Made by a program: the position numbers and the translations under genes | In this document: in pieces, positions 1 through 64,000 of the stretch | How the letters are laid out: each line of letters starts with the position of its first letter | How positions within the stretch are numbered: position 1 is the stretch's first letter | Virus record (IMG/VR): IMGVR_UViG_3300045988_177924 | DNA length: 64,000 bases | Strand: one strand, 5' to 3' | Origin: a virus | The notes under the pieces: model-generated | The model's database searches: none | What the model was told of the DNA's origin: nothing | What the model saw: only the letters and a program-made list of their open reading frames with translations

Positions 1-162
1 GATGACGACGAATATCAGTACGATGATATCGAAGACGATGACGATTCCGACGACGAATTCTTTGAGTTCTTCGAGGGTTGCCTTGACTGCTCCGGCCCAT
101 TGTGGGGAATTGATGACGACACTGTAATGGACGACGAGGATTACGACGATGTCCAACTCTAA
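1..162 (+). CDS. hypothetical acidic protein, C-terminal fragment (cut by window edge)
   Basis: frame 1 open from nt 1 to TAA 160-162; D/E-rich. Confidence 0.4.
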   Translation, partial: DDDEYQYDDIEDDDDSDDEFFEFFEGCLDCSGPLWGIDDDTVMDDEDYDDVQL

Positions 163-580
163 GGCTGACGTTCAAATTATGAAAATTGCAAAAATCCTAC
201 ACGGTCCTTCGTGTGGGACGACAAACTGCGCCGATTGTCATTATCATGACATTCCGTCAATCTTTCCAGTCAACGATAGGTGCCACGATTATTATTCGGC
301 AATCGAATTGGTGAAGCAAGGATTCGTGGACGGCGCATTGCTTAAAAATTTTGCAAAAAATTTAAAAGCCCATATTTTGGCTGTTATGTTGTCAGGCGAC
401 AAAATATCTTGCAAAGATATATCGAATGCAAAAGTAATTTTGTATTATATCAACCGGCAACTAAACGACACTTTTGGGTTAAACGAGCCTCTTAACGCTG
501 CAAATCAGTTTTTGGCAGAACCTGACCTTGTTAAAAAATATCAACTCGACGAATTTTTGGAGGAACACAAAGATGACTAA
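149..580 (+). CDS. hypothetical protein (143 aa)
   Basis: ORF track; weak SD GAGGA upstream; Cys/His cluster CGTTNCADCHYH. Confidence 0.5.
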   Translation: MSNSKADVQIMKIAKILHGPSCGTTNCADCHYHDIPSIFPVNDRCHDYYSAIELVKQGFVDGALLKNFAKNLKAHILAVMLSGDKISCKDISNAKVILYYINRQLNDTFGLNEPLNAANQFLAEPDLVKKYQLDEFLEEHKDD

Positions 581-1073
581 ACAAGAGCAAATCGAGGAAA
601 TGACGAAAGAAAGAAACGAAATAAAAGATATTATGAAACTTTTAGATAAATGTGTTTCATTAAATCCAATGTATAAAAGTGAAGTTGCAAGTGTTCTCTA
701 TGGAAACAACTACCGAAAACTCCCTGAAGATAGCGTTGTGCTTTCAAGAGAAGAGTATGAAATGTTAAAAAGTTTATACGATACTCAAAAAGGTGCGATT
801 ATGACTTCAAGTATAGGTGATTTACCTTTAACGGTTGAAGGGTTAAGAAAAGCAGTTGACGAGATTACAAGACTTAATAGAGTTGAAACTGAACTGCAAG
901 AACTCAATGCAAAATATTACAACGAAGCGAAAGATTTAAGGCGAGAACTCAAACAAACGCGCAAGGAAACGGCGAAAGCTATTTTGAATGTCCTATATTT
1001 TAATTTGCAAAATGGCGTGATGGGTAGGATTCAAGAAATTGCAAAAAACTACGGTGTGGAGGTAGAAAAATGA
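573..1073 (+). CDS. hypothetical coiled-coil protein (166 aa)
   Basis: SD GGAGGAA 6 nt before internal ATG 573 (track start 528 has no SD); K/E-rich heptad-like sequence. Confidence 0.55.
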   Translation: MTKQEQIEEMTKERNEIKDIMKLLDKCVSLNPMYKSEVASVLYGNNYRKLPEDSVVLSREEYEMLKSLYDTQKGAIMTSSIGDLPLTVEGLRKAVDEITRLNRVETELQELNAKYYNEAKDLRRELKQTRKETAKAILNVLYFNLQNGVMGRIQEIAKNYGVEVEK

Positions 1074-1453
1074 ATAAAGACGATATTAAGAAAGCGTTAG
1101 AGTTTTGTGCCAACGCTTTCCCTTGCGAGGGCTGTGCGTATCACGACGACTTAACGTGTACCGACAAACTAAAAACTGATGCTCTCAACGTTATCATTGA
1201 ACAAGAACAAGAGATTGAAAAGTGGAAAAACGATTACGTAAAATTGCAAGAACAGTTTGCAAAATATCAAACTGCGAGTGACAAGGAAATTGCAGCACAA
1301 GTCAAGCAAGCCAAAATCGAAGTGTTGAACAAGTTGAAAGAACGCGTTGAAACCGCAATAGACGCTTATTTCAATTTAGATGGTGGTGGTTATTATCTCG
1401 CAGAGGGTGCAATGAATGATATCGACGAACTCATCAGGGAGGTAGAAGAATGA
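1070..1453 (+). CDS. hypothetical Cys-motif/coiled-coil protein, paralog A (127 aa)
   Basis: ATGA stop-start overlap; shares MNxDDIKKALExC..C..C and ASDKE(I/M)(A/I)AQVKQAKI(E/D)VLN(K/R)LK with the next ORF. Confidence 0.6.
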   Translation: MNKDDIKKALEFCANAFPCEGCAYHDDLTCTDKLKTDALNVIIEQEQEIEKWKNDYVKLQEQFAKYQTASDKEIAAQVKQAKIEVLNKLKERVETAIDAYFNLDGGGYYLAEGAMNDIDELIREVEE

Positions 1454-1881
1454 ATATAGACGATATTAAGAAAGCATTAGAGTGTTGTTCAAACCCGAGC
1501 ATCAACCCTTGTAAGGACTGCCCGTATAATAAAAACGGTGATTTTAGTTATTGTAATGACAAAATTCTCAAAGACACACTCAATCTTATAACCGAGCAAG
1601 AGAAAGAGATTGAGCGTTTGAAAGATGAGAACAAAGAAAACTGCTGGAAGTGTATTGAGGCGAAGCGTGTTACGGAAGAAGACTATGCAAAACTTCAAGA
1701 AGAGTTTGCAAATTATCAAATCGCAAGTGATAAAGAAATGATAGCACAGGTCAAGCAAGCGAAAATCGACGTGCTGAACAGATTGAAGTCGTTGAGTATT
1801 TATGACGATAATTATCTGGATGGTTATGTGTTTATCGACGACATAGACAAACTTTTGGAGGAGTATGAAAATGACGCTTAA
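1450..1881 (+). CDS. hypothetical Cys-motif/coiled-coil protein, paralog B (143 aa)
   Basis: ATGA overlap; tandem paralog of 1070-1453. Confidence 0.6.
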   Translation: MNIDDIKKALECCSNPSINPCKDCPYNKNGDFSYCNDKILKDTLNLITEQEKEIERLKDENKENCWKCIEAKRVTEEDYAKLQEEFANYQIASDKEMIAQVKQAKIDVLNRLKSLSIYDDNYLDGYVFIDDIDKLLEEYENDA

Positions 1882-2299
1882 AGAATTATTAGAGCAATAT
1901 GGATATACAACCGATCCGGTTAAAGAAGCAGACATCATAAAAAGATGGTTTGTTGAAAACGACTTTGAAGATATAGGACTGTCTATGATTCCCAGCTTGT
2001 CGGCGCATAAAATCAAGAAATTGCAAGATAAATTGTCGTTCGCACAATCTTGGCTCCCGAGCAAAATTGATGTGAACTGCAACAAAGAGTTTGCTAATGA
2101 TAAACTAACTGCTGATATGTTGAATCACATTATAACATATTGTATGCTGTCTATGCCGTTACCAGACGACATTCTTGAATGGGCAAAAGAAAATATTCCC
2201 AACATCAATGTTCCGAGAGTGTTTTTTATGCCAACCGTAAAATATCTTAAAGAAAGATATAATATAGAATTTAAGGATAAACCACAGTGGGAGTTTTAG
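1871..2299 (+). CDS. hypothetical protein (142 aa)
   Basis: SD GGAGGAG 7 nt before ATG 1871 (ATG 1865 also possible). Confidence 0.55.
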   Translation: MTLKELLEQYGYTTDPVKEADIIKRWFVENDFEDIGLSMIPSLSAHKIKKLQDKLSFAQSWLPSKIDVNCNKEFANDKLTADMLNHIITYCMLSMPLPDDILEWAKENIPNINVPRVFFMPTVKYLKERYNIEFKDKPQWEF

Positions 2300-2320
2300 G
2301 AGAACATTTGAGAGGGTAGA

Positions 2321-2524
2321 ATGACGGATAAACAAATTGAAGATAAAATAAGAAAAGTATCGAATAAGATTAGTAATTATACAAATAGAAATATAGACTA
2401 TTGTTGCACCTTTGAATGTAGGTGCCCGTTTATGGACAATGACGATTTTAGCAATATATCGTGTACTGTATGTAAAGTAATCGGTGCGGCAATAAGAGCA
2501 GACGCAATAACAGTAGGAGAATAA
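2321..2524 (+). CDS. hypothetical Cys-rich protein (67 aa)
   Basis: ORF track; SD GAGAGGG. Confidence 0.5.
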   Translation: MTDKQIEDKIRKVSNKISNYTNRNIDYCCTFECRCPFMDNDDFSNISCTVCKVIGAAIRADAITVGE

Positions 2525-2526
2525 AA

Positions 2527-3114
2527 ATGGGATACAGACATTATTTTTATTTAGTTAAAAAATCGGATATAGAAAAATGCAACAATATAAGTCTTAGCGA
2601 ATTAAAACGACAGTATGGCGATGCTGACAGCGGTTATATAGATTTCGATGAAATTTTTCCACGAACTGAAATCTTTGAATTCGGCAAATTATATTATGAA
2701 GATACCGCCGAAAGAATATACAACACCGGCAAACCATTATTTGGCGACAAAGATTGCCAGGAATATTTTGAAGCTTATTACCCTTTCGTTGTCGGTAAAG
2801 AAGGTTTGTTAGAAGCAATTAAGATATATAAGGAAAAGGCCATAAGTGCTTATCAATCGCTTTTAGGGGACGGACAAGAAGTCCAGTATCCATTGGGTAT
2901 AACTATGACCGAGGATATATCTGAACACGATAAAATGAAGAAATTTGTAAAGGGTAGACTTTACTGGCTACAAAATCAGTTTGAAAATATAGATGAGTCA
3001 AACAAATATAAGGTGTCCAGAAGTTATATATACGAACATGCAATCTTTAACCTAATTCACCTGTTAAAAGTTATTGATTGGGACAATGAAACTATTTTAT
3101 TTTATGGATGGTAA
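2527..3114 (+). CDS. hypothetical protein (195 aa)
   Basis: ORF track; SD TAGGAGA. Confidence 0.6.
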   Translation: MGYRHYFYLVKKSDIEKCNNISLSELKRQYGDADSGYIDFDEIFPRTEIFEFGKLYYEDTAERIYNTGKPLFGDKDCQEYFEAYYPFVVGKEGLLEAIKIYKEKAISAYQSLLGDGQEVQYPLGITMTEDISEHDKMKKFVKGRLYWLQNQFENIDESNKYKVSRSYIYEHAIFNLIHLLKVIDWDNETILFYGW

Positions 3115-3120
3115 ACATAA

Positions 3121-3441
3121 ATGAAAACAATTTATATAATAAATTACGATACAGAATTTTTTATCACCGAAATCCCCATATTGACGGAATCTGACCAGGT
3201 GTACATCTTCGATTACGAACGTCTTACTACTGACCAACACCGCGCTCTCGATTGGGAAGACACCTTGAATAAAAGCGAGGAAAATACTACCAACTGGACG
3301 ACCGACAAGACGCGCTTTGAAACCCTGAAACAAGAGTATATCAAAAATAAGTTAGCACAACTTAACGCCGGCGCCATTTGTGCCACCAGCCGTTTTGAAC
3401 GCGCTGTTCTCAGTGCGCATCAACTGGGGTTCATGTTCTGA
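3121..3441 (+). CDS. hypothetical protein (106 aa)
   Basis: ORF track; packed array; weak SD. Confidence 0.45.
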   Translation: MKTIYIINYDTEFFITEIPILTESDQVYIFDYERLTTDQHRALDWEDTLNKSEENTTNWTTDKTRFETLKQEYIKNKLAQLNAGAICATSRFERAVLSAHQLGFMF

Positions 3442-3460
3442 AAAAATTTTTCAAAATATG

Positions 3461-3489
3461 TTGACAAAATCTAATCCTTGTGCTATACT
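3461..3489 (+). promoter_or_regulatory. sigma-70-type promoter TTGACA-17-TATACT
   Basis: TTGACA 3461-3466, 17-nt spacer, TATACT 3484-3489; about 30 nt before the SD of 3521. Confidence 0.7.
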
Positions 3490-3520
3490 AACAATATAAC
3501 ACACAAGGAGCGTAACAACT

Positions 3521-3844
3521 ATGAAATTTGTATTAGACAGTTTAGATTTTACCATCAGCGAAGATTATAACGACAAATTTGAAGCCCTCGAGGACCTCGA
3601 AGACTTCTCAGATGACCTCGAAAGACATACACCCGAAGAGATCTTCCAAATCCTTAAAAAGTGGGTGAAAAAAACACGCCGCACGCTTCGCGAAGAACTC
3701 ATCGAAGATGGACGTTGTCCTGATTGCGGGGAAGAACTCGAAGAAGAGGTTGAAACCGAAACGGGGTATCTTGACGGAAGACCTGCTTATCAAGTAAGCG
3801 AAGTTGTTGGAAGGTACTGCCCTGAATGTGGTTGGGAGGAATGA
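3521..3844 (+). CDS. hypothetical zinc-ribbon protein (107 aa)
   Basis: SD AAGGAG; CPDCG and CPECG pairs. Confidence 0.6.
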   Translation: MKFVLDSLDFTISEDYNDKFEALEDLEDFSDDLERHTPEEIFQILKKWVKKTRRTLREELIEDGRCPDCGEELEEEVETETGYLDGRPAYQVSEVVGRYCPECGWEE

Positions 3845-4344
3845 GCATGGCACAATCGACTATCACTACCGAGGTGTGCAAAGTCACCACTCCCGAAAAT
3901 CCTGTACCCACCAAAGAGATTCTCTTATCTCTTTTTCTAGAGCTTACACAAGCTGTAGATTTTCTCATCCCCAACAAGACGTATTATTTCTCGTATAATA
4001 CACACATCGCAGAAAACACAGTTACTCATTATTTACGGCTGGGAAAACCGGACGCTGCTGACATCGCTCGAATCAAACAAATTATCGTGGACCCAAACCA
4101 GGCCCAGGAAATAGATTGTTTCTTCCCGCGTGTGTTTGAGTTGGTGATGGACCGAACCCTCGGTTATAAAACTCTCACCGATATCAACAAAAACCTGTTC
4201 CGAGCATTCCTCGCGAAAATGGCAGATGGTATCGAGAATAACAAATTACTATTGAACGACTTTATAATACTTACAGAAAAACGCCAAAATATTCAGCTGC
4301 CGCTCGCAGTCTTGATTTATTGGTTCCCAAAACAGGAGGATTGA
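3841..4344 (+). CDS. hypothetical protein (167 aa)
   Basis: ATGA overlap with upstream stop; SD GGGAGGA. Confidence 0.55.
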   Translation: MSMAQSTITTEVCKVTTPENPVPTKEILLSLFLELTQAVDFLIPNKTYYFSYNTHIAENTVTHYLRLGKPDAADIARIKQIIVDPNQAQEIDCFFPRVFELVMDRTLGYKTLTDINKNLFRAFLAKMADGIENNKLLLNDFIILTEKRQNIQLPLAVLIYWFPKQED

Positions 4345-4345
4345 T

Positions 4346-4915
4346 ATGAAAATTAAAGAAAGCAAAAAGATGTCCCATAAGGACGTATTACAGTTTTTCA
4401 ACACCCTAACCCTCATCGGCACAAGTATGAGAGGTCTCAAAGAAGAGAGCGATGTAGCTCTCACGGCGTTTTACTCACTCATAATAAGTCGCAGCAGTGT
4501 GGTTGCTTACATAACCCGCGCCCTCGCTCCTATTGGGTTAGAGAAATTTATGCCTACACACAAGCTGGCCACTTACATCACCAAAACCATCGACGAGCGT
4601 CTCATGCAGCGCCTGGCGACTTATTCGTGCCAGAAAACAGAATACGACGAAACCAAAGTCTGCGTAGAGAGACGTAGTGAGCTCACTCTTGACGAAGACC
4701 GTTACACCGACAAAAGGAACGAGTCTCTCACGATGCTCTTCTCTAAACGCGCCAAATATAACTTCTGTTATAATGTCATTTGCACTCAGCTCAACAAAAT
4801 AGCTCAAGCGATGGCGATGACGATTGATTACGCCACGATTCTCCACGAGAGTGAGCAGCGACTACTCACGGCGATGGGGAAAGAGAACGAGCCGTTATTC
4901 AGCGTGAAGGACTAA
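4346..4915 (+). CDS. hypothetical protein (189 aa)
   Basis: SD CAGGAGGA. Confidence 0.6.
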   Translation: MKIKESKKMSHKDVLQFFNTLTLIGTSMRGLKEESDVALTAFYSLIISRSSVVAYITRALAPIGLEKFMPTHKLATYITKTIDERLMQRLATYSCQKTEYDETKVCVERRSELTLDEDRYTDKRNESLTMLFSKRAKYNFCYNVICTQLNKIAQAMAMTIDYATILHESEQRLLTAMGKENEPLFSVKD

Positions 4916-4949
4916 ACCACGAACCGGCGGCTAATAGGAGAATTGAATT

Positions 4950-5237
4950 ATGATATTTGGAATAACGGCTACTTCGAACTTTGATTATGGATGCACACAA
5001 GGGGAAGAAGACAGGCAAGTACTTCTTCGACACTACCCCCTTTTAGAAGATCGACTAATAGATGGTTGTATGAGGGCGAAAAGATACAATACCTTGTATC
5101 AACTGATTGAAGTCGACACGTTTGAAGAAATTATGGATTTTGTTAAGAAATATAATCGAATAGTGATTGAAAAACTCGAAGACGACAAAGGGGAAACCAG
5201 ATATGTCATCGAAATCTATGATTATTGGAGAGAGTGA
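4950..5237 (+). CDS. hypothetical protein (95 aa)
   Basis: SD TAGGAGA. Confidence 0.55.
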   Translation: MIFGITATSNFDYGCTQGEEDRQVLLRHYPLLEDRLIDGCMRAKRYNTLYQLIEVDTFEEIMDFVKKYNRIVIEKLEDDKGETRYVIEIYDYWRE

Positions 5238-5308
5238 AACTCGGCAGGTGCTACAGCAATTATAGCACTAGGTAACGACTTAACTTGCTGTAAAAGGAGA
5301 TAACGATT

Positions 5309-5698
5309 ATGAAAATTGGAGCGATTTGGGATGCAAAAGTCATCCATTTGAACTATGTCTTGAGAGGTAAGATGGTGGCCAATGATTCAATGTTGAGTCA
5401 GGAAGCCAATGCAACCACATTGGCTTTCACAATCAATGACGCGGTGTTGACTTCGGGCGAGGAAGACTATATGCCCAAAGTGGGAGACGTGATAACCGTC
5501 GAACTTACCACCAAAGTAATTATGGGCGGCGTTTTTGAGGTTGGCTCAATAAATCTGAGATTGGAGGACGCAGTAATCACCAACATCGACAAGTGCAACA
5601 ACCTGTGTGTGATGGTAAATTTATCAGCGGAACAGTTGACAAAACATCTGACGGACCGTGTGTATGACACGTTTGGAATTAAGAAACATGTGTCATAA
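5309..5698 (+). CDS. hypothetical protein (129 aa)
   Basis: SD AAAGGAGA. Confidence 0.6.
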   Translation: MKIGAIWDAKVIHLNYVLRGKMVANDSMLSQEANATTLAFTINDAVLTSGEEDYMPKVGDVITVELTTKVIMGGVFEVGSINLRLEDAVITNIDKCNNLCVMVNLSAEQLTKHLTDRVYDTFGIKKHVS

Positions 5699-5702
5699 AA
5701 GG

Positions 5703-5731
5703 TTGACAAACGACGACGGCTGGTGTATAAT
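5703..5731 (+). promoter_or_regulatory. sigma-70-type promoter TTGACA-17-TATAAT
   Basis: TTGACA 5703-5708, TATAAT 5726-5731. Confidence 0.75.
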
Positions 5732-5763
5732 GAGAACATAACAGAAAAGGAGATACAAAAAAA

Positions 5764-6222
5764 ATGGCAAAGTTTAGAGTAGGAGATTTGGTGACAATCC
5801 GCGAATGGGACGATATGGCGCAAGAGTACGGCGTCGCTGACAACGGCGACATTAAGGTATGTATGGGTTTCCCCGCATCTGCAAAGATGCTGTGCGGCAA
5901 GGTTGCTCAAATTACCGAGATTGGTCGCGGCGTTCGTCTTAAGCTCGTGAATCCCGTCAAAGCCCCTTATGTATATTTTACAACCGATATGTTGGAGCCT
6001 TTGTCGGCAAAAGGACGTGTTGATGTAGAAATTGGAAGTTACGCGAAGGTGGTAAGAGGTAAGGCGGAAGGTTGCTTTGTCTTAGTCAGCGACGATGGTC
6101 ATGACTACAACGAGGTCGGCGGCACCGTCGTGTTCCCTAAAGAGAGAAGAGGGGAACACTTCCATTTTGAAGATACAGATTTGGAGCCCGTCACCGAAGA
6201 TGTTAATTGGTTTTGTTTATAA
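5764..6222 (+). CDS. hypothetical protein (152 aa)
   Basis: SD AAAGGAGA. Confidence 0.6.
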   Translation: MAKFRVGDLVTIREWDDMAQEYGVADNGDIKVCMGFPASAKMLCGKVAQITEIGRGVRLKLVNPVKAPYVYFTTDMLEPLSAKGRVDVEIGSYAKVVRGKAEGCFVLVSDDGHDYNEVGGTVVFPKERRGEHFHFEDTDLEPVTEDVNWFCL

Positions 6223-6233
6223 GGAGTAAGAAG

Positions 6234-6836
6234 ATGGCTGATGAAATTAAACAGACATTCGAAGACTTAACCACCAAACGCTGTCGTACGTGCGCCGTCT
6301 GCGGCAAACCCGAAAACGATGGGTTGCTCTTCGATGACTCTGCGTGGATCTGCAACGACTGCAGAGCGGTGCTGGGTCAGTTAAGAGGATGCTACATTCG
6401 TTCAGTTAGACGTAAAGAGAAGAGCCAGCAAATTAAGAACGGCTTAACCAACGAACGAGCCCGTCTGCTGATCGAAAGCTGGTTCTGTAACTTTTGCCCC
6501 AACAAGGGACAGCCGTGTATGGATACCCTCGAAAGCGAACGGCAGTGCGTGAATGATACAAAGTTAGCGAAGATTGGGTTATACCTCGGACATCGAGAGT
6601 TTCCGCTGATTAAGAATATGAAAGTCAATCGCCCTCGTTTTGTACAAGTACGAGAACAGGAAACGTGCGATAACTGCGGACGAGAATTCCCGTCGGGTAA
6701 CGCTATGGCCAGAGTCGAAGTTTATGGCCGGACGACGGAGAACGAAGTGTGGGCACACAAGTATATTTTCTGCCCGATGTGCGCTAAAATGCTTTTGAGA
6801 AAGGCTGAAAGAGCAGAACAAGAAGGTAATTTATAA
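6234..6836 (+). CDS. hypothetical multi-CxxC zinc-finger protein (200 aa)
   Basis: SD TAAGGAG before ATG 6234; CRTCAVCG, CNDC, CDNCG, CPMC motifs. Confidence 0.6.
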   Translation: MADEIKQTFEDLTTKRCRTCAVCGKPENDGLLFDDSAWICNDCRAVLGQLRGCYIRSVRRKEKSQQIKNGLTNERARLLIESWFCNFCPNKGQPCMDTLESERQCVNDTKLAKIGLYLGHREFPLIKNMKVNRPRFVQVREQETCDNCGREFPSGNAMARVEVYGRTTENEVWAHKYIFCPMCAKMLLRKAERAEQEGNL

Positions 6837-6837
6837 G

Positions 6838-6865
6838 CCCATATAGACCGTATGGTCTATATGGG
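6838..6865 (+). terminator. perfect 12-bp hairpin after the 6234-6836 gene
   Basis: CCCATATAGACC-GTAT-GGTCTATATGGG; the T-run is delayed, not adjacent. Confidence 0.55.
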
Positions 6866-6883
6866 ATGTTAATTTTTATGGGT

Positions 6884-6900
6884 GTGGTCAGAAGTGGTCA
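6884..6900. repeat. left copy of 17-bp inverted repeat GTGGTCAGAAGTGGTCA
   Basis: reverse complement of 7600-7616 matches 16 of 17 positions. Confidence 0.7.
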
Positions 6901-6961
6901 AAAATTTTATACAGCGTCCTGGACCCCTCTGTAAAAAAGGCAATTTTTTACCCTAACCGCC

Positions 6962-7011
6962 CATAACCCGCTATAAACCCCCATAAACCCCCATAAATCA
7001 CTCTAAATCAC
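6962..7011. repeat. five 10-bp-phased units yATAAAyCmC
   Basis: cataacccgc/tataaacccc/cataaacccc/cataaatcac/tctaaatcac. Confidence 0.6.
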
Positions 7012-7029
7012 CGCCAAAGGAGGCAACAA

Positions 7030-7512
7030 ATGACAACTAACTCATCATCGTACGAACTCGAACACGAACTCCGATATCGTCTTCCGAAGTCGGTCTTCGT
7101 CAACCTGCTTACGAGTCCCTACAAACCGTTCACGATTGCTGACCGCGTCATCATCCGTCAGCTTTGGACGTACAACGATGGCGTCAGCCGTAGCCGTATC
7201 CGCGAACTCACCGACAACAACGGAACCTGCACATACACAGCGTGCACCAAGTACAAACTTGATAAAGACAACCAAATCGAGTTTGAGCGGCCCATTCTAC
7301 CGGCCGAATTCGCCAGCGTCCGTAGTCTTTATCCGAACACGGCGCTCGACGAAAAAGTCCGCTTTTACATCTTGACTAAGGAGAACCCGACCTTCTACTT
7401 CGTCGTCGACCTTCGAGCGACATCAGACGAAGCCGTTGTCGAGATTGAATGCGGGAGGGACACACTCGTGAAAATACCGAAGTGGATCACCGAAAACGCG
7501 CTGAAAAAGTGA
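7030..7512 (+). CDS. CYTH-like (triphosphate tunnel metalloenzyme) domain protein (160 aa)
   Basis: SD AAAGGAGG; ordered motifs ELEHELRY (ExExK/R), RIRE, TKYKL, EFERPI, KVRFYI, VVDL, VEIECG recall the CYTH beta-strand pattern. Confidence 0.4.
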   Translation: MTTNSSSYELEHELRYRLPKSVFVNLLTSPYKPFTIADRVIIRQLWTYNDGVSRSRIRELTDNNGTCTYTACTKYKLDKDNQIEFERPILPAEFASVRSLYPNTALDEKVRFYILTKENPTFYFVVDLRATSDEAVVEIECGRDTLVKIPKWITENALKK

Positions 7513-7555
7513 GCGTATTATATATAGTATATATACATGCGTACGCGCAAGAGAG

Positions 7556-7583
7556 AGAGAGGCCGAGATGCCTCTTTTTTTTA
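7556..7583 (+). terminator. rho-independent terminator
   Basis: AGAGGC-CGAGAT-GCCTCT followed by T8. Confidence 0.75.
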
Positions 7584-7599
7584 TTATAATAGGGACGGC

Positions 7600-7616
7600 T
7601 GACCACTTGTGACCAC
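7600..7616. repeat. right copy of 17-bp inverted repeat TGACCACTTGTGACCAC
   Basis: pairs with 6884-6900. Confidence 0.7.
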
Positions 7617-7620
7617 CTTA

Positions 7621-7667
7621 TCGAAATCGACACGTTTAAACCGGTCGAAATCGACGGGTTTGAGGGT
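7621..7667. repeat. direct repeat TCGAAATCGACnnGTTTnAnnn x2, period 24
   Basis: copies start at 7621 and 7645. Confidence 0.6.
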
Positions 7668-7725
7668 AGAAAATGGGATAACTTGCACCAAATTGACTCT
7701 TTTTTTTGGCATTATTTGCACCTTT

Positions 7726-7765
7726 GGCGGCGGACGTTGGCACACATAGGCGGCGGACGTTGGCA
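7726..7765. repeat. direct repeat GGCGGCGGACGTTGGCA x2, period 23
   Basis: identical 17-mers at 7726-7742 and 7749-7765. Confidence 0.8.
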
Positions 7766-8047
7766 GCCGTAGGCATCCGATTTCGTCCTTTTTAACGAGT
7801 ACTAACTTTGCACAAAAACCGCAGGATTCTGTTCGTTTTTGACGCCAATTAGGGACATTTATAGTGACGTTTTGCCACTGATAGTATCATTATAATGTCA
7901 CCGATGGCGTCATCCGCCGCCCGAATCATTAAAAAAACTATACACTTTTAGTAACGAAAGGCACCGAAAACGAGACCTTTGATGTGGACAACTATGTGGA
8001 AAAGTGCACAACTCACCGCAAAATCGATAGTAATTTTTTGTCATTTT

Positions 8048-8084
8048 AATAGGAATATTTTGTTCTATAATAGGAATATTTTGT
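8048..8084. repeat. direct repeat AATAGGAATATTTTGT x2, period 21 (third, looser copy near 8358)
   Basis: identical 16-mers at 8048-8063 and 8069-8084. Confidence 0.75.
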
Positions 8085-8420
8085 CCTACTTCAGGCGGCG
8101 GACGGTGTCATTTTTGTCTAAAGTTATGTACCGTTTATGGTACATTACGTCATCATCGACCGTCATCAGCCGTCGACATCGTATTACAATTTTCGTCACA
8201 AATATCCCAAAATACCCTGTTTTTTATAAAAATGCAGCTCCGCCAGGACGGTTTTGGTAGCGATATGTTCAGTTTTCTAAACCAGTGCGAACGGGTAAAA
8301 AACGGGCGCAGCCGCATAAAAAAATGTCCGCCGCCGATGGTAAATTTTTGCACTATTGAATAGGAAAATTTTGCACTATTTTTTTCTTGAAAAATTTTTT
8401 ATTTTTTTTCTAAAAATATG

Positions 8421-8449
8421 TTGACAAACTGTCGAACCTATGTTATACT
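8421..8449 (+). promoter_or_regulatory. sigma-70-type promoter TTGACA-17-TATACT
   Basis: TTGACA 8421-8426, TATACT 8444-8449. Confidence 0.7.
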
Positions 8450-8479
8450 TAAAGTATAAAAAGATTAGGAGACAGTGAT

Positions 8480-8911
8480 ATGAACAGAGTCATTAAAGCA
8501 ACCAAATTAACCAAGTCGGAAGTCGAAGCCATCAACGCCAGGATCTTCTTCAACAATCTGAAGACAGACACCTTGTGCTGGTCATGCATGAACGCCCGCG
8601 ACAATAAAGAGCATTCCTGCTCGAAGTTCAAGACTGGCGTCCCGGTGGAAGGGAGCAAGTACGAGACGCATCAAGGGGCGTTGGGTGAGGAGTACAACAT
8701 TCGTGAGTGCCCGTGCTTCAAATTCGAGTACGATCGTCCCCAGGCGCTCAAGTCCGTCGTCGGCATCATCGCTCATTGGTGTGATGTGACCACCAGGACT
8801 GTGTGGAGGAATCCGAAGGGATGGGTGGCGATGTACAACAAGATCTGCCCAGAGTGCCAGATTATGCTGGCGGACGAAGATGAAGACGACGAATGGGACG
8901 ATGAGGAGTAA
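8480..8911 (+). CDS. hypothetical protein with acidic C-terminus (143 aa)
   Basis: SD TAGGAGA; several Cys. Confidence 0.6.
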   Translation: MNRVIKATKLTKSEVEAINARIFFNNLKTDTLCWSCMNARDNKEHSCSKFKTGVPVEGSKYETHQGALGEEYNIRECPCFKFEYDRPQALKSVVGIIAHWCDVTTRTVWRNPKGWVAMYNKICPECQIMLADEDEDDEWDDEE

Positions 8912-8920
8912 GAAAGATAT

Positions 8921-8948
8921 CCAGGCATAGCAGCCTGGGTATTTTTTT
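8921..8948 (+). terminator. rho-independent terminator
   Basis: CCAGGC-ATAGCA-GCCTGG then GTAT7. Confidence 0.7.
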
Positions 8949-9135
8949 GTGTGTGGGCGGACGCGTGATGGGGAAAAATGGTCTGAGATACCTTTTTTTG
9001 GTTTTTCTTGAGCTTATTTAAGCTCTGTAGTAAAAGAAAAGAGTTTGGTCGACAGATTTATCGACCGAGGTATTTTCGTTTGAGAGATATGATGGCTTCA
9101 TTATACGACAAGTTAGAAGTATTTGTCACCCTGTG

Positions 9136-9164
9136 TTGACATACCCGCCGCCGTGTGGTATAAT
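9136..9164 (+). promoter_or_regulatory. sigma-70-type promoter TTGACA-17-TATAAT with CCGCCGCC in the spacer
   Basis: TTGACA 9136-9141, TATAAT 9159-9164. Confidence 0.75.
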
Positions 9165-9197
9165 AGAATTATAAAAATATTACTGGAGGTTTAGCTT

Positions 9198-9557
9198 ATG
9201 GTTAAACAAAAAAAGACGTATACGGTTGACGATTTGGTCGCTTTCCCGAATAACCCCTTGGACGAACAAGAGACTTCGATTGTTTTTGAACGCAACAGCG
9301 ATAAGATGACCATCTGGACCAGTGATAACACAATGGTCACCAAACTCAAAAAACTAATGACGAATAATCCCAAAGAGTATAAGTTGGTTTCAATCTCCAC
9401 TTATGATGGGCAACCGGTGGCATATGAATTTGAGGCCCCTAAAAAATTTTTGACACTCAAAACTGCTGGACGTACTTTAACAGATGAGCAACGGGCCGCC
9501 CTTGTTGAGCGTCTAGTTATACAGAACAAGGCCCGTAGCCAGGCGGCGGCCAAGTAA
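9198..9557 (+). CDS. hypothetical protein (119 aa)
   Basis: SD TGGAGG. Confidence 0.6.
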   Translation: MVKQKKTYTVDDLVAFPNNPLDEQETSIVFERNSDKMTIWTSDNTMVTKLKKLMTNNPKEYKLVSISTYDGQPVAYEFEAPKKFLTLKTAGRTLTDEQRAALVERLVIQNKARSQAAAK

Positions 9558-9753
9558 AAAAGCCCCCGCACAATAATAACTCTCGCCCAAACACGCTAGA
9601 ATGCCCTTTTTTGGTTTGTACGCTTATCTGTATGTGGATGTGCCAGACAAAAGGGGCTCGGTCGATAGATTTATCAACCCGACCATAAAAAAATAATTCT
9701 ACACGTCTGTACACGAGAGGAAAACCATAACACCCCACAGGAGGGATAATATA

Positions 9754-10128
9754 ATGATTGAGACGACCGTATTCGGAAAAATCATCACCAACATCACCAT
9801 CGGCGAAAAGCAATTGGCTCGCGGTAATAAAATAAAGACGGCGACCTATACTGTCTGTACTGGTAAAGATTTCGGCAAATGGTGCAGCATCGAAGTTGTC
9901 GCCATGGGTAGGCAAGCGACTTACGCCGAACACAATCTTCAAAGAGGCGGGTATGTTTACCTTGTCCTAAATGGCGCTGGAACCGGTGAACCTAATAAGT
10001 TTTCGTTCACTGTGGTTAAGCAACGTAGTGGACCGGTAGACGAAACCAACAACGACGACTCTGCTGAAGGGGCGGCGGACGAGGTTACACCCGAATCCTC
10101 AGAGGACTACGAAGAACTGCCGTTTTAA
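9754..10128 (+). CDS. ssb: single-stranded-DNA-binding (SSB)-like OB-fold protein (124 aa)
   Basis: SD AGGAGGG; SSB-like N-terminal strand pattern (VFGKIITNITIGE ... IEVVAMGRQATYAEHNLQRGGYVYLV); acidic tail ending EDYEELPF like the SSB C-terminal tip. Confidence 0.55.
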   Translation: MIETTVFGKIITNITIGEKQLARGNKIKTATYTVCTGKDFGKWCSIEVVAMGRQATYAEHNLQRGGYVYLVLNGAGTGEPNKFSFTVVKQRSGPVDETNNDDSAEGAADEVTPESSEDYEELPF

Positions 10129-10207
10129 GGCGGCGGGCAATTACGCATATTTACAAGGCGACGGATAGTACATGTCCGCCGCCGACTTTCACAAGGAGAA
10201 AAAGATT

Positions 10208-10525
10208 ATGTTCCACGGATCTGTAATAGGGAAAATTATATCCCCTGTTGAAATAACTAACGAAGAACGCCCCAGTGGTTGTACTCGTAAAAAAGCAACC
10301 TACACTCTCTGCACCGGGAAAGATGGCCTCGGTAAGAATAAACACTTTTGTATTATGGATATGGTAGCCATCGGAGGTGTTGCTCACAAAGCTGAAAAGA
10401 AGCTTAAAAAGGGGGATCATGTTTATGTTGTTTTTCACGCAGAAGCAACTGATGAGAATGGTCATTTTATCTTCTATGTTGATGAACAGACGAAGATGAA
10501 CTACGCCCCAGACACCACCTTCTAA
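10208..10525 (+). CDS. SSB-like OB-fold paralog lacking the acidic tip (105 aa)
   Basis: SD AAGGAGA before ATG 10208; aligns with 9754-10128 (KATYTLCTGKD vs TATYTVCTGKD; VAIGGVAHKAEKKLKKGDHVYVV). Confidence 0.45.
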   Translation: MFHGSVIGKIISPVEITNEERPSGCTRKKATYTLCTGKDGLGKNKHFCIMDMVAIGGVAHKAEKKLKKGDHVYVVFHAEATDENGHFIFYVDEQTKMNYAPDTTF

Positions 10526-10554
10526 GACTGTTGTAAAAGCGAGCAATCCCCTTA

Positions 10555-10582
10555 TTATATATTTCCTTTAGGAAATATATAA
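10555..10582 (+). terminator. 12-bp AT-rich hairpin after the 10208-10525 gene (no T-run)
   Basis: TTATATATTTCC-TTTA-GGAAATATATAA. Confidence 0.3.
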
Positions 10583-10671
10583 TATCGCGCGCGTGTTATA
10601 TATACTCTCCGAGGGTTTATATATAATATATAAGAGTAATAGATAAATATATAAGAGATAAGAGTAAGATC

Positions 10672-10929
10672 TATTATATATAATATAATATAATATATAA
10701 TAATATTATTATAATAATATAATAATATTAATATATAATAATATAATTATAATAATATAATTATAATAATATAATATTAATATATAATAATATAATATTA
10801 ATATATAATAATATAATTATAATAATATAATTATAATAATATAATATTAATATATAATAATATAATATTAATATATAATAATATAATATATATATAATTA
10901 ATAATATATAAATATATTATTAATATAAA
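10672..10929. repeat. TA-only island A: 258 bp without a single G or C, containing two perfect 70-bp tandem units (10741-10810, 10811-10880)
   Basis: read directly; flanked on the right by a purine-rich AGA/ATAG low-complexity stretch to about 11140. Confidence 0.9.
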
Positions 10930-11141
10930 GAAAATAATATATATATAATATATATAAATATATATTAATATATATTAAAAAAGAAAGTAAGAGTAATATC
11001 ATAATATAAGATATAAAAGAGAGAATAGAAGATATAGAATAGAAAACAGAATATAGAGAATATAGAGAATATAGAAGATGAAGATATAAGAAGATAGAAA
11101 GAAAGATTATACTCTTATACTCTTGAATATATTCATATAGT

Positions 11142-11165
11142 CTACTACTACTACTACTACTACTA
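11142..11165. repeat. (CTA)n microsatellite, about 7-8 units
   Basis: ctactactactactactactacta. Confidence 0.9.
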
Positions 11166-11382
11166 AGAGTAAGAATAAAAATAAAACCTTGGGGCAGCAA
11201 AACTAAACCTCACCAGGAAATAGAAAGGGACTAACGTCCCCTTCAACCCCTACGCGGCTTCGCCAGTGTTTCAAACGCTTACACCTGCGGTGTTGCGCGT
11301 TAATGAAATTGCGCACCCATTTGATCTGTTATCACTCCGGAGAGAGAAATATAAAAAAAAATAAATATTTTGTCATTCCCTG

Positions 11383-11411
11383 TTGACTTTTCACTCTCCC
11401 TGTGTTATAAT
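11383..11411 (+). promoter_or_regulatory. sigma-70-type promoter TTGACT-17-TATAAT with TGn extended -10
   Basis: TTGACT 11383-11388, TATAAT 11406-11411; shares a 21-mer with the promoter at 36682. Confidence 0.75.
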
Positions 11412-11442
11412 ATAAATATAAAGAGAAACAAGGAGGTACCCA

Positions 11443-11631
11443 ATGAGGTTCCAGATGGATTCAAAAAAAGCCACGCGCTCAATCCCCATCCCCCCAGGCG
11501 ACGCTTTTATCTTCGATACGTTCCCCGATGGCATCGAAGACTATCAGCCTACGTCCGATGACGACGCCGTCCTCCTCTCGGGTGATTACGCCGATTTCCT
11601 CGCGTCCATCCCTCCCGATCTCTTCACATAA
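11443..11631 (+). CDS. hypothetical acidic protein (62 aa)
   Basis: SD AAGGAGG 7 nt before ATG; own promoter and terminator. Confidence 0.55.
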   Translation: MRFQMDSKKATRSIPIPPGDAFIFDTFPDGIEDYQPTSDDDAVLLSGDYADFLASIPPDLFT

Positions 11632-11794
11632 CACGATCCTCGGGGTTAAGCCGCTTAAGGGTGTTGACGGCCGTAAAGAAGGAACGTCGCTGCTTCCCGA
11701 GATCACATACATCGCGCATCTTTTTATTATCACCTCCTATTGCGCCTTGTTTCTTTTACGTATATATATATGTTACCTCCTATTTTTATTTTTA

Positions 11795-11836
11795 AGAACA
11801 CAGTTGCTAGACACCCCGACTGTGTTCTTTTTTTTT
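11795..11836 (+). terminator. rho-independent terminator
   Basis: AGAACACAG-16 nt-CTGTGTTCT then T9. Confidence 0.75.
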
Positions 11837-11957
11837 GCTCTCCTTAGAAGAAAAAACGGGTGCTGACGACGGATGACAAAAAAATAAAAATAGGTCGCTG
11901 ACCTGGTTTGGTGGGGGCCTTATAGGCCATAGTCCTCTGGCATCGTTGCCCTTTGTG

Positions 11958-12075
11958 TTAAAAAATTTTTTCGTGAGAAAAAATTTGGGGCTCTGTAAAA
12001 AAAATGGGGGGCGCGTCAAAAAAATATTGGGCCACCGAAAAAATATGGGCACCGGGGAAAAATATGGGCCGATGG
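11958..12075. repeat. array of 5-6 units A5-8 (T/AT)(A)T GGG n7-9, period 19-21 bp
   Basis: aaaaaatttggggctctgt / aaaaaaaatggggggcgcgtc / aaaaaaatattgggccaccg / aaaaaatatgggcaccgggg / aaaaatatgggccgatgg. Confidence 0.75.
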
Positions 12076-12121
12076 TGAGTACGATTTATTCAATGGTGAC
12101 TATCGTGAAAACCCAAAAAGG

Positions 12122-12205
12122 TTATTTTTTACATAACCAAATGCCCAATGGCAAGATGACAATCACGGTAATAATTACTTCAATCGCATGCTGTAACAGG
12201 TCCAT
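12122..12205 (-). CDS. 27-aa hydrophobic micro-peptide MDLLQHAIEVIITVIVILPLGIWLCKK
   Basis: AAGGAGG 7 nt before ATG; single predicted TM helix; below the ORF-track cut-off. Confidence 0.4.
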   Translation of the reverse strand: MDLLQHAIEVIITVIVILPLGIWLCKK

Positions 12206-12217
12206 TTAATCACCTCC

Positions 12218-12310
12218 TTATGAATGAAGTCGTATCCAAATGGCTACGAGAACGAACAAGATTTGCCCAACTATCACAAGACCACCAATTGTTTCTGCAA
12301 TCACCCGCAT
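12218..12310 (-). CDS. about 28-30-aa hydrophobic micro-peptide (..IAETIGGLVIVGQILFVLVAIWIRLHS)
   Basis: AAGGAGG directly upstream; ATG is only 2 nt from the SD, so GTG two codons in (12304) may be the start. Confidence 0.35.
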   Translation of the reverse strand: MRVIAETIGGLVIVGQILFVLVAIWIRLHS

Positions 12311-12318
12311 CACCTCCT

Positions 12319-12912
12319 TTATCTATAGTTCTTCAAAACAGCATCAGCCGTAATCGCCAACGCACGTTCGGTTGCTTTGTCCAGTTCATCTTTCTTCTGT
12401 TGAAGCTGTTTAATGAGCTTCGGTAAAGCTTTGGCTGTATCACCCCATAAACGAGAGATATCTTGTCCGATTTGGTTGATTTCTTTGACAATCTCTTGAC
12501 TCTGTCCATCGACAAAGTGCCATTTGGTTATTGACACCCCGTCGATATTTGTCTTCCAAGTAATCTCCCAATGGTGGTCCGCCATTGTAGAGCGCACAGC
12601 CGTCGGAGCCGATAATTCGACAGACGAGCTTGGAATATAGAGAGCATAGGATGACAAACCGTGTTGCTCTATATGAACAACAAAAGCTTGTTTTTCGTTG
12701 AAATCAATCTTTGTTTTCTTTTTGACATCGCCTGGAATTTCAAGTTTGTCAAAATTGTTGTTCGTTGAAATACCTGACGTAAACCAACCATGACCGGTGC
12801 GACAGATTTCTCCACTTTTGTCGAAAAAGACAATGTCACCAAGCTCATAACTGTTGTTGTTAACATCGATTGAGAAGGGGTTGTACCATTTTGCAGTTCT
12901 GTAAAGTTTCAT
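12319..12912 (-). CDS. hypothetical protein (197 aa)
   Basis: SD AAAGGAGA before internal ATG 12912; C-terminal coiled coil. Confidence 0.6.
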   Translation of the reverse strand: MKLYRTAKWYNPFSIDVNNNSYELGDIVFFDKSGEICRTGHGWFTSGISTNNNFDKLEIPGDVKKKTKIDFNEKQAFVVHIEQHGLSSYALYIPSSSVELSAPTAVRSTMADHHWEITWKTNIDGVSITKWHFVDGQSQEIVKEINQIGQDISRLWGDTAKALPKLIKQLQQKKDELDKATERALAITADAVLKNYR

Positions 12913-12931
12913 TTTTATATCTCCTTTAAAA

Positions 12932-13228
12932 TTATCTTTTGATGGTGATGCGATATGCGTCGAGAACTTGTTCAATAATGTTTGCTAATTTGTCACTGCT
13001 ATAACCGTGTTCTTCAAGATACTCATCGTGCATATCCATTATAGCGTTGATTTCGTCGTCGCTCAATTTGTCAATGGTTGCGCCGTTAAAATACTCATCG
13101 AGGACAGTTTTTATATCCTCGAGCTTATAATAAAGCTCAACCATAGTGTGAGTCGAGAACTCTTCGGGTGTGGGGACATATTCTTGTGCGAATTGTTTTG
13201 CTGACATTTCTTTTCCATTGATAATCAT
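12932..13228 (-). CDS. hypothetical acidic protein (98 aa)
   Basis: SD AAAGGAGA. Confidence 0.6.
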   Translation of the reverse strand: MIINGKEMSAKQFAQEYVPTPEEFSTHTMVELYYKLEDIKTVLDEYFNGATIDKLSDDEINAIMDMHDEYLEEHGYSSDKLANIIEQVLDAYRITIKR

Positions 13229-13294
13229 ATTATTATCTCCTTTAATTTTTTATTATTCGTTGATAGTGAGAGAACATAGAGCGTCGGCGTGAAT

Positions 13295-13507
13295 TTATAC
13301 TGTTATCAACAACTGATTTTCAACAGCTCCTATGTGTATAACGTCTTTGTCTCCGTGCTTTTCTACGGCAAAGTCTATAGAACAACCATTTTCAATAACA
13401 GTATTTGTTTTGCTGTCATATACAATAGCAAACTGAACACTTCCTATACTTGAATATAAGACTGATTTTAAATCTTTGAGTTTCATAATCAATTGTTTGC
13501 TTTCCAT
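13295..13507 (-). CDS. hypothetical protein (70 aa)
   Basis: SD GAAAGGAG preceded by a 7-bp GC hairpin. Confidence 0.55.
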   Translation of the reverse strand: MESKQLIMKLKDLKSVLYSSIGSVQFAIVYDSKTNTVIENGCSIDFAVEKHGDKDVIHIGAVENQLLITV

Positions 13508-13551
13508 TTTTAACTCCTTTCCGGCGGGACCGCCGCCGGTCGGTTTTGTTC

Positions 13552-13809
13552 TTATTCGTTGATAGTGAAAACATAGAACGCCGGACGACGTCCAAGTTCG
13601 GCGGTGTTGCAGTTGTAGTAGGTGAATTCGTTGACCAAGGTGTCAAAGTTTTTATCGGCCGATTCTTTTGAAACCGTCGAGTTTGAGAACCAAGGGCTAT
13701 TTGGATTCGCTTTACACGGCAGCACCGTAATGGGTCTGCCGAGATTGTAAAGCTTACGAGCTTCGGATTTGTTGATACGAGTATAAGTGAGAGTTGTGTT
13801 GTTGAGCAT
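13552..13809 (-). CDS. hypothetical protein (85 aa)
   Basis: SD AAAGGAGGA before ATG 13809. Confidence 0.6.
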   Translation of the reverse strand: MLNNTTLTYTRINKSEARKLYNLGRPITVLPCKANPNSPWFSNSTVSKESADKNFDTLVNEFTYYNCNTAELGRRPAFYVFTINE

Positions 13810-13825
13810 TTGTTTATTCCTCCTT

Positions 13826-14293
13826 TTAATCAAGTTTTTTGAATTGTAAGATATCACCGTCGATGTCGCCTTCTTCGTTTACGGGGACCTTCATAAGATA
13901 TACCGAATATACCTTGAAACGAATGAATTCTATTTTTCGTGCCCAATCTAAAGCTTCCTCTTCGGTGTTGAAGAGAATCGATTGTGCAAAGTAGGCATCT
14001 GACGAAAGTTCATCAGAGAATTCGATATAGTATTTGTAACTTTGTGGAGCGCGATAGACGGTGATGTCAAACCAATGAGGAGCGTCGATGTCGGCGATTT
14101 TATTTGAAAAGTCGTCGTAACAAGCTTCGTAGTTGTCACTCGAAAGCAGACGATAAGTGCCTGCTTTGAGTTCTTCCTCATAAGGAAGGAGAGCTTCGTA
14201 AAGCTCTCCAATGTAAGGATAGGCGGGACTGGTCTCGTCAAGATAGAGACCGAGCTCTTCGTTGATATAGTTGATAAATTCTTGTTTATCCAT
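13826..14293 (-). CDS. hypothetical acidic protein (155 aa)
   Basis: SD AAAGGAGG. Confidence 0.6.
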   Translation of the reverse strand: MDKQEFINYINEELGLYLDETSPAYPYIGELYEALLPYEEELKAGTYRLLSSDNYEACYDDFSNKIADIDAPHWFDITVYRAPQSYKYYIEFSDELSSDAYFAQSILFNTEEEALDWARKIEFIRFKVYSVYLMKVPVNEEGDIDGDILQFKKLD

Positions 14294-14304
14294 AAGGACC
14301 TCCT

Positions 14305-14718
14305 TTAAATAAGTTCTTCGAACTCTTCAAATTCTCGTGCAAAGTTACGCATTGTTTCTTCGAAGCCGAACCAAGCAAGTAGGTTTTGGTTACACCGATA
14401 GAGGGCAAGAGGGTCTTCTTTGTCCCATTTGTCGCCAAATAGTTCCGAGGGAACGTAAATGCCACACTCATCCATTGTGTCATAAAGGAGTTCATTAATT
14501 TCTTCTTTGTGCTCCTCATAATAGGCGGTTGTTTGGCTGTAATAAACAAGGTGACCCACAAAGCCCGATTGGCACCCGTTATTAAGAACATCTAGAATGA
14601 TGTTTTTCTTGTCGTCGTATTCGTCCCATTCGTTGAGAATGTAATCAATTACGTCTTCTGTCAATTCCGATGCCGTGTTGTCTCTGATTTGTTTAATGTT
14701 TTGTTTTGTGAATTTCAT
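14305..14718 (-). CDS. hypothetical acidic protein (137 aa)
   Basis: SD AAAGGAGA. Confidence 0.6.
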   Translation of the reverse strand: MKFTKQNIKQIRDNTASELTEDVIDYILNEWDEYDDKKNIILDVLNNGCQSGFVGHLVYYSQTTAYYEEHKEEINELLYDTMDECGIYVPSELFGDKWDKEDPLALYRCNQNLLAWFGFEETMRNFAREFEEFEELI

Positions 14719-14735
14719 GATGTATTCTCCTTTTG

Positions 14736-14945
14736 TTATAATATTTCTTCGAGTTTCTCAATAAGAGCATCGTAAAATGCGATACTTTCTTTTGTTTGCT
14801 CGATAAGTTTATCGTACTGCTCGTCGTACTTGTGGATGCTGTCGTAGTCGATTTCGTATTGCAACAGTTTGGTTGATAACTCATGCCGAGCGTATTTCAC
14901 ACAAAGCAGAGCATGATACTTTTCATTTTCGGTAAGTTTTTTCAT
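14736..14945 (-). CDS. hypothetical protein (69 aa)
   Basis: SD CAGGAGG. Confidence 0.55.
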   Translation of the reverse strand: MKKLTENEKYHALLCVKYARHELSTKLLQYEIDYDSIHKYDEQYDKLIEQTKESIAFYDALIEKLEEIL

Positions 14946-14962
14946 TGGTTAAGCCTCCTGTG

Positions 14963-15442
14963 TTAATTCGGTTTACGCCAAATAATTTCATTAGTGTCGA
15001 CATCGTTACACGGACTGTATACGACCTCTATACATTTATCGGGAAGCACTTGTGACATTGTTTTCGCCGTTGAGATGGCGTCTTGTTCTGTTGAAAACGT
15101 TTCTTTAGGAGTTAAATCATCCCAACTGTCACCCACGTTAATTACGTAATCGTTGGTGGGTTCGGTTTCCTCTTCGTTGTCGTCATCGTCGGCGTCTTCG
15201 TCGTCTTCATCTTCGTCTTCTTCATCCTCGATTCCCAACCATTCGTAAACGGTGTCGGCATCGAACCATAACAAGTCATTCAAGTCTGTTTCATCGATTC
15301 CGTCGGGATATAAGTCTTCCAAAATCGCTTCAAGTTGGTCAAAGCCTTCTGACCCTTGCTCTTCCCAAATGCGTTGAGCGGTGGTTTCTGCACCACTCCA
15401 AAATTTAAAATCTGCCAAACTTTGTTCTGTATAAATTTTCAT
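14963..15442 (-). CDS. hypothetical very acidic protein with a D/E run (159 aa)
   Basis: SD TAAGGAGGA; EDEEDEDEDDEDADDDDNEEE stretch. Confidence 0.6.
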   Translation of the reverse strand: MKIYTEQSLADFKFWSGAETTAQRIWEEQGSEGFDQLEAILEDLYPDGIDETDLNDLLWFDADTVYEWLGIEDEEDEDEDDEDADDDDNEEETEPTNDYVINVGDSWDDLTPKETFSTEQDAISTAKTMSQVLPDKCIEVVYSPCNDVDTNEIIWRKPN

Positions 15443-15462
15443 GATTTGTTCCTCCTTATTTT

Positions 15463-16173
15463 TTAGTCGATTTTCTCGATTTCTGCGATTTCGAAGTCAA
15501 AGTATGCGTCCGCGTCTTCAAACGTTAGGCTATAAAACCCACACATCGAATCGACTATTTCGCCTTCTTCGTCTATTTTGCGGCTCAATTCCTTGCCGTC
15601 CATCGATTGTCTGATTTCGATGATCGGTTCGTAAAGCGTCCACTGATAAACGTTTCCTTCGAGGAAATCGCTATAAGTTTTGACTTCGCCTTCGAGCGTT
15701 TCTTTCGCTTTTGCCTTCCAGTCCTTTTCGTCTTTCAAGCACATCTGCGCGAGGTAGAAGTCTTTTTCGACGAAGATAAGCCCGACGAAGCTCGAATCCC
15801 ACGAGCATTGTCTTCTTGTCGACATTGAGATACCGCTGTGGTCGTAAATCCATAACGGCAATCCGCAAACGTCGTCTTGATCGAGAATGAACTGGATTTC
15901 TTCAGAGAACGTCATTTCGTCGATTTCTTCGTCGCTCTTCCCGTATTTACGGCAGATTTCCGCGAGCTGCTCTTCGGTTTCCCTGTTGCTGTTACAATCG
16001 CCGAGTTGATAATCGCGATGGCAGCAAAGCATTGTTCCGAGGTTATCCCACGAACGCGGGTCTTCTGGGAACTGGTCTTGCTCGATTACGAGACGGAGTT
16101 TTCTTCCGTCGGTGCTGGTGATGGCGAATTTATCGCCTGCGTAAAGTTTACTGGTTTTGTTAATCGTAGCCAT
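15463..16173 (-). CDS. hypothetical protein (236 aa), conserved-looking PRSWDNLGTMLCCHRDYQLGD / WIYDHSGISMS motifs
   Basis: SD TAGGAGG before ATG 16173; I recall this motif pair from plasmid/phage hypotheticals but cannot name a family. Confidence 0.6.
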   Translation of the reverse strand: MATINKTSKLYAGDKFAITSTDGRKLRLVIEQDQFPEDPRSWDNLGTMLCCHRDYQLGDCNSNRETEEQLAEICRKYGKSDEEIDEMTFSEEIQFILDQDDVCGLPLWIYDHSGISMSTRRQCSWDSSFVGLIFVEKDFYLAQMCLKDEKDWKAKAKETLEGEVKTYSDFLEGNVYQWTLYEPIIEIRQSMDGKELSRKIDEEGEIVDSMCGFYSLTFEDADAYFDFEIAEIEKID

Positions 16174-16232
16174 TTTTGGGCCTCCTAAAAAATATTTTTT
16201 GCCCGTATTGCCGATAGCACAGCAGTTTTTTA

Positions 16233-16619
16233 TTAATCTATTTGGGACTTTTCTTCTTCCTCGTCCCATTGGTCGAGGAGTGCTCGAATGTCACTGTCAC
16301 CAAAATCTTCGCCATAATTTATTGCGTGTTCGGCAAGAGTCTTTGTGTCAATCCAACCTGCGTACACGGGGTCGTCGGTTGATTCAAGGTTCGCATAAAC
16401 ATTCAACCTGAAATAACTGTCCACGGGGCAAAATTCTCCGTAATATGCTGCCCGTGCGATTTCCCAAGGTGTTCTTCCGTACAAAATCTCGTCAAAGTCG
16501 TCCATTGAGTAAATGGCGTCATCACCATCTAAATACGAACAACAACTGACGAGTTCGTCGAGATCGTAGTTATCAATAATGTCTTTAATTTGATCAATTT
16601 TGTCATTATATTCTGTCAT
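16233..16619 (-). CDS. hypothetical acidic protein (128 aa)
   Basis: SD TAAGGAGG. Confidence 0.6.
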   Translation of the reverse strand: MTEYNDKIDQIKDIIDNYDLDELVSCCSYLDGDDAIYSMDDFDEILYGRTPWEIARAAYYGEFCPVDSYFRLNVYANLESTDDPVYAGWIDTKTLAEHAINYGEDFGDSDIRALLDQWDEEEEKSQID

Positions 16620-16633
16620 TTTTTATGACCTCC

Positions 16634-16813
16634 TTATTGTTCCATTTGTTCTGCTGCCCACTCATTCATGGGGGTGATGCTTGTCCCACCTTCGTAGTCG
16701 AGACCTTCGGTGTTCTCAAAATATATTGCTTCTTCAAGAGTATCGAAATACTCTTTTTGAACCACTGTGCGACTGCCGTTAATAAAATCAAAACACATTA
16801 CTTCAAAGTTCAT
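16634..16813 (-). CDS. hypothetical protein (59 aa)
   Basis: ATGA overlap with upstream stop; SD GAGGAGG; just under the ORF-track cut-off. Confidence 0.5.
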   Translation of the reverse strand: MNFEVMCFDFINGSRTVVQKEYFDTLEEAIYFENTEGLDYEGGTSITPMNEWAAEQMEQ

Positions 16814-17199
16814 TTTGTTACCTCCTCATTTTTCCAAACAAGGGTGTTATATGTACACCCTTCACTGTCGGTATATACCGAGTAGCCCACTCGTTCAATA
16901 TCATCAATCTGTCCTTGAATTAACTCGATTACTCGTTTTTCTCCAAGTGTGTCTACATACGATGCAAGATACGAATAATAACTGTTAAGTTCGTTGTGGA
17001 GAATGGCAGCCGCGTCTGAGCAGCCACCATATCCGTAACACAACAGAGAGTTAATCATATCGATGCATGCTAATTCTTCTTCACGCAGACGATATTTCTT
17101 GGGGGGATTACGGTATTTCCCGTCGATCCAACCGTAGCCAATGGCTGCGATTTCATTTTTAAGTTGCGACCTTGCGGCCTCTAATTGTTTGTCATTCAT
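16810..17199 (-). CDS. hypothetical protein (129 aa)
   Basis: SD TAGGAGG. Confidence 0.6.
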   Translation of the reverse strand: MNDKQLEAARSQLKNEIAAIGYGWIDGKYRNPPKKYRLREEELACIDMINSLLCYGYGGCSDAAAILHNELNSYYSYLASYVDTLGEKRVIELIQGQIDDIERVGYSVYTDSEGCTYNTLVWKNEEVTK

Positions 17200-17213
17200 T
17201 GTGACACCTCCTA

Positions 17214-17444
17214 TTAATCACGATATAAGTCTGGAGCTCTGAAGCAATTGTGATTCCTTGTCCAGTTGCAAGTAACACACGAATCTTCGTCGCCTATACA
17301 TTCGTCACAAAGCATAATCAACTTACCACAATGTTGGCATCGAGCTACGTAGCCTTGCTTGTTGACATCCCAATTGGGATAAACATTTTCTTGTCCGCAG
17401 AAGGGACAAACCTCAACTGCTTCTGTTTGAATTGTTGTGTTCAT
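17214..17444 (-). CDS. hypothetical zinc-ribbon protein (76 aa)
   Basis: SD TAGGAGG; CPFCG, CQHCG, CDEC, CVTC. Confidence 0.6.
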   Translation of the reverse strand: MNTTIQTEAVEVCPFCGQENVYPNWDVNKQGYVARCQHCGKLIMLCDECIGDEDSCVTCNWTRNHNCFRAPDLYRD

Positions 17445-17456
17445 ATATACCTCCTA

Positions 17457-17645
17457 TTAATCATGATAGCAATATTTGGGAGTGATGTGCCAGTCGTTGT
17501 AACGATCGTCGGCGTAAATTGAACAGTTCGCGGAATATGAGCTTTTTGCAAACTCTATAGCCTCGTCATAATTGTCTGCTACAACCCCAACCAACAGTAA
17601 GGGATTGTCATTGCATTTTACATAAAAACTATAATCTTTAAACAT
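17457..17645 (-). CDS. hypothetical protein (62 aa)
   Basis: SD TAGGAGG before internal ATG 17645. Confidence 0.55.
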   Translation of the reverse strand: MFKDYSFYVKCNDNPLLLVGVVADNYDEAIEFAKSSYSANCSIYADDRYNDWHITPKYCYHD

Positions 17646-17658
17646 GTGTTGCCTCCTA

Positions 17659-17973
17659 TTATTTTCTAAATCTGTATATAGGTTCAATGACCACATCCCC
17701 TATATAAGTACCAGGTTTTAAATCGACACAATTCGTACATTTGTCAACGCAAATCCTACGATCTGTAGCTTCGTCGCAAATTTCCCAATACGCCGGCCGT
17801 ACCAAGTCGAATGCGAAATCGTGGTGATAATGGTCGCAATAGTGAATATCGCGTAAGCCATAGCTTCCGTCGCATTCAGACGCCCAACGCTCGATCATAT
17901 CGAGCGTCATATCTGCGTCGTAGCCAATTCGTTCCATTTCTTTTTTATACGTTTTGTAGTTTGTGAGTTCCAT
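17659..17973 (-). CDS. hypothetical Cys-rich protein (104 aa)
   Basis: SD TAGGAGG. Confidence 0.6.
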   Translation of the reverse strand: MELTNYKTYKKEMERIGYDADMTLDMIERWASECDGSYGLRDIHYCDHYHHDFAFDLVRPAYWEICDEATDRRICVDKCTNCVDLKPGTYIGDVVIEPIYRFRK

Positions 17974-17984
17974 AAAACCACCTC

Positions 17985-18230
17985 CTAAACTTTCTTACAT
18001 TGCTCAGCAATTTTACGAGAATGTTCATTGACAGCCTCTCTCAACATATCCCAGTACATATCCCAGAACGTGTCGTTGCCGAGTATAAGGTCTTCCCATT
18101 CATCCACAATCTTTTCGACTTCCTTATCTGAATAAGGATTTTTCATGTCGTTATTCGTATAATTGTCGAAGAAAAAGTCATAATCATCTTTGTTGCAGAT
18201 GGCCAATCCATCAGTTGTTCTAAGTGCCAT
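17985..18230 (-). CDS. hypothetical acidic protein (81 aa)
   Basis: SD AAAGGAGG; first gene after the internal promoter. Confidence 0.6.
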   Translation of the reverse strand: MALRTTDGLAICNKDDYDFFFDNYTNNDMKNPYSDKEVEKIVDEWEDLILGNDTFWDMYWDMLREAVNEHSRKIAEQCKKV

Positions 18231-18270
18231 AGTAATACCTCCTTTTGTGGCCTAAAATAAGTTGTACAAT

Positions 18271-18299
18271 ATTATATCACAGGCGCCTGAGGTTGTCAA
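18271..18299 (-). promoter_or_regulatory. sigma-70-type promoter TTGACA-17-TATAAT (reverse strand)
   Basis: TTGACA at 18299-18294 and TATAAT at 18276-18271 on the minus strand; a GGCGC/GCGCC inverted repeat straddles the -35. Confidence 0.75.
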
Positions 18300-18318
18300 G
18301 CGCCCGTGAGTAATGATG

Positions 18319-18729
18319 TTAAAGATTTTGGAATTTTCCATAAAGAGCAACGTTGTTAAGTTCCGCGAGATGCTCAAGCAATTCGGGCGACAACGTCAAC
18401 TCATCGTCGTGAGTGTTGATTTTGCTCAATTCAGTTTTCTCTGCGTCGGTTAGCTCTTTCCCGTATGAATCTCTGATGATATCGATGAGTTCACCGTAAA
18501 CATCAGCCGAGTGTGAATACCCATAACCGTGTGTCGCTTTGCCGTAATAAACGATGACATCGTTCATATTCGCGAGAACGTTCATTTCTTTGATACGACC
18601 ACGACGCGGGTGATCAATGTCAGTGACGATAAAGTAGGGTTGGATGAACGCGCGTTCACCTTTTTTGCTATCAATCGTGATGAAGAAGTAATCGGGTTTG
18701 CCGTTTTTGTAAATAGAATTAAATTCCAT
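18319..18729 (-). CDS. hypothetical protein (136 aa)
   Basis: SD AAAGGAGA. Confidence 0.6.
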   Translation of the reverse strand: MEFNSIYKNGKPDYFFITIDSKKGERAFIQPYFIVTDIDHPRRGRIKEMNVLANMNDVIVYYGKATHGYGYSHSADVYGELIDIIRDSYGKELTDAEKTELSKINTHDDELTLSPELLEHLAELNNVALYGKFQNL

Positions 18730-18746
18730 AGTTTGTTATCTCCTTT

Positions 18747-18971
18747 TTATTTATTATTTTTAATTGTATAATTGAATCCTTCTACGCAGAATCCGGTTAA
18801 ATCGGAAAGAGCGTCGGCGATTTCATCATCCAAATAATCGCCATCTACGTAATCCTCAATGTTGATATCACAACTGTGAGGTAAGGTTTTTGCTAATTTT
18901 TTGTCGCCGTCTGTGTCCCATACTATTTCGCTGCATCTGACACAAATGGTTCTTCCTAATCTTTTAATCAT
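18747..18971 (-). CDS. hypothetical protein (74 aa)
   Basis: SD TAAGGAGG. Confidence 0.55.
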   Translation of the reverse strand: MIKRLGRTICVRCSEIVWDTDGDKKLAKTLPHSCDINIEDYVDGDYLDDEIADALSDLTGFCVEGFNYTIKNNK

Positions 18972-18983
18972 TTAGACGCCTCC

Positions 18984-19256
18984 TTATAATTTTTTCAATT
19001 CGTCTATTTTTGCTCTATTTACTTCGAGCGAGCCGCCCATATCGTATTCATCGTCAGGATCTCCGTCGTCGGGATTGATGTCAATACCATATTTCGTCGC
19101 GAATTCTTCGATTTCGTCTCTTGAATATCCATAAGCGGTTATTGTGGATACGAAGATGTAGAAATCGTCGAAATCCTCATCCTCGAATTTGGCTTCTTCT
19201 TCGTAAGTATTAATGATGATGTTTTTAATGTTTCTTTCTGCTATTTTGCTTAACAT
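18984..19256 (-). CDS. hypothetical acidic protein (90 aa)
   Basis: SD AAAGGAGG. Confidence 0.6.
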   Translation of the reverse strand: MLSKIAERNIKNIIINTYEEEAKFEDEDFDDFYIFVSTITAYGYSRDEIEEFATKYGIDINPDDGDPDDEYDMGGSLEVNRAKIDELKKL

Positions 19257-19276
19257 ATCTTTGGCCTCCTTTTGAT

Positions 19277-19501
19277 TTATTGAACTTCGTAGAACTTGGG
19301 CATTCCGCCGAGTTCGTAGTTGTAGGTTATGTCATCTGTAATATTATCGAAATCGACGTCAACGTAATCGTTCGAATCAAGAACAATTTGCTCATCATGG
19401 TAAGCGTCGCTTACTTTTTGAATTGCGTCACATACGTCTGTAGCGTGGACTTCGACGGTTCTTTTCAAGGTCTCAGTGACCGAAATGTAAAAAGTTTTCA
19501 T
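19277..19501 (-). CDS. hypothetical acidic protein (74 aa)
   Basis: SD GGGAAAGG; structured leader at 19502-19572. Confidence 0.55.
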   Translation of the reverse strand: MKTFYISVTETLKRTVEVHATDVCDAIQKVSDAYHDEQIVLDSNDYVDVDFDNITDDITYNYELGGMPKFYEVQ

Positions 19502-19572
19502 ATTTATGCCTTTCCCTTTCGGGACAGTCGGGTTTGGTTTTTAAGCCGACTTTGCGACCCCGACCGTTTTGT

Positions 19573-19761
19573 TTAGATATATAATTCGATATTATCTAGA
19601 TAATCTTTTGCGCCTTCATATGCGTCGTTTGGATTATTGAATTTTTGGCTGTATCCGTGTTTGGTTGTATACACATAACCGCCTTTGACGGATTTTATTT
19701 GGACTTTGATTTTGTCCCCGAATCGATTTCTTAATTGTTGATTCAAATTTTCCATATCCAT
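19573..19761 (-). CDS. hypothetical protein (62 aa)
   Basis: SD TAAGGAG. Confidence 0.55.
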   Translation of the reverse strand: MDMENLNQQLRNRFGDKIKVQIKSVKGGYVYTTKHGYSQKFNNPNDAYEGAKDYLDNIELYI

Positions 19762-19770
19762 AATTGCTCC

Positions 19771-20040
19771 TTATCTGATGAATTCTGCAATTACTTCATC
19801 ATCGGTTACTTTAACTACGCGGTAAGTGTGTAACGGGTCCTCTTCGTCAACGAACCAAATTCTCAGTGCTTCCCCGACTTGGCAGAACGATTCGTAAACA
19901 AGCGACTTTTTAATTTTGATATTCCCGTCCGATGCGAGCACATAATCGTCTTCGTTACAACCGAGCGCAACGTCATATTCAACGTCATCTTCGTCTTCTG
20001 CATTAACGCAGGTTTCAACGAGAGTGTAATATTGTTCCAT
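19771..20040 (-). CDS. hypothetical acidic protein (89 aa)
   Basis: SD AAAGGAAA. Confidence 0.55.
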   Translation of the reverse strand: MEQYYTLVETCVNAEDEDDVEYDVALGCNEDDYVLASDGNIKIKKSLVYESFCQVGEALRIWFVDEEDPLHTYRVVKVTDDEVIAEFIR

Positions 20041-20095
20041 AAAATTTCCTTTTTCGGCTTTCTATGCGGGAAAGTGTCCCAAGGCGGCTTGTTTG

Positions 20096-20770
20096 TTATA
20101 AAATTCCGTTATCTTCAAGAGCTGTCTCGATATCGTCGAAAGTTTCTGCAATCTCACAGTCTTCTGGAATTACATACACGAGTTCGCCGGTGGATAATCT
20201 CTTGATTTCCAACGGTGTATTTGGGAGTTGAACCAGAATGGCGCCGGCCTCATCGCCGTATTCGCAAGATTCAAACAATACATACGTGTCTTTACCTACG
20301 TTGGTGCGATCGATTTCATACCAGGTGAAATAACGCCCTTCAATCTCATAATCAAGATTGGGGTTTTCGGTGATTTCACCATTATCTGAAATTACGACGG
20401 ATTTAAAACCCTCATATACTTTAAGGAAATATTCCGCTAACTGGTCGTAATCTTCATCTTTAGAAATTGATACTGAGAAATCGGCTACATCCCCGTTTGG
20501 GTAATACGGGAAGTTAATGTAGTCAAGATCGGTTCTCATACTATCTGAAGTCCAGACTTTGAGAGCAATATTGATTGCATAATCGGGTTCGTCTTTTGCC
20601 TGAATTACGTCTTCACGCAATTCGTCACCGTATCCAGCGGACCAACCAACGCACACAGCGAGGTGGTCGTCCAAGGTAAAAGTACAACAACCCTCTTGAT
20701 GGTCGATTACCCAATCGACACTTTCTTTAAGCCACTGGCTCAATTGTTTCGTTTGCATTTGTTTGTTCAT
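20096..20770 (-). CDS. hypothetical acidic protein (224 aa)
   Basis: SD AAAGGAGG. Confidence 0.65.
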   Translation of the reverse strand: MNKQMQTKQLSQWLKESVDWVIDHQEGCCTFTLDDHLAVCVGWSAGYGDELREDVIQAKDEPDYAINIALKVWTSDSMRTDLDYINFPYYPNGDVADFSVSISKDEDYDQLAEYFLKVYEGFKSVVISDNGEITENPNLDYEIEGRYFTWYEIDRTNVGKDTYVLFESCEYGDEAGAILVQLPNTPLEIKRLSTGELVYVIPEDCEIAETFDDIETALEDNGIL

Positions 20771-20781
20771 ATATACCTCCT

Positions 20782-20934
20782 TTATTCTTCCACATAAGTA
20801 TCTATAATTTCAACGCCGTCATAAGCGTTTAACATCCACGATACATCCGTGTATCTTTCCGCATAGCGAACATTTAATCCGTCGTTGTCGCCTTCGAAAA
20901 TGAAACCTTCGTAAACCACTTTATATCTTTCCAT
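20782..20934 (-). CDS. hypothetical protein (50 aa)
   Basis: SD CAGGAGTG before ATG 20934; fills an otherwise empty gap; below the ORF-track cut-off. Confidence 0.45.
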   Translation of the reverse strand: MERYKVVYEGFIFEGDNDGLNVRYAERYTDVSWMLNAYDGVEIIDTYVEE

Positions 20935-20956
20935 GTTTCACTCCTGCGGCTTACGT

Positions 20957-21274
20957 CTATTCGAGCACTTCAAGTTCGCGCCAATAAACAGTATAATGTT
21001 CTGTATTATACCATCCATCTTCATAAAACGAAAACGATTCGCCTTCTGGCCCGACAAACTCATCACAAACGAATACATCGCCGTATTCGTCTTCTTTGAA
21101 ATTCCCGTCGCTATCAAAGTATTCTGGATAGTCGTTCATTTTCGTCTCTTTGACGCAAATGTCATACAATGCCTTTGCGGCCTCTTGGCGCTCGAATGCC
21201 TTGATTGTTTGATCACTGTCGCCACTACGATCTGCGTAGTCAATGACCACTAAGTAAATACATTTTTTTGCCAT
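20957..21274 (-). CDS. hypothetical acidic protein (105 aa)
   Basis: SD TAGGAGA. Confidence 0.6.
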   Translation of the reverse strand: MAKKCIYLVVIDYADRSGDSDQTIKAFERQEAAKALYDICVKETKMNDYPEYFDSDGNFKEDEYGDVFVCDEFVGPEGESFSFYEDGWYNTEHYTVYWRELEVLE

Positions 21275-21334
21275 AATTTTGATTCTCCTATTTATTTATT
21301 TTACCCGTAACGTCGATAGCACATCGTGATTGAT

Positions 21335-22279
21335 TTAGAACTTGTATTCTTTGATGGCGTCTTTCCAACAACTGCTGTCGCAACCGTAGCACACTTCAAT
21401 CGAATAATCCCTTCGTGCCCCATCTGGTTTGACGTCGCAGATGAGTTTGATTGGGATTTCGACATCCTTCTCAAGTTGGATACCCCAGCAGCTACCACCG
21501 CCATTCCAACTATCGTAAAGAAGACACTCAACGTCTTTGCTGACGACGATTGAACCGCAGTCTTTGCGATCTTCGGGTTCCCAATGATACCCGTCTTCAT
21601 CTCTCTTGTTGATGATTTCTTGAAGTTCTATCAGCTTACCAAGAGTCATCTTTACAGGGAAGAAAAGGGCTGGCAACGGCACACAGCAGTTGATGAGTTC
21701 GTCGTACACGGTTTCCAAGAAGCCGTGACGTTCAAGGCTGTCCTCGAGTGTGTTCAACGCATGCTGGAGCTGCTCTTTTGAGTAACCTTGAGTTTTTGCC
21801 AACCACACCAACGATGCGCGATCGTCGATTTCTTCTCCCTCACGACCGTTGTAATGCGGATAAATCGCATTCAGCGTGAAGTCGTAGTTTGCATCGCCCG
21901 TGTCGATACGAATGTCGACGTTGACTTCTTGTTCCAAATACTCGTCGGTCGGATATTTGAAATACCACATCGATTCGAGTTCTTCACGAATTTTTTCGTC
22001 GTCCCATGATTGACGGGTAAGAGTTTTCTTGAACTCTGTAATGAGTTCTGCTTCATACTCCCAAGCGGCGTCATCCCACCAATCGTAACATTTTTCCTCG
22101 AGTGTCTCCATCGGATATTTTGAATCCAAAATTTCGCCGATGGTTTTGTCGTCAATGATATCATCATAAGAACGATAAGGTTCGTCGTAGTAGCACTGGG
22201 ACTTTTCGTCCCAAGCCCACGGGCCGTATTTCTCATCGAGAAAAGCTTTGAGCTTCTGTTGTAAAACTGTTTGTTTCAT
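21335..22279 (-). CDS. hypothetical acidic protein (314 aa)
   Basis: SD TAAGGAGG before ATG 22279. Confidence 0.65.
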   Translation of the reverse strand: MKQTVLQQKLKAFLDEKYGPWAWDEKSQCYYDEPYRSYDDIIDDKTIGEILDSKYPMETLEEKCYDWWDDAAWEYEAELITEFKKTLTRQSWDDEKIREELESMWYFKYPTDEYLEQEVNVDIRIDTGDANYDFTLNAIYPHYNGREGEEIDDRASLVWLAKTQGYSKEQLQHALNTLEDSLERHGFLETVYDELINCCVPLPALFFPVKMTLGKLIELQEIINKRDEDGYHWEPEDRKDCGSIVVSKDVECLLYDSWNGGGSCWGIQLEKDVEIPIKLICDVKPDGARRDYSIEVCYGCDSSCWKDAIKEYKF

Positions 22280-22289
22280 ATAAACCTCC

Positions 22290-22664
22290 TTAATTTTCTT
22301 CGGGGATACAATATCCGTATCCCCAGTCATCGATTTCGCTTTCGGTCATTTGGATTTCTCCAATGAGCGTTTGATACAATTCTTCCGCACCATCGGAATT
22401 GGCTTCCACGTAGCGCAACAAACGTTTAATGAGCGAGTTCTTTGTAAAAGAATATTTCTCTTCAATTAACGCTTGAAGCGCATCGTCTGCGGTGCTGTAC
22501 GAATACAGCCCTTGACTCCAAGTTCCGTCGGTCCGATTATAACCGAGGCCGACGAAGTAATCTTCACCCCAAAACATATCGCGTTTTATGATAGCGTGTT
22601 CGCGATTGCCGTCGGGAATGATTGTAACAATTTGATAACCTTGTGCTGTTTTTTCAGTAAACAT
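22290..22664 (-). CDS. hypothetical protein (124 aa)
   Basis: SD AAAGGAGGA. Confidence 0.6.
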   Translation of the reverse strand: MFTEKTAQGYQIVTIIPDGNREHAIIKRDMFWGEDYFVGLGYNRTDGTWSQGLYSYSTADDALQALIEEKYSFTKNSLIKRLLRYVEANSDGAEELYQTLIGEIQMTESEIDDWGYGYCIPEEN

Positions 22665-22676
22665 ATATATCCTCCT

Positions 22677-22946
22677 TTAATTGTTGTAGGCGTATTCATT
22701 GTCTTTCCATTCTTCAAAGCACGCCGGAGAGCTGCCTTCAAAATAGTCATCACAATGATCAATAATCCAGTCTTGCAGATAACGCAGATAGCGCTCGTGC
22801 ATACTGTCGCTGTCTTCATCAAGAATAACAGCGCTGTCGAGATGGACGTGGATGTCTCCGTCCATCTTTTGCTCCAATGTGTCAATCACTTGACCATCAT
22901 TGATTGTGTCATCGACATCGATGACAGCTAAAATGTTTCTGTACAT
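22677..22946 (-). CDS. hypothetical acidic protein (89 aa)
   Basis: SD AAAGGAGG before ATG 22946. Confidence 0.55.
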   Translation of the reverse strand: MYRNILAVIDVDDTINDGQVIDTLEQKMDGDIHVHLDSAVILDEDSDSMHERYLRYLQDWIIDHCDDYFEGSSPACFEEWKDNEYAYNN

Positions 22947-22960
22947 GTTCTGTACCTCCT

Positions 22961-23557
22961 TTAATAACTTAGGACGAGCACGCCGTCGTTCTGTTCGCGG
23001 TCGAACCATACTTGGATGTCGTCTTCAGAGAGATTTTCAATCTTTTCTCTGGTGAAACAATCGTTTTCAATAAAGTGTTCCTTAACATATTTGAGGATTT
23101 TCTCCGTCGGGGCGACCACGTTCTTTGAAGTGACCACGCCTCTCATATGGAGGCTCTTGATATACCAACGGAAGAGATGGTCTTCCGTTTGGATGTTTGC
23201 CCATGTCGCGATGGACTTTTTGATTTTCGCAACGGGGCGAATGTCACCGAGCACGCCACCGCTATAATAACCGTGTTTTGCTCCTGCGGCGATACACGCC
23301 GTAAAACAACGACAAGTTTCTTCGAAGCAAGAAGTATCGCCATCCTCGTATTCAGGGGTTGCGACGTCTTCTGCGATGAATTCATAATCTGAATCATCAG
23401 CTCCGTCGGGAATGCCGTTTGTGAGCCAGAGGTCCATGACACTTTCGTCATTAAGACTACGGACGACAACGTCCATAGCCTTGAGAAGTTCTACTCTTTT
23501 TGCAACGTTTTCGGGTTGCATTACGATTTCGAGCTGTTTTTGAGACAGTTTTTCCAT
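22961..23557 (-). CDS. hypothetical protein (198 aa)
   Basis: SD TAAGGAGG. Confidence 0.65.
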   Translation of the reverse strand: MEKLSQKQLEIVMQPENVAKRVELLKAMDVVVRSLNDESVMDLWLTNGIPDGADDSDYEFIAEDVATPEYEDGDTSCFEETCRCFTACIAAGAKHGYYSGGVLGDIRPVAKIKKSIATWANIQTEDHLFRWYIKSLHMRGVVTSKNVVAPTEKILKYVKEHFIENDCFTREKIENLSEDDIQVWFDREQNDGVLVLSY

Positions 23558-23570
23558 TGTTTTTACCTCC

Positions 23571-23858
23571 TTAGCAATACCAACTTGCTTTTTCGATAAG
23601 ATCCCAAGTGGTTACATCAAGCACTTGTTGAACGGTGTAATTTTCATCGGTGATAAGATCACTCACACATTGAACGAGTGCTATAATCGTCATCTCTTCC
23701 GCTTTAAGATAAGCAGTTCGTATAACCCCACAAAGGGCTTCAAAATCGTCATCAGTGTAGTCAAAATCGAATACGCAGTCGCATTCGTTTGCAATCTCCA
23801 GATCGAGAATGCTGAGGTCGTGGTCGTTTGCTATTTTTAATTGTTCTTTAAATGTCAT
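23571..23858 (-). CDS. hypothetical acidic protein (95 aa)
   Basis: SD TAAGGAGGG. Confidence 0.6.
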   Translation of the reverse strand: MTFKEQLKIANDHDLSILDLEIANECDCVFDFDYTDDDFEALCGVIRTAYLKAEEMTIIALVQCVSDLITDENYTVQQVLDVTTWDLIEKASWYC

Positions 23859-23872
23859 ATATATGACCCTCC

Positions 23873-24088
23873 TTAAAATTGTTCGATATTGTGTGCCGCA
23901 AGAATATCTTGCAGTGCGTCGTTGTAAATTGCATTATACGTATCATCATTAGCGAGTGCATCTTGCAACTCATCATTAATGATTCCGAGTTCGTCGTTAG
24001 ACAAACGACTTGTGTTATACCCTAAACACTCAATGGCGTTTAGGGTATCTTCTTTTTCAACTTTTTTAGCAATTTCGTATTTGTTCAT
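23873..24088 (-). CDS. hypothetical acidic protein (71 aa)
   Basis: SD AAAGGAGGG. Confidence 0.55.
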   Translation of the reverse strand: MNKYEIAKKVEKEDTLNAIECLGYNTSRLSNDELGIINDELQDALANDDTYNAIYNDALQDILAAHNIEQF

Positions 24089-24099
24089 ATGGCCCTCCT

Positions 24100-24423
24100 T
24101 TAACCAATATACTCAAAGTAGATAAATTCATCATCTTCGTTGATCATTTTATAGGAATAAACATTCCCATCGTCATTGTCGTCAGCAAATTGGATATTAA
24201 TGTATGTTCCTTGTTGATAATCATCAAAGATAAATTTGTCAACGGCGATCCCGTCTTTTGTTTCGGTGTAATCTACTTCTTCAAGAACCAGATCGATTTC
24301 GTCGTCAGCCGGAAACACCACGTTATAGTTTTCCGTATATTGACGAAGTTGTTCTACCGACGTGATTTCGATAGGCGCGTTGGTGTGCGCTTCTTTGTAA
24401 TCATTACCATAATAATACTTCAT
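24100..24423 (-). CDS. hypothetical acidic protein (107 aa)
   Basis: SD CAGGAGG. Confidence 0.6.
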   Translation of the reverse strand: MKYYYGNDYKEAHTNAPIEITSVEQLRQYTENYNVVFPADDEIDLVLEEVDYTETKDGIAVDKFIFDDYQQGTYINIQFADDNDDGNVYSYKMINEDDEFIYFEYIG

Positions 24424-24454
24424 CTGTATTACCTCCTGTACTTATTCTGCTGAT

Positions 24455-24619
24455 TCAGTCATTTTTGTATTCTTCGCAATTTTCTTGTAGACGTTCAATC
24501 GCTTGATCAACGTGTATGTACGTCCACTTTCTTGCGTAATCAGTTAATTCGTCATTATCACCCACAATGAGTTCGTTTCTGATTTCTTCAAGTTGGTCAA
24601 TCATTTCTTGTCGCGTCAT
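24455..24619 (-). CDS. hypothetical protein (54 aa)
   Basis: SD TAAGGAG before ATG 24619; overlaps the upstream gene by 23 nt; below the ORF-track cut-off. Confidence 0.4.
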   Translation of the reverse strand: MTRQEMIDQLEEIRNELIVGDNDELTDYARKWTYIHVDQAIERLQENCEEYKND

Positions 24620-24806
24620 TTTTTGTACTCCTTATAATACCGTAGATGTCGTCTACGTAGTAGCAACCCACAAACGGATTGTAAATTGCAGTGCAGCGAA
24701 TACCTTTGTAATCGACGATAACGTCATTACATCCGTTTTCGCTAACGATGGTGACTTCGGCGAATTGACCGCCGAGGGAATGGATTCTTGCTTGAATTGT
24801 TCTCAT
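24597..24806 (-). CDS. hypothetical protein (69 aa)
   Basis: SD TAAGGAGG. Confidence 0.55.
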   Translation of the reverse strand: MRTIQARIHSLGGQFAEVTIVSENGCNDVIVDYKGIRCTAIYNPFVGCYYVDDIYGIIRSTKNDATRND

Positions 24807-24818
24807 GTTGATACCTCC

Positions 24819-25220
24819 TTAAACTTCGAAATTGTTTATAAACGCGTTTGCCGCGCCTTGGTTAGCTATTATTTGTTCTATTTTAGTCTTGAGTGAAGAC
24901 CAGTTTTGAAGAAGCACGTATAGATCGCCTGCATAGCGTTCTTCAAAAATTACGGCAGGACCGAATCCCTTTTCGAGCCCAACGTGGGCTTTTTGATATT
25001 TGTTCCAACCCGAACAAAAATCATAAAGCTCGGGTTTGATAACCAAAACATACATTGGGGTTGGAGTCCCCGTTCTTGGACAGTGGTAAGTCCCTCCAAA
25101 CTCGAGTCGAACATCGCCCGCAAGACGCGGGACGACGTTTTCGACGATGTAACGTTCAATTGCGAGAGCGTTTTGCTTAATTTGTTCTTTTTGTTCTTTT
25201 GTGAATGTGATGTTTTCCAT
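24819..25220 (-). CDS. hypothetical protein (133 aa)
   Basis: SD AAAGGAGG. Confidence 0.6.
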   Translation of the reverse strand: MENITFTKEQKEQIKQNALAIERYIVENVVPRLAGDVRLEFGGTYHCPRTGTPTPMYVLVIKPELYDFCSGWNKYQKAHVGLEKGFGPAVIFEERYAGDLYVLLQNWSSLKTKIEQIIANQGAANAFINNFEV

Positions 25221-25234
25221 TTTTATGCCTCCTT

Positions 25235-25444
25235 TTAGTTCAACACAATCGTGTCGCTTGGTTCGTCTTCGCCCACTTTGTAGATGAAGACTCTTGCTTC
25301 ACCGTCTGACGTCACATCAAGACGGACTTCTGCTTGTCCACCTTCAGTGTTAAGGATAATCGATATCCCTTTGAAATCGCCGTCTGTGAACGCCGTTGCC
25401 ATTGCGAGACCTGCTGCGGTCTCTTGTAAAAGTTGATTTTTCAT
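25235..25444 (-). CDS. hypothetical protein (69 aa)
   Basis: SD TAGGAGG before ATG 25444. Confidence 0.55.
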   Translation of the reverse strand: MKNQLLQETAAGLAMATAFTDGDFKGISIILNTEGGQAEVRLDVTSDGEARVFIYKVGEDEPSDTIVLN

Positions 25445-25455
25445 TTTGCTACCTC

Positions 25456-25671
25456 CTAAATTTTGGTATATTCTTGTGCAAGCTCGTTGCACAATTGTTT
25501 AAAAGCCGTTTTGGCTTCCAGGCGAGTGTCATATATTTTGGTTGACACCCTTGGTGCGTTATCACACCAACCGCCTTTCTCACGGTTGATGGTAATGATG
25601 ATGTTGTCTTCAAGGACAATTGTTTGATATAATAGGCAATCGTTGCCATATTTTAGATATCGAGCTATCAT
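25456..25671 (-). CDS. hypothetical protein (71 aa)
   Basis: SD AAAGGAGG. Confidence 0.55.
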   Translation of the reverse strand: MIARYLKYGNDCLLYQTIVLEDNIIITINREKGGWCDNAPRVSTKIYDTRLEAKTAFKQLCNELAQEYTKI

Positions 25672-25682
25672 CCATACCTCCT

Positions 25683-27722
25683 TTATGCCACTTCTGGCAT
25701 TTTAATGAAACTGCTTCCCATCCCGTATTGGGTAGAAGTTGAAGTTAGAATTGCTTCGTTACATTCAATATTGTTTTGACGTAACCACCTTACCACAGTA
25801 GGAATCGCTTCTGTGTCATTACCCAGCCACCTATTCCCAAAACCATGGATTTGCCTGATCCGTAATCCAGCCACCTTGCCATCGGCGACTCCAATTTCTA
25901 CTTCAATTGTGTAGAAAGGTTTATCGGGTTCCGACTTTTTACGCAAGAACATAATAGTTGTAGAACCGATACTGTGCTCATGTGCGTAACCTCCTACACA
26001 ATGATGAAGGGACATACCTTCTTTACATATTTCGTCTTCATCTTTTGGTAGTCTAATGAGATAATTTTCATCGTCGTACTCAAGCTGTCCTCTGAATTCC
26101 AACTTTGGTTTGTTTTCTTTCTGTATCCTTTCCGCTCTTTGGCGAGCTTCTTCAGCATACATTGCTTGTCTCTGTTGTTGTTGTTCATTCAGTAATCGTG
26201 TGTACAAATCGTGCAATCGGTGTAACTCGGAGACGGCAACGACTGGCAGCTCAGGGCGCGGCCAATTTAACGATCTCCATGTTCGAGATGTGTCCAACAA
26301 TAGATCAATATTATGGGTTACTTGGGGATGCTTGATAACTTTGGGTAACATTTGATTTATCCACGCTGTTGTTTCGGGCGTATTATAAACATTCTCTGTT
26401 AGGTCTCGTAAGCGCTCCAAATTGTTGATATATATGTCAGTTGTTTGATTATCTAGCGATGCGGCATTAGGGCCAACAATCTTACGAAATGTTGCGATTT
26501 TTGTGCGATTTGTATAATAAGCGTTTGTATATGTGGCGGATATTAAGCGCCCAAGTTGATATTTGTTTAAACCCAACCATTTATCAACAGTTGTTGCTTT
26601 TTGATTGAGGTCAGACCCAAAAATCTCGGTTTGGTAATGTGGGTCCAGTGTGTTAATTAGTTGGACCCCTTTATATGATTTTGCTAATTGTTCATACATT
26701 GGATTTTTTACCATTATGGCCAACGCTTTTAGCGTGCTAAATTTTGTTTCTTCCGGATTTTCACAATAATAATAATTATCATCACCACGCCAGCTAGTTT
26801 GTTTTATGACCGGTTTCGCAAATAAACCAGCATATTTCTTAAACATCCCATCTTGTAAATCTTCGGGATTGTAAATTGTAACGTCGTTCAGGTTGGAGTA
26901 CGCACAGCTTACATCATAGTTTGGCGCTTTTGCGGCCGCGAAATTTTTGCCATCGTAATAGAACCGCATTGCTTGTCCCCACTTTGCCTTTGATTCTACA
27001 ATGGATATGCCAGGGAAATTCCTAACAATACCCACATTGAGGGTATTATCTGGAAATACTGTAGGTGCTTGGGAGAGCAAGTCATTTCCTTTGGCAATCA
27101 ACGCTGCTTTAGCAGTTTTGGATGTGTTAATCGTAAGTTGTCGCTGATATGTGAGATATTTTGTCACATAATCAATTTTTGTCCACGAAAAATTCGCATA
27201 CTCAATTTTGTCGTCGGGAAACAGCTCGTTGTAAATTTGAGCTCTTCTGTGCATACTTGTATCTCGCAAAATATCTTTGACAATCTCTATTGATGCGTGC
27301 GAGCCGTCGCTCAAAAAGAGTCGACGCGGATATTCCGATAAATCCACAAAATATCTTTCTGTGTTACCCGACCAATATTGAATATATTTATATTTAAACG
27401 TACGAATTTCGCCAGGTTTAGCGCGATTCATTGGGATTTCAACATATGCTAATTCCATCACTTGTTGTTTGCGATGGTATTTAATATACGTCAATAGCGG
27501 GGTCGCGCCTGCGGAATATTGTAAATATAGGGAAGATAAATTCTCCCATTTCAGAAGTGCGTTGCTTTCATCGTATGACAATCTTTTGCCGGTTGACAAA
27601 TCATGATAAATCTGACCTTCTGTTTTTGTAGACCAACGTAAGATGATTTTTGGTGTATATTTGGGATCGGGATTGGGTTCTTTTGCTACAATGTTTTTAA
27701 TGATTTTTTGAATATTTTTCAT
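25683..27722 (-). CDS. large protein with C-terminal PcfJ-like domain (679 aa)
   Basis: SD AAAGGAGA; C-terminal KEGMSLHHCVGGYAHEH...FYTIEVE...IRQIHGFGNRW resembles the PcfJ family signature (HCVxxY ... Q..G..N) as I remember it. Confidence 0.5.
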   Translation of the reverse strand: MKNIQKIIKNIVAKEPNPDPKYTPKIILRWSTKTEGQIYHDLSTGKRLSYDESNALLKWENLSSLYLQYSAGATPLLTYIKYHRKQQVMELAYVEIPMNRAKPGEIRTFKYKYIQYWSGNTERYFVDLSEYPRRLFLSDGSHASIEIVKDILRDTSMHRRAQIYNELFPDDKIEYANFSWTKIDYVTKYLTYQRQLTINTSKTAKAALIAKGNDLLSQAPTVFPDNTLNVGIVRNFPGISIVESKAKWGQAMRFYYDGKNFAAAKAPNYDVSCAYSNLNDVTIYNPEDLQDGMFKKYAGLFAKPVIKQTSWRGDDNYYYCENPEETKFSTLKALAIMVKNPMYEQLAKSYKGVQLINTLDPHYQTEIFGSDLNQKATTVDKWLGLNKYQLGRLISATYTNAYYTNRTKIATFRKIVGPNAASLDNQTTDIYINNLERLRDLTENVYNTPETTAWINQMLPKVIKHPQVTHNIDLLLDTSRTWRSLNWPRPELPVVAVSELHRLHDLYTRLLNEQQQQRQAMYAEEARQRAERIQKENKPKLEFRGQLEYDDENYLIRLPKDEDEICKEGMSLHHCVGGYAHEHSIGSTTIMFLRKKSEPDKPFYTIEVEIGVADGKVAGLRIRQIHGFGNRWLGNDTEAIPTVVRWLRQNNIECNEAILTSTSTQYGMGSSFIKMPEVA

Positions 27723-27749
27723 TTTTAATTCTCCTTTTATTTGTGTATT

Positions 27750-28343
27750 TTAAAACAACCAAATGTTTCTATGTTTGTTGATGTGTTTGCGGCAGCTCTC
27801 GTCGCCGGTGAAGAGACATTCCTCTTCATTGAGATAATACCATTTGCCTGTTCCCTCTTCTTGTTCGAAGTCAGGATTGATATTCCCTTCTTTGTACATT
27901 GTCACCGTCGTACGGACGGGTTCGAACGTTTGAGGATTTAACATCCAATACCGTTTTGTATAGGATTTGATTTCTTGTCCAGGGACAAGAGTTTGTAATA
28001 AGGCAAATTTTTCTACCTTGTTGCCTTGATATAATTTGACGAGGTCTTCTTCCTCGTAAACTGACACCGCTTTGGTAGGCAGTTCTTCGATTTCGATCTC
28101 ATAGTCATTTCTGCGCATTGACCACCCTTTGCGCAATGCCAGCCATTTGGCTTCTTCCATTGCTGCAGTAGTGTTCCTGCGCGGCAAGGAGTGGAATTCT
28201 TCCACGACGTTTTGAAACACTGTTTCGGTGATGATGTTTTCGTCCCATTCTTCTTGGTTCATCGGATGGGTTGGGGCAACTGGAACTTGTTTTTCTACAT
28301 TGTAGAACGTAGCTTTGACAGTTGCGATAATGTAATTTTTCAT
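27750..28343 (-). CDS. hypothetical protein (197 aa)
   Basis: SD GAAAGGAGAA; preceded by structured leader E1. Confidence 0.6.
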   Translation of the reverse strand: MKNYIIATVKATFYNVEKQVPVAPTHPMNQEEWDENIITETVFQNVVEEFHSLPRRNTTAAMEEAKWLALRKGWSMRRNDYEIEIEELPTKAVSVYEEEDLVKLYQGNKVEKFALLQTLVPGQEIKSYTKRYWMLNPQTFEPVRTTVTMYKEGNINPDFEQEEGTGKWYYLNEEECLFTGDESCRKHINKHRNIWLF

Positions 28344-28490
28344 AATGATTCTCCTTTCTATGCCATTAGTCTTCGATTAGCAAGATTTTTATTTTACGAA
28401 GATGATGCCATTATGAACACCATGAGCGCCACCCTCCTAAGAGGGCAACGGACTTGCACCGTTCACGCTTTCGCGCGGGCCTTGCGGTGA
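28344..28490 (-). ncRNA. conserved structured 5' leader, copy E1
   Basis: minus-strand blocks UAAUCACCGCAAGGCCCGC, ACGG-UGCAAGU-CCGU, GGCGCUCAUGGUG and GGCAUAGAAAGGAGAA are shared with E2; intervening hairpins differ in sequence but not in shape. Confidence 0.45.
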
Positions 28491-28982
28491 TTAACTCTCG
28501 TAAGATTCGAGAGCGTCCTCCAAATAATCAGTTCTTGCTCTTTCGAGCAAGAGTGATTTGGTAAGGGCATTCTTTTTGCCCTTGGTTGCTTTGAGCTCAT
28601 CTTCGGTGAGCGATGCGACAACTGTCGCTTGCGGCGTGAGTAAGACACCTTTCTTATAATCAATATAAGTTTCGGTGTCGATTTCGCTCTCGGCAGAGGT
28701 TACAATCTCATCAACGTTGTAGCCTTTAGTTAGAAGCATGAAACAAGAGGTCATCATGCTTTTTGCCTTATCGCTGTCGCCGGCGCAAACATCGATGCAA
28801 ATCTGCGCGAAGTGCACAGCAGCTTGCTTGTCGGCCTCGCCGTTGTAGCAGAATTTTTCTTTGCTGCCATCGGGAAACTCGATTGTTTCGATGCCGAGGT
28901 TGATATTCCCATCTGCTTTCATTGCGTCGAGGGCGTTGATGATGTTGGGGGTTGATACAGTTTGATTGATTTTAATTGACAT
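28491..28982 (-). CDS. hypothetical protein (163 aa)
   Basis: SD TAGGAGGA. Confidence 0.6.
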   Translation of the reverse strand: MSIKINQTVSTPNIINALDAMKADGNINLGIETIEFPDGSKEKFCYNGEADKQAAVHFAQICIDVCAGDSDKAKSMMTSCFMLLTKGYNVDEIVTSAESEIDTETYIDYKKGVLLTPQATVVASLTEDELKATKGKKNALTKSLLLERARTDYLEDALESYES

Positions 28983-29015
28983 ATATATGTCCTCCTATAT
29001 AATAATATTTTTTAA

Positions 29016-29411
29016 TTAAATGTTTACCACTCTTTCGCAAGCGGTTTTGATTCCGATAGGCATTGACCTATCATAGAATCGATCAGTGTGATCAGCCATT
29101 CGGGTGATCAACGTATAAATTTGATCAAGTTTATTGCAGAAAGGACTACAATAAACTTCAGTCCAGTTATAGGTTCCTCCTGAGAGTTTGCTTCCCGCCG
29201 GCAGCCCACTCGGGGTTTTCTTGGCTATGATGCAAAGATACATATAGCCTTCGGGGGAAAATTGAGCTAAGGAGATTTTCACCTTTTGTTGCTTAAAAGT
29301 CAATAAGACCTGTGAGTTTTCCACACCACTTAACGGGTGTTGTTTGACGACGACTTTGATGTTGTCGTCTTTGTGTTGGTTGATATAGTTTGTTAGGTCG
29401 TGGATAAGCAT
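29016..29411 (-). CDS. hypothetical protein (131 aa)
   Basis: SD AAAGGAGGTG. Confidence 0.6.
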   Translation of the reverse strand: MLIHDLTNYINQHKDDNIKVVVKQHPLSGVENSQVLLTFKQQKVKISLAQFSPEGYMYLCIIAKKTPSGLPAGSKLSGGTYNWTEVYCSPFCNKLDQIYTLITRMADHTDRFYDRSMPIGIKTACERVVNI

Positions 29412-29426
29412 ATCGCTTCACCTCCT

Positions 29427-29555
29427 TTATGTATTGGCTTGCGAGCAGGTTCCCCACTCGCAAGAGCGAGTTGTGCAGTCTTTGCACGGATCGTCTTCTA
29501 TAGTTGCTTCATATTCCTTGAGGTATTCCTCGATGGTGATTTGTTGGTATGGCAT
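29427..29555 (-). CDS. hypothetical Cys-containing micro-protein (42 aa)
   Basis: SD TGGAGG before ATG 29555; below the ORF-track cut-off. Confidence 0.4.
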   Translation of the reverse strand: MPYQQITIEEYLKEYEATIEDDPCKDCTTRSCEWGTCSQANT

Positions 29556-29738
29556 AATAACCTCCAATTAAAAAGTTTTTGTTTTTATATTTAATACCTC
29601 TTCTAAGGTATATAAATATCTTTCGTGGGTAAAAACTACAACGTTAAAGAGTTTCGCCACCGCATAAGCGCGGTGGCGATTGGTGTAGTCTTTTTGCTTA
29701 TTATTGATAAAAAGAGTATAAATTATCATAAACCCTCC

Positions 29739-29924
29739 TTAATCGATATTATCAACAGTGACTTGATATGTCACGTTGATTTTCAGTTGATGTATCAACG
29801 ACATTGAAAGATCATCACCGAGTTCAAATACATTGATTTCCCTCGGTGTTGCCATCGTCATTGTCGCGACGATGACGCCGTTGTTGTTATAGAAAATAAA
29901 ATTATAATGTTTTACATTTTTCAT
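29739..29924 (-). CDS. hypothetical protein (61 aa)
   Basis: SD GAGGAGGAA; ATGA-type overlap with the upstream gene. Confidence 0.5.
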   Translation of the reverse strand: MKNVKHYNFIFYNNNGVIVATMTMATPREINVFELGDDLSMSLIHQLKINVTYQVTVDNID

Positions 29925-30352
29925 TTTGTTATTCCTCCTCTCTCTTTTTTGTAGGCGTCTAACTTTTGTTCGGCGCGTTGGACATCGATGATGGGGTCGC
30001 CAAAATCGTAGTAGGATTCAACAATCCCTTCTTTGCCGATTTCGTACTCATCGATTTCATAACCATATTCGTCAATTGCAATATCAAACCCAAGTGGGGA
30101 TATATAATATTCCTCAAATGAACTTGCTAAATCACTTAGATTTAGATAATATTTGTTTCTCTCTTCTTCAGAAAGAGTGGAACAAAATACTTGTTTCATT
30201 TTCTTGAAAAGATATAAATCTTCCTCAAGAAGATTACGATTGTGTTTGATCCACTCAGTTGCTTGCTCTTTGTCATCAAAGATACAATAAGCAAAGTTTT
30301 GGTTATTTTCACCGTCAAAATAATCAATTTTCGAAATATAAACTTTTTTCAT
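29921..30352 (-). CDS. hypothetical acidic protein (143 aa)
   Basis: SD AAAGGAGGA before ATG 30352. Confidence 0.6.
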   Translation of the reverse strand: MKKVYISKIDYFDGENNQNFAYCIFDDKEQATEWIKHNRNLLEEDLYLFKKMKQVFCSTLSEEERNKYYLNLSDLASSFEEYYISPLGFDIAIDEYGYEIDEYEIGKEGIVESYYDFGDPIIDVQRAEQKLDAYKKERGGITK

Positions 30353-30356
30353 TTTC

Positions 30357-30560
30357 TTAGTCCTCCTTTTCTTTAAGAACGTTGAACGTCCCAACGATAT
30401 TATAATCGTTGATCTTGTTGATTAAGCTGTCCGCCGCCCCCAGGTTGCCCAGAAGCAGTTGTACTTCTGCTGCATCCAGCAAAAGTTGGTCGTAACGGGA
30501 GAGTTGCCTCTCTTCTGCAACTTGATCGAGTTCATCGATCCATGATTTAATATTTTTCAT
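30357..30560 (-). CDS. hypothetical protein (67 aa)
   Basis: SD GAAAGGAGAA before ATG 30560; the longer track ORF has no SD and would run into leader E2. Confidence 0.5.
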   Translation of the reverse strand: MKNIKSWIDELDQVAEERQLSRYDQLLLDAAEVQLLLGNLGAADSLINKINDYNIVGTFNVLKEKED

Positions 30561-30706
30561 AACGGTTTCTCCTTTCCCTGCCATGGGACCCCTAGCAATA
30601 ATAAAGTTTTTCGGGGACGGTGTCGTTATGCCCACCATAAGCGCCGCGTATTTCTACGCATCGGACTTGCACCGATCACCTCCGAGGGGGCGGGCCTTGC
30701 GGTGAT
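30561..30706 (-). ncRNA. conserved structured 5' leader, copy E2
   Basis: see E1; AUCGG-UGCAAGU-CCGAU hairpin co-varies with E1 AACGG/CCGUU. Confidence 0.45.
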
Positions 30707-30949
30707 TTATTTTAGTATTTCGCCGAAATTGTCGGTGACAAGTTGTTTGGCGACATCCGTCAAGTGGTGGATACACTTGCTGTAAGTCTCCGTTTTGCCT
30801 TCGACTTTAGCCCTGTATTCGGGCGTTATGGCGAAGGAAATTTTGGTGGCATTGGACATTTCTTTATCGAGTTGGGTGTTTACCCATATGACAAAATCGT
30901 TGACAAAGCCAACGATTGCCGCGATTTGGTCGGCGGTATAATTTTTCAT
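30707..30949 (-). CDS. hypothetical protein (80 aa)
   Basis: SD AAAGGAGG before ATG 30949. Confidence 0.55.
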   Translation of the reverse strand: MKNYTADQIAAIVGFVNDFVIWVNTQLDKEMSNATKISFAITPEYRAKVEGKTETYSKCIHHLTDVAKQLVTDNFGEILK

Positions 30950-30971
30950 AATAGCCTCCTTTTGCTTGGGG

Positions 30972-31391
30972 TTAGATGTTGCCCCAAACATCTAATTTGT
31001 TATAGTGTGCCTGGCAGGTTCCCCTGCGAGAATGCCCTCCACTATAATAAAACATGCCGTCTCCGGCATATATTTTGCGGCGGAGAAAGTCTTCCTCCAT
31101 TTTGATATTGTGATCTATAACCACAATTTTATTAATTTTAACATTGTTAAAATTAATATAGTAATACACTGGGACCAGTGCAACCTGGTCTCCTTTTTGG
31201 AGAGATGCCAAGGTTTTGGCGTTCTCCTTTTGAAGTTTTTTAATCTTTTCCCCGAGAGGGAAGATTTTGTATTGGACCGGACGAGAGGTCCAATTTTTTA
31301 ACGTGGCTTCTGCTACTTTGCGGACGTTGCCGCGTGTGGCGTTGACGACGATGTCGCCCATTTGTGTTTTAATGATAAATTGTTTTTTCAT
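30972..31391 (-). CDS. hypothetical basic protein (139 aa)
   Basis: SD GAAAGGAGAA; preceded by leader E3. Confidence 0.6.
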   Translation of the reverse strand: MKKQFIIKTQMGDIVVNATRGNVRKVAEATLKNWTSRPVQYKIFPLGEKIKKLQKENAKTLASLQKGDQVALVPVYYYINFNNVKINKIVVIDHNIKMEEDFLRRKIYAGDGMFYYSGGHSRRGTCQAHYNKLDVWGNI

Positions 31392-31761
31392 AGTGTTTCT
31401 CCTTTCCTGGCTAGGGAACCCGATTCGCCATTGTTTAGTTTTGTTTTACGGGTTGCCGAACTATGAACGGCAATGCTGATGGTTTCGGCTCATGCCGTCA
31501 TCAGGCCACGGACTTTTACCGTGACGACCATCTGTCCCGAGCAAGGGTTTAAGCTTACTCGGGACATTGTGTGATTTTTACATATTTTACCTCCCCACCC
31601 CCGCTTGGGTGTATTGTATTTCACGGCTCCTTAATAAGAGAATTGTTCCCACTCACTCGCTTGTGAGCAGTTGAATAAACGTTCCTCTTCCCCTTCGGAG
31701 GGGTAACCTATCTCTCTTAAAGCGGTAAGAGAGCAATTGTGGGACTATATCCCACGACAAC
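31392..31761 (-). ncRNA. conserved structured 5' leader, extended copy E3
   Basis: 3' half aligns with E1/E2 (AAUCACACAAUG, CACGG-UAAAAGU-CCGUG, UUCAUAGU, CCAGGAAAGGAGAA); 5' half adds four more clean hairpins. Confidence 0.45.
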
Positions 31762-32163
31762 TTATAGATTAAAAATTTCTATAAGTTTTTGGCAATTCTC
31801 GCGAGGATTGCGTTTGTCCCATTGCATTGGGACACCTTTATTTTTGTGGTTTTTTATTTCACCACAAAACGTGTGAAAAGATATTTGTATCTTTTCTTGT
31901 GTATTATAAAAATACACTACGCGGGATTTGTTCCCGTTTTGATCAGGCATTTCTACCACATAATAACGGAATTGGCATTCCGTTATTTTTGAAGAATTAA
32001 TAAGGCTTATGGCCTTAATTATTTCTTTATCTTTGAGGGAATACCCCCAAAGTTTTGCGCGTTTGTCGCCTTCAAGGGAAAGGATATTTAATCCTTTCCC
32101 GGCGTCCGACGCTGTTTGTGCCAGACAAATATGTCTGGCAATTTCTTTATTGAGATTAAACAT
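31762..32163 (-). CDS. hypothetical protein (133 aa)
   Basis: SD TAAGGAGG. Confidence 0.6.
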   Translation of the reverse strand: MFNLNKEIARHICLAQTASDAGKGLNILSLEGDKRAKLWGYSLKDKEIIKAISLINSSKITECQFRYYVVEMPDQNGNKSRVVYFYNTQEKIQISFHTFCGEIKNHKNKGVPMQWDKRNPRENCQKLIEIFNL

Positions 32164-32178
32164 ATTGAATTTACCTCC

Positions 32179-32343
32179 TTATTCTTGTGTCAAAGACACA
32201 ATTTTTACAGCGCTGTGGCCGCAAGCCCGCAGTTGTTGCGCGGTTTCTTCAGCACTCTTTCGAGTGATGAAAAAGTTGTTAAAGACCTGCACGGTCTTTG
32301 ACCTGTCGCCGTAAGCGACGTAGTGTATAATCCAAATCTTCAT
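32179..32343 (-). CDS. hypothetical protein (54 aa)
   Basis: SD AAAGGAGGA before ATG 32343; below the ORF-track cut-off. Confidence 0.45.
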   Translation of the reverse strand: MKIWIIHYVAYGDRSKTVQVFNNFFITRKSAEETAQQLRACGHSAVKIVSLTQE

Positions 32344-32357
32344 TAGATTGTCCTCCT

Positions 32358-32657
32358 TTATTTGATGTATTCAGTAAGAACGACGGTGATTTCGCCGTCG
32401 TGTTCGTCTTCATCTTCACAGAAGTAACTGGCAGTTACTCCTTTGATTTTATTGAGGGATTGCGCGACTAACTCAGAGTTATAGAACCAAATGTTGGCAG
32501 GATTTTTGCTTTCAAGCGCCGCTTGAAATACTTCAAAATCCGTAATGTGCATTACGGGTTTCCCAAATGTTTTATATTGCATTTGGATTTTGTTATAGAG
32601 GATATCAGCGATTGTGTCGTTGATAAGCACGGGGTTGTTGTTTTGATTATTTAGCAT
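32358..32657 (-). CDS. hypothetical protein (99 aa)
   Basis: weak SD GGGAAAAGG; first ORF after the long structured region. Confidence 0.55.
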   Translation of the reverse strand: MLNNQNNNPVLINDTIADILYNKIQMQYKTFGKPVMHITDFEVFQAALESKNPANIWFYNSELVAQSLNKIKGVTASYFCEDEDEHDGEITVVLTEYIK

Positions 32658-33499
32658 AAGTTTGCCTTTTCCCTTATCCCTGGGAGCTAGGAGTTATTTT
32701 TGTGCTTTCAGTTCATCTTTCGATGATGCAGAGCCACGACGAGCACGTAAGCACTTGGCTCCATTACTTCTATCCCTTAGACAGTCCTCTCATCCTTGCT
32801 CTTTCTGGTGAGCCCCCTGTCATTTCCGCACCAGGTTTTGCACCCTGGCACGTTTCGGGATATCGGCAATCAGGCTTGCCGCGATTTAGGTTTTGTGCCC
32901 TCTTTGTAAGTGGGACACACGCAGTTGTCTCTGCGCCTGGGGTTGGTTTAACTCCCAGATATACCAATATCAAGTCGTTGCTTGACTCGGAGTGTGCTTA
33001 ACGTAGACTCCTCTACAGGTTAGTTTGTTATTATGTGCAGTCCAACACACCTGAATGTCGTGTTGGGCTTCCAACTTGGTGTGAAAACACACCAACGCTA
33101 ACAAGTACGGCTTTCCCTTTAGCTCCATACTTGTTACGGGAACTGATGAATTTTTCGTTGGCTAGACTACTTACCTCGTTTAAGGTCCCTTCATCTGGGT
33201 TGCTACACTTATTGACGCCAGTGGCAGGCGTATGTTGTTCCCCCGAAAGGAAACATGGGAGTTCCTTGTGGATGGTAAGATTTCATCCCTCTCAAGGGCC
33301 AATCGAGAAGGCCACAAGGAACCATTTATTCCATTCCTGAGAATGGAGTGGGGTGATTAACCCCAACGTGTCAAGTTGTACCGCGAGCGTACTGACTTGA
33401 CACGGAAATTATTTTTTTCGATTGTTGACGGCAGAGCGTCATATTTCCAATCAAAGCTCCTTTTCATCACAGTCTTCACCGTATAAAAAGGCAAGCTAA
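32658..33499 (-). ncRNA. about 0.85 kb ORF-free, G+C-rich, helix-dense region: candidate large structured RNA or long leader
   Basis: no credible ORF; many 5-12-bp helices with G-U pairs only on the minus strand; follows two terminators and a weak promoter. Confidence 0.45.
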
Positions 33500-33505
33500 A
33501 AGTGA

Positions 33506-33534
33506 AATTTACACTTTTTGGAAAGTATTTTCAA
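33506..33534 (-). promoter_or_regulatory. possible promoter TTGAAA-17-TAAATT (reverse strand)
   Basis: TTGAAA at 33534-33529, TAAATT at 33511-33506; weaker than the other promoters. Confidence 0.3.
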
Positions 33535-33602
33535 TCGAAAATACAATTTCAGGACAAAAATATTCATAAACCCATTTTCCCGCCCCAACCCAATTTCCCC
33601 AT

Positions 33603-33634
33603 AAAAAAAAGGCGCCGACATCCGTAGTCAGCGC
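33603..33634 (-). terminator. rho-independent terminator (second of a tandem pair)
   Basis: GCGCUGAC-UACGGAU-GUCGGCGC(C) then U8 on the minus strand. Confidence 0.75.
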
Positions 33635-33654
33635 TCATCTCACCTCACACACAT

Positions 33655-33684
33655 AAAAAAAAGAGGAGCCAGGCACTCCTCTTC
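33655..33684 (-). terminator. rho-independent terminator (first of a tandem pair)
   Basis: AGAGGAG-UGCCUGG-CUCCUCU then U8 on the minus strand, 5 nt after the stop of 33689-33994. Confidence 0.8.
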
Positions 33685-33688
33685 TTAA

Positions 33689-33994
33689 TCAAAACCAGAA
33701 AAAGTCATTCAAGACATCGAACATCGACGGCATCGAACTCTTCCCATTATAACTTATATGGAAAGAGCCGTAGTCCTTGACGAACTCTTTCAGCAACTTT
33801 TGTGCTTCGGCCTCAGCCTCTCGCGCCTTTTTAAAGGCGTCGACGACAGCCTTCGACCTCGTCTCGCGTTCGTTTTTAAGAGCCAGCTGTTTCTCTTCTT
33901 CGGCTTTCTTTTTTGCGACAATAGCCTCTTCGGCTTTTTCGCACTCTTCTTTTGTTTCATAGACCTTGTCGGTCATCTCACTGTAATACTTCAT
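33689..33994 (-). CDS. hypothetical K/E-rich coiled-coil protein (101 aa)
   Basis: SD AAAGGAG. Confidence 0.6.
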   Translation of the reverse strand: MKYYSEMTDKVYETKEECEKAEEAIVAKKKAEEEKQLALKNERETRSKAVVDAFKKAREAEAEAQKLLKEFVKDYGSFHISYNGKSSMPSMFDVLNDFFWF

Positions 33995-34064
33995 ATTGTA
34001 CTCCTTTTGAGCGTTCCTTATCTTCGCTCTAATTTATATTTCCCATCGTTCTCTGCTGACGGGA

Positions 34065-34496
34065 TTATTCACCCAAACCTGCCTGGTCGGTATCGGATTT
34101 TTCTTTTTCAGCCTGCATCATATGCCGAAACTCAGCATCCGTGCGTGAGGCATACTCCCTCACTTTCTGACGTCGACAGCGCTCGTAGACATCAGCGACA
34201 TCCTTCGCCTGTTGTTTGGTATAAAACCACCCTTTGATCAATCCTGTAGTCGTTGACGTTATTGGTCTGAGGACGTACTCGGGGTAAACACCATTATGAT
34301 CATCGAAGTCGTAAACCAGCGGAATATATCGGACAACTTTAGTGTCTTTATCTTTCACCTTTTTATACTTTATTGGGAATGGAAACTCGAGGGTACCATA
34401 ACTTGCCCAACAGGCCACGAGGTAAATCTTTGGCAGCTTAGCGAGCTTGTCTTTGGTTTTTTGATTGTAGGGCAGATGTTTTCTTACTATACACAT
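34065..34496 (-). CDS. hypothetical basic protein (143 aa)
   Basis: SD TAAGGAG. Confidence 0.6.
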   Translation of the reverse strand: MCIVRKHLPYNQKTKDKLAKLPKIYLVACWASYGTLEFPFPIKYKKVKDKDTKVVRYIPLVYDFDDHNGVYPEYVLRPITSTTTGLIKGWFYTKQQAKDVADVYERCRRQKVREYASRTDAEFRHMMQAEKEKSDTDQAGLGE

Positions 34497-34573
34497 GGGG
34501 TTGCTCCTTATTTATATTTGTATTTTTTAAGCGAGAAAACCCGTTGGTCTTTAGCCAATGGGATGAATCGCTA

Positions 34574-35836
34574 TTAATCTTGACTGTTAATGATATTTTG
34601 ACTTATATATAAGCAACTTCTTCTCGCTGAGATTCTGTTACAGTTTGATAATTTTGGTGTCTTATAGCCTCTCGGCATATAACTAAAATCTATCTGATTA
34701 TTAAATATGTCCATAAGTATAGCAAATCCAGAACTCATCTTTCCTTTGATGAAATACTCTTTTCCAAAGTATTTGACCTTATCAAATTTTCTAAATCCTT
34801 GAATCTTACCTACAGGGATTTTTTGTTCTCCACGAACGCCCCTAGTTAATTGATAATTTCCTTTGGATACTCTTCGCTTTTGATAGATAGTGTCATTGAG
34901 CGTGAACTCTTTACCACCGGAAGAGATGACACAAGCATCTATGAAATGGTCTTTTGGTAGATGGAGACTTTCACGATTCGTCTTAGTAACAAATCCAAAA
35001 GTCTCAATAGCGTCAGGATAGACCTTAAGCAACCGACTTCTGATGATACTCATGTGAGTTGCATACTTTAAATTCATCTTTTTAGGTTTTTTGTTTAGTG
35101 CAATTTTCCCACTATGGACTCCGGTGTGGCAATCTTCACATAAGGTTATGAGATTGCTCTCATCATCTGTTCCACTTTGACTTTTAAAGACGATGTGATG
35201 AACCTCTAATCTGGTATGTTTCTTACCGCAAATCTGGCAGGTATAACCATCACGATTAAGTATGGCTTCTCGTCTACTGGCCCATTCATAGTTAAAACCC
35301 TTTTGATACCCCCAGTGTTTGACCTTCTCCAAAATCAAACTTGGATTTTTCATCAGATGTGTATCAAACTGACTGACTTCAAGTACAATCTTTGAAATTG
35401 GGAGTATCTTTTTGCAGAACTCGATTTCATCAATGTGTGCTTGTACCTTGTGCTTGACGGAAGGTGGAAGCCTGTTTAATTTGGTAGAGTTATTACGGTT
35501 GAGGAATCTTGACTCACGATAACGAGTCTTTCTGTTGCGTCTATTCCTACGAGCCTGTCTCCTACTATCCATCTTCGACTTGATATCGTCTCGAAGTTTT
35601 ACATTTGACTGATACAAAACTTTGTTATTGCCAACACAAGCAGTACCAATATATTTTGAGCCTGTATCTTGTCCTAAGACAACGTCTTGTGTATACTCAG
35701 TGGAGTCATAAGTAAGTTGAATTGTAAATGGACATCTCTTTTTGACTTTAGCTTTGCCATCTTTGAGAAGCAATCTTGCGACCACATTCTCGCATGGCAT
35801 TAGCGGTTTCCCACTTTTTGAAATTACATAAACCAT
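34574..35836 (-). CDS. iscB: IscB, OMEGA-family RNA-guided nuclease (RuvC split by HNH) (420 aa)
   Basis: PLMP (SGKPLMPC); RuvC-I VLGQDTGSKYIG; Arg-rich bridge helix RRQARRNRRNRKTRYR; RuvC-II IVLEVSQFD; HNH CQICG..LEVHHIVFKSQSGTDDESNLITLCEDCH; RuvC-III KDHFIDACVI; SD AAGGAGA. Confidence 0.85.
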   Translation of the reverse strand: MVYVISKSGKPLMPCENVVARLLLKDGKAKVKKRCPFTIQLTYDSTEYTQDVVLGQDTGSKYIGTACVGNNKVLYQSNVKLRDDIKSKMDSRRQARRNRRNRKTRYRESRFLNRNNSTKLNRLPPSVKHKVQAHIDEIEFCKKILPISKIVLEVSQFDTHLMKNPSLILEKVKHWGYQKGFNYEWASRREAILNRDGYTCQICGKKHTRLEVHHIVFKSQSGTDDESNLITLCEDCHTGVHSGKIALNKKPKKMNLKYATHMSIIRSRLLKVYPDAIETFGFVTKTNRESLHLPKDHFIDACVISSGGKEFTLNDTIYQKRRVSKGNYQLTRGVRGEQKIPVGKIQGFRKFDKVKYFGKEYFIKGKMSSGFAILMDIFNNQIDFSYMPRGYKTPKLSNCNRISARRSCLYISQNIINSQD

Positions 35837-36161
35837 AAATAAGTCTCCTTAAAATTCTCACTCTTAATGAGTGGTAACGCCTATCTTAACTCTGTTACCA
35901 AGTTAAGAATTGGTCTTCCTTTCGTCAATGTTAATTAGGCTTTTGCGACATACACACAGGGCTTTTCTTACTCCAACCCAACTTAATGTATATCGACAGA
36001 GCGACGGTCTAAGGCGACAACCGAAGGTGTCATGACCTAACTAACGTAGCTCTCATTTCTGAGGCTGAGACTTGTGAACTATTTAATGGAAGCCTACGAG
36101 TTTTTAGCTCATAGGTGGCTCACTAGGATTATTACATCACTTTACTCCTTTATATCTTATA
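35837..36161 (-). ncRNA. candidate omega RNA (HEARO-type) of IscB, including the 5' guide region
   Basis: 325 nt ORF-free stretch between a consensus promoter and the iscB ATG; helices CCUAUGAG/CUCGUAGG, CUCA-GAAA-UGAG, CUUAAC/GUUAAG interleaved with GGUAAC/GUUACC, CACUC/GAGUG. Confidence 0.6.
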
Positions 36162-36168
36162 TATTAAT

Positions 36169-36197
36169 ATTATACACTATTTGATTATAAAAGTCAA
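36169..36197 (-). promoter_or_regulatory. P1: sigma-70-type promoter TTGACT-17-TATAAT (reverse strand) driving omega RNA and iscB
   Basis: TTGACT at 36197-36192, TATAAT at 36174-36169. Confidence 0.75.
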
Positions 36198-36298
36198 CTG
36201 TAGATGACATAATTCTTTAAGATTCTGTGAGTATGTGTGGTAGTTTTTCTTTGGGAAAAATATTTTTTATTTTTTTTTGTATTTTCTGTCATTGGTAG

Positions 36299-36327
36299 TT
36301 GACAAATGGTATTTTTCTGTGTATAAT
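36299..36327 (+). promoter_or_regulatory. P2: sigma-70-type promoter TTGACA-17-TATAAT firing rightward into TA island B
   Basis: TTGACA 36299-36304, TATAAT 36322-36327, then GGGGTGGGTGGTCGGG. Confidence 0.75.
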
Positions 36328-36357
36328 AGGGGTGGGTGGTCGGGAGAATGAGATCAC

Positions 36358-36560
36358 TATTTTTTATTATATTATATTTTAATATATATTTAACATATTA
36401 TATGTTATAATGATAGAATATATGTTATATGATCATATATTATATATATTTAATTATATTTTAATATATTATTACTTTTTTAATATATAATAATATTAAT
36501 TATAATTAATATTATTTATATTAATATTTATAATTATTATATATTTATATATAAATAAGC
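36358..36560. repeat. TA island B: about 200 bp almost purely A/T (83 bp with no G/C at 36476-36558)
   Basis: read directly; no ORF and no terminator hairpin. Confidence 0.9.
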
Positions 36561-36594
36561 AAGATCTTCTTATCTATACCCGCCCACCACCCAA

Positions 36595-36623
36595 ATTATA
36601 ACAACTTTGAAAAGAAAAGTCAA
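36595..36623 (-). promoter_or_regulatory. P3: sigma-70-type promoter TTGACT-17-TATAAT (reverse strand) firing leftward into TA island B
   Basis: TTGACT at 36623-36618, TATAAT at 36600-36595, then GGGTGGTGGGCGGG on the minus strand. Confidence 0.75.
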
Positions 36624-36681
36624 CCTACAATGACACAAAAATAAAAAAAATTTTAAAACTTTACAAAAATGTCATCATATG

Positions 36682-36710
36682 TTGATATTAAATATGATAT
36701 GTGTTATAAT
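36682..36710 (+). promoter_or_regulatory. P4: sigma-70-type promoter TTGATA-17-TATAAT with TGn extended -10
   Basis: TTGATA 36682-36687, TATAAT 36705-36710; followed by a 9-bp hairpin AAGAAAGAG/CTCTTTCTT. Confidence 0.7.
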
Positions 36711-36784
36711 ATAAATATAATAAGAAGAAAGAGAATATCCTCTTTCTTTAGGAATCTATATCACTTCTAAGGAACTACATTATT

Positions 36785-37354
36785 ATGAGCAAACACTTAC
36801 ACCTAATTGTAGAAGACAATGTAATTTTTAATTGTGCGGAGACAATAACCAAAAAACTTAATGAAAAATACAACACTAATTATTCTGTAATCGATTTTTA
36901 CGAAAACAAATTCCAAACGGTCTGTGGTCAAGATCATGATTTCGAAATCATTGATTGTATCAAAAGTCTGAATGTACCTGACTTGCGGATTCGAGAAGGC
37001 GCGGAAGATTTTCTTGATACCATCACAGAACTTGCGGAGAACTGTAAGCTCACTATCGAGATTGAAAGTTATGCTGAAGCTTATAGAACGGCAACAATGG
37101 AAGATGTAGAAAAAATTCGTCTTTTTGGAGACTCGGTTATATATATAGGCAGCGATTACCGTATGTGCGCTAATTATTTAGCTGATATGGTCGTGTTATT
37201 TACTGGCGATGTTGAACATCAGCGTAACCGTGTTGAAGGTAATGAGGAAGATTTTTATATCATACATAACTTTAACGACTTAGAAGCGTTGGTGAAGTTT
37301 TATGCCGATTACCCTGAATTTGTGGGGAACCCTTCGTCGATTATTGAGGAGTAA
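36785..37354 (+). CDS. hypothetical acidic protein (189 aa)
   Basis: ORF track; weak SD; first gene after P4. Confidence 0.55.
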   Translation: MSKHLHLIVEDNVIFNCAETITKKLNEKYNTNYSVIDFYENKFQTVCGQDHDFEIIDCIKSLNVPDLRIREGAEDFLDTITELAENCKLTIEIESYAEAYRTATMEDVEKIRLFGDSVIYIGSDYRMCANYLADMVVLFTGDVEHQRNRVEGNEEDFYIIHNFNDLEALVKFYADYPEFVGNPSSIIEE

Positions 37355-37355
37355 A

Positions 37356-37904
37356 ATGAAAACATTATTTTGTGTACTTGGCAGAAGTGGAACCGGAAAA
37401 GATACAGTCGTTGATCGTGTGTGCCAGCTGACAGGAATGAAGAAAGTGTGTTCTTATACCACGCGCCCCAAGAGAATTAACGAAGGTGACACCCACATTT
37501 TTATTCGACCTGAGGATGTGGATAAATATAAAGATGATATTATTGCGCAGACTGTAATTGGAGATGTGGAATATTTTGCTACAGTTACACAAGTGTTAAA
37601 TAGTGATTTTTATATAATCGATCCTAAAGGGCTTGGAGATTTGTGGAAGTATTGGAATTTCGAAAAACATCCATTAAAAATTGTGGCTGTTTTGATTTCT
37701 GTACCTACGGATGTACAACGTGGATTCTTGATGAAACGGGGCGATGATGTTGAAATTGCCCAGAAGAGAATGGCTGCGGAAGACGCGCAGTTCTGTGAGT
37801 TCGAGAAGGAATATAAAAATAAATACGTTTTGACAAATTTAGATTTGACACAAACGGTGAATGATTTGCTAGATATTATTAAACGCGAAAAAGAGGAAGA
37901 TTAA
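37356..37904 (+). CDS. guanylate-kinase-like P-loop NMP kinase (182 aa)
   Basis: SD GAGGAG before ATG 37356; GRSGTGKDT P-loop and SYTTRPKRINEGDTHIF resembling the gmk TTRxxRxGE signature. Confidence 0.5.
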   Translation: MKTLFCVLGRSGTGKDTVVDRVCQLTGMKKVCSYTTRPKRINEGDTHIFIRPEDVDKYKDDIIAQTVIGDVEYFATVTQVLNSDFYIIDPKGLGDLWKYWNFEKHPLKIVAVLISVPTDVQRGFLMKRGDDVEIAQKRMAAEDAQFCEFEKEYKNKYVLTNLDLTQTVNDLLDIIKREKEED

Positions 37905-37906
37905 GA

Positions 37907-39548
37907 GTGCCTAATTTACAAAACCTATATCAAGTTTTTAAACTTAAATCTAGTTTTATTGTAGAGAACAACTTAAATATAGTTAATTATTCAAAATCTA
38001 AGGCAGCTCGCGATGGAGCGCTGGTATCAATTGGTGATAATCTGGTTTTTCAACAAATCAGAAAATATTATAATGATACCAGAAGTCATCGAGAGATTTT
38101 TAACGATGTCCAACAATTTCGTCGCGCTATAAGAGCCGCGAAGAGAGAGGGACGAACTAAGGAAGCTGGTATTCTTAATCGGTTTTTGACAGATGCGTTG
38201 TTTGTTAAAGATATTATTAACGTTGAAGTCGTGACCAAGAAAGAATATAAAGAATTGGCCAAGAATGGTTTTGACGTTAACGGTATTCATTATGTGAGAT
38301 TTTGTTGTGGTTCGGGACAAATGAGGCGCAACACTATTACCTTTATTAACGAAGCTCTTTATGACACCTTGTACAAAAACCTGATGTGCGGGTTGGACAC
38401 CAAGATTTCAGAAATGAATTTGGCGAAATATCATGCGTATTTTGCGTTGGCGTTTTCAAGTGTTATGTGGGTGCGAACTCCGAGGGTATGCGTAGTTAAG
38501 GATTTCTTTAATGTGGTGAAGGATCAATCGGTTGATTGGATTTGCCCCAATCCCGAGACTGGGAAAAAACAGATTAAAGAAAGAATAATGGATATCGAGT
38601 TAAACTGCGCTGATGGACAGGGGTTGATAGATCCTAAGTTTGCGGCGCTGTGGGCAGAAGATATGAATTTATCATATACGCCGTCGTCGTTCGTTGTCCG
38701 TAGCGTTTTTGTGAAGGGGTGCTTGGTTCCATTTGATTTTCGAGAATTTGGAGCTGTACACGGTATTGACTCAATTCGTGACCGGTGGGGAATCTCGCAT
38801 AGGTTAGAGGATATTGATGTTATATTGAGTGAATCTCAATTCAAGATGTATAAATATTATGTATCTTGGTATGAATATCAAAAGTATGTAGATGCGGCTG
38901 GTATTCAGTGGGGAGTTGCGAGATATAATAAAAAGTACGATGACGAATATGTGCTGGCTAATTATCAATATCTGCAAGTGTTGGATATCAATAAGGATGA
39001 TATTCTGGAATTGATTCAACCGACGATTGATTGGATTAAAAAGATTTGTTCAGGTGACCAATTGTATACAATGCTGTATATGTTGGGTTGCAAGGGCGAA
39101 CAGGTCAGTTTTAAAGAGCTGTACAATGGAGCGCAAAGCACGGCGTTGAGGGCTATTATTAAAAACCCGATAATGTTGGAAGACGCTCATGTACAGAAGA
39201 AAATATATCGCAATATTGCTGAGACGATAAACAAGGCGAAGATTGGTAAGATATGGGTGAGAGGAAATTATAGTTTTATGATTTCCGATCCCGTGGCACA
39301 GTGCCAATCGGCGCTTGGGTTGGAACCGGTGGGGTTAATTGGGCCTGACCAAGTGTATTCAAATTTCTGGAGGCAGCGAAGTGTGGGTTGTGTTGACCTG
39401 TGCCGCAGCCCGATGATTGACTCGCACGAACACAACCCTTGTAAAGTAGTATCGTCCGAAGATATGGATTATTGGTATCAATATATTAAGAGTGGAATCA
39501 TTTATAGTATATATGATACTTCAACATTACGACACTCCGATAGTGACT
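37907..39548 (+). CDS. YonO/RdRP-like single-subunit RNA polymerase, exon 1 (spliced product about 957 aa)
   Basis: GTG start with SD AGAGGAAG; ADGQGLID (RdRP-family DGxGxI), CRSPMIDSHEHNPCKVV; ends ..HSDSD then one nt of the next codon. Confidence 0.55.
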
Positions 39549-40588
39549 TAACATAATGGGTCCGTCGGATGGTAACATTCGATTGCTACTCAGTGAACCT
39601 GGCAATCCAGGGTGTGGGATAAAATCCTGCTAACAGTAAAAATCGTAAGTTTTGTTGGTCGGCCTGGAGAGAAATGCCGACAGAAGAAAAAGAATTCTAT
39701 GTCTATGAATGGATAAACAAAGACACGGGAGAGATTTTCTACGTAGGGAAAGGTAGTGGTTATCGTTGGAAACGTAAAACCGCCAGCTCTCGAAACAGAT
39801 ATTTCAATCGTTATGTCCAAAAATATCCAAATTGTGAACCTCGAAAAGTTTATGAAAATTTAACTGAAGAAGAGGCTTACAACAAAGAGCGAGAATTAAT
39901 AGCCGAATATAAAGCACAAGGCGTTCAGCTGGTTAACTTCGACGAAGGAGGACGACGAGGTGGACGCTCACCTGGAAAGCTAAATGGTATGTATGGGAAA
40001 ACACATACACCAGAAGCTCGAAAGAAAATAAGCGAAGCCAATTCCGATGGCCACAATGCGGGAATCAACAATACTCAATATGGAATTAGTCCAAGAGAGC
40101 GTATGAGTCCTGCGATATACGAGCAGTGGCGTACGGCACACAAGAAAGTAGTTGGTGCAGCAAATCCAAATTGCCATCATACAATTTTGTTTAATCTTGA
40201 ACATGAGATTGTGAAAGAGTTTGAATATACGATTGAATGTGCGCATTTTTTGGAAGAGCAAGAGCATTTAACTAATGGAATTGAGAATATTCGCTCGCAA
40301 ATCAAATATTACAGCAATACAGGACACGTTATGTTCAATAAGTATTATGTAAAAGTGATTCGGCCAACAAAACAAGACAATACTGTGCCAAGCCTCGTGA
40401 AAGAGGAAGGTTAAACGACTACCGAAAGCATATCAAGCGAGAAAAACGTTTGAAAAGAAGCAAGTAGGGTAGAGAACGGTGCAAATCCGGTTCTCGAAGT
40501 GCTGAGGGAACTATGAACGGTAAAAGAACATAGCTCTAAGAGATAGTCTACTCCCCTAATAAATATCGGGAAACCGAGGGTATAAAGG
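39549..40588 (+). mobile_element. group I intron (1040 nt) carrying a GIY-YIG homing endonuclease ORF
   Basis: P1 exon GACU paired with intron GGUC, with U.G at the splice site; core AACUAU/AUAGU(C)U (P7) inside R/S-like elements GGGAACUAUGAACGG and AAGAGAUAGUCUAC; terminal G at 40588; splicing restores the frame. Confidence 0.75.
39674..40414 (+). CDS. GIY-YIG homing endonuclease with NUMOD3-like repeats (246 aa)
   Basis: FYVYEWINKDTGEIFYVGKGSGYR ... NKERELI (GIY-YIG module); GMYGKTHTPEARKKISEA (NUMOD3-like). Confidence 0.8.
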   Translation: MPTEEKEFYVYEWINKDTGEIFYVGKGSGYRWKRKTASSRNRYFNRYVQKYPNCEPRKVYENLTEEEAYNKERELIAEYKAQGVQLVNFDEGGRRGGRSPGKLNGMYGKTHTPEARKKISEANSDGHNAGINNTQYGISPRERMSPAIYEQWRTAHKKVVGAANPNCHHTILFNLEHEIVKEFEYTIECAHFLEEQEHLTNGIENIRSQIKYYSNTGHVMFNKYYVKVIRPTKQDNTVPSLVKEEG

Positions 40589-41820
40589 TTGACGGAGATG
40601 TAGTAATGTCCACGGATAATAAAATCTTTATCAAGGGTGCGCAAAAATGGCACAATGTCATCACATATGAGAAAGGTGCGGTGCCGGTTCAGAAGATTTG
40701 TTTAAAGAATTCAATCGCGACCGATATTCGCGGCTTGGGAACTGGGGTTGGAGGTTTTTCTAACTGCGCAACAATAATGCACGCAATGAAGGGAATTTTC
40801 CAAAAAGACACCCAAAAAGAACAAAGAGACGAACTCACTTTGCGTATTAAATTACTTCGAGAAATTGTTGGTCAAGAAATTGATAGAATTAAAGGAACAG
40901 CCGCGCCGGAGCTGCCAAAAGAGTGGAAAAAATTCATCCGAATTAATGATGATGACACTGATGCGGTTAAGGCTGATAAATATAAAAGAAATTCGATGGT
41001 TATTTCTAAAAAACCCTATTTCTTTAGATATTTATATCCAGAGCTAAACCAACAGTTCAAGCAATACGAAAACAGTTACAATATGGCGTCCAAAAACATG
41101 TTTGGTATTAAATTTAAAAAGCTTTTAACCAAACCTAATAAGTCAGAAGACGAGATGAATTTGGTACGCCGTTATCAAAAGTATTCGCCGCTAATCACCG
41201 CACCGTGCATAATGAATATATTGTGTAAGGAATTTGAAAATGTCGATTTTGATATTAATTTCAATAAAAACGCGGTAAGTATGTTGCCTACCTTTGAGGA
41301 TTGTTTTGAATTTGATCAAGAACGGTTTGCTATTGTTAAAGATTTGTATCGCAAATATACAGCGCGTAAACAAGTAAAAACCTTGGAGAGTATTGTTGAT
41401 AATATTGATTTACCGAATCGTGACGAATATGATGAGATTAGATTCGGGGCAATGACATTTATCAGAACGGAAATTCAAGAGGCGATTGAGTCTGCGTCGT
41501 TCAGTGGCAAAGAATTGCTTTACTACTGCCATTGTTTATCAAAAGAATACAAACAGTTTAATTGGGATTTTGCTTGGGACATTTTAGACGAAAGCGTGTT
41601 GGATTTAATCCCTCGTGGAATTGTTCAGATTCCCGTAAAAAATGAGACTGGATTTGAATACCTTGGTAATCGATACACTTTACAAGTAATTCACGAAGAT
41701 CGCGTCAGCGAGTTGTGTGATGATGACGATTGGAATCAAACGGCGTGGGAAGAAATTTTGGGGCAAGATTTAGATTTTGACTTCGATGCTGATAACTTAT
41801 TTGGAGGCGATGACGTATGA
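40589..41820 (+). CDS. YonO/RdRP-like RNA polymerase, exon 2
   Basis: reading frame open from 40589 (tt gac gga gat ..); junction gives SDFDGDVVMSTDNK. Confidence 0.55.
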
Positions 41821-42398
41821 CAATTGAAGAACAAATTTGTAAGAAATCGATCGAAAAAGGCAGCAGTGTTGTAAAAATCATTAATTTGTTAAGAGCCGAA
41901 GGTATGACCGACGGCTCTATACGAGAATTTCTCCTTGAGTGTGAACGCGGGTTTGAATTAAATAACCAATGTTTTGAACAAATTGTGGACTGTTTATTAA
42001 AAGCCCCTCTTGATACCAAAAATACATTCACAACCTTCGTGGTTTATGAGGATGAATGGAACTTTTTATTAAATATTAGTAATGAGGAAGTTCGAGCCTT
42101 ATTTGGGGTGTTAATATATGTGGCTAAAACAAATTGGCACGACTCGGGGTGGATCAAATATAACGAACCACAAATTATGCAATTGTTGGGGATGAAGGAT
42201 CATAAGAAGTTTTTAGAATTGGTGCATCAGGCCGTGAAGCTTAAATTAGAATTTAGAGTGGTGGGTAGTAAAAATCCGATCTTATGTTTTAAACTCCCGG
42301 TGTTCGTGCGAGAAAATGAAGATGAGCTGTTCGCCCTTGATTATTCTTTACAAGAATTCTTGGCTGTACTGCGCACATCGGTGATGACAAGGAGTTAA
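41817..42398 (+). CDS. hypothetical protein (193 aa)
   Basis: ATGA overlap with upstream stop. Confidence 0.6.
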   Translation: MTIEEQICKKSIEKGSSVVKIINLLRAEGMTDGSIREFLLECERGFELNNQCFEQIVDCLLKAPLDTKNTFTTFVVYEDEWNFLLNISNEEVRALFGVLIYVAKTNWHDSGWIKYNEPQIMQLLGMKDHKKFLELVHQAVKLKLEFRVVGSKNPILCFKLPVFVRENEDELFALDYSLQEFLAVLRTSVMTRS

Positions 42399-42401
42399 TC
42401 T

Positions 42402-43154
42402 ATGTTAATTTTGGACTGGAATAAAAATTCAGAAGCGGTGTTAAAACAAGGGTATTATAACACACGACGTAGTATTAACACTGAACAAACACACCTTTGT
42501 CAATATTGGCAAGAACAAGGGGTGACTAAAGAGACCGCCTATAAGATTTGGGTGGAACTAGAGTCACCGCAAGTTGTAGGGTGTTTTAGTGAAGAAGAAA
42601 CTCGTGAGTATTTTGACAAGTTTTGGGAGAAGGCGTTACATTACGGCTTTAATAGAAAATATATTTATGGGCTAACAGCAAAAGAATATAATTTTATTGA
42701 AGGTTTAGATGTAGATAAAGAATACAAAGAGTTTTTGCGAATTTTAGTTGAGTGCCAACGCTCCTTTGGACGAGCCGATGGATTTTTTTGTAGCCAGGAA
42801 GTTTGGGAAGGGTTGGTTAAAGGTACCCGCCGCCAGCGCCGCCCATATAGAGTTGCACAAATGGACAAGTGGAATGCCCAATACAACTTATATACTATGC
42901 ACCAGAAAGCCTATTTCAGAGACGGGAAACCTGTTTACGGGAACGTAATCGAATTAAATTTTTTTGATAATAAAGGGACGGTTAAGACAGATTTCCAATT
43001 TAGCGAATATAGTGGTACTTGTAGGTCGTGTGGTAAGAGGTTTATCGTGGGGAAAAAGAAATATAAGGATTTATGCCCCGATTGTTATAAAACCGAATTA
43101 ACACAGCGTAAAAACGAGTTAAAACGGCGTTCTCGACAGGCCAAAAAAACCTGA
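42402..43154 (+). CDS. hypothetical protein with C-terminal zinc ribbon and basic tail (250 aa)
   Basis: CRSCGKRF..CPDCY. Confidence 0.6.
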   Translation: MLILDWNKNSEAVLKQGYYNTRRSINTEQTHLCQYWQEQGVTKETAYKIWVELESPQVVGCFSEEETREYFDKFWEKALHYGFNRKYIYGLTAKEYNFIEGLDVDKEYKEFLRILVECQRSFGRADGFFCSQEVWEGLVKGTRRQRRPYRVAQMDKWNAQYNLYTMHQKAYFRDGKPVYGNVIELNFFDNKGTVKTDFQFSEYSGTCRSCGKRFIVGKKKYKDLCPDCYKTELTQRKNELKRRSRQAKKT

Positions 43155-43267
43155 TTTAGGGTAGATGTCGAAAGGTACGGTGTTCTAATATTCTATGGAA
43201 AGAGTAAAATAATAGTTTTATAGTTGGTTTTTTGCTCTTCATTAGAGAATTGGGATGTCACTAAAAT

Positions 43268-43296
43268 TTGACAAAAAATAGAGATTGTGATAGTAT
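43268..43296 (+). promoter_or_regulatory. sigma-70-type promoter TTGACA-17-TAGTAT
   Basis: TTGACA 43268-43273, TAGTAT 43291-43296. Confidence 0.6.
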
Positions 43297-43326
43297 TAAA
43301 CTATCTAGAAGCACAAGGAGAAATAC

Positions 43327-44562
43327 ATGACTCAAACCGATTTTTTAGAGTTCCTCAAAAAGTTTAATGAAGAAAACTTAACCGAGGACGATTTGTTTGA
43401 AATAGGGGTAACCCACAAAGAGTTACCATTAGGAGTAAAAAACTGGAGTGCCCTGAATGAGATGTTGGGGATGCCTTTTACGACAGGTGAAAATTATCGT
43501 TGTTGGGTAAAGCAAAAACTTGCACGCTCCGGCGAATTACCTAGAAACTCAAAATTATTATCCAACAAAACAGTTGAAGAATTGTCCACCCAAGAAATGG
43601 AAGATGAAATCCAAGGACAAATTCAAGATTTATATAAGCAACAAGTTAAAACACGCGATTCTTTAAACGCTTATCGAAGAATGATGAGAGAAGAAGCGCG
43701 TTTGGATGATTTTAAAGCTTTGATGAAAGAGTTGGTTGTGGATATTACAAAACTTCCCAAAGTTGTGTATCATCCTGTTGGAAATACTTACACAGAAGCG
43801 GTTTTAATGTTGTCGGACTTACATATTGGTGTAGAGATTGATAATTATTATAATAAATACAATCTCACCATCGCTCGTAAAAGAGTGAATAAACTAATCC
43901 AAGATGTAATTAGATATTGTGTAAACAACAATGTCCAAAGATTAAATATTTTAGGACTTGGCGATTATTGCCAAGGGCATATTCACACAAGTGCAAGATT
44001 GGAGCAACAAATCGACGTTGTTGAACAAATCATGGTTGCATCCGAGATTATTGCAGACACGCTCAATCAACTACAGGCTGCCGCACCAGATGTGAGATAT
44101 TATTCTGTTACCGATAATCATTCACGAATGACGCCTTCTCTTAAAGAAAGTATTGAGGCCGAAAACTATGGTAAACTGATTACTTTTTATCTAAAAGAAA
44201 GGTTGAGGGATACTAACATTACTTTTGAGGAAAATGTTCTCGATCAGGAAATTGGTATGATTAATTTCCAAAACGGGAAGACCGGTGTGTTTGTGCATGG
44301 GCATCATGATAATATCACAACGCTTTTCCAAAATATGACCGCTTACACTGGGATAGTGGTAGATTATGCTTTTGTCGGCCATTATCATTGTGAAAAACTG
44401 AAAACGTTCAACAATTTCAAAGTTTATGTAAATGGTAGTATTGTTGGCGTAGATCAATATGCGTTTAGCAAACGCCTGTTTGGTAAACCAAGCCAAACCC
44501 TGTTGATCTTTGATGGTGACAACGTGTTGCATCATAGTATTAACTTAGATATTCAAGAGTAA
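43327..44562 (+). CDS. calcineurin-like metallophosphoesterase with N-terminal helical extension (411 aa)
   Basis: SD AAGGAGA; ordered motifs SDLHIG, GLGDYCQG, TDNHSR, VHGHHD, GHYH. Confidence 0.65.
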   Translation: MTQTDFLEFLKKFNEENLTEDDLFEIGVTHKELPLGVKNWSALNEMLGMPFTTGENYRCWVKQKLARSGELPRNSKLLSNKTVEELSTQEMEDEIQGQIQDLYKQQVKTRDSLNAYRRMMREEARLDDFKALMKELVVDITKLPKVVYHPVGNTYTEAVLMLSDLHIGVEIDNYYNKYNLTIARKRVNKLIQDVIRYCVNNNVQRLNILGLGDYCQGHIHTSARLEQQIDVVEQIMVASEIIADTLNQLQAAAPDVRYYSVTDNHSRMTPSLKESIEAENYGKLITFYLKERLRDTNITFEENVLDQEIGMINFQNGKTGVFVHGHHDNITTLFQNMTAYTGIVVDYAFVGHYHCEKLKTFNNFKVYVNGSIVGVDQYAFSKRLFGKPSQTLLIFDGDNVLHHSINLDIQE

Positions 44563-44584
44563 TTCAAGGATATGCTGTTCAAAG

Positions 44585-44612
44585 AGCCTTCGCTGTTGCG
44601 GGGGCTTTTTTG
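44585..44612 (+). terminator. rho-independent terminator
   Basis: AGCCTTCGC-TGTT-GCGGGGGCT then T6. Confidence 0.75.
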
Positions 44613-44643
44613 AATGGTTGTGTGTAGATTACAAGGAGGGCTT

Positions 44644-45819
44644 ATGGCCACTGAAAGGAAGATTTTATCAGCTTTTGGCACAATAGCCCAAAAGTTATAT
44701 TGTGTAGGATGCAAGACCAGTTTGGACCCCGAAGAGTTTTGGGGCAGTAATGGGACAATATCCGCACTTCGAACGGTGAAAGATAAAGAGCACAAATCTT
44801 TATTATGTAAAGAATGTACTCGTGCATTATATAATAAAATATTAGCAGAATGTGAAAATGACCATCTTGAGGCACTTTTCCAACTCTGCGCAATCAATGA
44901 CTGGTATTATGATGATTTACTTGCGTCAAGTGTGGCAACATCATTGGATGCGACTGAAATAATGCCAGATAAATATTTAGAGATTATTTTTACAAACGAA
45001 GAATATTGTAATAGGTCTTTTTGCAAACAGTTAAGCCGGTCAGTATTTATAAAGATGGCCAGTTTCAAAGAGGGTGAAGACGAGCTTACGGAAGATGATA
45101 AACAAAATCGTAATGATATTAAAAAAAGTTTTGGTTACGACCCGTTTGAATCTAAACCTATATCACAACGTTCAATGTTGTATCGTTCACTCAGCCAAAT
45201 GATCGATCCGACTTTAAATAATGACTTGGTACGTCAAAGAGCGGCAATTGAAATAGTGACTAACTATGAGGAAATTGACCGATTGGATTTGGCGATTGCA
45301 AAATTATCTATAACACCTGACGACATCGTAAAAAACGCCAAAGACTTGGAAGTTTTGCGAAAAATGAAATCAGATGTTAATAAAAATATTTCAATGTTAT
45401 GTAAAGACCACGGATTGTCGGCGAAATATGCTAACTCCAAGAGTCGAGGTGCTGGTACGTTGTCAGGTATTATGCGCGACATGGAAGAGAGCAATTATGA
45501 TGATGGCAAAACTAATCTTTACGATATTGAGACAAGTTCAAGTATTCAGCAGTGTTCTGATATTAGTGCAAAATCAATTATGGCACAATTGAGGTTGTCA
45601 GATTCTGATTACGCTCAAATGGTTGAGGAACAAGCAATGGTTGTACGCAGAGAGATTGCGGCGCGTAAGCAAGCGGAAGAAGCTTTGCGAATGTGCAAAG
45701 AATATTTGCGTAAACAAGAGTTGATTGCTGAACTTATTAAAGAATATAAACGTAAAGGGATTCCTTCAGAAGAAATAGAGGAACTGCTTGCTCCTGAGTT
45801 TAAGGAGAGCAGCACTTGA
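44644..45819 (+). CDS. hypothetical protein, possible terminase small subunit by position (391 aa)
   Basis: SD AAGGAGGG before ATG 44644; CVGC..CKEC N-terminus, coiled-coil C-terminus; stop overlaps the terL start. Confidence 0.3.
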   Translation: MATERKILSAFGTIAQKLYCVGCKTSLDPEEFWGSNGTISALRTVKDKEHKSLLCKECTRALYNKILAECENDHLEALFQLCAINDWYYDDLLASSVATSLDATEIMPDKYLEIIFTNEEYCNRSFCKQLSRSVFIKMASFKEGEDELTEDDKQNRNDIKKSFGYDPFESKPISQRSMLYRSLSQMIDPTLNNDLVRQRAAIEIVTNYEEIDRLDLAIAKLSITPDDIVKNAKDLEVLRKMKSDVNKNISMLCKDHGLSAKYANSKSRGAGTLSGIMRDMEESNYDDGKTNLYDIETSSSIQQCSDISAKSIMAQLRLSDSDYAQMVEEQAMVVRREIAARKQAEEALRMCKEYLRKQELIAELIKEYKRKGIPSEEIEELLAPEFKESST

Positions 45820-47492
45820 TTTCAGTCTATGGGAATCTCACAGATAACGAAGTAAATATTCGCAAACAAGAAAGTTTTGAAAGATATAATCGGTTAATTC
45901 AATGGGGCCGCAAGCACCCCACGCGATTTATTGAAAAAATTCTTGGAATACAATTGTTGGATTATCAACGGTGGATTATTATGGGCACCTGGACGGCAGA
46001 AAAAGCCGCTTGGGTATGTTCACGAAACGCGGGTAAAACATTTTTGGGAGCGGTATATTTGATGGCGAAGGCTATTTTGTTCCCACAATTTAAAATAAAT
46101 ATCATGAACGTTTCGGGGCGTCAGTCTTTTGACACCTTTATGAAAATCGAAGATATTGCAAAAAAGAATATTGCTTCATTATTGAATACGACAGACGTGT
46201 TTTTTGATGAACTCATCAAGAGCAACGCTAATACCGACGGGTTTACCCATAGCCAAAAGGGTTATGAGTGTAATCTGTATAACGGTTCGCGTATTAGGGC
46301 GCTTGTGGGTAAACCAGAGACCGTCGTCGGTGTTCGTTCTAATATTAACTTCTATGACGAGGCGGGAAAGATTCCACAGGCATTTTTCGATTTAACAGAA
46401 CCTTTTACAGCGCAAAACCGCGACTTTAAAACTGGTTCTGGTTTTGACGCGTCGGTTTATCCTAAGGATATACCAACACAGTGTATTTACTCGTCGTCAG
46501 CCGAAGACATTAATACCCATTTATGGTCAATGTATAAACTTTGTGCTACAAATATGATGATGGGTATACCTGGATATTTTTGTGCAGATGTCAACTGCGA
46601 TATTCCACTTGCACCGAAACTCAACGGGAAACCAATGTCACCATTGCTTAAACAAAGTGAGATAGATGACGCGCTAAAAAGCAATGAGTCTCGAGCAATG
46701 CGCGAGTATTATAACATATTCGATAACACGGGTGGTATTGACGCGTTAGTAAAACGACAAGATATTTTACGAAACGAACAAGACTATTTACCAATCTTTA
46801 AATCAGAAGGTCCAGAACACCATTATGGTTTATTTTTTGACCCCGCATTGCAACAAGACAACAGTTTTGTGCTTATTGTTGAATATTGGAAAGACAAAAA
46901 ACGCGGATGGATGGGTAAAATTGTTAATGGTATTAACCTTATCGAAAAATTACCAAACGGCGATAAGAAGCCCTTGCGTTCTCCTGAACAATTAGAGTGG
47001 ATTCGCAAGCTTATTGTAGCATACAATGGGAAATCACCTGAGTACGAAAACGTTATGTTTTATGTTGACGCTGGTTCCGGTGGTGGTGGTCGTAGTTATG
47101 CTGACAACCTAATGCTTCCTTGGACAGATCGTGATGGAGTAGAGCATGCGGGGATTATCGACTTAACTGATGATACAGCCAAAGAACAGGCAGAAAAATT
47201 CAGGCAAGCTAAGGATGTTTGTCGAATCATTGAGCCTCGTAAATGGCGTCCTACTATGTTTAGCGAATGCGCTGAAATGATTATCAACGATTATCTTATT
47301 TTCCCTATGCCCGTACCAAAACAAGGTGTTTGGGAAAAAGATGGCGAAAAATATGAACTTTCAAAAGAAGAATTAAGAGCATTGCTTGAAATTGATCTTA
47401 TGAAAGAAGAACTTGTAGCAATTGTGAAAACAAAGACTCCGAGTGGTGATGTAAAATACGGATTACCACCCGATAAGTCTCGTAAAATGCAT
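45816..47492 (+). CDS. terL: terminase large subunit, exon 1
   Basis: TTG start with SD AAGGAGA; Walker A-like SRNAGKTF, Walker B-like INFYDEAG, nuclease-domain FFDPALQQD and MFYVDAGSGGGG. Confidence 0.7.
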
Positions 47493-47731
47493 GAACAACA
47501 TTGTGCACTTGCGGCATAATACATAAACCGCTCGATTAAATCTTGTCTAATTGACTTGGAGGTCCAGAAGTGGATAACAAGGCGGAAGTCAATGACACCG
47601 TGAACGACTAAACGACGAGAGCCCGCGTTAGCGGGTGTGCGCTAGTCTGAACTCGCGATATAACAACAGAAACGCGAGAGAGGGGATGAAGAGCCCCTCC
47701 GCTTAGAAATAAGTCTTAAAGTAACAGAATG
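47493..47731 (+). ncRNA. ORF-less group I intron (about 239 nt) in terL
   Basis: P1 exon UGCAU paired with intron GUGCA (U.G at the splice site); UUGACUU/AAGUCAA (P4/P5-like); R-like GUGAACGACUAAACG and S-like GCGCUAGUCUGAAC giving P7 GACUA/UAGUC; P8 CCCGC-GUUA-GCGGG; P9 CUCGCG/CGCGAG; terminal G at 47731. Confidence 0.7.
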
Positions 47732-47926
47732 GATGATAGATGCTACACCTGTGTGTTGGCAGCTCACCACTTAGCACAATTGCGAAGAGAAGAAATTTTA
47801 GGTTCGGCTGAACCAACTACAAATATGGATGTTTTGTTTAGTAATCGAATTGCTCAAGGATTCAAGCAAAGACAAAGCGCCAATCCGTTTAGTGGATTCA
47901 CTAATCCATTTGGGCGGAGAAGATAG
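47732..47926 (+). CDS. terL: terminase large subunit, exon 2
   Basis: junction gives ..SRKMH-DDRCYTCVLAAHHL, like the C-terminal HDD nuclease motif of TerL proteins; exact junction is inferred. Confidence 0.55.
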   Translation, partial: DDRCYTCVLAAHHLAQLRREEILGSAEPTTNMDVLFSNRIAQGFKQRQSANPFSGFTNPFGRRR

Positions 47927-47946
47927 AAGCAAAAGGAGGCAGAAGG

Positions 47947-48360
47947 ATGATCTGTAAAATAATTTTCGATCATACTGGGATTGACATAGAAAATCTCTTA
48001 GATAAAATTGGGAAAATGGGCTCTTTTATGCTAATAAAAGGAGTAATTTATTTCCAAACACTGGGAGAGTGTTCTAAACAAAAATTAAAATCTGCTATCA
48101 AACGCAGTGGCGTGTCGGATTGTGTAATTTTGGAGATTACAGAAGACAGCCTTTGTAATGAGGGCGGATATGTTGCTGATTGGGCGCGTGAGCATTTTAC
48201 TAATCTTGCAACCAAACGGGCGATAGACGAATTAAATAGCGAGAAATATCGGAAGAAAATGGAAATCGAGGCACTTAAACTTGAGTTAGCCCAAGCCTTG
48301 GCTTCCGGCCAATTAATCGCAGTACCGAAACATCAAAAGGAGGATTGCACCAATGGGTGA
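47947..48360 (+). CDS. hypothetical protein (137 aa)
   Basis: SD AAAGGAGG. Confidence 0.6.
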   Translation: MICKIIFDHTGIDIENLLDKIGKMGSFMLIKGVIYFQTLGECSKQKLKSAIKRSGVSDCVILEITEDSLCNEGGYVADWAREHFTNLATKRAIDELNSEKYRKKMEIEALKLELAQALASGQLIAVPKHQKEDCTNG

Positions 48361-50305
48361 AGCCAATAAGACCACAAACAAAGGTGGCCGTCCAAAGAAA
48401 CAAATTCCCATTACCGAACAAGAACAACCGCAAGACTCCAAGTTGTTGATGACGACAGGAGGCGCTGGGACCGAAGTTAAAGATGTGTTGCAAGGCTGCA
48501 CGGATTTCTTTAATCGGTTTTTAGGAGATGTTGATTCCAACAGTGTTCTTGGTCAAGGTATTTATAATTTAAATCAATATAATCCATTTTTACAAAATAC
48601 ACGATTGAAGACGTTGGCGGGTCTGCCAATTGAGATGAGCAAAGATGGTATTATCAATGCGTTAAAAAACCCTCAATTCCACGAGGAAGATATTCGTGGG
48701 GCAGCGGCTTCATTATCGTCAAGCCAGTATTTGTATTATAAAATACTTCGTCAAGCGGGTGATATCCCTCTAATGAAGTATGTTAAATATCCGCCTTTTT
48801 TAGAAGCATCTGAATATAAAACGGAAAAATTCAAAAAAGATGACGACTTTGTGGACGAGTGGCTCGAAAAATTCGATATAGTGAACACTTTTAAACGCAT
48901 TGCGATTGAAGTGAAACGCGAAGGTAAGCCGAGTTATTTGTTGCGTAGTCATGTGACAAAAAAAGGTGGTAAAAAGATTGTAGATTATGCGGCGTTGCAA
49001 AAACTCCCGCCACAATTTGTCAAACTTACGGCAATTGGGGAACATGGTTTTGTAGCAAGTTTTAATTTAATGGTCTTTATGAATCCAGCATTTGTTCCTG
49101 ATCAATACCCCGCTTTTATTCAAAGAGTGTGGAGTGATATGATCAATAATAAAATTGCAGTCTTCGATCCTAAGAAAAATTCATACAAATTGGACATTGC
49201 GAAAGCGACTAACTACGCGTTCGTCGATGAGGACGGCAATTCTTATGATACATTGCTGGAGAGGACTGAAAAAAGGACATATATGTTCTGGGTCCAATTA
49301 CCTCAAGATTTGTGTTATACTTTCTGTAGCGATACCTCTACAGCTACCGCAGCGCCTGATACAGCAGGTCTATTTATGGATTTGCAAGAATTGACGGATT
49401 ACTCGGTACTGGCGGGACTTATTGCTAGTACACCTTTGACGTCGTTGCTGACGGGTGAAATTGAGCTGATCCCTAATCCATCAACCGGTCGTGATCAGAC
49501 GGCAATGAACCCCGAAACGGTTTTAAAATTCCAAAACTTGTTTAACAGTATGACGAGCACTAATACGGAAGCGTTCTTTGCTCCGTTGAAGAATTTAAAA
49601 TTGCAAAGTCTTAATAACGTTCCTAACAGTAGTGACATTAAGACTAAAGCGGTTTCAAACTTTATTAGTGTCGCGGGCGAAGGGGGCAATATTATCGCTA
49701 CTGAAAAACCGAGTATTGCGCAGGTAAAAACTGCTAATATGCTTTCGGCTGCCCAATATGATTTTGTGGTGAAACAGTTTAAATCAGCACTTAACAATAT
49801 TGTTCAAGAATGTATAGGTGCCGATTACAAATGGAAAGTGGATATCTTTGGGGATATTTTCTCTGAACAAAATCAGAAAAAGTATTTGAAAGAACTGGTT
49901 ACCGCAGGTATGAAAGGTTTGGTTCCTAAACTTCTTGCTTACGAGGATATAACTGTTAAAGACTCTAAAGCAGCAGAATTGTATTTGGACTCAATTGGAT
50001 TCTATGACAATTTAACAACGCTCACGCAAGTTGCGGCCTCAAAGTTAAATACACAACAAGAAAAGTCAGCCGACTTAAACACTAACGAAGATGGTTCGGC
50101 TAAGAAAGTTGGCCGTCCCGCATTAGAAGATGAAGATATAGAGTCTGATGAGACTGCTGCGTCACGCGAAAAAGGCGAAAACACAAGCGAGAATAAGGAT
50201 ATATATGCCGCAAAACGGTGTGCAATTTGCGGGGCAGAATTAGACAACGAAGATGATGTTCTTTGCGATGATTGTTGCGAGGCATATCTCGAAGAGCACA
50301 ACTAA
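48353..50305 (+). CDS. probable portal protein with C-terminal zinc ribbon (650 aa)
   Basis: SD AAGGAGGA; size and position just after terL; CAICG..CDDCC tail. Confidence 0.5.
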   Translation: MGEANKTTNKGGRPKKQIPITEQEQPQDSKLLMTTGGAGTEVKDVLQGCTDFFNRFLGDVDSNSVLGQGIYNLNQYNPFLQNTRLKTLAGLPIEMSKDGIINALKNPQFHEEDIRGAAASLSSSQYLYYKILRQAGDIPLMKYVKYPPFLEASEYKTEKFKKDDDFVDEWLEKFDIVNTFKRIAIEVKREGKPSYLLRSHVTKKGGKKIVDYAALQKLPPQFVKLTAIGEHGFVASFNLMVFMNPAFVPDQYPAFIQRVWSDMINNKIAVFDPKKNSYKLDIAKATNYAFVDEDGNSYDTLLERTEKRTYMFWVQLPQDLCYTFCSDTSTATAAPDTAGLFMDLQELTDYSVLAGLIASTPLTSLLTGEIELIPNPSTGRDQTAMNPETVLKFQNLFNSMTSTNTEAFFAPLKNLKLQSLNNVPNSSDIKTKAVSNFISVAGEGGNIIATEKPSIAQVKTANMLSAAQYDFVVKQFKSALNNIVQECIGADYKWKVDIFGDIFSEQNQKKYLKELVTAGMKGLVPKLLAYEDITVKDSKAAELYLDSIGFYDNLTTLTQVAASKLNTQQEKSADLNTNEDGSAKKVGRPALEDEDIESDETAASREKGENTSENKDIYAAKRCAICGAELDNEDDVLCDDCCEAYLEEHN

Positions 50306-50324
50306 ATAAAGGAGGAAGTTAATC

Positions 50325-50828
50325 GTGAGATTACATGAAGAAACTTATAATGCGTTAAATGAGCTAATGAAGATGTGTTTTGAGATGAATGCTGTTGCTG
50401 ACAATATCTACTATAATATGGCAAATCTGTATTATAATCATTCAGCAGAGTTATTCCATCATAGTTATGCACACGCTTGGGGTCAAGTTGCGGATATGAT
50501 TAGCGACGAAATGCTCAAATTAAACGCGAGACCAATTAGGCTACCCGTGGAGGGAGCAAATGAAGAATATGATAATCTTGAACTCATGATGGTCGTCAAT
50601 TTGGCTGCTGTTAATAAGGTTTTTGAGAAGTGTAAGGAAATCGTAGATTTGGCGGATATGCTGGACGATGTGGACATCAGAATTTTTGGAGAAAATTTAC
50701 TTAATGGTGTATTGTTGAATTATGTAAAACAATCAGACGAGTGGCTTAAGGTTATAAAAACCGTACCGGCGTACCATTTTGATATTCACTTTAGCGATTA
50801 TACACACTTCATTCCTATTGTCGAATGA
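50325..50828 (+). CDS. hypothetical helical-bundle protein (167 aa), weak Dps/ferritin-like resemblance
   Basis: GTG start with SD AAAGGAGGAAG. Confidence 0.5.
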   Translation: MRLHEETYNALNELMKMCFEMNAVADNIYYNMANLYYNHSAELFHHSYAHAWGQVADMISDEMLKLNARPIRLPVEGANEEYDNLELMMVVNLAAVNKVFEKCKEIVDLADMLDDVDIRIFGENLLNGVLLNYVKQSDEWLKVIKTVPAYHFDIHFSDYTHFIPIVE

Positions 50829-50836
50829 GGTAAATT

Positions 50837-51547
50837 ATGGGTCCTGGAGAAATTGTAAAATTAATTATTGAATATGGTATTTATCCTGTTCTTATGGGAA
50901 TTCTTTTGTGGCTACTTTTAGCTATACAAAAACGGCAAAACCGTGCAGCAGAAGAACAGGAGAAACGCCTAACAGGTCTTATCGATTCGAGTGTTAAATT
51001 AGCCATACACGATTCTAAAAAACATGGTCCAATAGAAGAGGCCGACAACCGTAAGGTTGCGACCTACATTAAATCTCAATTAAACACAATCGTTCAGGAA
51101 AATGGTGCAAATCGCGCCTTTTGTGTAGCATATCATAATGGCGGCACATATCTAAACGCGCGTAATTTTTCTAAATGCAGCATAGTGGCTGAAAGTGTGG
51201 ATAACCAAACAAGACCGTTTATGATGGATTATCAAAATGTCCAACGGGCTTTGTTTATTGAGTTGGATAATGAGTTGGCCACAAAGGGCGAATGTTATAT
51301 TGATGATATTGAGTCGATAAAAGATAGAAACCCTGGTAGTTATCATTTTTTAAAGTGCTGGGGTAGTGATGCTATTTATTTCAAAGCTTTGGTGGATAAC
51401 ACTTCTGATGTTGTGTTAGGGTTCATTGCGGCTGAATTTAATACAAAAACGCCCGAGGATAAAGAAGCTTTAAAATTATGTTTGAGTAAAAGAGCTCAAC
51501 GCATTTCTGGAGCCCTTCAATTTTCTCACGCTGAATCAGAAATATAG
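50837..51547 (+). CDS. hypothetical protein with N-terminal TM helix (236 aa)
   Basis: SD GAGGT; IIEYGIYPVLMGILLWLLLAI. Confidence 0.6.
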   Translation: MGPGEIVKLIIEYGIYPVLMGILLWLLLAIQKRQNRAAEEQEKRLTGLIDSSVKLAIHDSKKHGPIEEADNRKVATYIKSQLNTIVQENGANRAFCVAYHNGGTYLNARNFSKCSIVAESVDNQTRPFMMDYQNVQRALFIELDNELATKGECYIDDIESIKDRNPGSYHFLKCWGSDAIYFKALVDNTSDVVLGFIAAEFNTKTPEDKEALKLCLSKRAQRISGALQFSHAESEI

Positions 51548-51564
51548 TAAGGAGGCTGAAACTT

Positions 51565-53025
51565 ATGAATCCAATGGTGTTTAGCCTAGAGGCCGATAGG
51601 ATTAAGTTAAAGAAAATACTTGGTAGTAATTTCTTACAACTTGAGATGAAGGCTATTTCAGAAGGCGAAAATCGTAATCACAGTAGCTTCTCTTTAGAAG
51701 CGATGCAGGGGGCTCTTCCCAGTTTTAGAAACAAACCAATTTTGGGATATTTTAATACAAAAGAGCAAGATTTTGAATCTCACAACGGCACTTGGAAAAG
51801 AGATTCTGAGACCGACACACCTTATTGGGACACAACTATGCCCAACGGTGAGAGAATATTAGGATTGATCAGAGAGTCTGATTCTATCTCTATAGAGCCT
51901 GATAATAAGGGGAAAAATTGGATTGTACTTACATGCGCTCTGTGGGTACAATACGCTTTGCCTCAAATTAAAAGGTTGCTTAAAGATAAGAAAAAGAAAG
52001 TCTCTGTTGAGATCGATATAAAGGACTACGAGGATAGGGATGGTATCAGATATATCAATAAGTTTGAACTTCTGGGCATCACTATATTAGGTTCGAAAAA
52101 CGGGAAACCAGTTACGGAAGGTATCGAGGGTGCATCGGCGTCAGTCTTGGATATCATCGATAATGAGGTTTTCAACAGACAGAAGACGGCATTGTGTTTT
52201 GCCTACAAAGAATTGGATGGCGACGCAATGGAAGTCGAAAAATCTAACAAGGAGGATAGCGAGCAGTTGGACAATGAATTGACTTTACAGGAAGAAGCCC
52301 AAGTCGTTAACTGTAGTGAAGGTGAAGTGGCGCAAGAAGAGTGCCCAGTTGCACCGGAACAAGAAGACGCTCAGTGTCAAGATTGCCATATGGACGACGA
52401 TAACGACGACGATCAAGATGACGATCAAGATGATGACGATTCAGATGACGACAAAGGTACCGATAATCCTGAACCTGCATATTCGGAATGTCCCTCTGGT
52501 GAAGAAGGTGCAGAACCTGCTTATTCGGGAGAGCCCGAAGGCGACGGCGAACCTGCCCCTAATCCAGAAGCAGAGCTTTTGATGAAATGCGGCGAACTCG
52601 AAGCAAAAAATTGCGAACTTATGAAACGCATTGAAGAGCTTGAGTGTAAGATGGCCGAAAAAGAAGAAGCTTATTCTAAATATTTCGATTATGACGAGAT
52701 CAAAGAACAACTCGCTAAAGCCAACCAAGCGCTATTTGCTATTGAGTGCGAGAAGCGTGTGGCAGAAGCGCACGAGCTTTTGGATGACGAAAACGTCAAT
52801 AAAGAGCAATGTGATGCGATTTTCGATAAGTGCGCACGTGGCGAGTATGCTTCGTCTGACGCATTGCGTGCAGAAGTAGCATTGGCAGTCTTTAACGCGA
52901 ACAAGGGCAGTAAAACTCACAAAAAAGAGACGTTTACCACACCTATCGCAAAACCCGTAGAAATCAAATCTGAGAAGAATATGAGTGCTATGGACAAACT
53001 AAAACTGTATGTTGGAAGAGAATAA
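51565..53025 (+). CDS. possible prohead protease/scaffold fusion (486 aa)
   Basis: SD TAAGGAGG; position before the capsid genes; poly-D/E linker and C-terminal coiled coil; N-terminal domain only loosely protease-like. Confidence 0.35.
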   Translation: MNPMVFSLEADRIKLKKILGSNFLQLEMKAISEGENRNHSSFSLEAMQGALPSFRNKPILGYFNTKEQDFESHNGTWKRDSETDTPYWDTTMPNGERILGLIRESDSISIEPDNKGKNWIVLTCALWVQYALPQIKRLLKDKKKKVSVEIDIKDYEDRDGIRYINKFELLGITILGSKNGKPVTEGIEGASASVLDIIDNEVFNRQKTALCFAYKELDGDAMEVEKSNKEDSEQLDNELTLQEEAQVVNCSEGEVAQEECPVAPEQEDAQCQDCHMDDDNDDDQDDDQDDDDSDDDKGTDNPEPAYSECPSGEEGAEPAYSGEPEGDGEPAPNPEAELLMKCGELEAKNCELMKRIEELECKMAEKEEAYSKYFDYDEIKEQLAKANQALFAIECEKRVAEAHELLDDENVNKEQCDAIFDKCARGEYASSDALRAEVALAVFNANKGSKTHKKETFTTPIAKPVEIKSEKNMSAMDKLKLYVGRE

Positions 53026-53080
53026 TCAGCATACGAAAAATAATACATTTTATTTAATTATATAAAGGAGAAAACTTATT

Positions 53081-53641
53081 ATGGCAAAAGTGTTTAGAGC
53101 GGCTGAAATGATGTCGGAAGACGTTCAGTCCTATGTAATTTCCTGCCAATACCAAGCTAACAGCGTCGACGCTCCTATCGAAGACGGCGCGTTTGTTAAA
53201 CTTGGCGAACTCAAAGACGATAAAACTTATGTTGCAGCTGGCGATAAAGATTACAACGTTTATCTCGCTGCTGCGCCGACCGCTGTGACCGACGAAGTTG
53301 TCGTTATCGATTATCCTGGCGTTTCTGAAGGAGCTATCTCTGGTAACTCTTATAGAATTGGCGTCAAACTTTTTGACCTTGTAGCACCTGCTGGCCGTCC
53401 TGTTCGTGCTCGCAGACTTGCTCTCCATGACAGATTCTGGCTTGGCGAAGGCAACTTTAATGGTGCTGTTGTCGTTGGCAACATCGCGGGTCTTGAAGCA
53501 AACAAAACGACCCTTAAAGACAGTGGTGCGCAAACTATTGTTGAGGGTCAACTCAATGTCAAAATTCACCTCGGCAAAGATTTCAACTATGGCCAGTCGG
53601 CCAATGGCAAACTCTATCTTTGCGAAGTCGTTGGACTTTAA
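53081..53641 (+). CDS. virion structural protein (possible head decoration or accessory capsid protein) (186 aa)
   Basis: SD AAAGGAGAAAA in a leader shared with 59455; directly upstream of the major capsid gene. Confidence 0.5.
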   Translation: MAKVFRAAEMMSEDVQSYVISCQYQANSVDAPIEDGAFVKLGELKDDKTYVAAGDKDYNVYLAAAPTAVTDEVVVIDYPGVSEGAISGNSYRIGVKLFDLVAPAGRPVRARRLALHDRFWLGEGNFNGAVVVGNIAGLEANKTTLKDSGAQTIVEGQLNVKIHLGKDFNYGQSANGKLYLCEVVGL

Positions 53642-53660
53642 TTAAGGGAGGACTACAGCA

Positions 53661-54758
53661 ATGATGGAACATTTCAATTTTAATAGTCAAGACGACAATT
53701 TCAACGCAATCATCAATTCGATCGTTGAAAGTGCTCAAGCTCATTATGAAGCAAAATCTGAGCCCTCGAAAGACGACCTCAGACTCCAAAACGAAGCAAT
53801 CGTTAAATACGCGCTTGAAGGCACCCGTTTCGAAGCTAAATTCGAGCAGGAAGGCCTTGCTTGCATGAAGAATCCTCAAATCACGAAAAACGAAACCGTT
53901 CGTAGCAACTTCGAAGCTGTTATCGCTGAAGTAGTCAATGCGATCGCTCCGTCGGTTACCAGTGCGGATTATTCGAGATTCCTTGCTGAAGTTCGTCAAA
54001 TCGGTTGGGGCGACACTGGTCGTTTCATTATCCGTTCTAACGAGCTCTTCAAAGTCAACGAAATCGCAGAAGGTGTAAACCGTGGTGTATTGCAACCCAT
54101 CTTCGATAACGAAGTTACGGTTAACCCCTCGCCGATCGAAATCGCAACGGCTATTGACTGGTATGCAGTCGCGGCTGGTGTGTTCGATTGGGGTGACTTC
54201 GGTCTCCGTGCTGGTCGTTCGTTCGAAGCATATATCTTCCTGAAAGTTATTGCTGCTATGACTTCGGTCACGGGCGATATGATGGGCGCTGGTTATATTG
54301 CTAACGGCTACACTCCCGCTAACTGGACCGGCCTTGTTCAGAAAGTTTCGGCGGCAAACGGTGGCGCTCCCGTTTATGCAATTGGTTCGCTTGGTGCGTT
54401 GATGAAAGTCAACACCACGGGTGCTAACGGCCTTGGCCTTCAATATTTTGTTGGCGAAGATTATCTCTCCAAGGGCTATCTTGATAAATTCCTTGGCGCG
54501 AGAATGATTCCCGTTGATCCCGCTCTCGTTCCGACAACCATCAATACGACGGCTGACCTTGCGGTTCCCGATAACAAGATTTATCTGGTTGCGGCAGATG
54601 CGTACAAACCTGTTAAGATCGTTTTCGAAGGCACTTCGATGACGGTTGAAAGAATCCCCGAAGAAACCACTGACAAGAGATACGGTATCCGTATTCAAAT
54701 GAGGGTTGGTGTTTCGGCGATCGTTGGTTCGAAATTTGGTCGTATCGATCTTCAATAA
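53661..54758 (+). CDS. probable major capsid protein (365 aa)
   Basis: SD AAGGGAGGA; position after the scaffold-like gene; G+C-richer biased codon use; strong terminator follows. Confidence 0.55.
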   Translation: MMEHFNFNSQDDNFNAIINSIVESAQAHYEAKSEPSKDDLRLQNEAIVKYALEGTRFEAKFEQEGLACMKNPQITKNETVRSNFEAVIAEVVNAIAPSVTSADYSRFLAEVRQIGWGDTGRFIIRSNELFKVNEIAEGVNRGVLQPIFDNEVTVNPSPIEIATAIDWYAVAAGVFDWGDFGLRAGRSFEAYIFLKVIAAMTSVTGDMMGAGYIANGYTPANWTGLVQKVSAANGGAPVYAIGSLGALMKVNTTGANGLGLQYFVGEDYLSKGYLDKFLGARMIPVDPALVPTTINTTADLAVPDNKIYLVAADAYKPVKIVFEGTSMTVERIPEETTDKRYGIRIQMRVGVSAIVGSKFGRIDLQ

Positions 54759-54777
54759 TTAATTTAAAGTCTAATTA

Positions 54778-54803
54778 GGGCCTCCTTTTGGAGGCCCTTG
54801 TTG
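54778..54803 (+). terminator. rho-independent terminator
   Basis: GGGCCTCC-TTTT-GGAGGCCC then TTGTTG. Confidence 0.75.
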
Positions 54804-54845
54804 AGACTTATTATCTTAGATTTTTAGTTCACAAGGAGACTTATT

Positions 54846-55538
54846 ATGGCAAATAACAAGGAAGCTACCCAGACGGTAGAAAAGGCAATAAAAGAAGAAA
54901 AGGTTGTAAAAACTGAAATTAAACCTGATAACAAACAGGAAGAAATAGATTTTTTGCGTAATCAAAACGCAGAACTTCAAGATGCAATGAAGTCTTTGAT
55001 GGCTCAGTTTGCAGAATTGAAGAATAATATAGCGACGCCTGTTGCTCAATCGACGAGTTATAATCGTAATGACGAAGTGACGATTGTCCATCTGTTTGAT
55101 AATGCGCCTGGTATTACCACACACATCGATCTGTCAAATTATTCTATTGATATGGCAGCATTCGGCGAAGTAAGAACTCTTACGGTTCAACAATTTGAAG
55201 AGTTGGTCGGCAGATATCGCTCTTGGTTTGATCGTGGTATTATTGCTGTCGGTGCTGGTTCGGAATACTATGCACGTCGTAACAATCTTAAAATGGCGTC
55301 TGAGTCGTTGATAAGCTCTGAGTTTATTCGCAAACTTGGTACACTTCCTATGAATGAAGTGCAGGATATTTATGAAAAAGTTTGCGATGGTCAAAAAGAT
55401 TTCATTGTAAGTTACTGGAAACGTAAATTCATTGAAAAAGCACCGGAATTCAGAGATTTGAAAAAGTTGCAGATTCTTAATGGTTTTACCAACAACGCGT
55501 TCGAGTACGAAATCCTCGAGCTAACTACTAACAAATAA
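54846..55538 (+). CDS. hypothetical virion-module protein (230 aa)
   Basis: SD AAGGAGA. Confidence 0.6.
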   Translation: MANNKEATQTVEKAIKEEKVVKTEIKPDNKQEEIDFLRNQNAELQDAMKSLMAQFAELKNNIATPVAQSTSYNRNDEVTIVHLFDNAPGITTHIDLSNYSIDMAAFGEVRTLTVQQFEELVGRYRSWFDRGIIAVGAGSEYYARRNNLKMASESLISSEFIRKLGTLPMNEVQDIYEKVCDGQKDFIVSYWKRKFIEKAPEFRDLKKLQILNGFTNNAFEYEILELTTNK

Positions 55539-55557
55539 TTTTTAATAGGGGGTCGTT

Positions 55558-56250
55558 ATGATTCTATTTGAAGATATTTTTAATCGCGCGGTGAATTTAT
55601 TCGATGACCCCGATATTTTACGTGCTTATGAACTCAACCCCGTTGAATTTTCAAAAACAATGAGACCATACTTGATTAACGGCTTAGGGATGTTTGCAAA
55701 TCCCACAACAGTTTCCTCAAGGTTTTCTAATTATACAGAAGCTCAAGGAAGGTTAGAGGTTTTTGACGGCAACGGTGGCGCTAGTTATACTTTGTCTACG
55801 ACTCCGCTGGATAATGCGGTAATGAGTTTTTTCATTGGAAAAACACCCGATCCACTGGCGGAGTACAATCCCGAAACCAAAGTCGTGACATTCTCGCACG
55901 ACGTGCCAAACGGAACACCTTGTTCGGCTGAGTGGTATTATGCTGGCGAGTTTGCGGCAGATTTCACAGGGTTTTCGTCAAACATTTCGTCTGCGTTTAT
56001 AGAATCGCGTACGAAAGATATTTTAGCACACTGTTTGCTTTTGGGGTGGGCTGAGAATGAAAAGAACTTCATGTTGGATATTCGCAATATTTTAACTGAT
56101 ACAGATTTTAAATTACATTCGCCGGCCAATTCTGTAAGAGCAAAAACCGAGTGGTACCAAAATATCCGTGAAGGTTTAAATGATTTGACACAGAAGTTAT
56201 CATGGGATTTATGGTCAGGAGCAATTGGAGGTAAACAAATTGGCAAATAA
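55558..56250 (+). CDS. hypothetical virion-module protein (230 aa)
   Basis: SD TAGGGGG. Confidence 0.6.
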   Translation: MILFEDIFNRAVNLFDDPDILRAYELNPVEFSKTMRPYLINGLGMFANPTTVSSRFSNYTEAQGRLEVFDGNGGASYTLSTTPLDNAVMSFFIGKTPDPLAEYNPETKVVTFSHDVPNGTPCSAEWYYAGEFAADFTGFSSNISSAFIESRTKDILAHCLLLGWAENEKNFMLDIRNILTDTDFKLHSPANSVRAKTEWYQNIREGLNDLTQKLSWDLWSGAIGGKQIGK

Positions 56251-56563
56251 GTTAATACTACCCTTAGAGGCAAAAAAAGATTACCTTCACAAACTGAGTA
56301 AGCGATGTATAAAAATTCTGTATCTTATTGAAGATGAAACCAAAAACACTGTTCAAGATGAACATAGAATCACTGCGGATGATTATATTGTAAGCCAGTT
56401 GTTTGAGGTGAATTCGGCCAATATTTTATTTGATGGTGCTTTGGTTGATGTAATTGTAAAACTAAACGGTATTCGAGATTATAAAAATCTCCCTTATTCG
56501 TTGGTGCGGAAACAAATTTTTGAAACCAAAGGCATTATCGATCATTTGTTAAAAAGCTTGTGA
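56225..56563 (+). CDS. hypothetical virion-module protein (112 aa)
   Basis: ORF track; overlaps the upstream gene by 26 nt. Confidence 0.5.
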   Translation: MEVNKLANKLILPLEAKKDYLHKLSKRCIKILYLIEDETKNTVQDEHRITADDYIVSQLFEVNSANILFDGALVDVIVKLNGIRDYKNLPYSLVRKQIFETKGIIDHLLKSL

Positions 56564-56582
56564 TAATGAGGAGGTGGTGCGA

Positions 56583-57725
56583 ATGGGTAAAGTTTATGAT
56601 ACTACAAACAGACCAAATCCTTATAATTTGATTTCACAAACTCCACGCAATTACGTACCTCAAAATTATTGGCTAAAAGAAATTCAAGATAAGGTAGATG
56701 CCGACTGGGATTATCGTCCCAATCGTGCATTGATTGAACAAGAGACGGCAATTGGGACAAACCAGTTCGTCCCCTTGGAGGTCGTTTTACAAACAGTTAA
56801 AACCGATAAAGGCGTTCCGATTTCTGACGACTGGCGTCGCGTGGTATTTCGCGATGTGCACTATCAATGTCCCTTGGGATTAAAATTTAAATTTTCATTC
56901 CAATATGATATTGATGAGCCAGAGGAAAACAAGAGTATTTGGTTAACGACTAACCGTAATACCGGTGGCGCAACCGCAAGCGCCATTATTGCGCGATGCA
57001 ACGGTACTTTAGGTAGCGAATACTTAGACGCTCAAGGTATAACACATTATCATTATGAGCCTGCAGTTCAAACAAAAGAGCTTGCTGGCGTTAACATAGT
57101 GTATAATCAGACAGCGGTAAGCCAATCATCGGATTTAACCGTAATTGTGCAGCACAATGAGTTTACGCGTAAATATTATGTCAACCAACGGTTTATTGTT
57201 GGATATGATCAAGTTTATCGTATACAAGCAATTAGCAAATTTGCTTCAAATCGCACATTTGTGGATGATGATTTAGGAACAATTATTCTGTATTTTGAAG
57301 TTGTCCAAAAATCTGAATACGATAATTTTCAAACGCGCATTGCGTATAACCAAAAAGAAAGCGTTGTTGTTGAAGAAACTGGCACAGAAACGGATTATCA
57401 AATCCGATTAGACGAACCATCTGTTATTCCCGAAACGCTTTCAAATGAGCCGTTGATATTTAAGCCTGTGGTATATGCTTCTGGTGTATCTACCGATACG
57501 CCGGTTGTAACTACGTATCAACTTATGAATGCCTCTAGTCCACCACAACCCGTTGACGATTCAGTTAGAGACAAATATGTCAAATTTGAGCAATTGGAAG
57601 GTAATAGCTTTTCGTTGCAAAAATTAAAATTCTATCCGGCGGGGAATTTAGAAGTTACCTGCAAGGCAATTCTTGAAGGTGTGGACGTGACATATAAATT
57701 TAATATTTCACTAAGGGGGTTATAA
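56583..57725 (+). CDS. hypothetical virion-module protein (380 aa)
   Basis: SD GAGGAGG 8 nt before ATG 56583. Confidence 0.6.
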   Translation: MGKVYDTTNRPNPYNLISQTPRNYVPQNYWLKEIQDKVDADWDYRPNRALIEQETAIGTNQFVPLEVVLQTVKTDKGVPISDDWRRVVFRDVHYQCPLGLKFKFSFQYDIDEPEENKSIWLTTNRNTGGATASAIIARCNGTLGSEYLDAQGITHYHYEPAVQTKELAGVNIVYNQTAVSQSSDLTVIVQHNEFTRKYYVNQRFIVGYDQVYRIQAISKFASNRTFVDDDLGTIILYFEVVQKSEYDNFQTRIAYNQKESVVVEETGTETDYQIRLDEPSVIPETLSNEPLIFKPVVYASGVSTDTPVVTTYQLMNASSPPQPVDDSVRDKYVKFEQLEGNSFSLQKLKFYPAGNLEVTCKAILEGVDVTYKFNISLRGL

Positions 57726-57731
57726 GGTATT

Positions 57732-58424
57732 ATGGCAGGATATCAAGGTAGTTATGATGAGATGAGCAACTATAATAGGTTTACCAACCTTGACAGCATC
57801 GAGTGGAAAATCATATCCCATTTGTTGTATAGTCAAACGAAAAATGCTCAAAATATTTGGAAAATCTTAAAGTATCCAACCATGGATTGTTTGTTTAAAG
57901 ACAATGTTTCACTCGAAGAGCGTTATGCTCTAATCGACACTGAAGATGGTCAAGAAACAAATAAAAGAGTGTTTTTATCCAGATATGTTGACGACGCGTG
58001 GACTGAACAATGTGCACATCTCCATATTTATATAGACGGCATTTTCCCGACTAACCACGAGGTTGCTGTAGTTAATATTGCGTTAGAAACAATTTCACAC
58101 AGCAAGATTATTAAAATTATGGGAGATGCCGACGCACAAGATATAAACCCCTTACTTCCCAATCCGAATCCCAACGATTCGGATAAAAAAGGAGAAGCGG
58201 TGGTTTTATATAAAAATCGCGAGAGCGTTCTGTTAAAGAGCGTGATTGCAGAGTTGAACGGTTTGTATTTGGATGGAATTGGGTACTTCCAGTTTAACCA
58301 AAAAACAAATTATTATAACAACTCACAACAAAATTTGTGGAATGGTCGAACCTATCTGGGCCACGTTACCAAGATGGCAATGTTGGTATCAGGATTAGCG
58401 GAAGGACCGAATAGCAATTTCTAA
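57732..58424 (+). CDS. hypothetical virion-module protein (230 aa)
   Basis: SD AAGGGGG. Confidence 0.6.
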   Translation: MAGYQGSYDEMSNYNRFTNLDSIEWKIISHLLYSQTKNAQNIWKILKYPTMDCLFKDNVSLEERYALIDTEDGQETNKRVFLSRYVDDAWTEQCAHLHIYIDGIFPTNHEVAVVNIALETISHSKIIKIMGDADAQDINPLLPNPNPNDSDKKGEAVVLYKNRESVLLKSVIAELNGLYLDGIGYFQFNQKTNYYNNSQQNLWNGRTYLGHVTKMAMLVSGLAEGPNSNF

Positions 58425-58497
58425 AGGATTTCAATAGCTTAAAATGAGCGCAATATATTAATAGCTACTGAAATATAAGGATGAGAGGGAGGATAGA

Positions 58498-59421
58498 ATG
58501 GACAGATATGGGTGTTTGAACGAAAAAATAGCCAACGAAATTCAACAGTATGAGGCTACGTATTTTACCTATGATGAACCCGTTCCCTTTTGTGGGTTAC
58601 AAATTTATCCAATAATTATGCGGAACTACAACGATTTTATGTTGGTAAATCCGTGTTTAACGTTGAATAAAAACGAAACCCTTGAAGGCCTTAAACAAAC
58701 TCATCTAGATTTTTTGATCGGAAAACTTAATGATCAAGAAGAAGGACAACTTTGGACTCTTCGTTTGAGTAAGTTGTTTGAGTTGATTTTCCATTTAAAA
58801 GATGGGGTGTGGTGCCCTCAATGTGGCAACACAATGACTTACGCCGAGTTTATAACTCAACACAGAGAAATTCTCACTCAGGAAAAACCAGAAGAGGAAA
58901 AGTTGGTGGCTTGTCCCAAGTGTGGTTCAACACAACTTGAGGCAATGATACGGTATGTTGCAGATCCGGAAACGAAGAAGTATAAGTTAGTCGTAGCGGG
59001 ACATTCAATCGACGCTGCGGCGTTTGAGCGTTTAAGGCAAATTGTAATGTATCAGAATTTACCTGATTATTATGATGACAGCAAGATTGATCCTGACTTG
59101 AAGGCTGACTACGCAGAACGTATCAGAATCAAAAGCCAAAAGAGTGGAAAAGCGACCACTGAGAAAAAGATGGTGTGTGTTTCGGCTAAAACCAGCTATA
59201 AGCTGAGCGAGCTGTATGATATGCCAATCCGAAAGTTCTTGATGTTGTTAACGACGGTCGATGATGTAATCCAATATGAGGCCACTCGTGTTGGTATGAT
59301 GACCGGAATGGTTTCAATGAAAGAACCGCCTGAACATTGGATATATAAAAAAGAGACAGATGTTTTGGGCGACGCTTACAGGACTCTTGATGAATTCAAG
59401 GGTGAAATGTCTCAAATCTAA
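58498..59421 (+). CDS. hypothetical protein with zinc ribbon (307 aa)
   Basis: SD GAGGGAGGA; CPQCG..CPKCG. Confidence 0.6.
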   Translation: MDRYGCLNEKIANEIQQYEATYFTYDEPVPFCGLQIYPIIMRNYNDFMLVNPCLTLNKNETLEGLKQTHLDFLIGKLNDQEEGQLWTLRLSKLFELIFHLKDGVWCPQCGNTMTYAEFITQHREILTQEKPEEEKLVACPKCGSTQLEAMIRYVADPETKKYKLVVAGHSIDAAAFERLRQIVMYQNLPDYYDDSKIDPDLKADYAERIRIKSQKSGKATTEKKMVCVSAKTSYKLSELYDMPIRKFLMLLTTVDDVIQYEATRVGMMTGMVSMKEPPEHWIYKKETDVLGDAYRTLDEFKGEMSQI

Positions 59422-59454
59422 AAACATAATTTAATTATATAAGGAGAAACTAAT

Positions 59455-60471
59455 ATGGCAAAATATTTTTTAGGCTCCGTTGGTAGCGCTGAAGCTTTCC
59501 GTATGGTTAATGGCCAACCGAAAATGGCTTTCGTCGCAAAGACTTTGACGGACTCTTCGATTTCTGTCACGATCACGAAAGACGAACTTCGTGGTGGTAC
59601 TGGCGCACCTGTTGTGACCAACTTCTTCCACGATCCTGCAGTGGCAATTACGCTTACTGACATTCTTTTCAAAGAAGGTTATGTTGAGGCACAACTTGGT
59701 ACCAACTTCACCGCTTCTGCGGAAGCTTATCAGAGCGAAACCATCAAAGCGGCTGAAGCCGGAAAACTCGTTTTGAGCAAAACCCCTGTTGATCTGGGTG
59801 TTTTAAAATGCAGTGACGGCGGCACCATTATTGCTTGGTATTCCGAAGAAGGGAAAGACGACTATAAGGCCGTTATTATTTCTGCTGTGGATGCTGGTAC
59901 GAAAACCTTGAGCGACAGCGGTATCGAAAATGGCAAAACCTATTGCGTACGTTATCTTGCGTCTGATAACAATGCCCTCGAAGCAATCGTTAAGAGCGAT
60001 ATGATTCCTCATGAACTTGCTCTTATTATTACGGTTCCTATTTTTGCAGGCGATGCTTGTGCGGCTTCTAAAGGCAGCAAGGCTGGTACGCTCACCTTCG
60101 AAGTTCCGAGATTCCAACTTGATGGTGGCCAAGAATTCACGTTCAATATGAGCTCGAATGCCACGATGAACCTCAATGGTACTGCTATGGTTATGACCGA
60201 AGGTTGTGACGTTAATAGTGGTAAACTCTTCCGCATGATCGAGGTGATTGAGGGTAGAGTTGTGGAAGACATCATGATTGATGAAGCAACGGCAAAAGTT
60301 GGAGCATCCAAAGAAGACGTCGTTGTTTATGCACTTTATAGCGATAAAAAGATAGCCGTTGTGAACAATCCTGAACTTTCTGGTGCAGCGATTGGCGAAG
60401 ACGGTATTTTGAAAGCTGGTGAACTTACCGCTGCTGCTCTTGGCAAGACTGCGAGCTATACGATTGAATAA
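59455..60471 (+). CDS. abundant virion protein, possibly major tail/tube-like (338 aa)
   Basis: same leader and MAK start as 53081; biased codon use; N-terminus loosely resembles major tail proteins. Confidence 0.4.
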   Translation: MAKYFLGSVGSAEAFRMVNGQPKMAFVAKTLTDSSISVTITKDELRGGTGAPVVTNFFHDPAVAITLTDILFKEGYVEAQLGTNFTASAEAYQSETIKAAEAGKLVLSKTPVDLGVLKCSDGGTIIAWYSEEGKDDYKAVIISAVDAGTKTLSDSGIENGKTYCVRYLASDNNALEAIVKSDMIPHELALIITVPIFAGDACAASKGSKAGTLTFEVPRFQLDGGQEFTFNMSSNATMNLNGTAMVMTEGCDVNSGKLFRMIEVIEGRVVEDIMIDEATAKVGASKEDVVVYALYSDKKIAVVNNPELSGAAIGEDGILKAGELTAAALGKTASYTIE

Positions 60472-60473
60472 TT

Positions 60474-60659
60474 ATGAGTAAATATCACAATTGCCTTCAC
60501 GCCGAGGGCGATGGATTTGATTGTTTTAAATGTTCAATTTTTATTGAACAAAAACAGGATAATTCAATTTGCCCTTTTCAGCGTTATTGTCACAACGAAA
60601 AACGCTGGGTTTCTACAAATTGTAAGGACAATTGTAAAAATTTTCAGTCGGCAAATTGA
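60474..60659 (+). CDS. hypothetical Cys-rich protein (61 aa)
   Basis: ORF track; no clear SD. Confidence 0.3.
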   Translation: MSKYHNCLHAEGDGFDCFKCSIFIEQKQDNSICPFQRYCHNEKRWVSTNCKDNCKNFQSAN

Positions 60660-60716
60660 TTTTAAGGATTTTTGGGGTCGTACATTTGTGTATGGCCCCA
60701 ATTTTCTCTTTTACAA

Positions 60717-60732
60717 ATAGACACGTGTCTAT
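60717..60732. promoter_or_regulatory. perfect 16-bp palindrome ATAGACACGTGTCTAT upstream of the holin gene
   Basis: read directly; followed by hairpin CCCACA-GCG-TGTGGG at 60751-60765. Confidence 0.5.
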
Positions 60733-60805
60733 CCTAACTATGAAAACAATCCCACAGCGTGTGGGTACAAATAAAAATATCATTTTATTTAACGAGGTGG
60801 AATCC

Positions 60806-61132
60806 ATGAGTAATGTAGATATTGGATTAATCGTCTCACTTGTTAGTGTTGTCGTTGCTGCGATTACTGCTATGGTTGCAATGTTTACAAAACTGAAAAA
60901 GAAGTTTGGCGAATTAGCAAAAGATGGCAATTGGAAAAAACTTTATCCTATGATTTTGCGGGCTATGGCAGATGCCGAAGCCACTGGGCAATCTGGGGCA
61001 GAAAAAAAAGAAATTGTTATGGCAGCTGTGGATTCTTTTGCGAAGGAATTAGGTGTTCAATATGAGGCTGATCAAATTTCCGACGCAATTGAATTTATTA
61101 TTGATTTTTCAAAAAAAGTAAATAAGAAGTGA
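60806..61132 (+). CDS. holin, LL-H-like family (108 aa)
   Basis: SD GAGGTGG before ATG 60806; one N-terminal TM helix (IGLIVSLVSVVVAAITAMVAMF), then GAEKKEIVMAAVDSFAKELGV...ISDAIEFII typical of LL-H-type holins as I recall them. Confidence 0.5.
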   Translation: MSNVDIGLIVSLVSVVVAAITAMVAMFTKLKKKFGELAKDGNWKKLYPMILRAMADAEATGQSGAEKKEIVMAAVDSFAKELGVQYEADQISDAIEFIIDFSKKVNKK

Positions 61133-61142
61133 GGGGAAAATT

Positions 61143-61349
61143 ATGGGACAAAAATATGAAGGCACACTGATTATTCAAACCAACGATAATTATAGTCCTA
61201 CGGGCGAATATCGTTTGGAGTCAATACCTGATCTGGCATCCGAAGAAGACATCCTGAAAGGTAAAAAAGCTTATGGAGCACAGGGCGTGGTATTGAACGG
61301 GTCTTATGTCGCACCGGAGAAAGATCCTGAACCTGAACCTGCGGCGTAA
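61143..61349 (+). CDS. hypothetical protein, paralog A (68 aa)
   Basis: SD GAGGGGAAAA; N-terminus MGQKYEGTLIIQTNDNYSPTG identical to the next ORF. Confidence 0.55.
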   Translation: MGQKYEGTLIIQTNDNYSPTGEYRLESIPDLASEEDILKGKKAYGAQGVVLNGSYVAPEKDPEPEPAA

Positions 61350-61409
61350 ACAACTATCGCAAAAGCATCCACACTATTGGTTATGGGTGATTTGGCAGGA
61401 GGAGAAAGT

Positions 61410-61730
61410 ATGGGACAAAAATACGAGGGGACGCTAATTATCCAAACTAATGATAATTATAGTCCAACAGGAGATTATGTATTAACCCCTCTTGGCAATC
61501 AGGCAGATGCGGCCAAGGTTTTAAAGGGTTATTCAGCTTACGATTCGTATGGAAAGGTAATTAATGGTACTGGAGAACTTGGTTCGATCGAAAACCCCAT
61601 TATAGCCAAAACCGAAGAAGAGATGAACAAGCTGAATGTGAGTGAGTTTTTTGGCAAATTTGTTAAGTATGTGGGACCGACCACGGAAAAATATGTTCAA
61701 AACGCTTACTATATAATTACAGAGGGTTAA
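61410..61730 (+). CDS. hypothetical protein, paralog B (106 aa)
   Basis: SD GGAGGAGAAAG before ATG 61410. Confidence 0.55.
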   Translation: MGQKYEGTLIIQTNDNYSPTGDYVLTPLGNQADAAKVLKGYSAYDSYGKVINGTGELGSIENPIIAKTEEEMNKLNVSEFFGKFVKYVGPTTEKYVQNAYYIITEG

Positions 61731-61733
61731 AAG

Positions 61734-62204
61734 ATGATTCAAAGAATTATGATTGCTGATTATAATCAGCTGCTTAACACTCCAATTGAGAACAAAGATC
61801 TGAGTTCTTTTTCTCCGAAGGACGCAAGCGATAATAAAATCTATCATCATCTTGGTGCCACAACGGAGAAATTAGAACACAACGGTCTATATCGTTCAGA
61901 TGGTTCTAATTGGATAGCCTTGGATTCAACCGAGGAACTACAAAAGTATCAACAAAAATTAACAGCTGGTTCTGGAATTACAATTGACGAAAATAACGTT
62001 ATTTCTGCTTCGGGCGTTACCGCAGGGGCTGTTCAAGTGAGTACACGCGAACAACTACCCACTGTTGGCGATGTTGGTGGTGTGTACTTTGTATTATCAG
62101 AACAAGCAACCTATTGCTGGGATAAGGAAGAAAAATCTTATAAAAGCATGGGACAAAATTACGAGCATTTTATTTTCAATGGCGGAGACGCGTTGAATGA
62201 ATGA
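61734..62204 (+). CDS. tail-fibre-associated protein (156 aa)
   Basis: SD AGAGGG; LTAGSGITIDENNVISA fibre-like repeat. Confidence 0.4.
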   Translation: MIQRIMIADYNQLLNTPIENKDLSSFSPKDASDNKIYHHLGATTEKLEHNGLYRSDGSNWIALDSTEELQKYQQKLTAGSGITIDENNVISASGVTAGAVQVSTREQLPTVGDVGGVYFVLSEQATYCWDKEEKSYKSMGQNYEHFIFNGGDALNE

Positions 62205-62230
62205 CAAACTTATTCCAAAAAGGAGAGTTT

Positions 62231-63496
62231 ATGGAGAAACAAATACGTACTACTTTAATTTTACGTAATGACACCAGCACCAATTGGGCTGCTTCCAAGC
62301 TTGTTTTGAAAAAAGGTGAAGTTGGTTATGATACCGATTTACACATTTTCAAGGTTGGAGATGGCACCAAAACTTGGAGCGAAATTACCATTTCATTTGT
62401 GGATTTGGCAGCCGTCGAAAAAGCAATCGGCGATGCTACCAAAAATTTGCACACAACCGATGTTTATCAGAAAGACATCGCGTTGGGTGGTGACAAAGCG
62501 GCAGCGCTTGCTGAAATCACAGCACCTGTCAAAGGTGATATTGCGATCATCAGGGAAGCGTTGGCTGGTGGAAAATATCAGTATACCGCATATGTACGCG
62601 GCGAGACCAACTGGGAAGCCATGGATGGCAATTACGACGCAGGTAATGTCTATTTTAAAGATGATATCACAGCAACCACAGCGTTTGGTATTTATGCTCC
62701 TGACGCATCTGGTTCGGTTGTGTTGCCTGCAAGTGGTAAGTCTGTAGAAGAATTCTTAAAAGGAGCGCTCGCAAAGGCTAATAACACTCCTACGGTGAAA
62801 CAACCGTCGGTTTCAATCAGTTTGACTGGAGCTGGAGCAAAAGAAGTTGGTAGCGAATTCACTCCTGCATATACGGTAAGTTTTAATAAAGGTAGTTATC
62901 AATATGGCCCTGATACGGGCATTACGGCAACCTATGCGGTCAGTGATACGGCTTCGCACACGGCTACTACAGCCACGGGTTCGTTTGCTAAGTTTACAGT
63001 TGGTGACAGCACTAATTACAAGGTCAGTGTTGTTGCTACGCACACGGCTGGTGCTGATCCTAAAAACAATCTTGGTGTGACTGAGGGTGTAGCTGGTAAA
63101 ATTGCGGCTGGCACAAAGAATGCTACTTCGGGTGCTGTTACTGGTTATAGAAACAGCTTCTGGGGTGGTGTCAACTCTAAAGAAGGCATTCCCACGAGTG
63201 CGATTATTAGAGGTTTGGCTGGTAAGAAAGGCGGCGCAATTGCGGCAGGTAATACGGGCGATGCTCAAGAGGCTGTTGGTGACATGCGTGTTATCATAGC
63301 TGTTCCTGCACCGAGAACCATCAATTCAATCAAAGACGTTAACGGATTGAACGCAGAAGCGTTCAGCGCATTTACCCATGTTACTGTGGATGTAGAAGGC
63401 GCGAATGGCTATGAGGCTAAGTCGTATAACGTATATTACAAAGATAATGCTGCAGCTTGTGACAAAGCGAATAAGTGGCATTTCACCGTAGCATAA
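62231..63496 (+). CDS. tail fibre / receptor-binding protein (421 aa)
   Basis: SD AAAGGAGAG before ATG 62231; N-terminus LILRNDTSTNWAASKLVLKKGEVGYDTDLHIFKVGDGTKTWSEI matches the widespread fibre/hyaluronidase N-terminal (Mtd-N-like) motif. Confidence 0.55.
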   Translation: MEKQIRTTLILRNDTSTNWAASKLVLKKGEVGYDTDLHIFKVGDGTKTWSEITISFVDLAAVEKAIGDATKNLHTTDVYQKDIALGGDKAAALAEITAPVKGDIAIIREALAGGKYQYTAYVRGETNWEAMDGNYDAGNVYFKDDITATTAFGIYAPDASGSVVLPASGKSVEEFLKGALAKANNTPTVKQPSVSISLTGAGAKEVGSEFTPAYTVSFNKGSYQYGPDTGITATYAVSDTASHTATTATGSFAKFTVGDSTNYKVSVVATHTAGADPKNNLGVTEGVAGKIAAGTKNATSGAVTGYRNSFWGGVNSKEGIPTSAIIRGLAGKKGGAIAAGNTGDAQEAVGDMRVIIAVPAPRTINSIKDVNGLNAEAFSAFTHVTVDVEGANGYEAKSYNVYYKDNAAACDKANKWHFTVA

Positions 63497-63514
63497 TAGA
63501 GGGAGGTATATACT

Positions 63515-64000
63515 ATGTCAATGGATTTTGGTAAATTAAATTTTGCTGTTGGCTTTAATAGGACTTCTGCTTTCCCACTGGATGCTAATAGCTATTTTGA
63601 GAATTATAATGACGCCGTCACTGCTGCTGCGGGTGCCGCAGAAGTAGGCAGTGCAGATAGTGCATATTATATTGGTCAATTATTGATCGTTAAGGATACC
63701 ACCGAAGGTGTTGGTCTTTATCAAATCAATGCAGGTAAAACCCTTACGAAGTTTGGTCAGGCTTCTAGCGCAGACGAACTTGCAGGCAAAATTAGTGCAC
63801 TTGAAGCACGTTGCGCGGTAATCGAAGGTAAACTCATTCTTGCGACAACGGAAAAAGATGGTTTCCTGTCGAAAGAAGACAAAGCAAAACTTGACGGTAT
63901 TGCCGCTGGCGCACAAGTTAACGTTCTTGAAGGTGTTAAGGTCGACGGCGTTGATGTTGAAATAGTCGACAAAAAAGTAAACATTGATTTAAGTCCCTAT
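63515..64000 (+). CDS. tail fibre protein, N-terminal part (runs off the window)
   Basis: SD GAGGGAGG before ATG 63515; frame open to nt 64000; LSKEDKAKLDGIAAGAQVN fibre repeat. Confidence 0.55.
   Translation, partial: MSMDFGKLNFAVGFNRTSAFPLDANSYFENYNDAVTAAAGAAEVGSADSAYYIGQLLIVKDTTEGVGLYQINAGKTLTKFGQASSADELAGKISALEARCAVIEGKLILATTEKDGFLSKEDKAKLDGIAAGAQVNVLEGVKVDGVDVEIVDKKVNIDLSPY

Follow-up and report, generated by a model that had tools for sequence, protein, structure and literature searches.

Predicted twister-sister and hammerhead ribozymes, each followed by a shared structured leader, probably cut a long gut-phage mRNA between its genes

The window (the whole 64,000-nucleotide stretch of DNA that we analyzed) comes from an SPbeta-like phage of the human gut. 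We infer a Firmicute host because of a YonO homologue, because of its SPbeta, Enterocloster, and Clostridium phage relatives, and because its Shine-Dalgarno sites are strong. The minus-strand operon is tightly packed, and the usual intergenic gaps are 10–20 nt. Besides a noncoding region of about 830 nt (32658-33500) and a few gaps of 55–90 nt, the sole long gaps are three intergenic stretches, E1, E2, and E3, which an earlier note on this DNA had pointed out and which do exist. As that note also stated, the genes behind them are small and unrelated (197, 67, and 139 amino acids). None of the three proteins had a match in PHROGs, and the 197- and 139-amino-acid proteins had none in Pfam (the 67-amino-acid protein was scanned against PHROGs only). 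A promoter-like site lies at 33534-33506, with two terminators further upstream of it, and we found no minus-strand terminator or antiterminator inside the E1, E2, or E3 modules. The short gene gaps, the promoter-like site, and the lack of minus-strand terminators in the modules indicate that all three modules belong to one long minus-strand transcription unit.

The earlier note treated E1, E2, and E3 as one family of leaders that it could match to no known class. They do share a leader at their 3' ends, but the elements in front of it fall into two ribozyme classes, and E3 is homologous to E1 and E2 only across the leader. We assigned the 5' halves of E1 and E2 to the four-way-junction twister-sister ribozymes (Rfam RF02681), and both score above the gathering score of this family (34 bits; Table 1). 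The L1 nucleotides (G5 C6 A7 A8 G9 / G59 C60 U61 C62 A63 U64) and the SL4 sequence GUGCAAGUC are all present in both, with U at the position of C62 in E2. The L1 (GCAAG / GCUC^AU) and SL4 of E1 agree with the paper on the twister-sister crystal structure, in which cleavage occurs at C62-A63 in GCUC^AU; the same paper reports that C62 can be substituted with activity kept (PMC5660989). Among 16 distinct relatives, 98.6% of cells in P1-P2 and the P3/P4/P5 junction were paired (versus 87.4% in shuffles), and seven pairs, in P3, P4, and P5, were altered on both sides, which bears out the covariation that the earlier note saw between E1 and E2.

For E1 and E2, the ordered sequence blocks of the earlier note map onto this ribozyme and the leader. 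AAUCACCGCAAGG is the upstream stop codon with the 5' strand of P1 and loop L1; GGCGCU(C/U)AUGGUG is the 3' strand of P2, L1 with the cleavage site, and the 3' strand of P1; and CAUA, UUGCUA, and GGCA..GAAAGGAGAA..AUG are parts of the downstream leader. The covarying stem with a 7-nt loop is P4/SL4, and the second hairpin, whose shape is kept while its sequence varies, is P5. These correspondences do not extend to E3 outside its leader: there, the 7-nt-loop stem is stem I of a hammerhead, and CGGC-AUGA-GCCG is its stem II. The CUGAUG..CAUCAG hairpin that had been drawn around it is an alternative fold, which is not conserved and in which most of the catalytic CUGAUGA box is paired.

Table 1. 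Coordinates of genes, ribozymes, and leaders. Strands of helices are given 5' to 3' in the RNA. L numbers denote relatives.
Feature	Coordinates	Strand	Details
Gene served by E1 leader	27750..28343	-	197 aa
Gene served by E2 leader	30357-30560	-	67 aa
Gene served by E3 leader	30972-31391	-	139 aa
E1 twister-sister, four-way junction	28413..28492	-	RF02681, 71.0 bits, E 3.3e-14
E1 upstream stop codon	28493-28491	-	UAA, 1 nt 5' of P1
E1 P1	28489-28486 with 28421-28418	-	CACC with GGUG
E1 SL4 hairpin	28461-28449	-	stem and loop
E1 predicted cut	28424|28423	-	between C and A
E2 twister-sister	30628..30707	-	RF02681, 54.5 bits, E 1.7e-9
E2 upstream stop codon	30709-30707	-	
E2 P1, 5' strand	30704-30701	-	CACC
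E2 SL4 hairpin	30674-30662	-	stem and loop
E2 predicted cut	30639|30638	-	between U and A
E3 hammerhead, type III	31478..31532	-	descriptor search and covariation
E3 stem III	31532-31527 with 31483-31478	-	GAUGGU with ACCAUC
E3 putative cut	31526|31525	-	after C17 (C31526)
E3 stem I	31525-31519 with 31511-31505	-	loop UAAAAGU
E3 core box	31504-31498	-	CUGAUGA
Hairpin directly 5' of hammerhead	31535..31564	-	UCCCGAG...CUCGGGA; also in L137, L209
E1 leader	28341..28423	-	5' end of predicted 3' cleavage product; leader HMM E 2.6e-15
E1 HpA	28422-28418 with 28407-28403	-	
E1 PK2	28415-28409 with 28347-28341	-	CAUAAUG with CAUUAUG; start codon 28343-28341
E1 HpB	28402-28397 with 28375-28370	-	
E1 PK1	28382-28378 with 28365-28361	-	UGCUA with UGGCA
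E1 Shine-Dalgarno	28354-28351	-	GGAG
E2 leader	30558..30638	-	leader HMM E 1.8e-16
E2 HpA	30637-30633 with 30622-30618	-	3' strand CACCG
E2 PK2	30630-30624 with 30564-30558	-	CAUAACG with CGUUAUG; start codon 30560-30558
E2 HpB	30616-30613 with 30592-30589	-	CCCC with GGGG
E2 PK1	30597-30593 with 30583-30579	-	UGCUA with UGGCA
E2 Shine-Dalgarno	30572-30569	-	
E3 leader	31389..31471	-	leader HMM E 7.2e-14
E3 HpA	31471-31468 with 31458-31455	-	GCCG with CGGC
E3 PK2	31465-31459 with 31395-31389	-	CAUAGU(U) with (C)ACUAUG; start codon 31391-31389
E3 HpB	31454-31449 with 31422-31417	-	AACCCG with CGGGUU
E3 PK1	31430-31427 with 31411-31408	-	UGGC with GCCA
E3 Shine-Dalgarno	31402-31399	-	

We classified the core of E3 as a variant type III hammerhead, not a twister-sister. 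RF02681 has no match in E3 even at E <= 10, and a plain CAAUG/CAUUG helix stands where L1 would be. A hammerhead descriptor matched once in the window (0.01 matches expected in shuffles), and C3-U4-G5-A6-N7-G8-A9, G12-A13-A14, A15.1-U16.1, and an H17 that is not G are all present; we infer that cleavage would follow C17. Stem III is open, and stem II (GGC-AUGA-GCC, followed by GAA and A15.1) has 3 bp. One C is inserted between A9 and G10.1, and all 22 of the hammerhead copies that we found have an extra nucleotide (C, A, or U) there; the loops UAAAAGU and AUGA are also conserved among copies. A chrysanthemum viroid hammerhead has an extra nucleotide at the same position. In 11 distinct copies from related contigs, 100% of the cells in stems I–III were paired, and 8 of the 16 pairs were altered on both sides (four in stem I and four in stem III; stem II is invariant and hence uninformative on covariation). 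The Rfam hammerhead models miss E3 (the best, Hammerhead_II, gives 14.6 bits versus a gathering score of 37, with E 1.1), which may be explained by the inserted nucleotide and the short stem II. The Rfam scan that the earlier note had proposed recovers E1 and E2 (E of 3e-14 and 2e-9) but neither the E3 hammerhead nor the leader. Farther 5', 31565-31761 (minus strand) is a separate structured stretch that differs from the E1/E2-type module.

What E1, E2, and E3 truly have in common is a leader of 70–85 nt on the 3' side of the ribozyme. When the 64 kb were scanned with a leader profile HMM, exactly three matches came up, namely E1, E2, and E3 (E from 2e-16 to 7e-14; the next-best match has E = 0.73). 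Neither this HMM nor any ribozyme model matches the looser relatives that the earlier note had suggested (19502-19572 and the 3' end of the 32.7-33.5 kb region). The leader has no match in Rfam or in the literature that we searched; on the leader segments, no Rfam family (including RAGATH motifs and other ribozyme-associated candidates) was found at E <= 10.

Covariation supports a model of the leader with four helices: the hairpins HpA and HpB and the pseudoknots PK1 and PK2. In this model, the loop of the 5' hairpin HpA (CAUARYG) pairs with the start-codon region (CRUUAUG), which forms a classical H-type pseudoknot, and the A-rich loop of HpB pairs with the bases immediately before the Shine-Dalgarno. 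Across 29 distinct leaders, which represent only about five independent types, 97.6% of cells were paired, versus 80.1% in shuffles and 28%–51% with the partners slid; the pair counts for HpA, HpB, and PK1 are biased because the alignment was hand-fitted for those helices. Two pairs covary in the start-codon helix (AU/GC/GU and CG/UA/UG), for which the invariant CAUA and AUG serve as anchors, and in E3-type leaders of two relatives (L225 and L215), CAUAACG pairs with CGUUAUG, a double compensatory change. PK1 has only one covarying pair, and complementarity of 4–5 bp is expected there by chance; in the twister-sister-linked leaders, changes in HpA are confined to one side. By predicted folding energy, the leaders do no better than shuffles (z from -1.4 to +0.7). 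When the leader is folded in isolation, the minimum-free-energy structure includes the start-codon helix in E1 and E3 only; that of uncleaved E2 combines the full ribozyme fold with the start-codon helix adjoining P1. Pairing of a start codon is expected to lower translation, not to aid it.

Within each type, the leader is near-invariant and is conserved above the ribozyme and the flanking genes. For example, 14 relatives have an E1 leader with 99%–100% identity, against 82%–94% for the genes that flank it. This near-identity could come from recent spread or gene conversion instead of selection. Leader types differ by about 30%–40% in sequence, and their long hairpin loops are A-rich and variable between types.

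In related SPbeta-like phages from the human gut, the same leader stands behind a twister-sister, a hammerhead, a twister, or an uncharacterised element. There were 49 distinct leader contexts (29 twister-sister, 7 twister, 2 hammerhead, 6 with the uncharacterised element, and 5 unclassified, of which four run off the end of the fetched DNA and one is a weak match in an unrelated contig). In the replacing element, we saw only a 12-layer hairpin capped by UUCGACU. As to a tRNA or tRNA-like element there, ARAGORN found none in L137 or L209, and Rfam at E <= 1 found none in L137, L230, or L225. Alignments with the relatives break at the module edges (31474/31471, 30707/30708, 30552/30553, and 28334-28336), and ribozyme and leader types are re-assorted. 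Mixed combinations are found in L079 and L137, and in L226 a twister-sister and an E2-type leader precede the orthologue of the gene behind the window's hammerhead.

In the twister-sister-linked leaders, the 5' strand of HpA is also the 3' strand of ribozyme stem P1. Because this strand is shared, HpA would have to wait until the RNA is cut and the upstream fragment is released. The uncleaved fold favors the ribozyme by about 6–8 kcal/mol, and in the 3' product HpA is competitive. In a set of 96 distinct products of phage twister-sisters, hairpins at the 5' terminus in which the 3' strand of P1 is used again are enriched (p = 2e-5). Pairing between the 5' end of the product and the start codon showed no enrichment across all phage twister-sisters (p = 0.47).

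Overall, these ribozymes probably cut the long phage mRNA between genes, as the "processing site" among the earlier note's options would have it, the conserved cores being apparent self-cleaving ribozymes. We think it likely that such intercistronic self-processing gives the downstream genes a defined, structure-capped 5' end and a ribosome-binding site of their own. Each ribozyme would cut the polycistronic RNA once, during or after transcription. After a twister-sister cut, the upstream message would end in the compact ribozyme body, with a 2',3'-cyclic phosphate, and after the hammerhead cut, it is the downstream message that would begin with the ribozyme body. In the twister-sister-linked leaders, HpA would then fold, and the 5'-hydroxyl end of the downstream mRNA would be buried in structure from nucleotide 2 on. 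The buried end might be protected against RNase J1, a 5'-to-3' exonuclease of Firmicutes; ribozyme-made 5'-OH ends are described in PMC3328962 as RNase J1 substrates in B. subtilis. The downstream gene would also gain a ribosome-binding site of its own, no longer coupled to the gene upstream. Prophage polycistronic RNAs are cut in vitro by multiple hammerheads (PMC3088659).

The leader part could possibly be a translational operator, which was another of the earlier note's suggestions. A phage or host protein, or the ribosome, would read the double pseudoknot that holds the Shine-Dalgarno and the start codon and would co-regulate the three genes, and the ribozymes would merely supply a defined RNA. 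The high conservation of the leader fits this idea, and so do the start codon's place within a conserved helix and the Shine-Dalgarno's place between two pseudoknot strands. The pseudoknots of the S4 alpha operon and of T4 gene 32 work by the same logic. However, we did not identify a candidate binding protein, the loops are A-rich and variable, and given the divergence of the five leader types, a single protein would have to read shape, not sequence. We consider an operator rather unlikely. Another way to read the cleavage is that it lowers the expression of distal genes: RNase J1 would degrade the product that carries the 5'-OH, as with the Bacillus glmS ribozyme, and polarity along the operon would be graded. 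According to PMC3328962, the 5'-OH from glmS self-cleavage in B. subtilis directs the downstream RNA to RNase J1, and the probable host here is a Firmicute. But the 5' end of the product would be anything but accessible: a conserved hairpin starts at nucleotide 2 after a twister-sister cut, and after a hammerhead or twister cut the whole ribozyme body comes first. A strong conserved Shine-Dalgarno follows directly, so this outcome seems unlikely.

It is also unlikely that the 150-bp ribozyme-leader repeats are explained by a role as DNA, namely as homologous-recombination linkers for swaps of gene cassettes among related phages, with the leader conserved by homogenisation. The alignment breaks at module edges and the re-assorted types in L079, L137, and L226 would follow naturally, but this role does not account for catalytic cores that are intact, for compensatory changes across at least seven helices, or for the four different RNA elements in one slot 5' of the leader. 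Such a role is compatible with self-processing, as an added effect. The riboswitch-like ligand sensor (or transcription attenuator) that the earlier note proposed is highly improbable. It would account for a 5' leader that is conserved, has several helices, and reaches the ribosome-binding region through a pseudoknot, but across 27500-34000 we found no match to a riboswitch family at E <= 10, the modules have no minus-strand terminator-like site, the conserved 5' cores are assigned to ribozymes, there is free variation in the long loops from type to type, and the small proteins encoded downstream are unrelated and uncharacterised.

Self-processing of this kind has parallels. RNase III processes the early polycistronic mRNAs of phages (T7, SP82) by intercistronic cuts that give separately stable and translated messages with structured ends; here, the proposed cut would be made by the RNA itself, would leave a 5'-OH and a 2',3'-cyclic phosphate, and would need no host enzyme. 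The S4 alpha-operon leader and T4 gene 32 are pseudoknotted translational operators, and there, too, the pseudoknot takes in the ribosome-binding region and the start codon. Our leader has no sequence or family relationship to them and no known binding protein, and one of its helices shares its 5' strand with a ribozyme stem. RNA viruses of fungi and plants carry different small ribozymes in their 5' UTRs and between their genes; one ribozyme can stand in for another, and self-cleavage itself favors translation of the ORF that follows (bioRxiv 10.1101/2024.05.16.594327). That system is eukaryotic and cap-independent, whereas ours is predicted in a dsDNA phage with Shine-Dalgarno-led initiation. 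Like glmS, as portrayed in PMC3328962 (citing Collins et al. 2007), these are ribozymes in Firmicute mRNA leaders with a (here predicted) 5'-OH downstream product. But glmS requires a metabolite cofactor and exposes its product to decay, whereas our modules match no cofactor-binding family and base pairing is predicted at the end of the product. E3 shares the CUGAUGA ... GAAA core, the UC^ cut site, three helices, and an open stem III with type III hammerheads, and it differs by the nucleotide inserted after A9, the 3-bp stem II, and the lack of detection by Rfam; like the prophage hammerheads of Perreault et al. 2011 (PMC3088659), it is intergenic in a phage operon beside other ribozymes. E1 and E2 share P1-L1-P2 and the four-way junction with P3, P4/SL4, and P5 with known twister-sisters (RF02681, PMC5660989), and the ribozyme itself is no different, the U of E2 falling on position 62, which is not essential. 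New here are the surroundings: the 5' strand of P1 recurs downstream, and a conserved leader is attached.

Genes in the minus-strand operon lie 10–20 nt apart except at three noncoding gaps, E1, E2, and E3, which are present where an earlier note had placed them (see table). That note took the gaps for three homologous leaders. E1 and E2 do align over their full length, but E3 joins them convincingly only over the last ~85 nt. Rfam places twister-sister ribozymes in E1 and E2 (the gathering score for this family is 34), and the "T-loop-like stem" and "second hairpin" that had been described there are the P4/SL4 and P5 elements of this ribozyme. These structures are real, and what they belong to is a ribozyme. 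Overall, the earlier observation is partly confirmed and its interpretation partly supported. A search of 50,697 phage DNA records returned zero matches, so we had no annotated relative to lean on, and neither PHROGs nor Pfam gave a function for the genes adjoining the modules (PHROGs only for the 67-aa protein).

Positions of features in the window and in fetched viral or metagenome contigs (L numbers)
Feature	Position	Strand	Score or remark
Gap E1	28344-28490	minus	
Gap E2	30561-30706	minus	
Gap E3	31392-31761	minus	
Twister-sister (RF02681), E1	28413-28492	minus	Rfam 71.0 bits
Twister-sister (RF02681), E2	30628-30707	minus	Rfam 54.5 bits
Twister-sister P4/SL4 sites	28463-28447, 30676-30660		ACGG-UGCAAGU-CCGU
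Hammerhead stem-loop I, E3	31525-31505		ACGG-UAAAAGU-CCGU
Hairpin run	31575-31765	minus	fold z = -2.3
Start-stop mini-ORF	31594-31578		AUG-UAA
Operon-head noncoding stretch	32658-33520	minus	~860 nt
HEARO RNA	35910-36123	minus	Rfam 94.6 bits
HEARO and RRXRR/HNH locus	34574-36123	minus	420-aa ORF
YonO-type RNA polymerase homologue	37907-39556	plus	549 aa, Pfam RdRP
Antisense promoter consensus	28976-29003	plus	TTGACA-16-TATAAT
Promoter consensus in hairpin	18231-18318	minus	TTGACA-17-TATAAT
Minimal type-P1 twister variant	L137:855-907 (minus), L230:2231-2283		Rfam 34.7-39.6 bits
Pistol ribozymes, nearby	L221:8531-8591, L229:3699-3759		54 bits
Uncharacterised element	L230 ~2710-2830		

The E1 and E2 ribozymes agree with the four-way-junction twister-sister crystal structure in the nucleotides of the L1 loop (5' side GCAAG, 3' side GCUC^AU or GCUU^AU) and in the loop of SL4 (GUGCAAGUC). 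Sixteen distinct copies, drawn from the window and from contigs related to it, have standard pairs in 98.6% of the pair cells, versus 87.4% after shuffling and 28–54% with slid partners, and seven pairs across P3, P4, and P5 have changed on both sides. In the crystal structure, cleavage is at C62-A63, and C62 is replaceable (PMC5660989); the predicted cleavage sites here are between C28424 and A28423 (E1) and between U30639 and A30638 (E2). In both modules, P1 starts 1–2 nt after the upstream stop codon, from which we infer that a terminating ribosome and a folded twister-sister are mutually exclusive, as the two could not coexist. We also considered whether translation might begin at the AUG of the cleavage site, as a small upstream ORF or without a leader, and we rejected this because the frames differ (nine codons in E1, in the frame of the gene in E2) and because this AUG belongs to the twister-sister consensus.

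Twister-sisters are abundant in viral contigs (at least 119 stretches). Among the matches listed, there are often 2–4 within a few kb, and the median distance to a start codon led by a Shine-Dalgarno sequence is 44 nt. Directly 3' of twister-sisters in many unrelated viral contigs (L005, L007, L013, L019, L033, L071, L086, L099-L102, L110, and L114) is a conserved GC-rich element of ~110 nt (…AAGCCCGGCAC…GCGCACCCAUCGCCAACAAUGGC…GCCGGGG…), which matches no Rfam family at the gathering threshold.

Rfam finds nothing significant in E3; the best match is a partial, sub-threshold Hammerhead_II (14.6 bits, E = 1.1). The class of this ribozyme therefore rests on a descriptor search and on covariation. 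Its core, GAUGGU-C^-GUCACGG[UAAAAGU]CCGUGGC-CUGAUGA-C-GGC[AUGA]GCC-GAA-ACCAUC, is by sequence a type III hammerhead with one additional nucleotide between A9 and G10.1. The descriptor has a single site in the 64 kb, in E3 (0.01 would be expected from shuffled sequences), and on the fetched contigs it finds 22 further hammerheads, all of them with this insertion (C, A, or U). In 11 distinct copies, 176 of 176 pair cells are standard, 8 of 16 pairs have changed on both sides, and the covariation score is 0.474 (versus 0.155 shuffled). We rejected the alternative that E3 is a degenerate twister-sister: its catalytic loop is replaced, and the fit to the hammerhead is complete. The CUGAUG/CAUCAG hairpin that had been proposed for E3 does not hold up as a conserved structure: it pairs most of the catalytic box, and it is absent from copies with a different stem III. 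This hammerhead variant is missed by current Rfam models. As a separate matter, stem-loop I of the hammerhead is nearly identical to the P4/SL4 of the twister-sisters in the same genome, and its loop persists in distant contigs too; coincidence, a common tertiary motif, or recombination could each explain the likeness.

What the three modules do share is the 70–85 nt leader that lies 3' of the ribozyme. A profile HMM from 29 distinct leaders has three matches in the window (E = 2e-16, 3e-15, and 7e-14), and the next best is at E = 0.73. The looser relatives that had been suggested at 19502-19572 and at the 3' end of the 32.7–33.5 kb region match no ribozyme or leader model. There are about five types of leader, and all of them fit one model with four helices: HpA, a hairpin at the 5' end of the leader; PK2, formed by the HpA loop (CAUARYG) and the start region (CRUUAUG); HpB, a hairpin with an A-rich loop of 20–27 nt; and PK1, in which the HpB loop pairs with the stretch directly 5' of the Shine-Dalgarno sequence. 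The PK2 linkers of 2–3 nt and 0–1 nt are the classical geometry of an H-type pseudoknot.

In a hand-made alignment, which was fitted to HpA, HpB, and PK1 and holds few independent types, 97.6% of 633 pair cells are paired (versus 80.1% shuffled and 28–51% with slid partners) and the covariation score is 0.452 (versus 0.174). For the start-codon helix and HpB, a MAFFT alignment of nine sequences, made without hand fitting, agrees in direction. Of the leader helices, PK2 has the firmest anchor, since CAUA and AUG do not vary; two of its pairs do, and these occur as AU/GC/GU and CG/UA/UG. In PK1, a single pair covaries. The leaders fold with energies no better than those of shuffled sequences, so thermodynamic support for the fold is weak. 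The E1 leader is 99–100% identical in 14 relatives, in which the ribozymes are 91–100% identical and the flanking genes 82–94%.

In leaders that are linked to twister-sisters, UGGUG is the 5' strand of HpA and also the 3' strand of P1, and the HpA partner strand (CAUCA or CACCG) mimics the 5' strand of P1. In the minimum free energy fold of the uncleaved RNA, the ribozyme is complete and the start-codon helix stacks beside P1 (-47.8 and -49.0 kcal/mol, versus -40.1 and -42.9 if HpA is forced); in folds of the 3' product, HpA is competitive. Of 96 distinct 3' products of phage twister-sisters, taken from viral and metagenome loci that we fetched, 92% have a 5'-terminal hairpin with a stem of at least 4 bp in which the P1 3' strand is used again, versus 73% of shuffles; this enrichment has p = 2e-5. 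Their first 30 nt have a folding energy of -5.1 versus -4.0 kcal/mol. In these 96 products, the P1 5' strand is often repeated right after P1, which allows the cleavage product to begin with a hairpin, a modest but significant excess over shuffles. Also, "CC" immediately before the AUG is commoner after twister-sisters (34% versus 13%). Pairing of the product's 5' end with the start region, considered as a general trait of twister-sisters, is not enriched among 76 distinct leaders (p = 0.47).

The close relatives of the window are contigs of 75–135 kb from human gut metagenomes. The 549-aa protein is, by sequence, a YonO-type single-subunit RNA polymerase (29% identity to SPbeta yonO, with further matches in Enterocloster and Clostridium phages). 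From this homologue and the strong Shine-Dalgarno sites, the phage looks SPbeta-like, and its relatives suggest that the host is a Firmicute. In these relatives, the leader follows a twister-sister in 29 distinct contexts, a type-P1 twister variant in seven, a hammerhead in two, and an uncharacterised element in six. (Another five contexts are unclassified: four end with the fetched DNA, and one is a weak match in an unrelated contig.) The types of ribozyme and leader are re-assorted among relatives, and alignments break at module edges. The two copies of the twister variant that were scored by Rfam (39.6 and 34.7 bits, E = 6e-6 and 2e-4) are below the gathering score; we had first guessed that this element was a pistol ribozyme, and Rfam identified it as twister. 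With the twister variant and the nearby pistols, the early operon of this phage group has four classes of self-cleaving ribozyme.

The uncharacterised element is conserved, has two domains, and lies directly before the leader, in the ribozyme's slot (in L230, L209, L215, L218, L220, L221, L137, and L043). Its first domain is a CCCCACAG/CUGUGGGG stem around a covarying hairpin, and its second is a 12-layer hairpin capped by a T-loop-like UUCGACU. The label "tRNA-like" is not supported by ARAGORN or Rfam. By guilt-by-association, this element is a candidate for a new processing RNA.

Other elements in the window are worth recording. The noncoding stretch at the operon head, downstream of a promoter-like site, is kept in at least five related contigs (73–94% identity); entire hairpins have come or gone, stems show compensatory changes, and substitutions lack 3-base periodicity (34/43/32). 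It has no Rfam match at E ≤ 5 and looks like a large structured RNA without a class assignment. Between the hammerhead and the gene ending at 31762 are 4–5 hairpins in a row (99% identical in L209 only), terminated by a start-stop mini-ORF with a Shine-Dalgarno sequence. The HEARO RNA is upstream of an ORF with RRXRR and HNH domains, and this combination looks like a phage-borne locus for an IscB-type RNA-guided nuclease. One perfect sigma-70 consensus is antisense to the operon and overlaps the 5' end of gene 28491-28982; another consensus promoter is inside a strong hairpin, in an 88-nt operon gap.

How might these modules function? Sequence analysis shows the ribozyme classes and their location within one transcription unit, and covariation backs the modelled fold of the conserved leader. 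Self-cleavage would part the cistrons: the upstream RNA would retain a structured 3' end bearing a cyclic phosphate, and the 5'-OH of the downstream RNA would be immediately base-paired, with HpA or the ribozyme body that it keeps providing the partner. RNase J1 of B. subtilis has as a substrate a 5'-OH end that a ribozyme has made (PMC3328962). Because RNase J1 attacks such ends, it is plausible that the paired 5' end is a protective device for the downstream RNA. The start-codon pseudoknot could tune, delay, or license translation, and the sequence does not discriminate among these.

A stronger proposal, which we think improbable, is that the leader represents a new class of structured element for translation initiation, with a fold that self-cleavage gates. 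The GGUG strand would close P1 before cleavage and would then re-pair downstream to form a 5'-terminal H-type pseudoknot with the start codon inside, so that cleavage would be an irreversible switch for the downstream gene's stability and translation. The corollary would be that the uncharacterised element is a further, undescribed processing RNA, either a new self-cleaving ribozyme or a mimic of an RNase P/Z substrate.

These phages offer a natural experiment, in which three classes of ribozyme and one uncharacterised element have been exchanged before one conserved leader. This swapping points to the making of a defined 5' end for a ribosome-binding leader as the selected function. The cleavage sites, the P1-HpA exchange, the start-codon pseudoknot, and RNase J1 dependence are testable predictions.

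The role of small self-cleaving ribozymes of bacteria and phages is, for the most part, still unsettled. We did not find this conserved leader with its pseudoknots, the strictness with which it accompanies interchangeable processing modules, or the strand shared by P1 and HpA in the Rfam library or in the literature that we searched. The ribozymes of E1–E3 belong to known classes, and the core of the module is ordinary for specialists; the composite of ribozyme and leader is a useful and testable lead on what phage ribozymes do. Prophage operons with multiple ribozymes have already been described, with cleavage shown in vitro (PMC3088659), and for small ribozymes of bacteria and phages, reviews only suggest the processing of polycistronic transcripts (PMC6765202). 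A parallel comes from eukaryotic viruses, where translation is enabled by self-cleavage itself (bioRxiv 10.1101/2024.05.16.594327).

What the first reader, a model, noticed from the sequence alone, without database searches (positions are those of the whole stretch)
32658..33534. About 0.85 kb ORF-free, G+C-rich, helix-dense region inside the leftward operon: candidate large structured RNA
Seen: the region lies between a tandem terminator pair (33603-33684) and the SD of gene 32358-32657. No frame has a credible ORF; the two plus-strand track ORFs of about 100 aa lack an SD and look like noise. Composition jumps: I counted 34/60 G+C in line 32821-32880 against 23/60 in the neighbouring coding line 32401-32460. 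The minus-strand reading is packed with long helices. Examples: a 12-bp helix 33099-33110/33125-33136, an 11-bp long-range helix 33261-33271/33312-33322, a 9-bp helix 33368-33376/33395-33403, an 8-bp UUGGUGUG-UUUU-CACACCAA at 33076-33095, plus at least 10 further 5-7-bp hairpins. Several helices contain G-U pairs on the minus strand that would be A-C mismatches on the plus strand (for example in the 12-bp helix), so the functional strand is the minus strand. Its 3' end shares blocks with the E1-E3 leaders: CCAGG-GUGCAAAA-CCUGG and CUAGCUCCCAGGGAUAAGGGAAAAGG. Inference: this is a large ornate RNA or very long regulatory leader. Its size and phage context recall the GOLLD/ROOL class, but I cannot verify membership by eye.
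Basis: partly seen in the sequence, partly recalled or inferred. Interest (0 to 1): 0.8.

Follow-up and report, generated by a model that had tools for sequence, protein, structure and literature searches.

The report
New large structured gut-phage RNA
An ORF-free stretch of about 800 bases in a common human-gut phage encodes a large, intricately folded RNA that matches no catalogued RNA family, which matters because only a handful of bacterial or phage RNAs this large and elaborate are known.

Summary
Window 33497-32699 (minus strand) is non-coding, richer in G+C than its surroundings (47% vs 40%) and folds far better than shuffles (z = -7.7).

I collected 16 distinct homologs from human-gut phage contigs. 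They keep about 25 helices through compensatory changes: 87% of cells pair, against 39-46% when partners are slid. 29 pairs change on both sides, against 8-13 in the slid controls. Variation between copies is mostly hairpin-sized, frame-breaking indels. G-U pairs fix the minus strand as the RNA strand.

Covariation also supports a pseudoknot (UUGGC:GCCAA to UUGGU:ACCAA) and a loop-loop contact (CCUGA:UCAGG to CCUGU:ACAGG).

No Rfam 15 family matches at E<=10 (window) or E<=1 (five homolog loci), although the same search finds a true ROOL in a related phage. It is therefore not GOLLD or ROOL, but a new family of the same descriptive class.

The RNA is a discrete cassette. It fills the whole 5' leader between a conserved promoter and variable downstream genes. 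Sibling phages have a 75-nt leader there, or different cargo such as an RNA-repair kinase or a Dam-like methylase.

Function is unknown. The best guess is an autonomous folded RNA acting during infection; a cis-acting operon leader is the main rival.

The parts
33658..33686 (-). First intrinsic-terminator-like hairpin, ending the upstream unit (the 101-aa gene 33689-33994)
   Evidence: Conserved in all related loci.
33612..33634 (-). Second terminator-like hairpin of the tandem pair
33506..33534 (-). Sigma-70-like promoter, TTGAAA-17 nt-TAAATT. The transcription start is inferred near 33497-33499.
   Evidence: The sequence up to the -10 box is conserved both in loci with the RNA and in loci without it. 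The start site is inferred, not mapped.
32699..33497 (-). The structured RNA itself, about 800 nt, forming a discrete cassette
   Evidence: A profile of the family matches window 33500-32687 end to end. Cassette limits come from comparing L010 (with RNA) to L011/L012 (without). Fold z = -7.7. Covariation.
33330..33448 (-). 5' domain: helix a1 (33448-33443 / 33409-33404), a2, long hairpin b (33403-33395 / 33376-33368), and hairpins c and d
   Evidence: Types A and B keep hairpins at the same positions with different sequences. Hairpins c and d are absent from L003, L071 and L073.
33140..33323 (-). Most conserved core. It holds a three-way junction (e, e1, e2), hairpins f, g, h and i, and the nearly invariant strand AAGUAGUCUAGCCAACGAAAAAUUCAUCAGU.
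   Evidence: Helices g, h, i and the top of e each have a position with compensatory changes.
33298..33302 (-). Pseudoknot arm 1: UUGGC in the loop of hairpin e1. It pairs with 33158-33162.
   Evidence: The pseudoknot is 100% paired in 16 sequences. Its last pair is C-G in 11 and U-A in 5.
33158..33162 (-). Pseudoknot arm 2: GCCAA
   Evidence: Same as arm 1.
33040..33137 (-). Peripheral hairpins j (33136-33125 / 33110-33099), k (33095-33076) and l (33068-33060 / 33048-33040)
   Evidence: Type B replaces them with unrelated hairpins at the same sites, and k is duplicated in L022-L024.
33050..33054 (-). Candidate kissing-loop arm: UCAGG in the loop of hairpin l
   Evidence: It is complementary to the r loop in all 15 sequences evaluated and covaries (see next part).
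32870..32874 (-). Candidate kissing-loop arm: CCUGA in the loop of hairpin r (32881-32864)
   Evidence: CCUGA:UCAGG becomes CCUGU:ACAGG in L010/L026, where 8 nt match (AACCUGUC:GACAGGUU). The same switch occurs independently in L057, inside a type A hairpin l.
32713..32986 (-). 3' domain: helices n, o, the p-q module (32936-32895), r, long-range helix s (32862-32857 / 32776-32771) enclosing the conserved loop AGAAAGAGCAA (32806-32796), then t and u
   Evidence: Helix s covaries at most positions. The p-q module is duplicated in L022-L024.
32661..32698 (-). Generic pre-gene leader with a weak ribosome-binding site. Not part of the RNA family.
   Evidence: Repeated before other genes at 31421-31390 and 30591-30560. 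Occurs twice in L003 and is present in loci without the RNA.
32358..32657 (-). First downstream gene (99 aa, no family match). It is co-transcribed with the RNA, and it is not the same gene in all homologs.

Best explanation
Window 33497-32699 (minus strand) encodes a previously uncatalogued family of large structured non-coding RNA, about 800 nt long (700-1,110 nt in relatives).

Shown:
- It is transcribed in the direction of the leftward operon.
- It folds into about 25 helices arranged as a variable 5' hairpin domain, a highly conserved central core with a three-way junction and a pseudoknot, a set of exchangeable peripheral hairpins, and a 3' domain closed by a long-range helix.
- A conserved loop-loop contact ties the 3' domain to the centre.
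- It is a self-contained cassette that fills the whole 5' untranslated leader, from a conserved promoter to about 10 nt before the next gene's ribosome-binding site.
- It is present in only some members of one clade of 125-146 kb SPbeta-like human-gut phages that encode a YonO-type RNA polymerase.

Inferred:
- The promoter at 33534-33506 drives it and the transcript starts near 33497.
- It acts as a folded RNA in its own right during infection, in the manner of GOLLD and ROOL. That could be as an RNA-only assembly, with the two covarying long-range contacts formed within one molecule or between copies, or as a scaffold for host or phage factors.
- It does not regulate one particular gene.
- Because the same slot in sibling phages holds an RNA-repair polynucleotide kinase or a Dam-like methylase, its role is most likely accessory: host takeover, RNA metabolism or counter-defence.

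I put about 0.9 on 'real conserved structured RNA of a new family'. I put about 0.5 on 'autonomous or trans-acting rather than cis-acting'.
For: Structure and strand
- Stability: z = -7.7 against shuffles.
- Homologs: 16 distinct sequences.
- Covariation on plain MAFFT alignments, not fitted to the structure. With 10 sequences, 82.5% of cells pair against 40-47% when partners are slid, and 33 pairs change on both sides against 4-13. With 16 sequences the figures are 87.4% against 39-46%, and 29 against 8-13. No shuffle out of 500 reached the observed values for cells paired, changes on both sides or covariation score; the count of further pair types did not exceed shuffles.
- RNAalifold independently predicted 78 pairs, 29 of them with compensatory changes.
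- A hand-curated helix table gives 132 pairs, 97.6% canonical, 61 with double changes.
- G-U against A-C counts are 74 to 12 in type A rows and 9 to 0 in the window.

Not coding
- Indels are mostly not multiples of three, even between copies 91-95% identical. Substitutions fall evenly on the three codon positions.
- No Pfam or PHROG match for any ORF in the region.

Long-range contacts
- Pseudoknot.
- Kissing loop, with two independent switches.

New family
- No Rfam hit, with a positive control for ROOL.
- No match among 50,697 phage records.

Cassette and context
- Limits from L010 against L011/L012.
- Downstream genes differ among homologs, while the upstream genes of 143 and 101 aa are constant wherever the contig extends that far.
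- Alternative cargo in the slot: polynucleotide kinase and D12 methylase.
- A ROOL RNA with a tRNA array lies next to the same conserved gene in L013.
Against: - No expression data exist. The promoter and start site are consensus matches only, and this phage also carries its own YonO-type polymerase.
- No terminator or recognisable processing site follows the RNA, so it is made as the 5' part of an mRNA. That is exactly where cis-acting leaders sit.
- All homologs come from one phage clade and many are recombinant mosaics. The number of independent compensatory events is therefore smaller than the cell counts suggest.
- The structure tested was derived from the window sequence, which inflates the percentage paired relative to the slid controls.
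- The argument from 'same slot, other cargo' is circumstantial. No oligomerisation, catalysis or binding partner can be inferred from sequence.
Confidence: 0.6

Rival explanations
1. It is a cis-acting giant 5' leader. The folded RNA stays attached to the operon mRNA and controls it as a whole. Possible mechanisms are protecting the 5' end from RNase J-type decay, modifying the polymerase for antitermination, or gating the timing of expression.
For: The element occupies exactly the 5' untranslated region, from the start site to about 10 nt before the ribosome-binding site. No terminator follows it. It begins with a 5'-terminal hairpin in both types. The operon is full of RNA-processing elements: twister-sister ribozymes, plus pistol and twister-like ribozymes in relatives.
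Against: Relatives express equivalent operons from the same promoter with a 75-nt AU-rich leader. Downstream genes differ among homologs. About 25 conserved helices, a pseudoknot and a covarying loop-loop contact are far more than known stabilisers or antitermination RNAs need. No conserved pairing with a ribosome-binding site and no terminator/antiterminator switch was seen.
Confidence: 0.27
2. It is a large ribozyme or the remnant of a mobile RNA element, such as an ORF-less group I or II intron or a new self-cleaving or self-processing RNA, that inserted behind the promoter.
For: Presence/absence polymorphism with sharp limits. The neighbourhood is rich in mobile and catalytic RNAs: HEARO/IscB, twister-sister, pistol. 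The core is strongly conserved.
Against: No group I or II intron or ribozyme model matches at permissive thresholds. The cassette replaces an unrelated 75-nt leader instead of interrupting a conserved 'exon'. No intron-encoded protein, no domain V-like hairpin and no target-site duplication were seen.
Confidence: 0.07
3. It is a decayed protein-coding gene (pseudogene), or it encodes small proteins, and the helices are incidental.
For: Stop-free stretches of 83-142 codons exist on the RNA strand in some homologs. Gene callers have called spurious ORFs here.
Against: The ORFs are not conserved in frame. Copies 91-95% identical differ by 1-nt indels. There is no third-position bias and no family match. 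Paired positions covary.
Confidence: 0.03
4. The functional transcript is the plus strand, antisense to the operon.
For: The plus strand folds equally well by energy, z = -8.6.
Against: G-U pairs greatly outnumber A-C in the conserved helices read on the minus strand. The promoter, terminators and all flanking genes are on the minus strand.
Confidence: 0.03

Closest known systems
ROOL RNA (Rfam RF03087)
   Same: A large, many-helix RNA encoded in phages and prophages of Firmicutes, with pseudoknots, few invariant nucleotides and unknown function. A genuine ROOL lies beside the same conserved 101-aa gene in a related phage (L013). In ROOL, a covariation-predicted 'pseudoknot' turned out to be an intermolecular kissing loop in the cryo-EM nanocage (PMC12286853). 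That could equally apply to the two long-range contacts found here.
   Different: No sequence or structure match to the ROOL model. This RNA is longer (about 800 against about 580 nt). No tRNA genes are nearby. It sits downstream of the 101-aa gene as a 5' leader, not upstream of it. So far it is confined to one phage clade.
GOLLD RNA (Rfam RF01998)
   Same: Similar size (about 800 nt), phage-encoded, modular with variable parts, function unknown.
   Different: No match to the GOLLD model. GOLLD has a conserved 3' half and a variable 5' half, whereas here the most conserved part is central. No adjacent or embedded tRNA.
HEARO / IscB omega RNA (Rfam RF02033)
   Same: A structured RNA in the same phage and on the same strand, 2.4 kb upstream.
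   Different: HEARO is 214 nt, lies at 35910-36123 and is paired with the IscB gene at 34574-35836. The RNA studied here has no match to it and no associated nuclease gene.
Candidate structured RNAs mined from IMG/VR (Fremin et al. 2023, PMC10690425)
   Same: That survey mined IMG/VR, the collection in which three homologs of this RNA were found here. Individual hairpins of this RNA could be among its 8,495 candidates.
   Different: Those candidates are 29-151 nt long. No unit of about 800 nt is described. I could not compare sequences.
Cis-acting phage and Firmicute leader RNAs (HK022 put, EAR, 5' stabiliser stem-loops)
   Same: Placed immediately after a promoter, at the 5' end of an operon transcript.
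   Different: From my own knowledge, those are tens to about 120 nt long with one to a few hairpins. This RNA is about 800 nt with about 25 helices and is dispensable for the operon in sibling phages.

Membership tests
ROOL (RF03087) | Scores at or above the Rfam covariance-model threshold (99.1 bits) | tested here: not met
   No hit at gathering threshold, at E<=10 on 32300-33800, or at E<=1 in five homolog loci. Positive control: L013:3182-3778 scores 275 bits.
ROOL / GOLLD | Frequent adjacency to tRNA genes or arrays (typical, not obligatory) | tested here: not met
   ARAGORN finds no tRNA in the 64-kb window. No tRNA was found in the five homolog loci scanned.
GOLLD (RF01998) | Scores at or above the Rfam covariance-model threshold | tested here: not met
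   no hit at any threshold tried.
GOLLD (RF01998) | Universally conserved 3' half with a variable 5' half | tested here: not met
   Here the invariant block is central (window 33323-33140). The 3' end is replaced outright in L004/L021.
Group I / group II introns | Match to intron models; interruption of a conserved host sequence that is continuous in intron-less relatives | tested here: not met
   No Rfam intron hit. Relatives without the RNA carry an unrelated 75-nt leader instead of a joined exon.
Small self-cleaving ribozymes (twister-sister, pistol, twister, hammerhead, hatchet) | Match to the family model within the element | tested here: not met
   No such hit inside 32699-33497. Twister-sister is found elsewhere in the window, at 28413-28492 and 30628-30707.
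Large ornate bacterial/phage ncRNAs (a descriptive class, not a homology family) | More than 500 nt, non-coding, with many conserved helices, multi-stem junctions and pseudoknots supported by covariation | tested here: met
   About 800 nt; 156 pairs in 28 helix segments, 87% paired; pseudoknot and loop-loop contact covary. No coding signal.
Large ornate bacterial/phage ncRNAs (a descriptive class, not a homology family) | RNA-only homo-oligomeric assembly, as shown for GOLLD, ROOL and OLE | not testable with these tools
   Needs cryo-EM, mass photometry or native gels. The two covarying long-range contacts could form within one molecule or between copies.
Cis-regulatory leader / riboswitch | Constant association with one downstream gene or pathway, plus an expression platform (terminator or ribosome-binding-site sequestration) | tested here: not met
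   The downstream gene varies: a 99-aa gene, a small ORF, a 54-aa gene, or others. No terminator-like site lies at the 3' end. The location in a 5' UTR is met.

The most novel reading that the evidence does not exclude
This is a third, unrelated family of giant phage RNAs that self-assemble into RNA-only quaternary structures. In this reading the covarying UUGGC:GCCAA and CCUGA:UCAGG contacts are intermolecular bridges, as the ROOL 'pseudoknot' turned out to be. It would serve as an RNA-based counter-defence or RNA-metabolism device, functionally interchangeable with the polynucleotide-kinase and methylase cassettes that occupy the same slot in sibling phages. An alternative version of the same reading is that it is a new large ribozyme.
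Probability: 0.15. Interest if true: 0.9.

Novelty: new variant of a known kind. Interest (0 to 1): 0.72.

Why it matters
Very few bacterial or phage non-coding RNAs exceed 500 nt with conserved, elaborate architecture. The known ones are rRNAs, group II introns, GOLLD, ROOL and OLE. Each has revealed unexpected biology or structure, most recently RNA-only nanocages.

This RNA would add a new family, and one carried by a widespread human-gut phage. The neighbouring protein occurs with identical sequence in 959 blocks of the assembly collection, and 3 of the 10 distinct contexts shown for it carry the RNA.

Nature also provides a built-in comparison here. Near-isogenic phages exist with the RNA, with a 75-nt leader, or with an RNA-repair kinase or methylase in the same slot. 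That makes the long-standing question 'what are giant phage RNAs for?' more tractable.

The covarying pseudoknot and kissing loop are concrete targets for mutagenesis and cryo-EM.

Tried and rejected
- Rfam membership: gathering threshold on the whole window, E<=10 on the region, E<=1 on five homolog loci. Nothing was found for this RNA.
- Cultured phages: blastn (word size 11) of 1.1 kb against 50,697 phage records gave no match. The invariant 35-nt block would have seeded a hit, so the RNA is absent from sequenced isolates.
- Extra IMG/VR pattern scans aimed at more distant relatives returned only the same three contigs. The genome collection gave one short contig, binned as 'Treponema sp.', that carries the same phage genes.
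- A sequence profile (nhmmer) run over all fetched loci found no weak or partial copies in the loci that lack the RNA.
- Coding hypothesis: rejected.
- Plus-strand RNA: rejected on G-U against A-C counts.
- Structure-aware MAFFT (Q-INS-i / X-INS-i) is not installed. A brute-force search for helices by column pairs was too noisy to use. I therefore used plain MAFFT alignments with a structure taken from the window sequence, plus a hand-curated helix table (which is biased towards pairing).
- A possible pairing between the loop of hairpin h (GAUGAA) and UUCAUC at 33150-33145 is mismatched in L010/L026 and never covaries. It is left unassigned.
- A long-range helix GUAGU:ACUGC shows only one-sided changes. 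It is also left unassigned.
- A co-occurring protein partner: the flanking genes (143, 101, 54 and 99 aa) also occur in phages without the RNA. None is specific to it.
- L052 and L063 looked RNA-positive because of a long gap after the 101-aa gene. No RNA profile match was found in either; the L052 gap holds ordinary small genes, and L063 was not examined further.

Full report
**1. What is in the window**

The stretch lies on the minus strand. Upstream are a 101-aa gene (33689-33994), two terminator-like hairpins (33686-33658 and 33634-33612) and a sigma-70-like promoter, TTGAAA-17-TAAATT, at 33534-33506. Downstream is a 99-aa gene starting at 32657.

Between about 33497 and 32699 no ORF on the RNA strand exceeds 67 aa. 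The two roughly 100-aa plus-strand ORFs match no Pfam or PHROG family.

G+C is 47.3%, against 40.4% for the window.

The minus strand folds to -300 kcal/mol, against -242 +/- 7.6 for shuffles (z = -7.7). The plus strand folds equally well (z = -8.6), so energy alone does not identify the strand.

**2. Not a known RNA**

Rfam 15 finds three things in the window: a HEARO RNA at 35910-36123, next to an IscB-like gene, and two twister-sister ribozymes. It finds nothing in this stretch, even at E<=10. It also finds nothing in five homologous loci at E<=1.

The search is sensitive in this phage group. It scores a true ROOL at 275 bits in related locus L013.

There is no match among 50,697 deposited phage genomes. 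Literature searches turned up no description of such an RNA. The large IMG/VR survey of candidate structured RNAs reports only motifs of 29-151 nt.

**3. Homologs**

I collected 16 distinct full-length homologs of 700-1,110 nt, using three routes:
- the conserved upstream gene;
- an invariant 23-mer from the RNA;
- spurious ORFs that gene callers had placed inside the RNA.

All come from IMG/VR or human-gut metagenome contigs of 125-146 kb phages, apart from one short contig binned as a Treponema MAG.

The phage encodes a YonO-type single-subunit RNA polymerase (37907-39556). Its nearest cultured relatives are SPbeta-like Bacillus phages and Clostridium and Enterocloster phages.

The upstream 101-aa protein, with identical sequence, is recorded in 959 blocks of the assembly collection. 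Of the 10 distinct contexts shown, 3 carry the RNA, one of them identical to the window.

**4. How the homologs differ**

The closest full-length relative, L003, is 85% identical over aligned positions. It differs by indels of 14, 33, 37, 24, 15, 23, 16 and 40 nt, each a whole hairpin gained or lost.

Across pairs of homologs only about a third of indels are multiples of three. Copies that are 91-95% identical differ by 1-nt indels. Substitutions fall evenly on the three codon positions. This is the pattern of a structured RNA, not of a gene or pseudogene.

There are two sequence types, A and B. They share a nearly invariant central core but have unrelated hairpins at equivalent peripheral positions. 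Several newly found copies (L057, L072) are mosaics of the two types.

**5. Structure and covariation**

I derived about 25 helices from per-sequence folds and the alignments.

| Test | Sequences | Cells paired | Cells paired, partners slid 1-3 columns | Pairs changed on both sides | Same, slid |
|---|---|---|---|---|---|
| Plain MAFFT alignment | 10 | 82.5% | 40-47% | 33 | 4-13 |
| Plain MAFFT alignment | 16 | 87.4% | 39-46% | 29 | 8-13 |

In both tests no shuffle out of 500 reached the observed values for cells paired, changes on both sides or covariation score. The count of further pair types did not exceed shuffles (500 and 498 of 500 reached it).

RNAalifold independently predicted 78 pairs, 29 of them compensatory. 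A hand-curated table, which is biased towards pairing, gives 132 pairs, 97.6% canonical, 61 with double changes.

Three caveats apply:
- The tested structure comes from the window sequence.
- The sequences are related to one another.
- Many of them are recombinants, so independent events are fewer than the cell counts suggest.

G-U pairs outnumber A-C 74 to 12 in type A rows and 9 to 0 in the window. That fixes the minus strand as the RNA strand.

**6. Long-range contacts**

*Pseudoknot.* The loop of hairpin e1 (UUGGC, 33302-33298) pairs with GCCAA (33162-33158) inside the invariant strand. This is 100% paired in 16 sequences, with the last pair C-G in 11 and U-A in 5.

*Loop-loop contact.* The loop of hairpin r (CCUGA, 32874-32870) is complementary to the loop of hairpin l (UCAGG, 33054-33050) in every sequence evaluated (15 of 16).
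- In L010 and L026 both sides switch to CCUGU and ACAGG, within an 8-nt perfect match.
- L057 shows the same switch inside a type A hairpin l, which is an independent event.

In ROOL, a contact of this kind that had been predicted as a pseudoknot proved to be an intermolecular kissing loop in the nanocage (PMC12286853). Whether these two contacts form within one molecule or between copies is therefore open.

**7. The RNA is a cassette in a variable slot**

L010 (with the RNA) and L011/L012 (without) are nearly identical up to the -10 box. They are identical again from about 10 nt before the ribosome-binding site of the same 54-aa gene. In between, L010 has the RNA and L011/L012 have a 75-nt AU-rich leader. 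The RNA is therefore the whole 5' leader.

The genes upstream (143 aa and 101 aa) are constant wherever the contig extends that far. The first gene downstream varies.

In other sibling phages the same slot holds:
- a 320-aa polynucleotide kinase, related to the kinase domain of the Clostridium thermocellum RNA-repair enzyme Pnkp;
- a Dam-like D12 methylase;
- in L002, small ORFs with a pistol ribozyme, followed by an HD-domain protein that in RNA-carrying relatives lies further downstream.

A more distant relative, L013, carries a ROOL RNA and a tRNA array immediately upstream of the 101-aa gene.

The locus therefore behaves as a hot spot for accessory cargo, with a leaning towards RNA metabolism and counter-defence. 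This is circumstantial evidence about function.

**8. Interpretation**

I am confident (about 0.9) that this is a genuine, conserved, large structured RNA of a family not in Rfam.

How it works is inferred. I favour an RNA that acts through its own fold, as a scaffold or assembly like GOLLD and ROOL, for three reasons:
- Its architecture is far more elaborate than any known leader.
- It is dispensable for the operon in sibling phages.
- It is not tied to one downstream gene.

The main rival (about 0.27) is a cis-acting giant leader. Its position, and the absence of any terminator or recognisable processing site at the 3' end, fit that reading. A ribozyme or intron remnant, a pseudogene and a plus-strand RNA are all unlikely, for the reasons given under the rival explanations.

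**9. Novelty and interest**

The RNA is not a member of GOLLD, ROOL, HEARO, the introns or the small ribozymes; in each case a defining feature was tested and not met. It does belong to the descriptive class of large ornate phage RNAs. I rate it a new variant of a known kind.

Interest is high for RNA biologists. Such RNAs are rare, this one sits in a prevalent gut phage, and natural comparators with and without it exist. The rating is tempered by the narrow phylogenetic range and the complete lack of expression or functional data.

Noticed in passing
window 37907-39556 (+): A 549-aa protein related to YonO of Bacillus phage SPbeta, a single-subunit RNA polymerase. Relatives also occur in Clostridium phage c-st and Enterocloster phages. 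This places the phage among SPbeta-like phages of gut Firmicutes (the precomputed Pfam family listed for the corresponding gene is RdRP).
   Followed up: partly
window 35910-36123 (-) and 34574-35836 (-): A HEARO/omega RNA (94.6 bits) directly upstream of a 420-aa IscB-like protein with RRXRR and HNH domains. This is an RNA-guided nuclease element at the head of the leftward operon. It is absent from most sibling phages, which carry an N6/N4 methylase there instead.
   Followed up: partly
window 28413-28492 (-), 30628-30707 (-); L002:1787-1853, L006:4865-4925, L010:5803-5855, L023:11333-11385: The leftward operon and its relatives are studded with self-cleaving ribozymes lying between small genes. 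These are twister-sister, pistol, and sub-threshold twister-P1 matches. This suggests that ribozymes process the polycistronic mRNA.
   Followed up: partly
window 31392-31761 (-): A second ORF-free, G+C-rich stretch of 370 nt that folds well (z = -5.3) and has no Rfam hit at E<=1. It is built from two short modules, query positions 228-288 and 290-370, that recur at 83-100% identity in many related loci, sometimes several times per locus.
   Followed up: partly
window about 31531-31474 (-): Inside that stretch, GAUGGUC-GUCACGG..CCGUGGC-CUGAUGA-CGGCAUGAGCCG-AAAC-CAUC reads by eye like a type III hammerhead (GUC site, CUGAUGA, GAAA). The G12 position is ambiguous and Rfam does not call it. This is my own reading and is unverified.
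   Followed up: partly
window about 33600-33571 (-): A G-rich tract, GGGGAAAUUGGGUUGGGGCGGGAAAAUGGG, between the tandem terminators and the promoter. It is conserved in relatives and could form a G-quadruplex.
   Followed up: no
window 32698-32661, 31421-31390, 30591-30560 (-): A repeated pre-gene leader (..CCYWRGC.AGGRAAAGGAG..) precedes several genes and flanks the variable cassettes. It occurs twice in L003. It may serve as a recombination linker for shuffling modules.
   Followed up: partly
L005:4418-5380, L007:4430-5392, L037-L044, L064-L067: In sibling phages the slot holds a 320-aa protein whose N-terminal kinase domain matches the Clostridium thermocellum Pnkp kinase and Capnocytophaga Pnkp1, both RNA-repair enzymes. 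Other siblings carry a D12 (Dam-like) methylase plus a 118-120-aa gene.
   Followed up: partly
L013:614-3778: A more distant relative, whose 101-aa protein is 55% identical, carries about ten tRNA genes, a DUF3800-XI RNA and a full ROOL RNA immediately upstream of the 101-aa gene.
   Followed up: no
window 36250-36700: An extremely AT-rich stretch (14-15% G+C) between the leftward operon and the rightward operon that contains the polymerase gene. It could be a divergent control region or a replication origin.
   Followed up: no
window about 40538-40590 (+): A 53-nt stretch 100% identical to sequences inside terminase or endonuclease genes of Enterococcus, Staphylococcus and Listeria phages that are otherwise unrelated at the DNA level. 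It may be an intron or homing-endonuclease-associated site.
   Followed up: no
L022:6761-6784, L023:13383-13406, L024:942-965: Three homologs carry a second copy of the p-q module (GYGYRG-AGAAAA-CYRCGY followed by GUGUC..AAAGAG..) inserted into the conserved AAAGAGCAA loop. Modules are thus duplicated within the RNA.
   Followed up: partly

Follow-up and report, generated by a model that had tools for sequence, protein, structure and literature searches.

The window, by which we mean the whole 64,000-nt stretch of viral DNA analysed here, carries one IscB element within a virulent-looking phage of roughly 139.5 kb from human-gut metagenomes. Read in the sense of iscB the element consists of RE/omega RNA, iscB and LE (Table 1), and its scaffold adjoins phage leader DNA that is retained in sibling phages lacking the element. 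From these comparisons the element probably spreads by cutting sibling genomes, and RNA-guided homing or exclusion directed against IscB-free siblings is its most likely function. IscB is the presumed ancestor of Cas9, and to our knowledge its sole demonstrated natural role is transposon retention in a bacterial chromosome; likewise, we know of demonstrated OMEGA spread for TnpB on plasmids alone. As a concrete natural test case the locus combines a filled allele with several empty ones, all from gut metagenomes, and has both a candidate TAM and a guide match of 18 nt; it separates self from non-self clearly. It also illustrates how phage elements gain guide transcription, namely by placement behind strong promoters, and its IscB, compact at 420 aa and paired with a well-defined omega RNA, is an addition to the testable editor candidates.

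Table 1. Features of the IscB locus and its surroundings, in window coordinates
Feature	Position	Strand	Basis or remark
Two terminator-like hairpins	33686-33658, 33634-33612	-	Terminator scan
101-aa gene	33689-33994	-	ORF listing
143-aa gene	34065-34496	-	ORF listing
3′ flank ATATAA, TAM position of canonical donor joint	34512-34517	-	Flank comparison
Non-autonomous IS200/IS605-type (ISC) element, 1,606 bp	34518-36123	-	Copies at other sites
LE, transposon end downstream of iscB (TnpA convention)	34518-34573	-	Conservation among copies
iscB, 420 aa	34574-35836	-	ORF listing, motifs, family models
iscB ribosome-binding site AAGGAG	35850-35845	-	Inside omega-RNA 3′ extension
Omega-RNA 3′ extension	35837-35909	-	Pseudoknot-like CUUAAC/GUUAAG and GGUAAC/GUUACC helices, ACUC/GAGU hairpin
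Omega-RNA scaffold	35837-36123	-	Rfam match, covariation, conservation, fold z-score
Predicted transcript 5′ leader, phage DNA	36124-36161	-	Sibling homology ends at 36124; guide is the 3′ part
Host-type (sigma-70/sigma-A-like) phage promoter TTGACT-17-TATAAT	36169-36197	-	Promoter scan, 11/12 matches

The iscB gene product

The product of iscB is an IscB protein, an RNA-guided DNA nuclease by family for which cleavage is predicted. It scores 336.7 bits over residues 2-304 with the NCBIfam equivalog NF040563 (guided_IscB; cut-off 175 bits), 198.6 bits on residues 2-180 with Pfam RRXRR and 50.3 bits on residues 200-242 with Pfam HNH. The N-terminal PLMP motif (SGKPLMPC) is followed by RuvC-I, the Arg-rich bridge helix RRQARRNRRNRKTRYR, RuvC-II, HNH, RuvC-III and then a C-terminal domain. 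OgeuIscB is the top PDB match (phmmer, E about 1e-44), with its residues 3-115 aligned to residues 1-110 of the window protein, and the RuvC-I D, RuvC-II E and RuvC-III H..D line up in the pairs LGQDTG/LGIDPG, IVLEVS/VVLELN and PKDHFIDA/PKDHYLDA (window IscB given first). The HNH domain lies between RuvC-II and RuvC-III, and its CQIC...HH...N...CEDCH, which includes the catalytic His and the Cys/His zinc ligands, is also aligned to OgeuIscB. The reading frame, its motifs and its full set of catalytic residues had been picked out in a preliminary description of this DNA, and both the family model and the OgeuIscB alignment confirm them.

Residues 339-420, the C-terminal region where the TAM-reading domain would lie, align to no solved IscB in a PDB profile search and are conserved among relatives; an AlphaFold2 model (25 close homologues) had a mean pLDDT of 46 and was unusable. 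A type II CRISPR-Cas9 association was rejected, the Cas9d model giving 37 bits against a cut-off of 375. No spaced direct-repeat (CRISPR) array is present in 31000-39000, and a Pfam scan of the window found no cas1 or cas2 families.

The omega RNA leader

The leader upstream of iscB is a HEARO/omega RNA, as judged from covariance-model and comparative evidence. The Rfam model HEARO RF02033 matches 35910-36123 on the minus strand over its full length with 94.6 bits (gathering score 83 bits), directly 5′ of iscB and on the same strand, and the scaffold begins at the element end. The preliminary description had proposed a structured, ORF-free leader of omega-RNA size; there is indeed no sense-strand ORF of at least 40 aa in it, and its MFE z-score is -3.2. 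When the five helices named there are evaluated across 16 homologous leaders, 81.6 % of cells are paired, as against 31-40 % with slid partners, and both-side changes occur at 22 of the 31 pairs, a figure reached in none of 500 shuffles. The helices are thus upheld by covariation overall, with the exception of the pseudoknot arm GGUAAC/GUUACC, which is conserved but hardly covaries.

Both parts of the locus appear to be under selection. The dN/dS of iscB is 0.09-0.12 in comparison with other phage-borne copies and 0.08-0.13 over all copy pairs, and the non-coding leader keeps 92-96 % identity between copies that differ by a coding dS of 0.35-0.52. The identical IscB protein sequence is found on 16 contigs. 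When 50,697 deposited phages were searched by megablast with the locus, none matched, so that no annotated close relative exists among them, and a search of genome contigs with the IscB protein returned a distant Desulfovibrionaceae MAG alone (46 % identity), with no clue to the host.

Element ends and mobility

The limits of the element are evident from copies of about 90 % identity in unrelated phage contexts, for which the alignments break exactly at 36123 and at about 34518; the homology of the copies begins exactly at HEARO position 1, which is window position 36123. The element ends, GTGAGCCACC... and ...CTCGCTTAAAAAATAYAA, are common to the window copy and to L001/L019, L003, L005/L128, L018, L020 and L130. 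At the L019 site a filled/empty pair resolves each end to 2 nt or better, and there is no target-site duplication beyond this 2-nt ambiguity. The RE hairpin is CCUAUGAG/CUCGUAGG, and LE contains a subterminal imperfect hairpin, CCCATTGG-CTAAAGA-CCAACGGG, at 34562-34540 (minus strand) and terminates in ...CTCGCTTAAAAAATACAA. LE is conserved in L001, L005, L018, L019, L020, L128 and L130, with the hairpin deleted in L003. The presence of subterminal hairpins and the lack of terminal inverted repeats match the pattern of IS200/IS605 (ISC) elements.

Copies occupy at least eight different sites, and in the sibling phage IMG/VR _172055 the window site is empty and another is filled. Neither a Y1 transposase (Y1_Tnp) nor a TnpB family member is found among the 94 window ORFs of at least 70 aa, in agreement with the preliminary finding of no TnpA in the 64 kb, and since Y1_Tnp is missing from these ORFs the element is non-autonomous, as are about 98 % of iscB loci (Meers et al., PMC10055086). 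TnpA remnants adjoin two relatives, L127 and the element of Clostridium phage c-st.

Promoter, guide and transcription unit

The TTGACT-17-TATAAT promoter is phage DNA outside the element, and would drive the guide, the omega RNA and iscB. Its position and sequence had been noted correctly at the outset, but it had been regarded as the element's own, an assignment that is rejected because the promoter lies beyond the element ends and is conserved in siblings that lack IscB (the sequence is identical in L006, L007 and L009). An outside location is expected, since transcription of an IscB guide has to start beyond the IS itself (Meers et al., PMC10055086). From the position of the -10 box we infer a transcription start at about 36161; the element begins 45 nt downstream of this box. 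The resulting predicted leader, at 38 nt, is longer than the guides of IscBs studied so far (roughly 16-20 nt), and the 18-nt guide stretch, AGTGATGTAATAATCCTA, occupies 36124-36141 (minus strand).

Within 150 nt upstream, 6 of 19 insertion sites have a promoter of 10 or more matches out of 12, as do five of the six closest copies, compared with 7 % of background windows, which fits the need for outside transcription (Meers et al., PMC10055086). From positions 28-46 nt behind strong promoters, such elements would obtain guide transcription in phages. One close copy, L020, is so near its own promoter that the guide would be absent. The transcription unit looks short, with the omega RNA, iscB, the 143-aa gene and the 101-aa gene being followed by the terminator-like hairpins at 33686-33612, and it does not bear out the long leftward accessory operon first described. 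Neither the 143-aa nor the 101-aa gene gives an informative family match. For the insertion in the RNA-polymerase-like gene, no group I intron model turned up when 28000-41000 was scanned against Rfam by E-value.

The predicted target site in sibling phages

Seven contigs from sibling gut phages are free of the element, and in all of them the promoter is retained, together with 17 or more of the 18 guide nucleotides; the match is 18/18 in six, and the seventh (IMG/VR _150479) has a single T-to-C change at position 8, a candidate escape change. The sibling junction reads ...AGTGATGTAATAATCCTA|ATTAAATA (with T to C in the one contig), and ATTAAA, which comes directly after the guide match in every sibling, fits the 3′ flanks seen in the clade. 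The earlier view of a non-autonomous IS that takes its guide from flanking phage DNA holds well: the copies end at 36123 and the siblings without the IS carry the guide match. The further suggestion that IS-free siblings are the likely target is also favoured, inasmuch as all seven retain this match.

Homology with the siblings reaches 36124, stops there and resumes at 34512-34516. Where the element sits, the siblings have a gene cassette of 0.25-1.5 kb (251-1539 bp between the break points), and the element occupies the place of their first early gene or genes. A clean insertion is rejected on account of these 251-1539 bp, and at least one further event has to be supposed, for example a deletion beside the element or a short ancestral form absent from the sampled phages.

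Elsewhere in the window the guide is unmatched even when three mismatches are allowed. Its 17-mer has 60 metagenome matches, of which 54 are in unrelated environmental contigs, about the estimated chance number, and three viral matches are also in unrelated contexts at about the level estimated for chance. The homologous site in sibling phages thus appears to be the only biologically coherent match. All 11 of the 3′ flanks compared, from ten insertion sites and the sibling target, have A at position +1 and either A or T at +3, and the one clean empty site, from the L019 pair, reads ATAAAG. Viral contigs searched for the empty sites of the L005, L003 and L020 insertions yielded nothing or the filled copy alone, and the candidate TAM is therefore drawn from one clean filled/empty pair together with flank statistics in AT-rich DNA.

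We note that a second IscB insertion segregates within the same phage group. The window was considered as a perfect target of this second IscB (sibling _176671) and rejected as such, since the last 7 nt of that guide differ.

Possible functions of the element

RNA-guided homing, or exclusion, acting against IscB-free siblings is the best explanation of the element, and we hold it with somewhat more confidence than doubt. Host RNA polymerase would start at about 36161 and yield one RNA comprising the guide, the 287-nt omega-RNA scaffold and the iscB mRNA. Assuming co-infection, the complex of IscB and omega RNA would cut a sibling genome that has the guide match and the TAM, and the phage's own copy would be spared because the scaffold sequence GTGAGC, and not the TAM, comes after its protospacer. 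The cut would be repaired from the IscB-bearing genome by means of the flanking homology, which lies upstream of 36124 and, on the other side, downstream of about 34516, and although this would require resection through the heterologous cassette, the repair would swap that cassette for the element, amounting to 'non-restorative' homing or marker exclusion between phages. Were a trans-acting TnpA to excise the element, the donor joint AATCCTA|ATATAA would be cut by this complex as well.

More tentatively, the locus may represent a natural RNA-guided gene drive among co-circulating human-gut phages in which the early promoter's own leader is the guide. It is similarly conceivable, though we would not assume it, that every sibling with the ancestral leader-plus-cassette is cut and has its cassette overwritten by the element. 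The upstream break point coincides exactly with the transposon end and is beside a TAM-like TTAAT site, a coincidence that might reflect re-programming of the guide by TnpA-type deletions beside the element; if so, new targets could be gained simply, with no spacer acquisition at all.

Transposon maintenance alone seems an unlikely account. It would have a Y1 TnpA acting in trans, from the host or from the phage's other 75 kb, with IscB re-cutting the donor joint in restorative homing and the sibling match being a by-product of shared ancestry. Maintenance of this kind has been demonstrated for GstIscB (Meers et al., PMC10055086), and it accords with the two intact transposon ends, with the TnpA remnants that adjoin close relatives and with the presence of the same element at many sites; moreover, the TAM-like 3′ flank ATATAA would make the donor joint a target too. 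However, the 64 kb contain no recognized TnpA, a lytic-type genome leaves little time for cycles of excision and repair, and the sibling allele is a perfect predicted target whatever the history of the element, so that restorative and non-restorative homing are not exclusive.

We also give little credence to a domesticated phage weapon, in which an immobile element is retained since the phage benefits when the genomes of competing siblings are destroyed (superinfection exclusion), whether or not the element is copied in the process. The location directly under a strong early-type promoter, where the siblings carry their first early gene or genes, would suit such a role, as would the identity of the protein on 16 contigs, the strong purifying selection and the lack of a TnpA. 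But the element still has intact transposon ends and an intact LE hairpin, and the occurrence of near-identical elements at many other sites in related phages is what a selfish mobile element would show. In molecular terms the action would be that of the homing explanation, with the level of selection alone differing.

It is improbable that the element is an inert passenger, a recently arrived IS whose guide is merely phage leader and which does not cleave through poor expression, an invalid TAM or too short an infection cycle. The TAM is a candidate one, the leader exceeds the known guide length and the L020 copy is too close to its promoter for any guide, all of which would be compatible with inertness; yet phage-borne copies show a dN/dS near 0.1 and a scaffold still 92-96 % identical where coding dS is about 0.45, the catalytic residues are all present and insertion sites are enriched downstream of promoters. 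We can scarcely credit a guide aimed at host DNA or another mobile element, or a complex that is an RNA-guided repressor (TldR-like) and not a nuclease, which has no direct support, although domesticated nuclease-dead TnpB relatives (TldR) have reportedly been described, and which is opposed by the intact catalytic residues and by guide matches that are coherent at the homologous sibling site and elsewhere at the estimated chance level.

Comparison with known systems

The locus resembles the OMEGA systems of ISGst5 (Geobacillus; Meers et al. 2023) and OgeuIscB (PDB 7UTN/7XHT) in the domain order and catalytic residues of IscB, in the HEARO-type omega RNA directly upstream with its scaffold from the transposon end and its guide from flanking DNA, and in transcription from an outside promoter, an AT-rich flanking motif and mostly TnpA-less copies. 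It differs in that the window IscB resides in a gut phage of roughly 139.5 kb and not in a chromosome, and that the uncut allele is carried by co-circulating sibling phages, with another cassette, and not by a sister chromosome. The window protein also has low identity to OgeuIscB and a C-terminal domain that cannot be aligned with it.

The free-standing phage homing endonucleases SegF/SegB and Mob of T4, known for 'intronless homing' or marker exclusion and encoded between conserved phage genes, cut the allele of a co-infecting relative and are copied in with flanking DNA, which is the behaviour proposed here. In contrast to these, recognition would be by an RNA guide and a short TAM and not by a long protein-read site, self-protection would arise because the insertion separates the guide match and the TAM, and the element has transposon ends and can change sites. 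A further parallel is the spread of IS605 in plasmid populations driven by TnpB (PMC11870625), named 'transposon non-restorative homing' (PMC13565253), with which the proposed process shares the cutting, by an OMEGA nuclease, of the IS-free copy in a multicopy replicon, repair that copies the IS and independence from TnpA; the plasmid work is experimental, whereas the IscB phage case is drawn from natural filled and empty alleles only. For co-infecting phages, a review has put forward homing by OMEGA nucleases.

IscB with HEARO is already known in phages, Clostridium phage c-st being an example, and the present locus is a further natural one; the initial impression that no such locus had been characterized was overstated, although the literature searched contains no guide-target or functional work on the c-st and Silviavirus IscB loci. 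IscB homologues match 123 deposited phage records by tblastn, and HEARO has been reported in Staphylococcus Silviavirus phages (PMC13346280), whose IscB genes ('HNH endonuclease') score 277 bits. Phage c-st (CST143) has a HEARO of 140 bits, an IscB of 380 bits and a truncated IS200 TnpA beside iscB, in contrast to the window locus with no TnpA in 64 kb. The c-st and Silviavirus proteins share a phage-borne location with the window IscB and are 31-40 % identical to it.

The IscB protein and its omega RNA

The window is part of a phage, with PHROGs matches to terminase, portal, exonuclease and tail-fibre proteins, and its iscB locus belongs to the IscB/omega-RNA family and, among IS200/IS605 elements, to the ISC group. 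The 420-aa ORF is present with all the motifs quoted in the preliminary description; it matches the Pfam families RRXRR (198.6 bits) and HNH (50.3 bits) and scores 336.7 bits with the NCBI equivalog model of RNA-guided IscB endonucleases (cut-off 175), and its top matches among PDB sequences are OgeuIscB and then other IscBs. Alignment to the PDB IscBs bears out the completeness of the catalytic residues (RuvC-I Asp, RuvC-II Glu, HNH His-His/Asn/His and RuvC-III His/Asp). The Rfam HEARO model, which represents the IscB omega RNA, is matched over its full length in the leader (94.6 bits; gathering score 83). The five helices proposed earlier were scored in an alignment of 16 homologous leaders, whose proteins are 45-92 % identical: 81.6 % of cells are paired, against 31-40 % with the partners slid by 1-3 columns, and two-sided changes occur at 22 of 31 pairs, a level reached by 0 of 500 shuffles. 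Covariation is strong for helices 1-3, support for the final hairpin is moderate, the second pseudoknot arm (GGUAAC/GUUACC) is conserved and nearly invariant, and the leader is better folded than its shuffles (z = -3.2). Among phage-borne copies iscB has a dN/dS of 0.08-0.13 at dS of 0.35-0.52 and the 287-nt non-coding scaffold is 92-96 % identical; protein and omega RNA are thus both strongly constrained.

Features of the IscB locus and of other mobile elements and RNAs (window coordinates unless a contig is named)
Feature	Location	Remark
iscB	34574-35836 (-)	420 aa
HEARO match	35910-36123 (-)	
Limits of homology among element copies	36123 and 34518	
Subterminal hairpin	34562-34540	
Guide region	36124-36141 (-)	18 nt
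Promoter TTGACT-17-TATAAT	36197-36169 (-)	11/12 matches
143-aa gene	34065-34496 (-)	
Two terminator-like hairpins	33686-33612	
Stretch right after the hairpins	32658-33688	~1 kb
Twister-sister ribozymes (RF02681)	28413-28492 (-) and 30628-30707 (-)	71 and 54.5 bits; gathering score 34
Insertion	39550-40588	1,039 bp; missing in siblings L006, L033, L061
Core of insertion	39641-40378	738 bp; missing in L012, L009, L101
ORF with NUMOD3 homing-endonuclease motif	39674-40414	246 aa
Apparently split RNA-polymerase gene	37907-39556 / 40606-41820	RdRP-like (PF05183, YonO-type)
Second IscB	L012 4541-5776	IMG/VR 3300045988_176671; 43 % identity; HEARO 140.5 bits
IscB copy at RecD2-like helicase gene	L001 11271-14633	also L019/L042
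RAGATH-18 RNAs	L018 4060-4120; L124 179-239	L124 is phage c-st
TnpB gene	L001 2638-3732	

Ends and type of the element

IscBs 89-92 % identical to that of the window occupy very different phage contexts: a replication module (contigs L001/L019), a position between tail genes (L003), an NrdD/SPbeta-like region (L005/L128) and other sites (L018, L020, L130). The DNA homology of these copies to the window starts exactly at GTGAGCCACC, position 1 of the HEARO model, and stops at ...CTCGCTTAAAAAATAYAA. Both ends are confirmed, with a 2-nt ambiguity, at the L019 site, which reads ...GGCTTTTGAAG / ATAAAGTTAG in five empty contigs and ...GAAG / GTGAGCC...GATAG / ACAAGGTTAG in two filled ones. The element is therefore 1,606 bp long: the omega-RNA scaffold is followed by iscB and then by a 56-nt end that holds a subterminal hairpin, a non-autonomous IS200/IS605-type architecture. 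The reported lack of TnpA in the 64 kb was upheld, since neither a Y1 transposase nor a TnpB family was found among 94 window ORFs of 70 aa or more. TnpA remnants lie directly 3' of iscB in two relatives, L127 (IscB 90 % identical) and Clostridium phage c-st, and the element lineage thus derives from autonomous elements.

In L001, L019 and L042 a 92 %-identical IscB copy has inserted into a RecD2-like helicase gene, within its first 15 codons (empty counterparts L039, L040, L041, L043 and L044). The helicase ORF there begins inside the transposon end, with an element-encoded N-terminus in place of the native one, and both base differences in the 3' flank are synonymous.

Siblings, guide and candidate TAM

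The exact IscB protein occurs on 16 metagenome contigs, the longest of 139,554 bp (ENA ERZ1745419 NODE_45); no close DNA relative of the window was found among deposited phages. Seven distinct sibling contigs from human-gut assemblies lack the element, with flanks 92-98 % identical (IMG/VR 3300045988_171839, _172055 and _150479; ULWT01073799, ERZ1673738 NODE-1099, ULPC01031719 and OIEN01000684). They align with the window as far as 36124 and again from 34512-34509 (by eye from 34516 against sibling L006). At least two further IscB insertions segregate in the same phage population, one at the L019 site (filled in _172055, empty in five contigs) and one a different IscB in _176671. The latter follows the homologue of the 404-aa gene, just past window 41825; the window is without it, and at the last 7 nt of this second element's guide the window sequence is different.

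That the guide is flanking phage DNA matching IS-free relatives is borne out by the siblings, which keep ...AGTGATGTAATAATCCTA followed directly by ATTAAATA. The 18 nt of the window guide region are identical in them, with the first mismatch at position 19, except for a T to C change at guide position 8 in lineage _150479; the window continues after these 18 nt with scaffold GTGAGC. No second guide match with up to 3 mismatches was found within the window. Taking the TAM position as the sequence after the element's downstream end in the canonical donor joint, the flanks of ten insertion sites (ATATAA in the window, ATAAAG at the empty L019 site, ATTCAA, AATTCT, AATAAT, AGAAAA, AGAGTT, AAATGA, ATAAGT and AGAATT) all have A as first base and A or T at +3. 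The siblings' ATTAAA fits this pattern; on the other strand it reads TTAAT, which resembles the TTCAT and TTTAT motifs of Geobacillus elements (Meers et al., PMC10055086).

Promoter and transcription unit

The promoter noted earlier is present, but it does not belong to the element: it lies 45 nt outside, and promoter and leader are conserved in siblings without IscB at the site, so that it is the phage's own. An external promoter is needed by any IscB, whose guide has to be transcribed from beyond the IS, and selection for insertion into transcribed sites was inferred by Meers et al. (PMC10055086). A sense promoter (at least 10/12 matches, at most 150 nt upstream) is found at 6 of 19 insertion sites, against 7 % of background windows, and in five of the six closest copies; the -10 box is 28-46 nt from the element in five cases. 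The 'long leftward accessory operon' looks instead like a short unit, in which iscB is followed by the 143-aa gene, a 101-aa gene and two terminator-like hairpins.

Upstream of their IscB elements, the phages L005, L018, L020 and L128 share a promoter context, GTCACRAAMGNTTGACA, in which a conserved upstream box runs straight into the -35 hexamer ahead of the insertion sites. The stretch right after the hairpins has no called leftward-strand gene and no Rfam match.

Origin of the arrangement and proposed homing

The present order is promoter leader, element and 143-aa gene. A clean insertion at this site is ruled out by the other DNA that siblings hold between the two break points: 251-265 bp with one small ORF (L007, L061, L073), 1,342 bp with a 143-aa-gene paralogue (L006) or 1,539 bp (L009). 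The window 3' flank ATATAAATAAGGAG is similar to L006 TTATAAACAATAAGGAG, just upstream of the ribosome-binding site of the 143-aa gene, and thus the downstream element end seems to have kept its original surroundings, while the cassette that would lie upstream of the element has been lost. Possible routes are an unsampled short ancestor and an adjacent deletion with one end precisely at the transposon end; a third, speculative route is an intramolecular reaction of TnpA type, by which the right end was joined to the TTAAT site.

The most likely mechanism, we suggest, is RNA-guided homing between phages. The host polymerase would transcribe guide, scaffold and iscB early as one RNA, and the IscB complex would cut co-infecting IscB-free siblings at leader plus TAM, the IscB-bearing genome itself being protected; recombinational repair from the latter would then replace the sibling's cassette with the element. 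Such homing would work like the intronless homing of T4 Seg endonucleases, and is equivalent to what a 2026 review (PMC13565253) proposed for co-infecting phages and plasmids as 'transposon non-restorative homing', a process so far demonstrated by experiment only with TnpB on plasmids (PMC11870625). A possible alternative, compatible with homing between phages, is classical restorative homing once TnpA has excised the element.

The statement that no such phage locus had been characterised stands for function, as no functional study of a phage IscB was found in the literature searched, but not for phage IscB itself. By tblastn, 123 deposited phage records contain homologues, for the most part under the label 'HNH endonuclease'; among these phages are Clostridium phage c-st (HEARO 140 bits, IscB 380 bits, truncated IS200 TnpA) and a Silviavirus phage (IscB 277 bits), HEARO having been noted earlier in Silviavirus genomes (PMC13346280). 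What this locus newly provides is a natural set of alleles with and without the element, in which guide and target correspond exactly, and a phage population with further segregating IscB insertions.

Other mobile elements and RNAs

The 1,039-bp insertion, which interrupts an apparently split RNA-polymerase gene, resembles an intron or another kind of mobile DNA, although Rfam gave no group I intron match for it. In other phages, RAGATH-18 RNAs (TnpB-type guide RNAs) and a TnpB gene are found no more than a few kb from IscB, and both kinds of OMEGA elements thus accumulate in those genomes. A 352-aa radical-SAM gene that lies about 0.8 kb 3' of a 78 %-identical IscB varies between contigs: some have it intact, and others have it broken into two ORFs of 66 aa and 173 aa (L114, L117 and L120 compared with L115, L116 and L118). 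The two twister-sister self-cleaving ribozymes lie in the leftward gene block, each abutting or just 3' of a small ORF.
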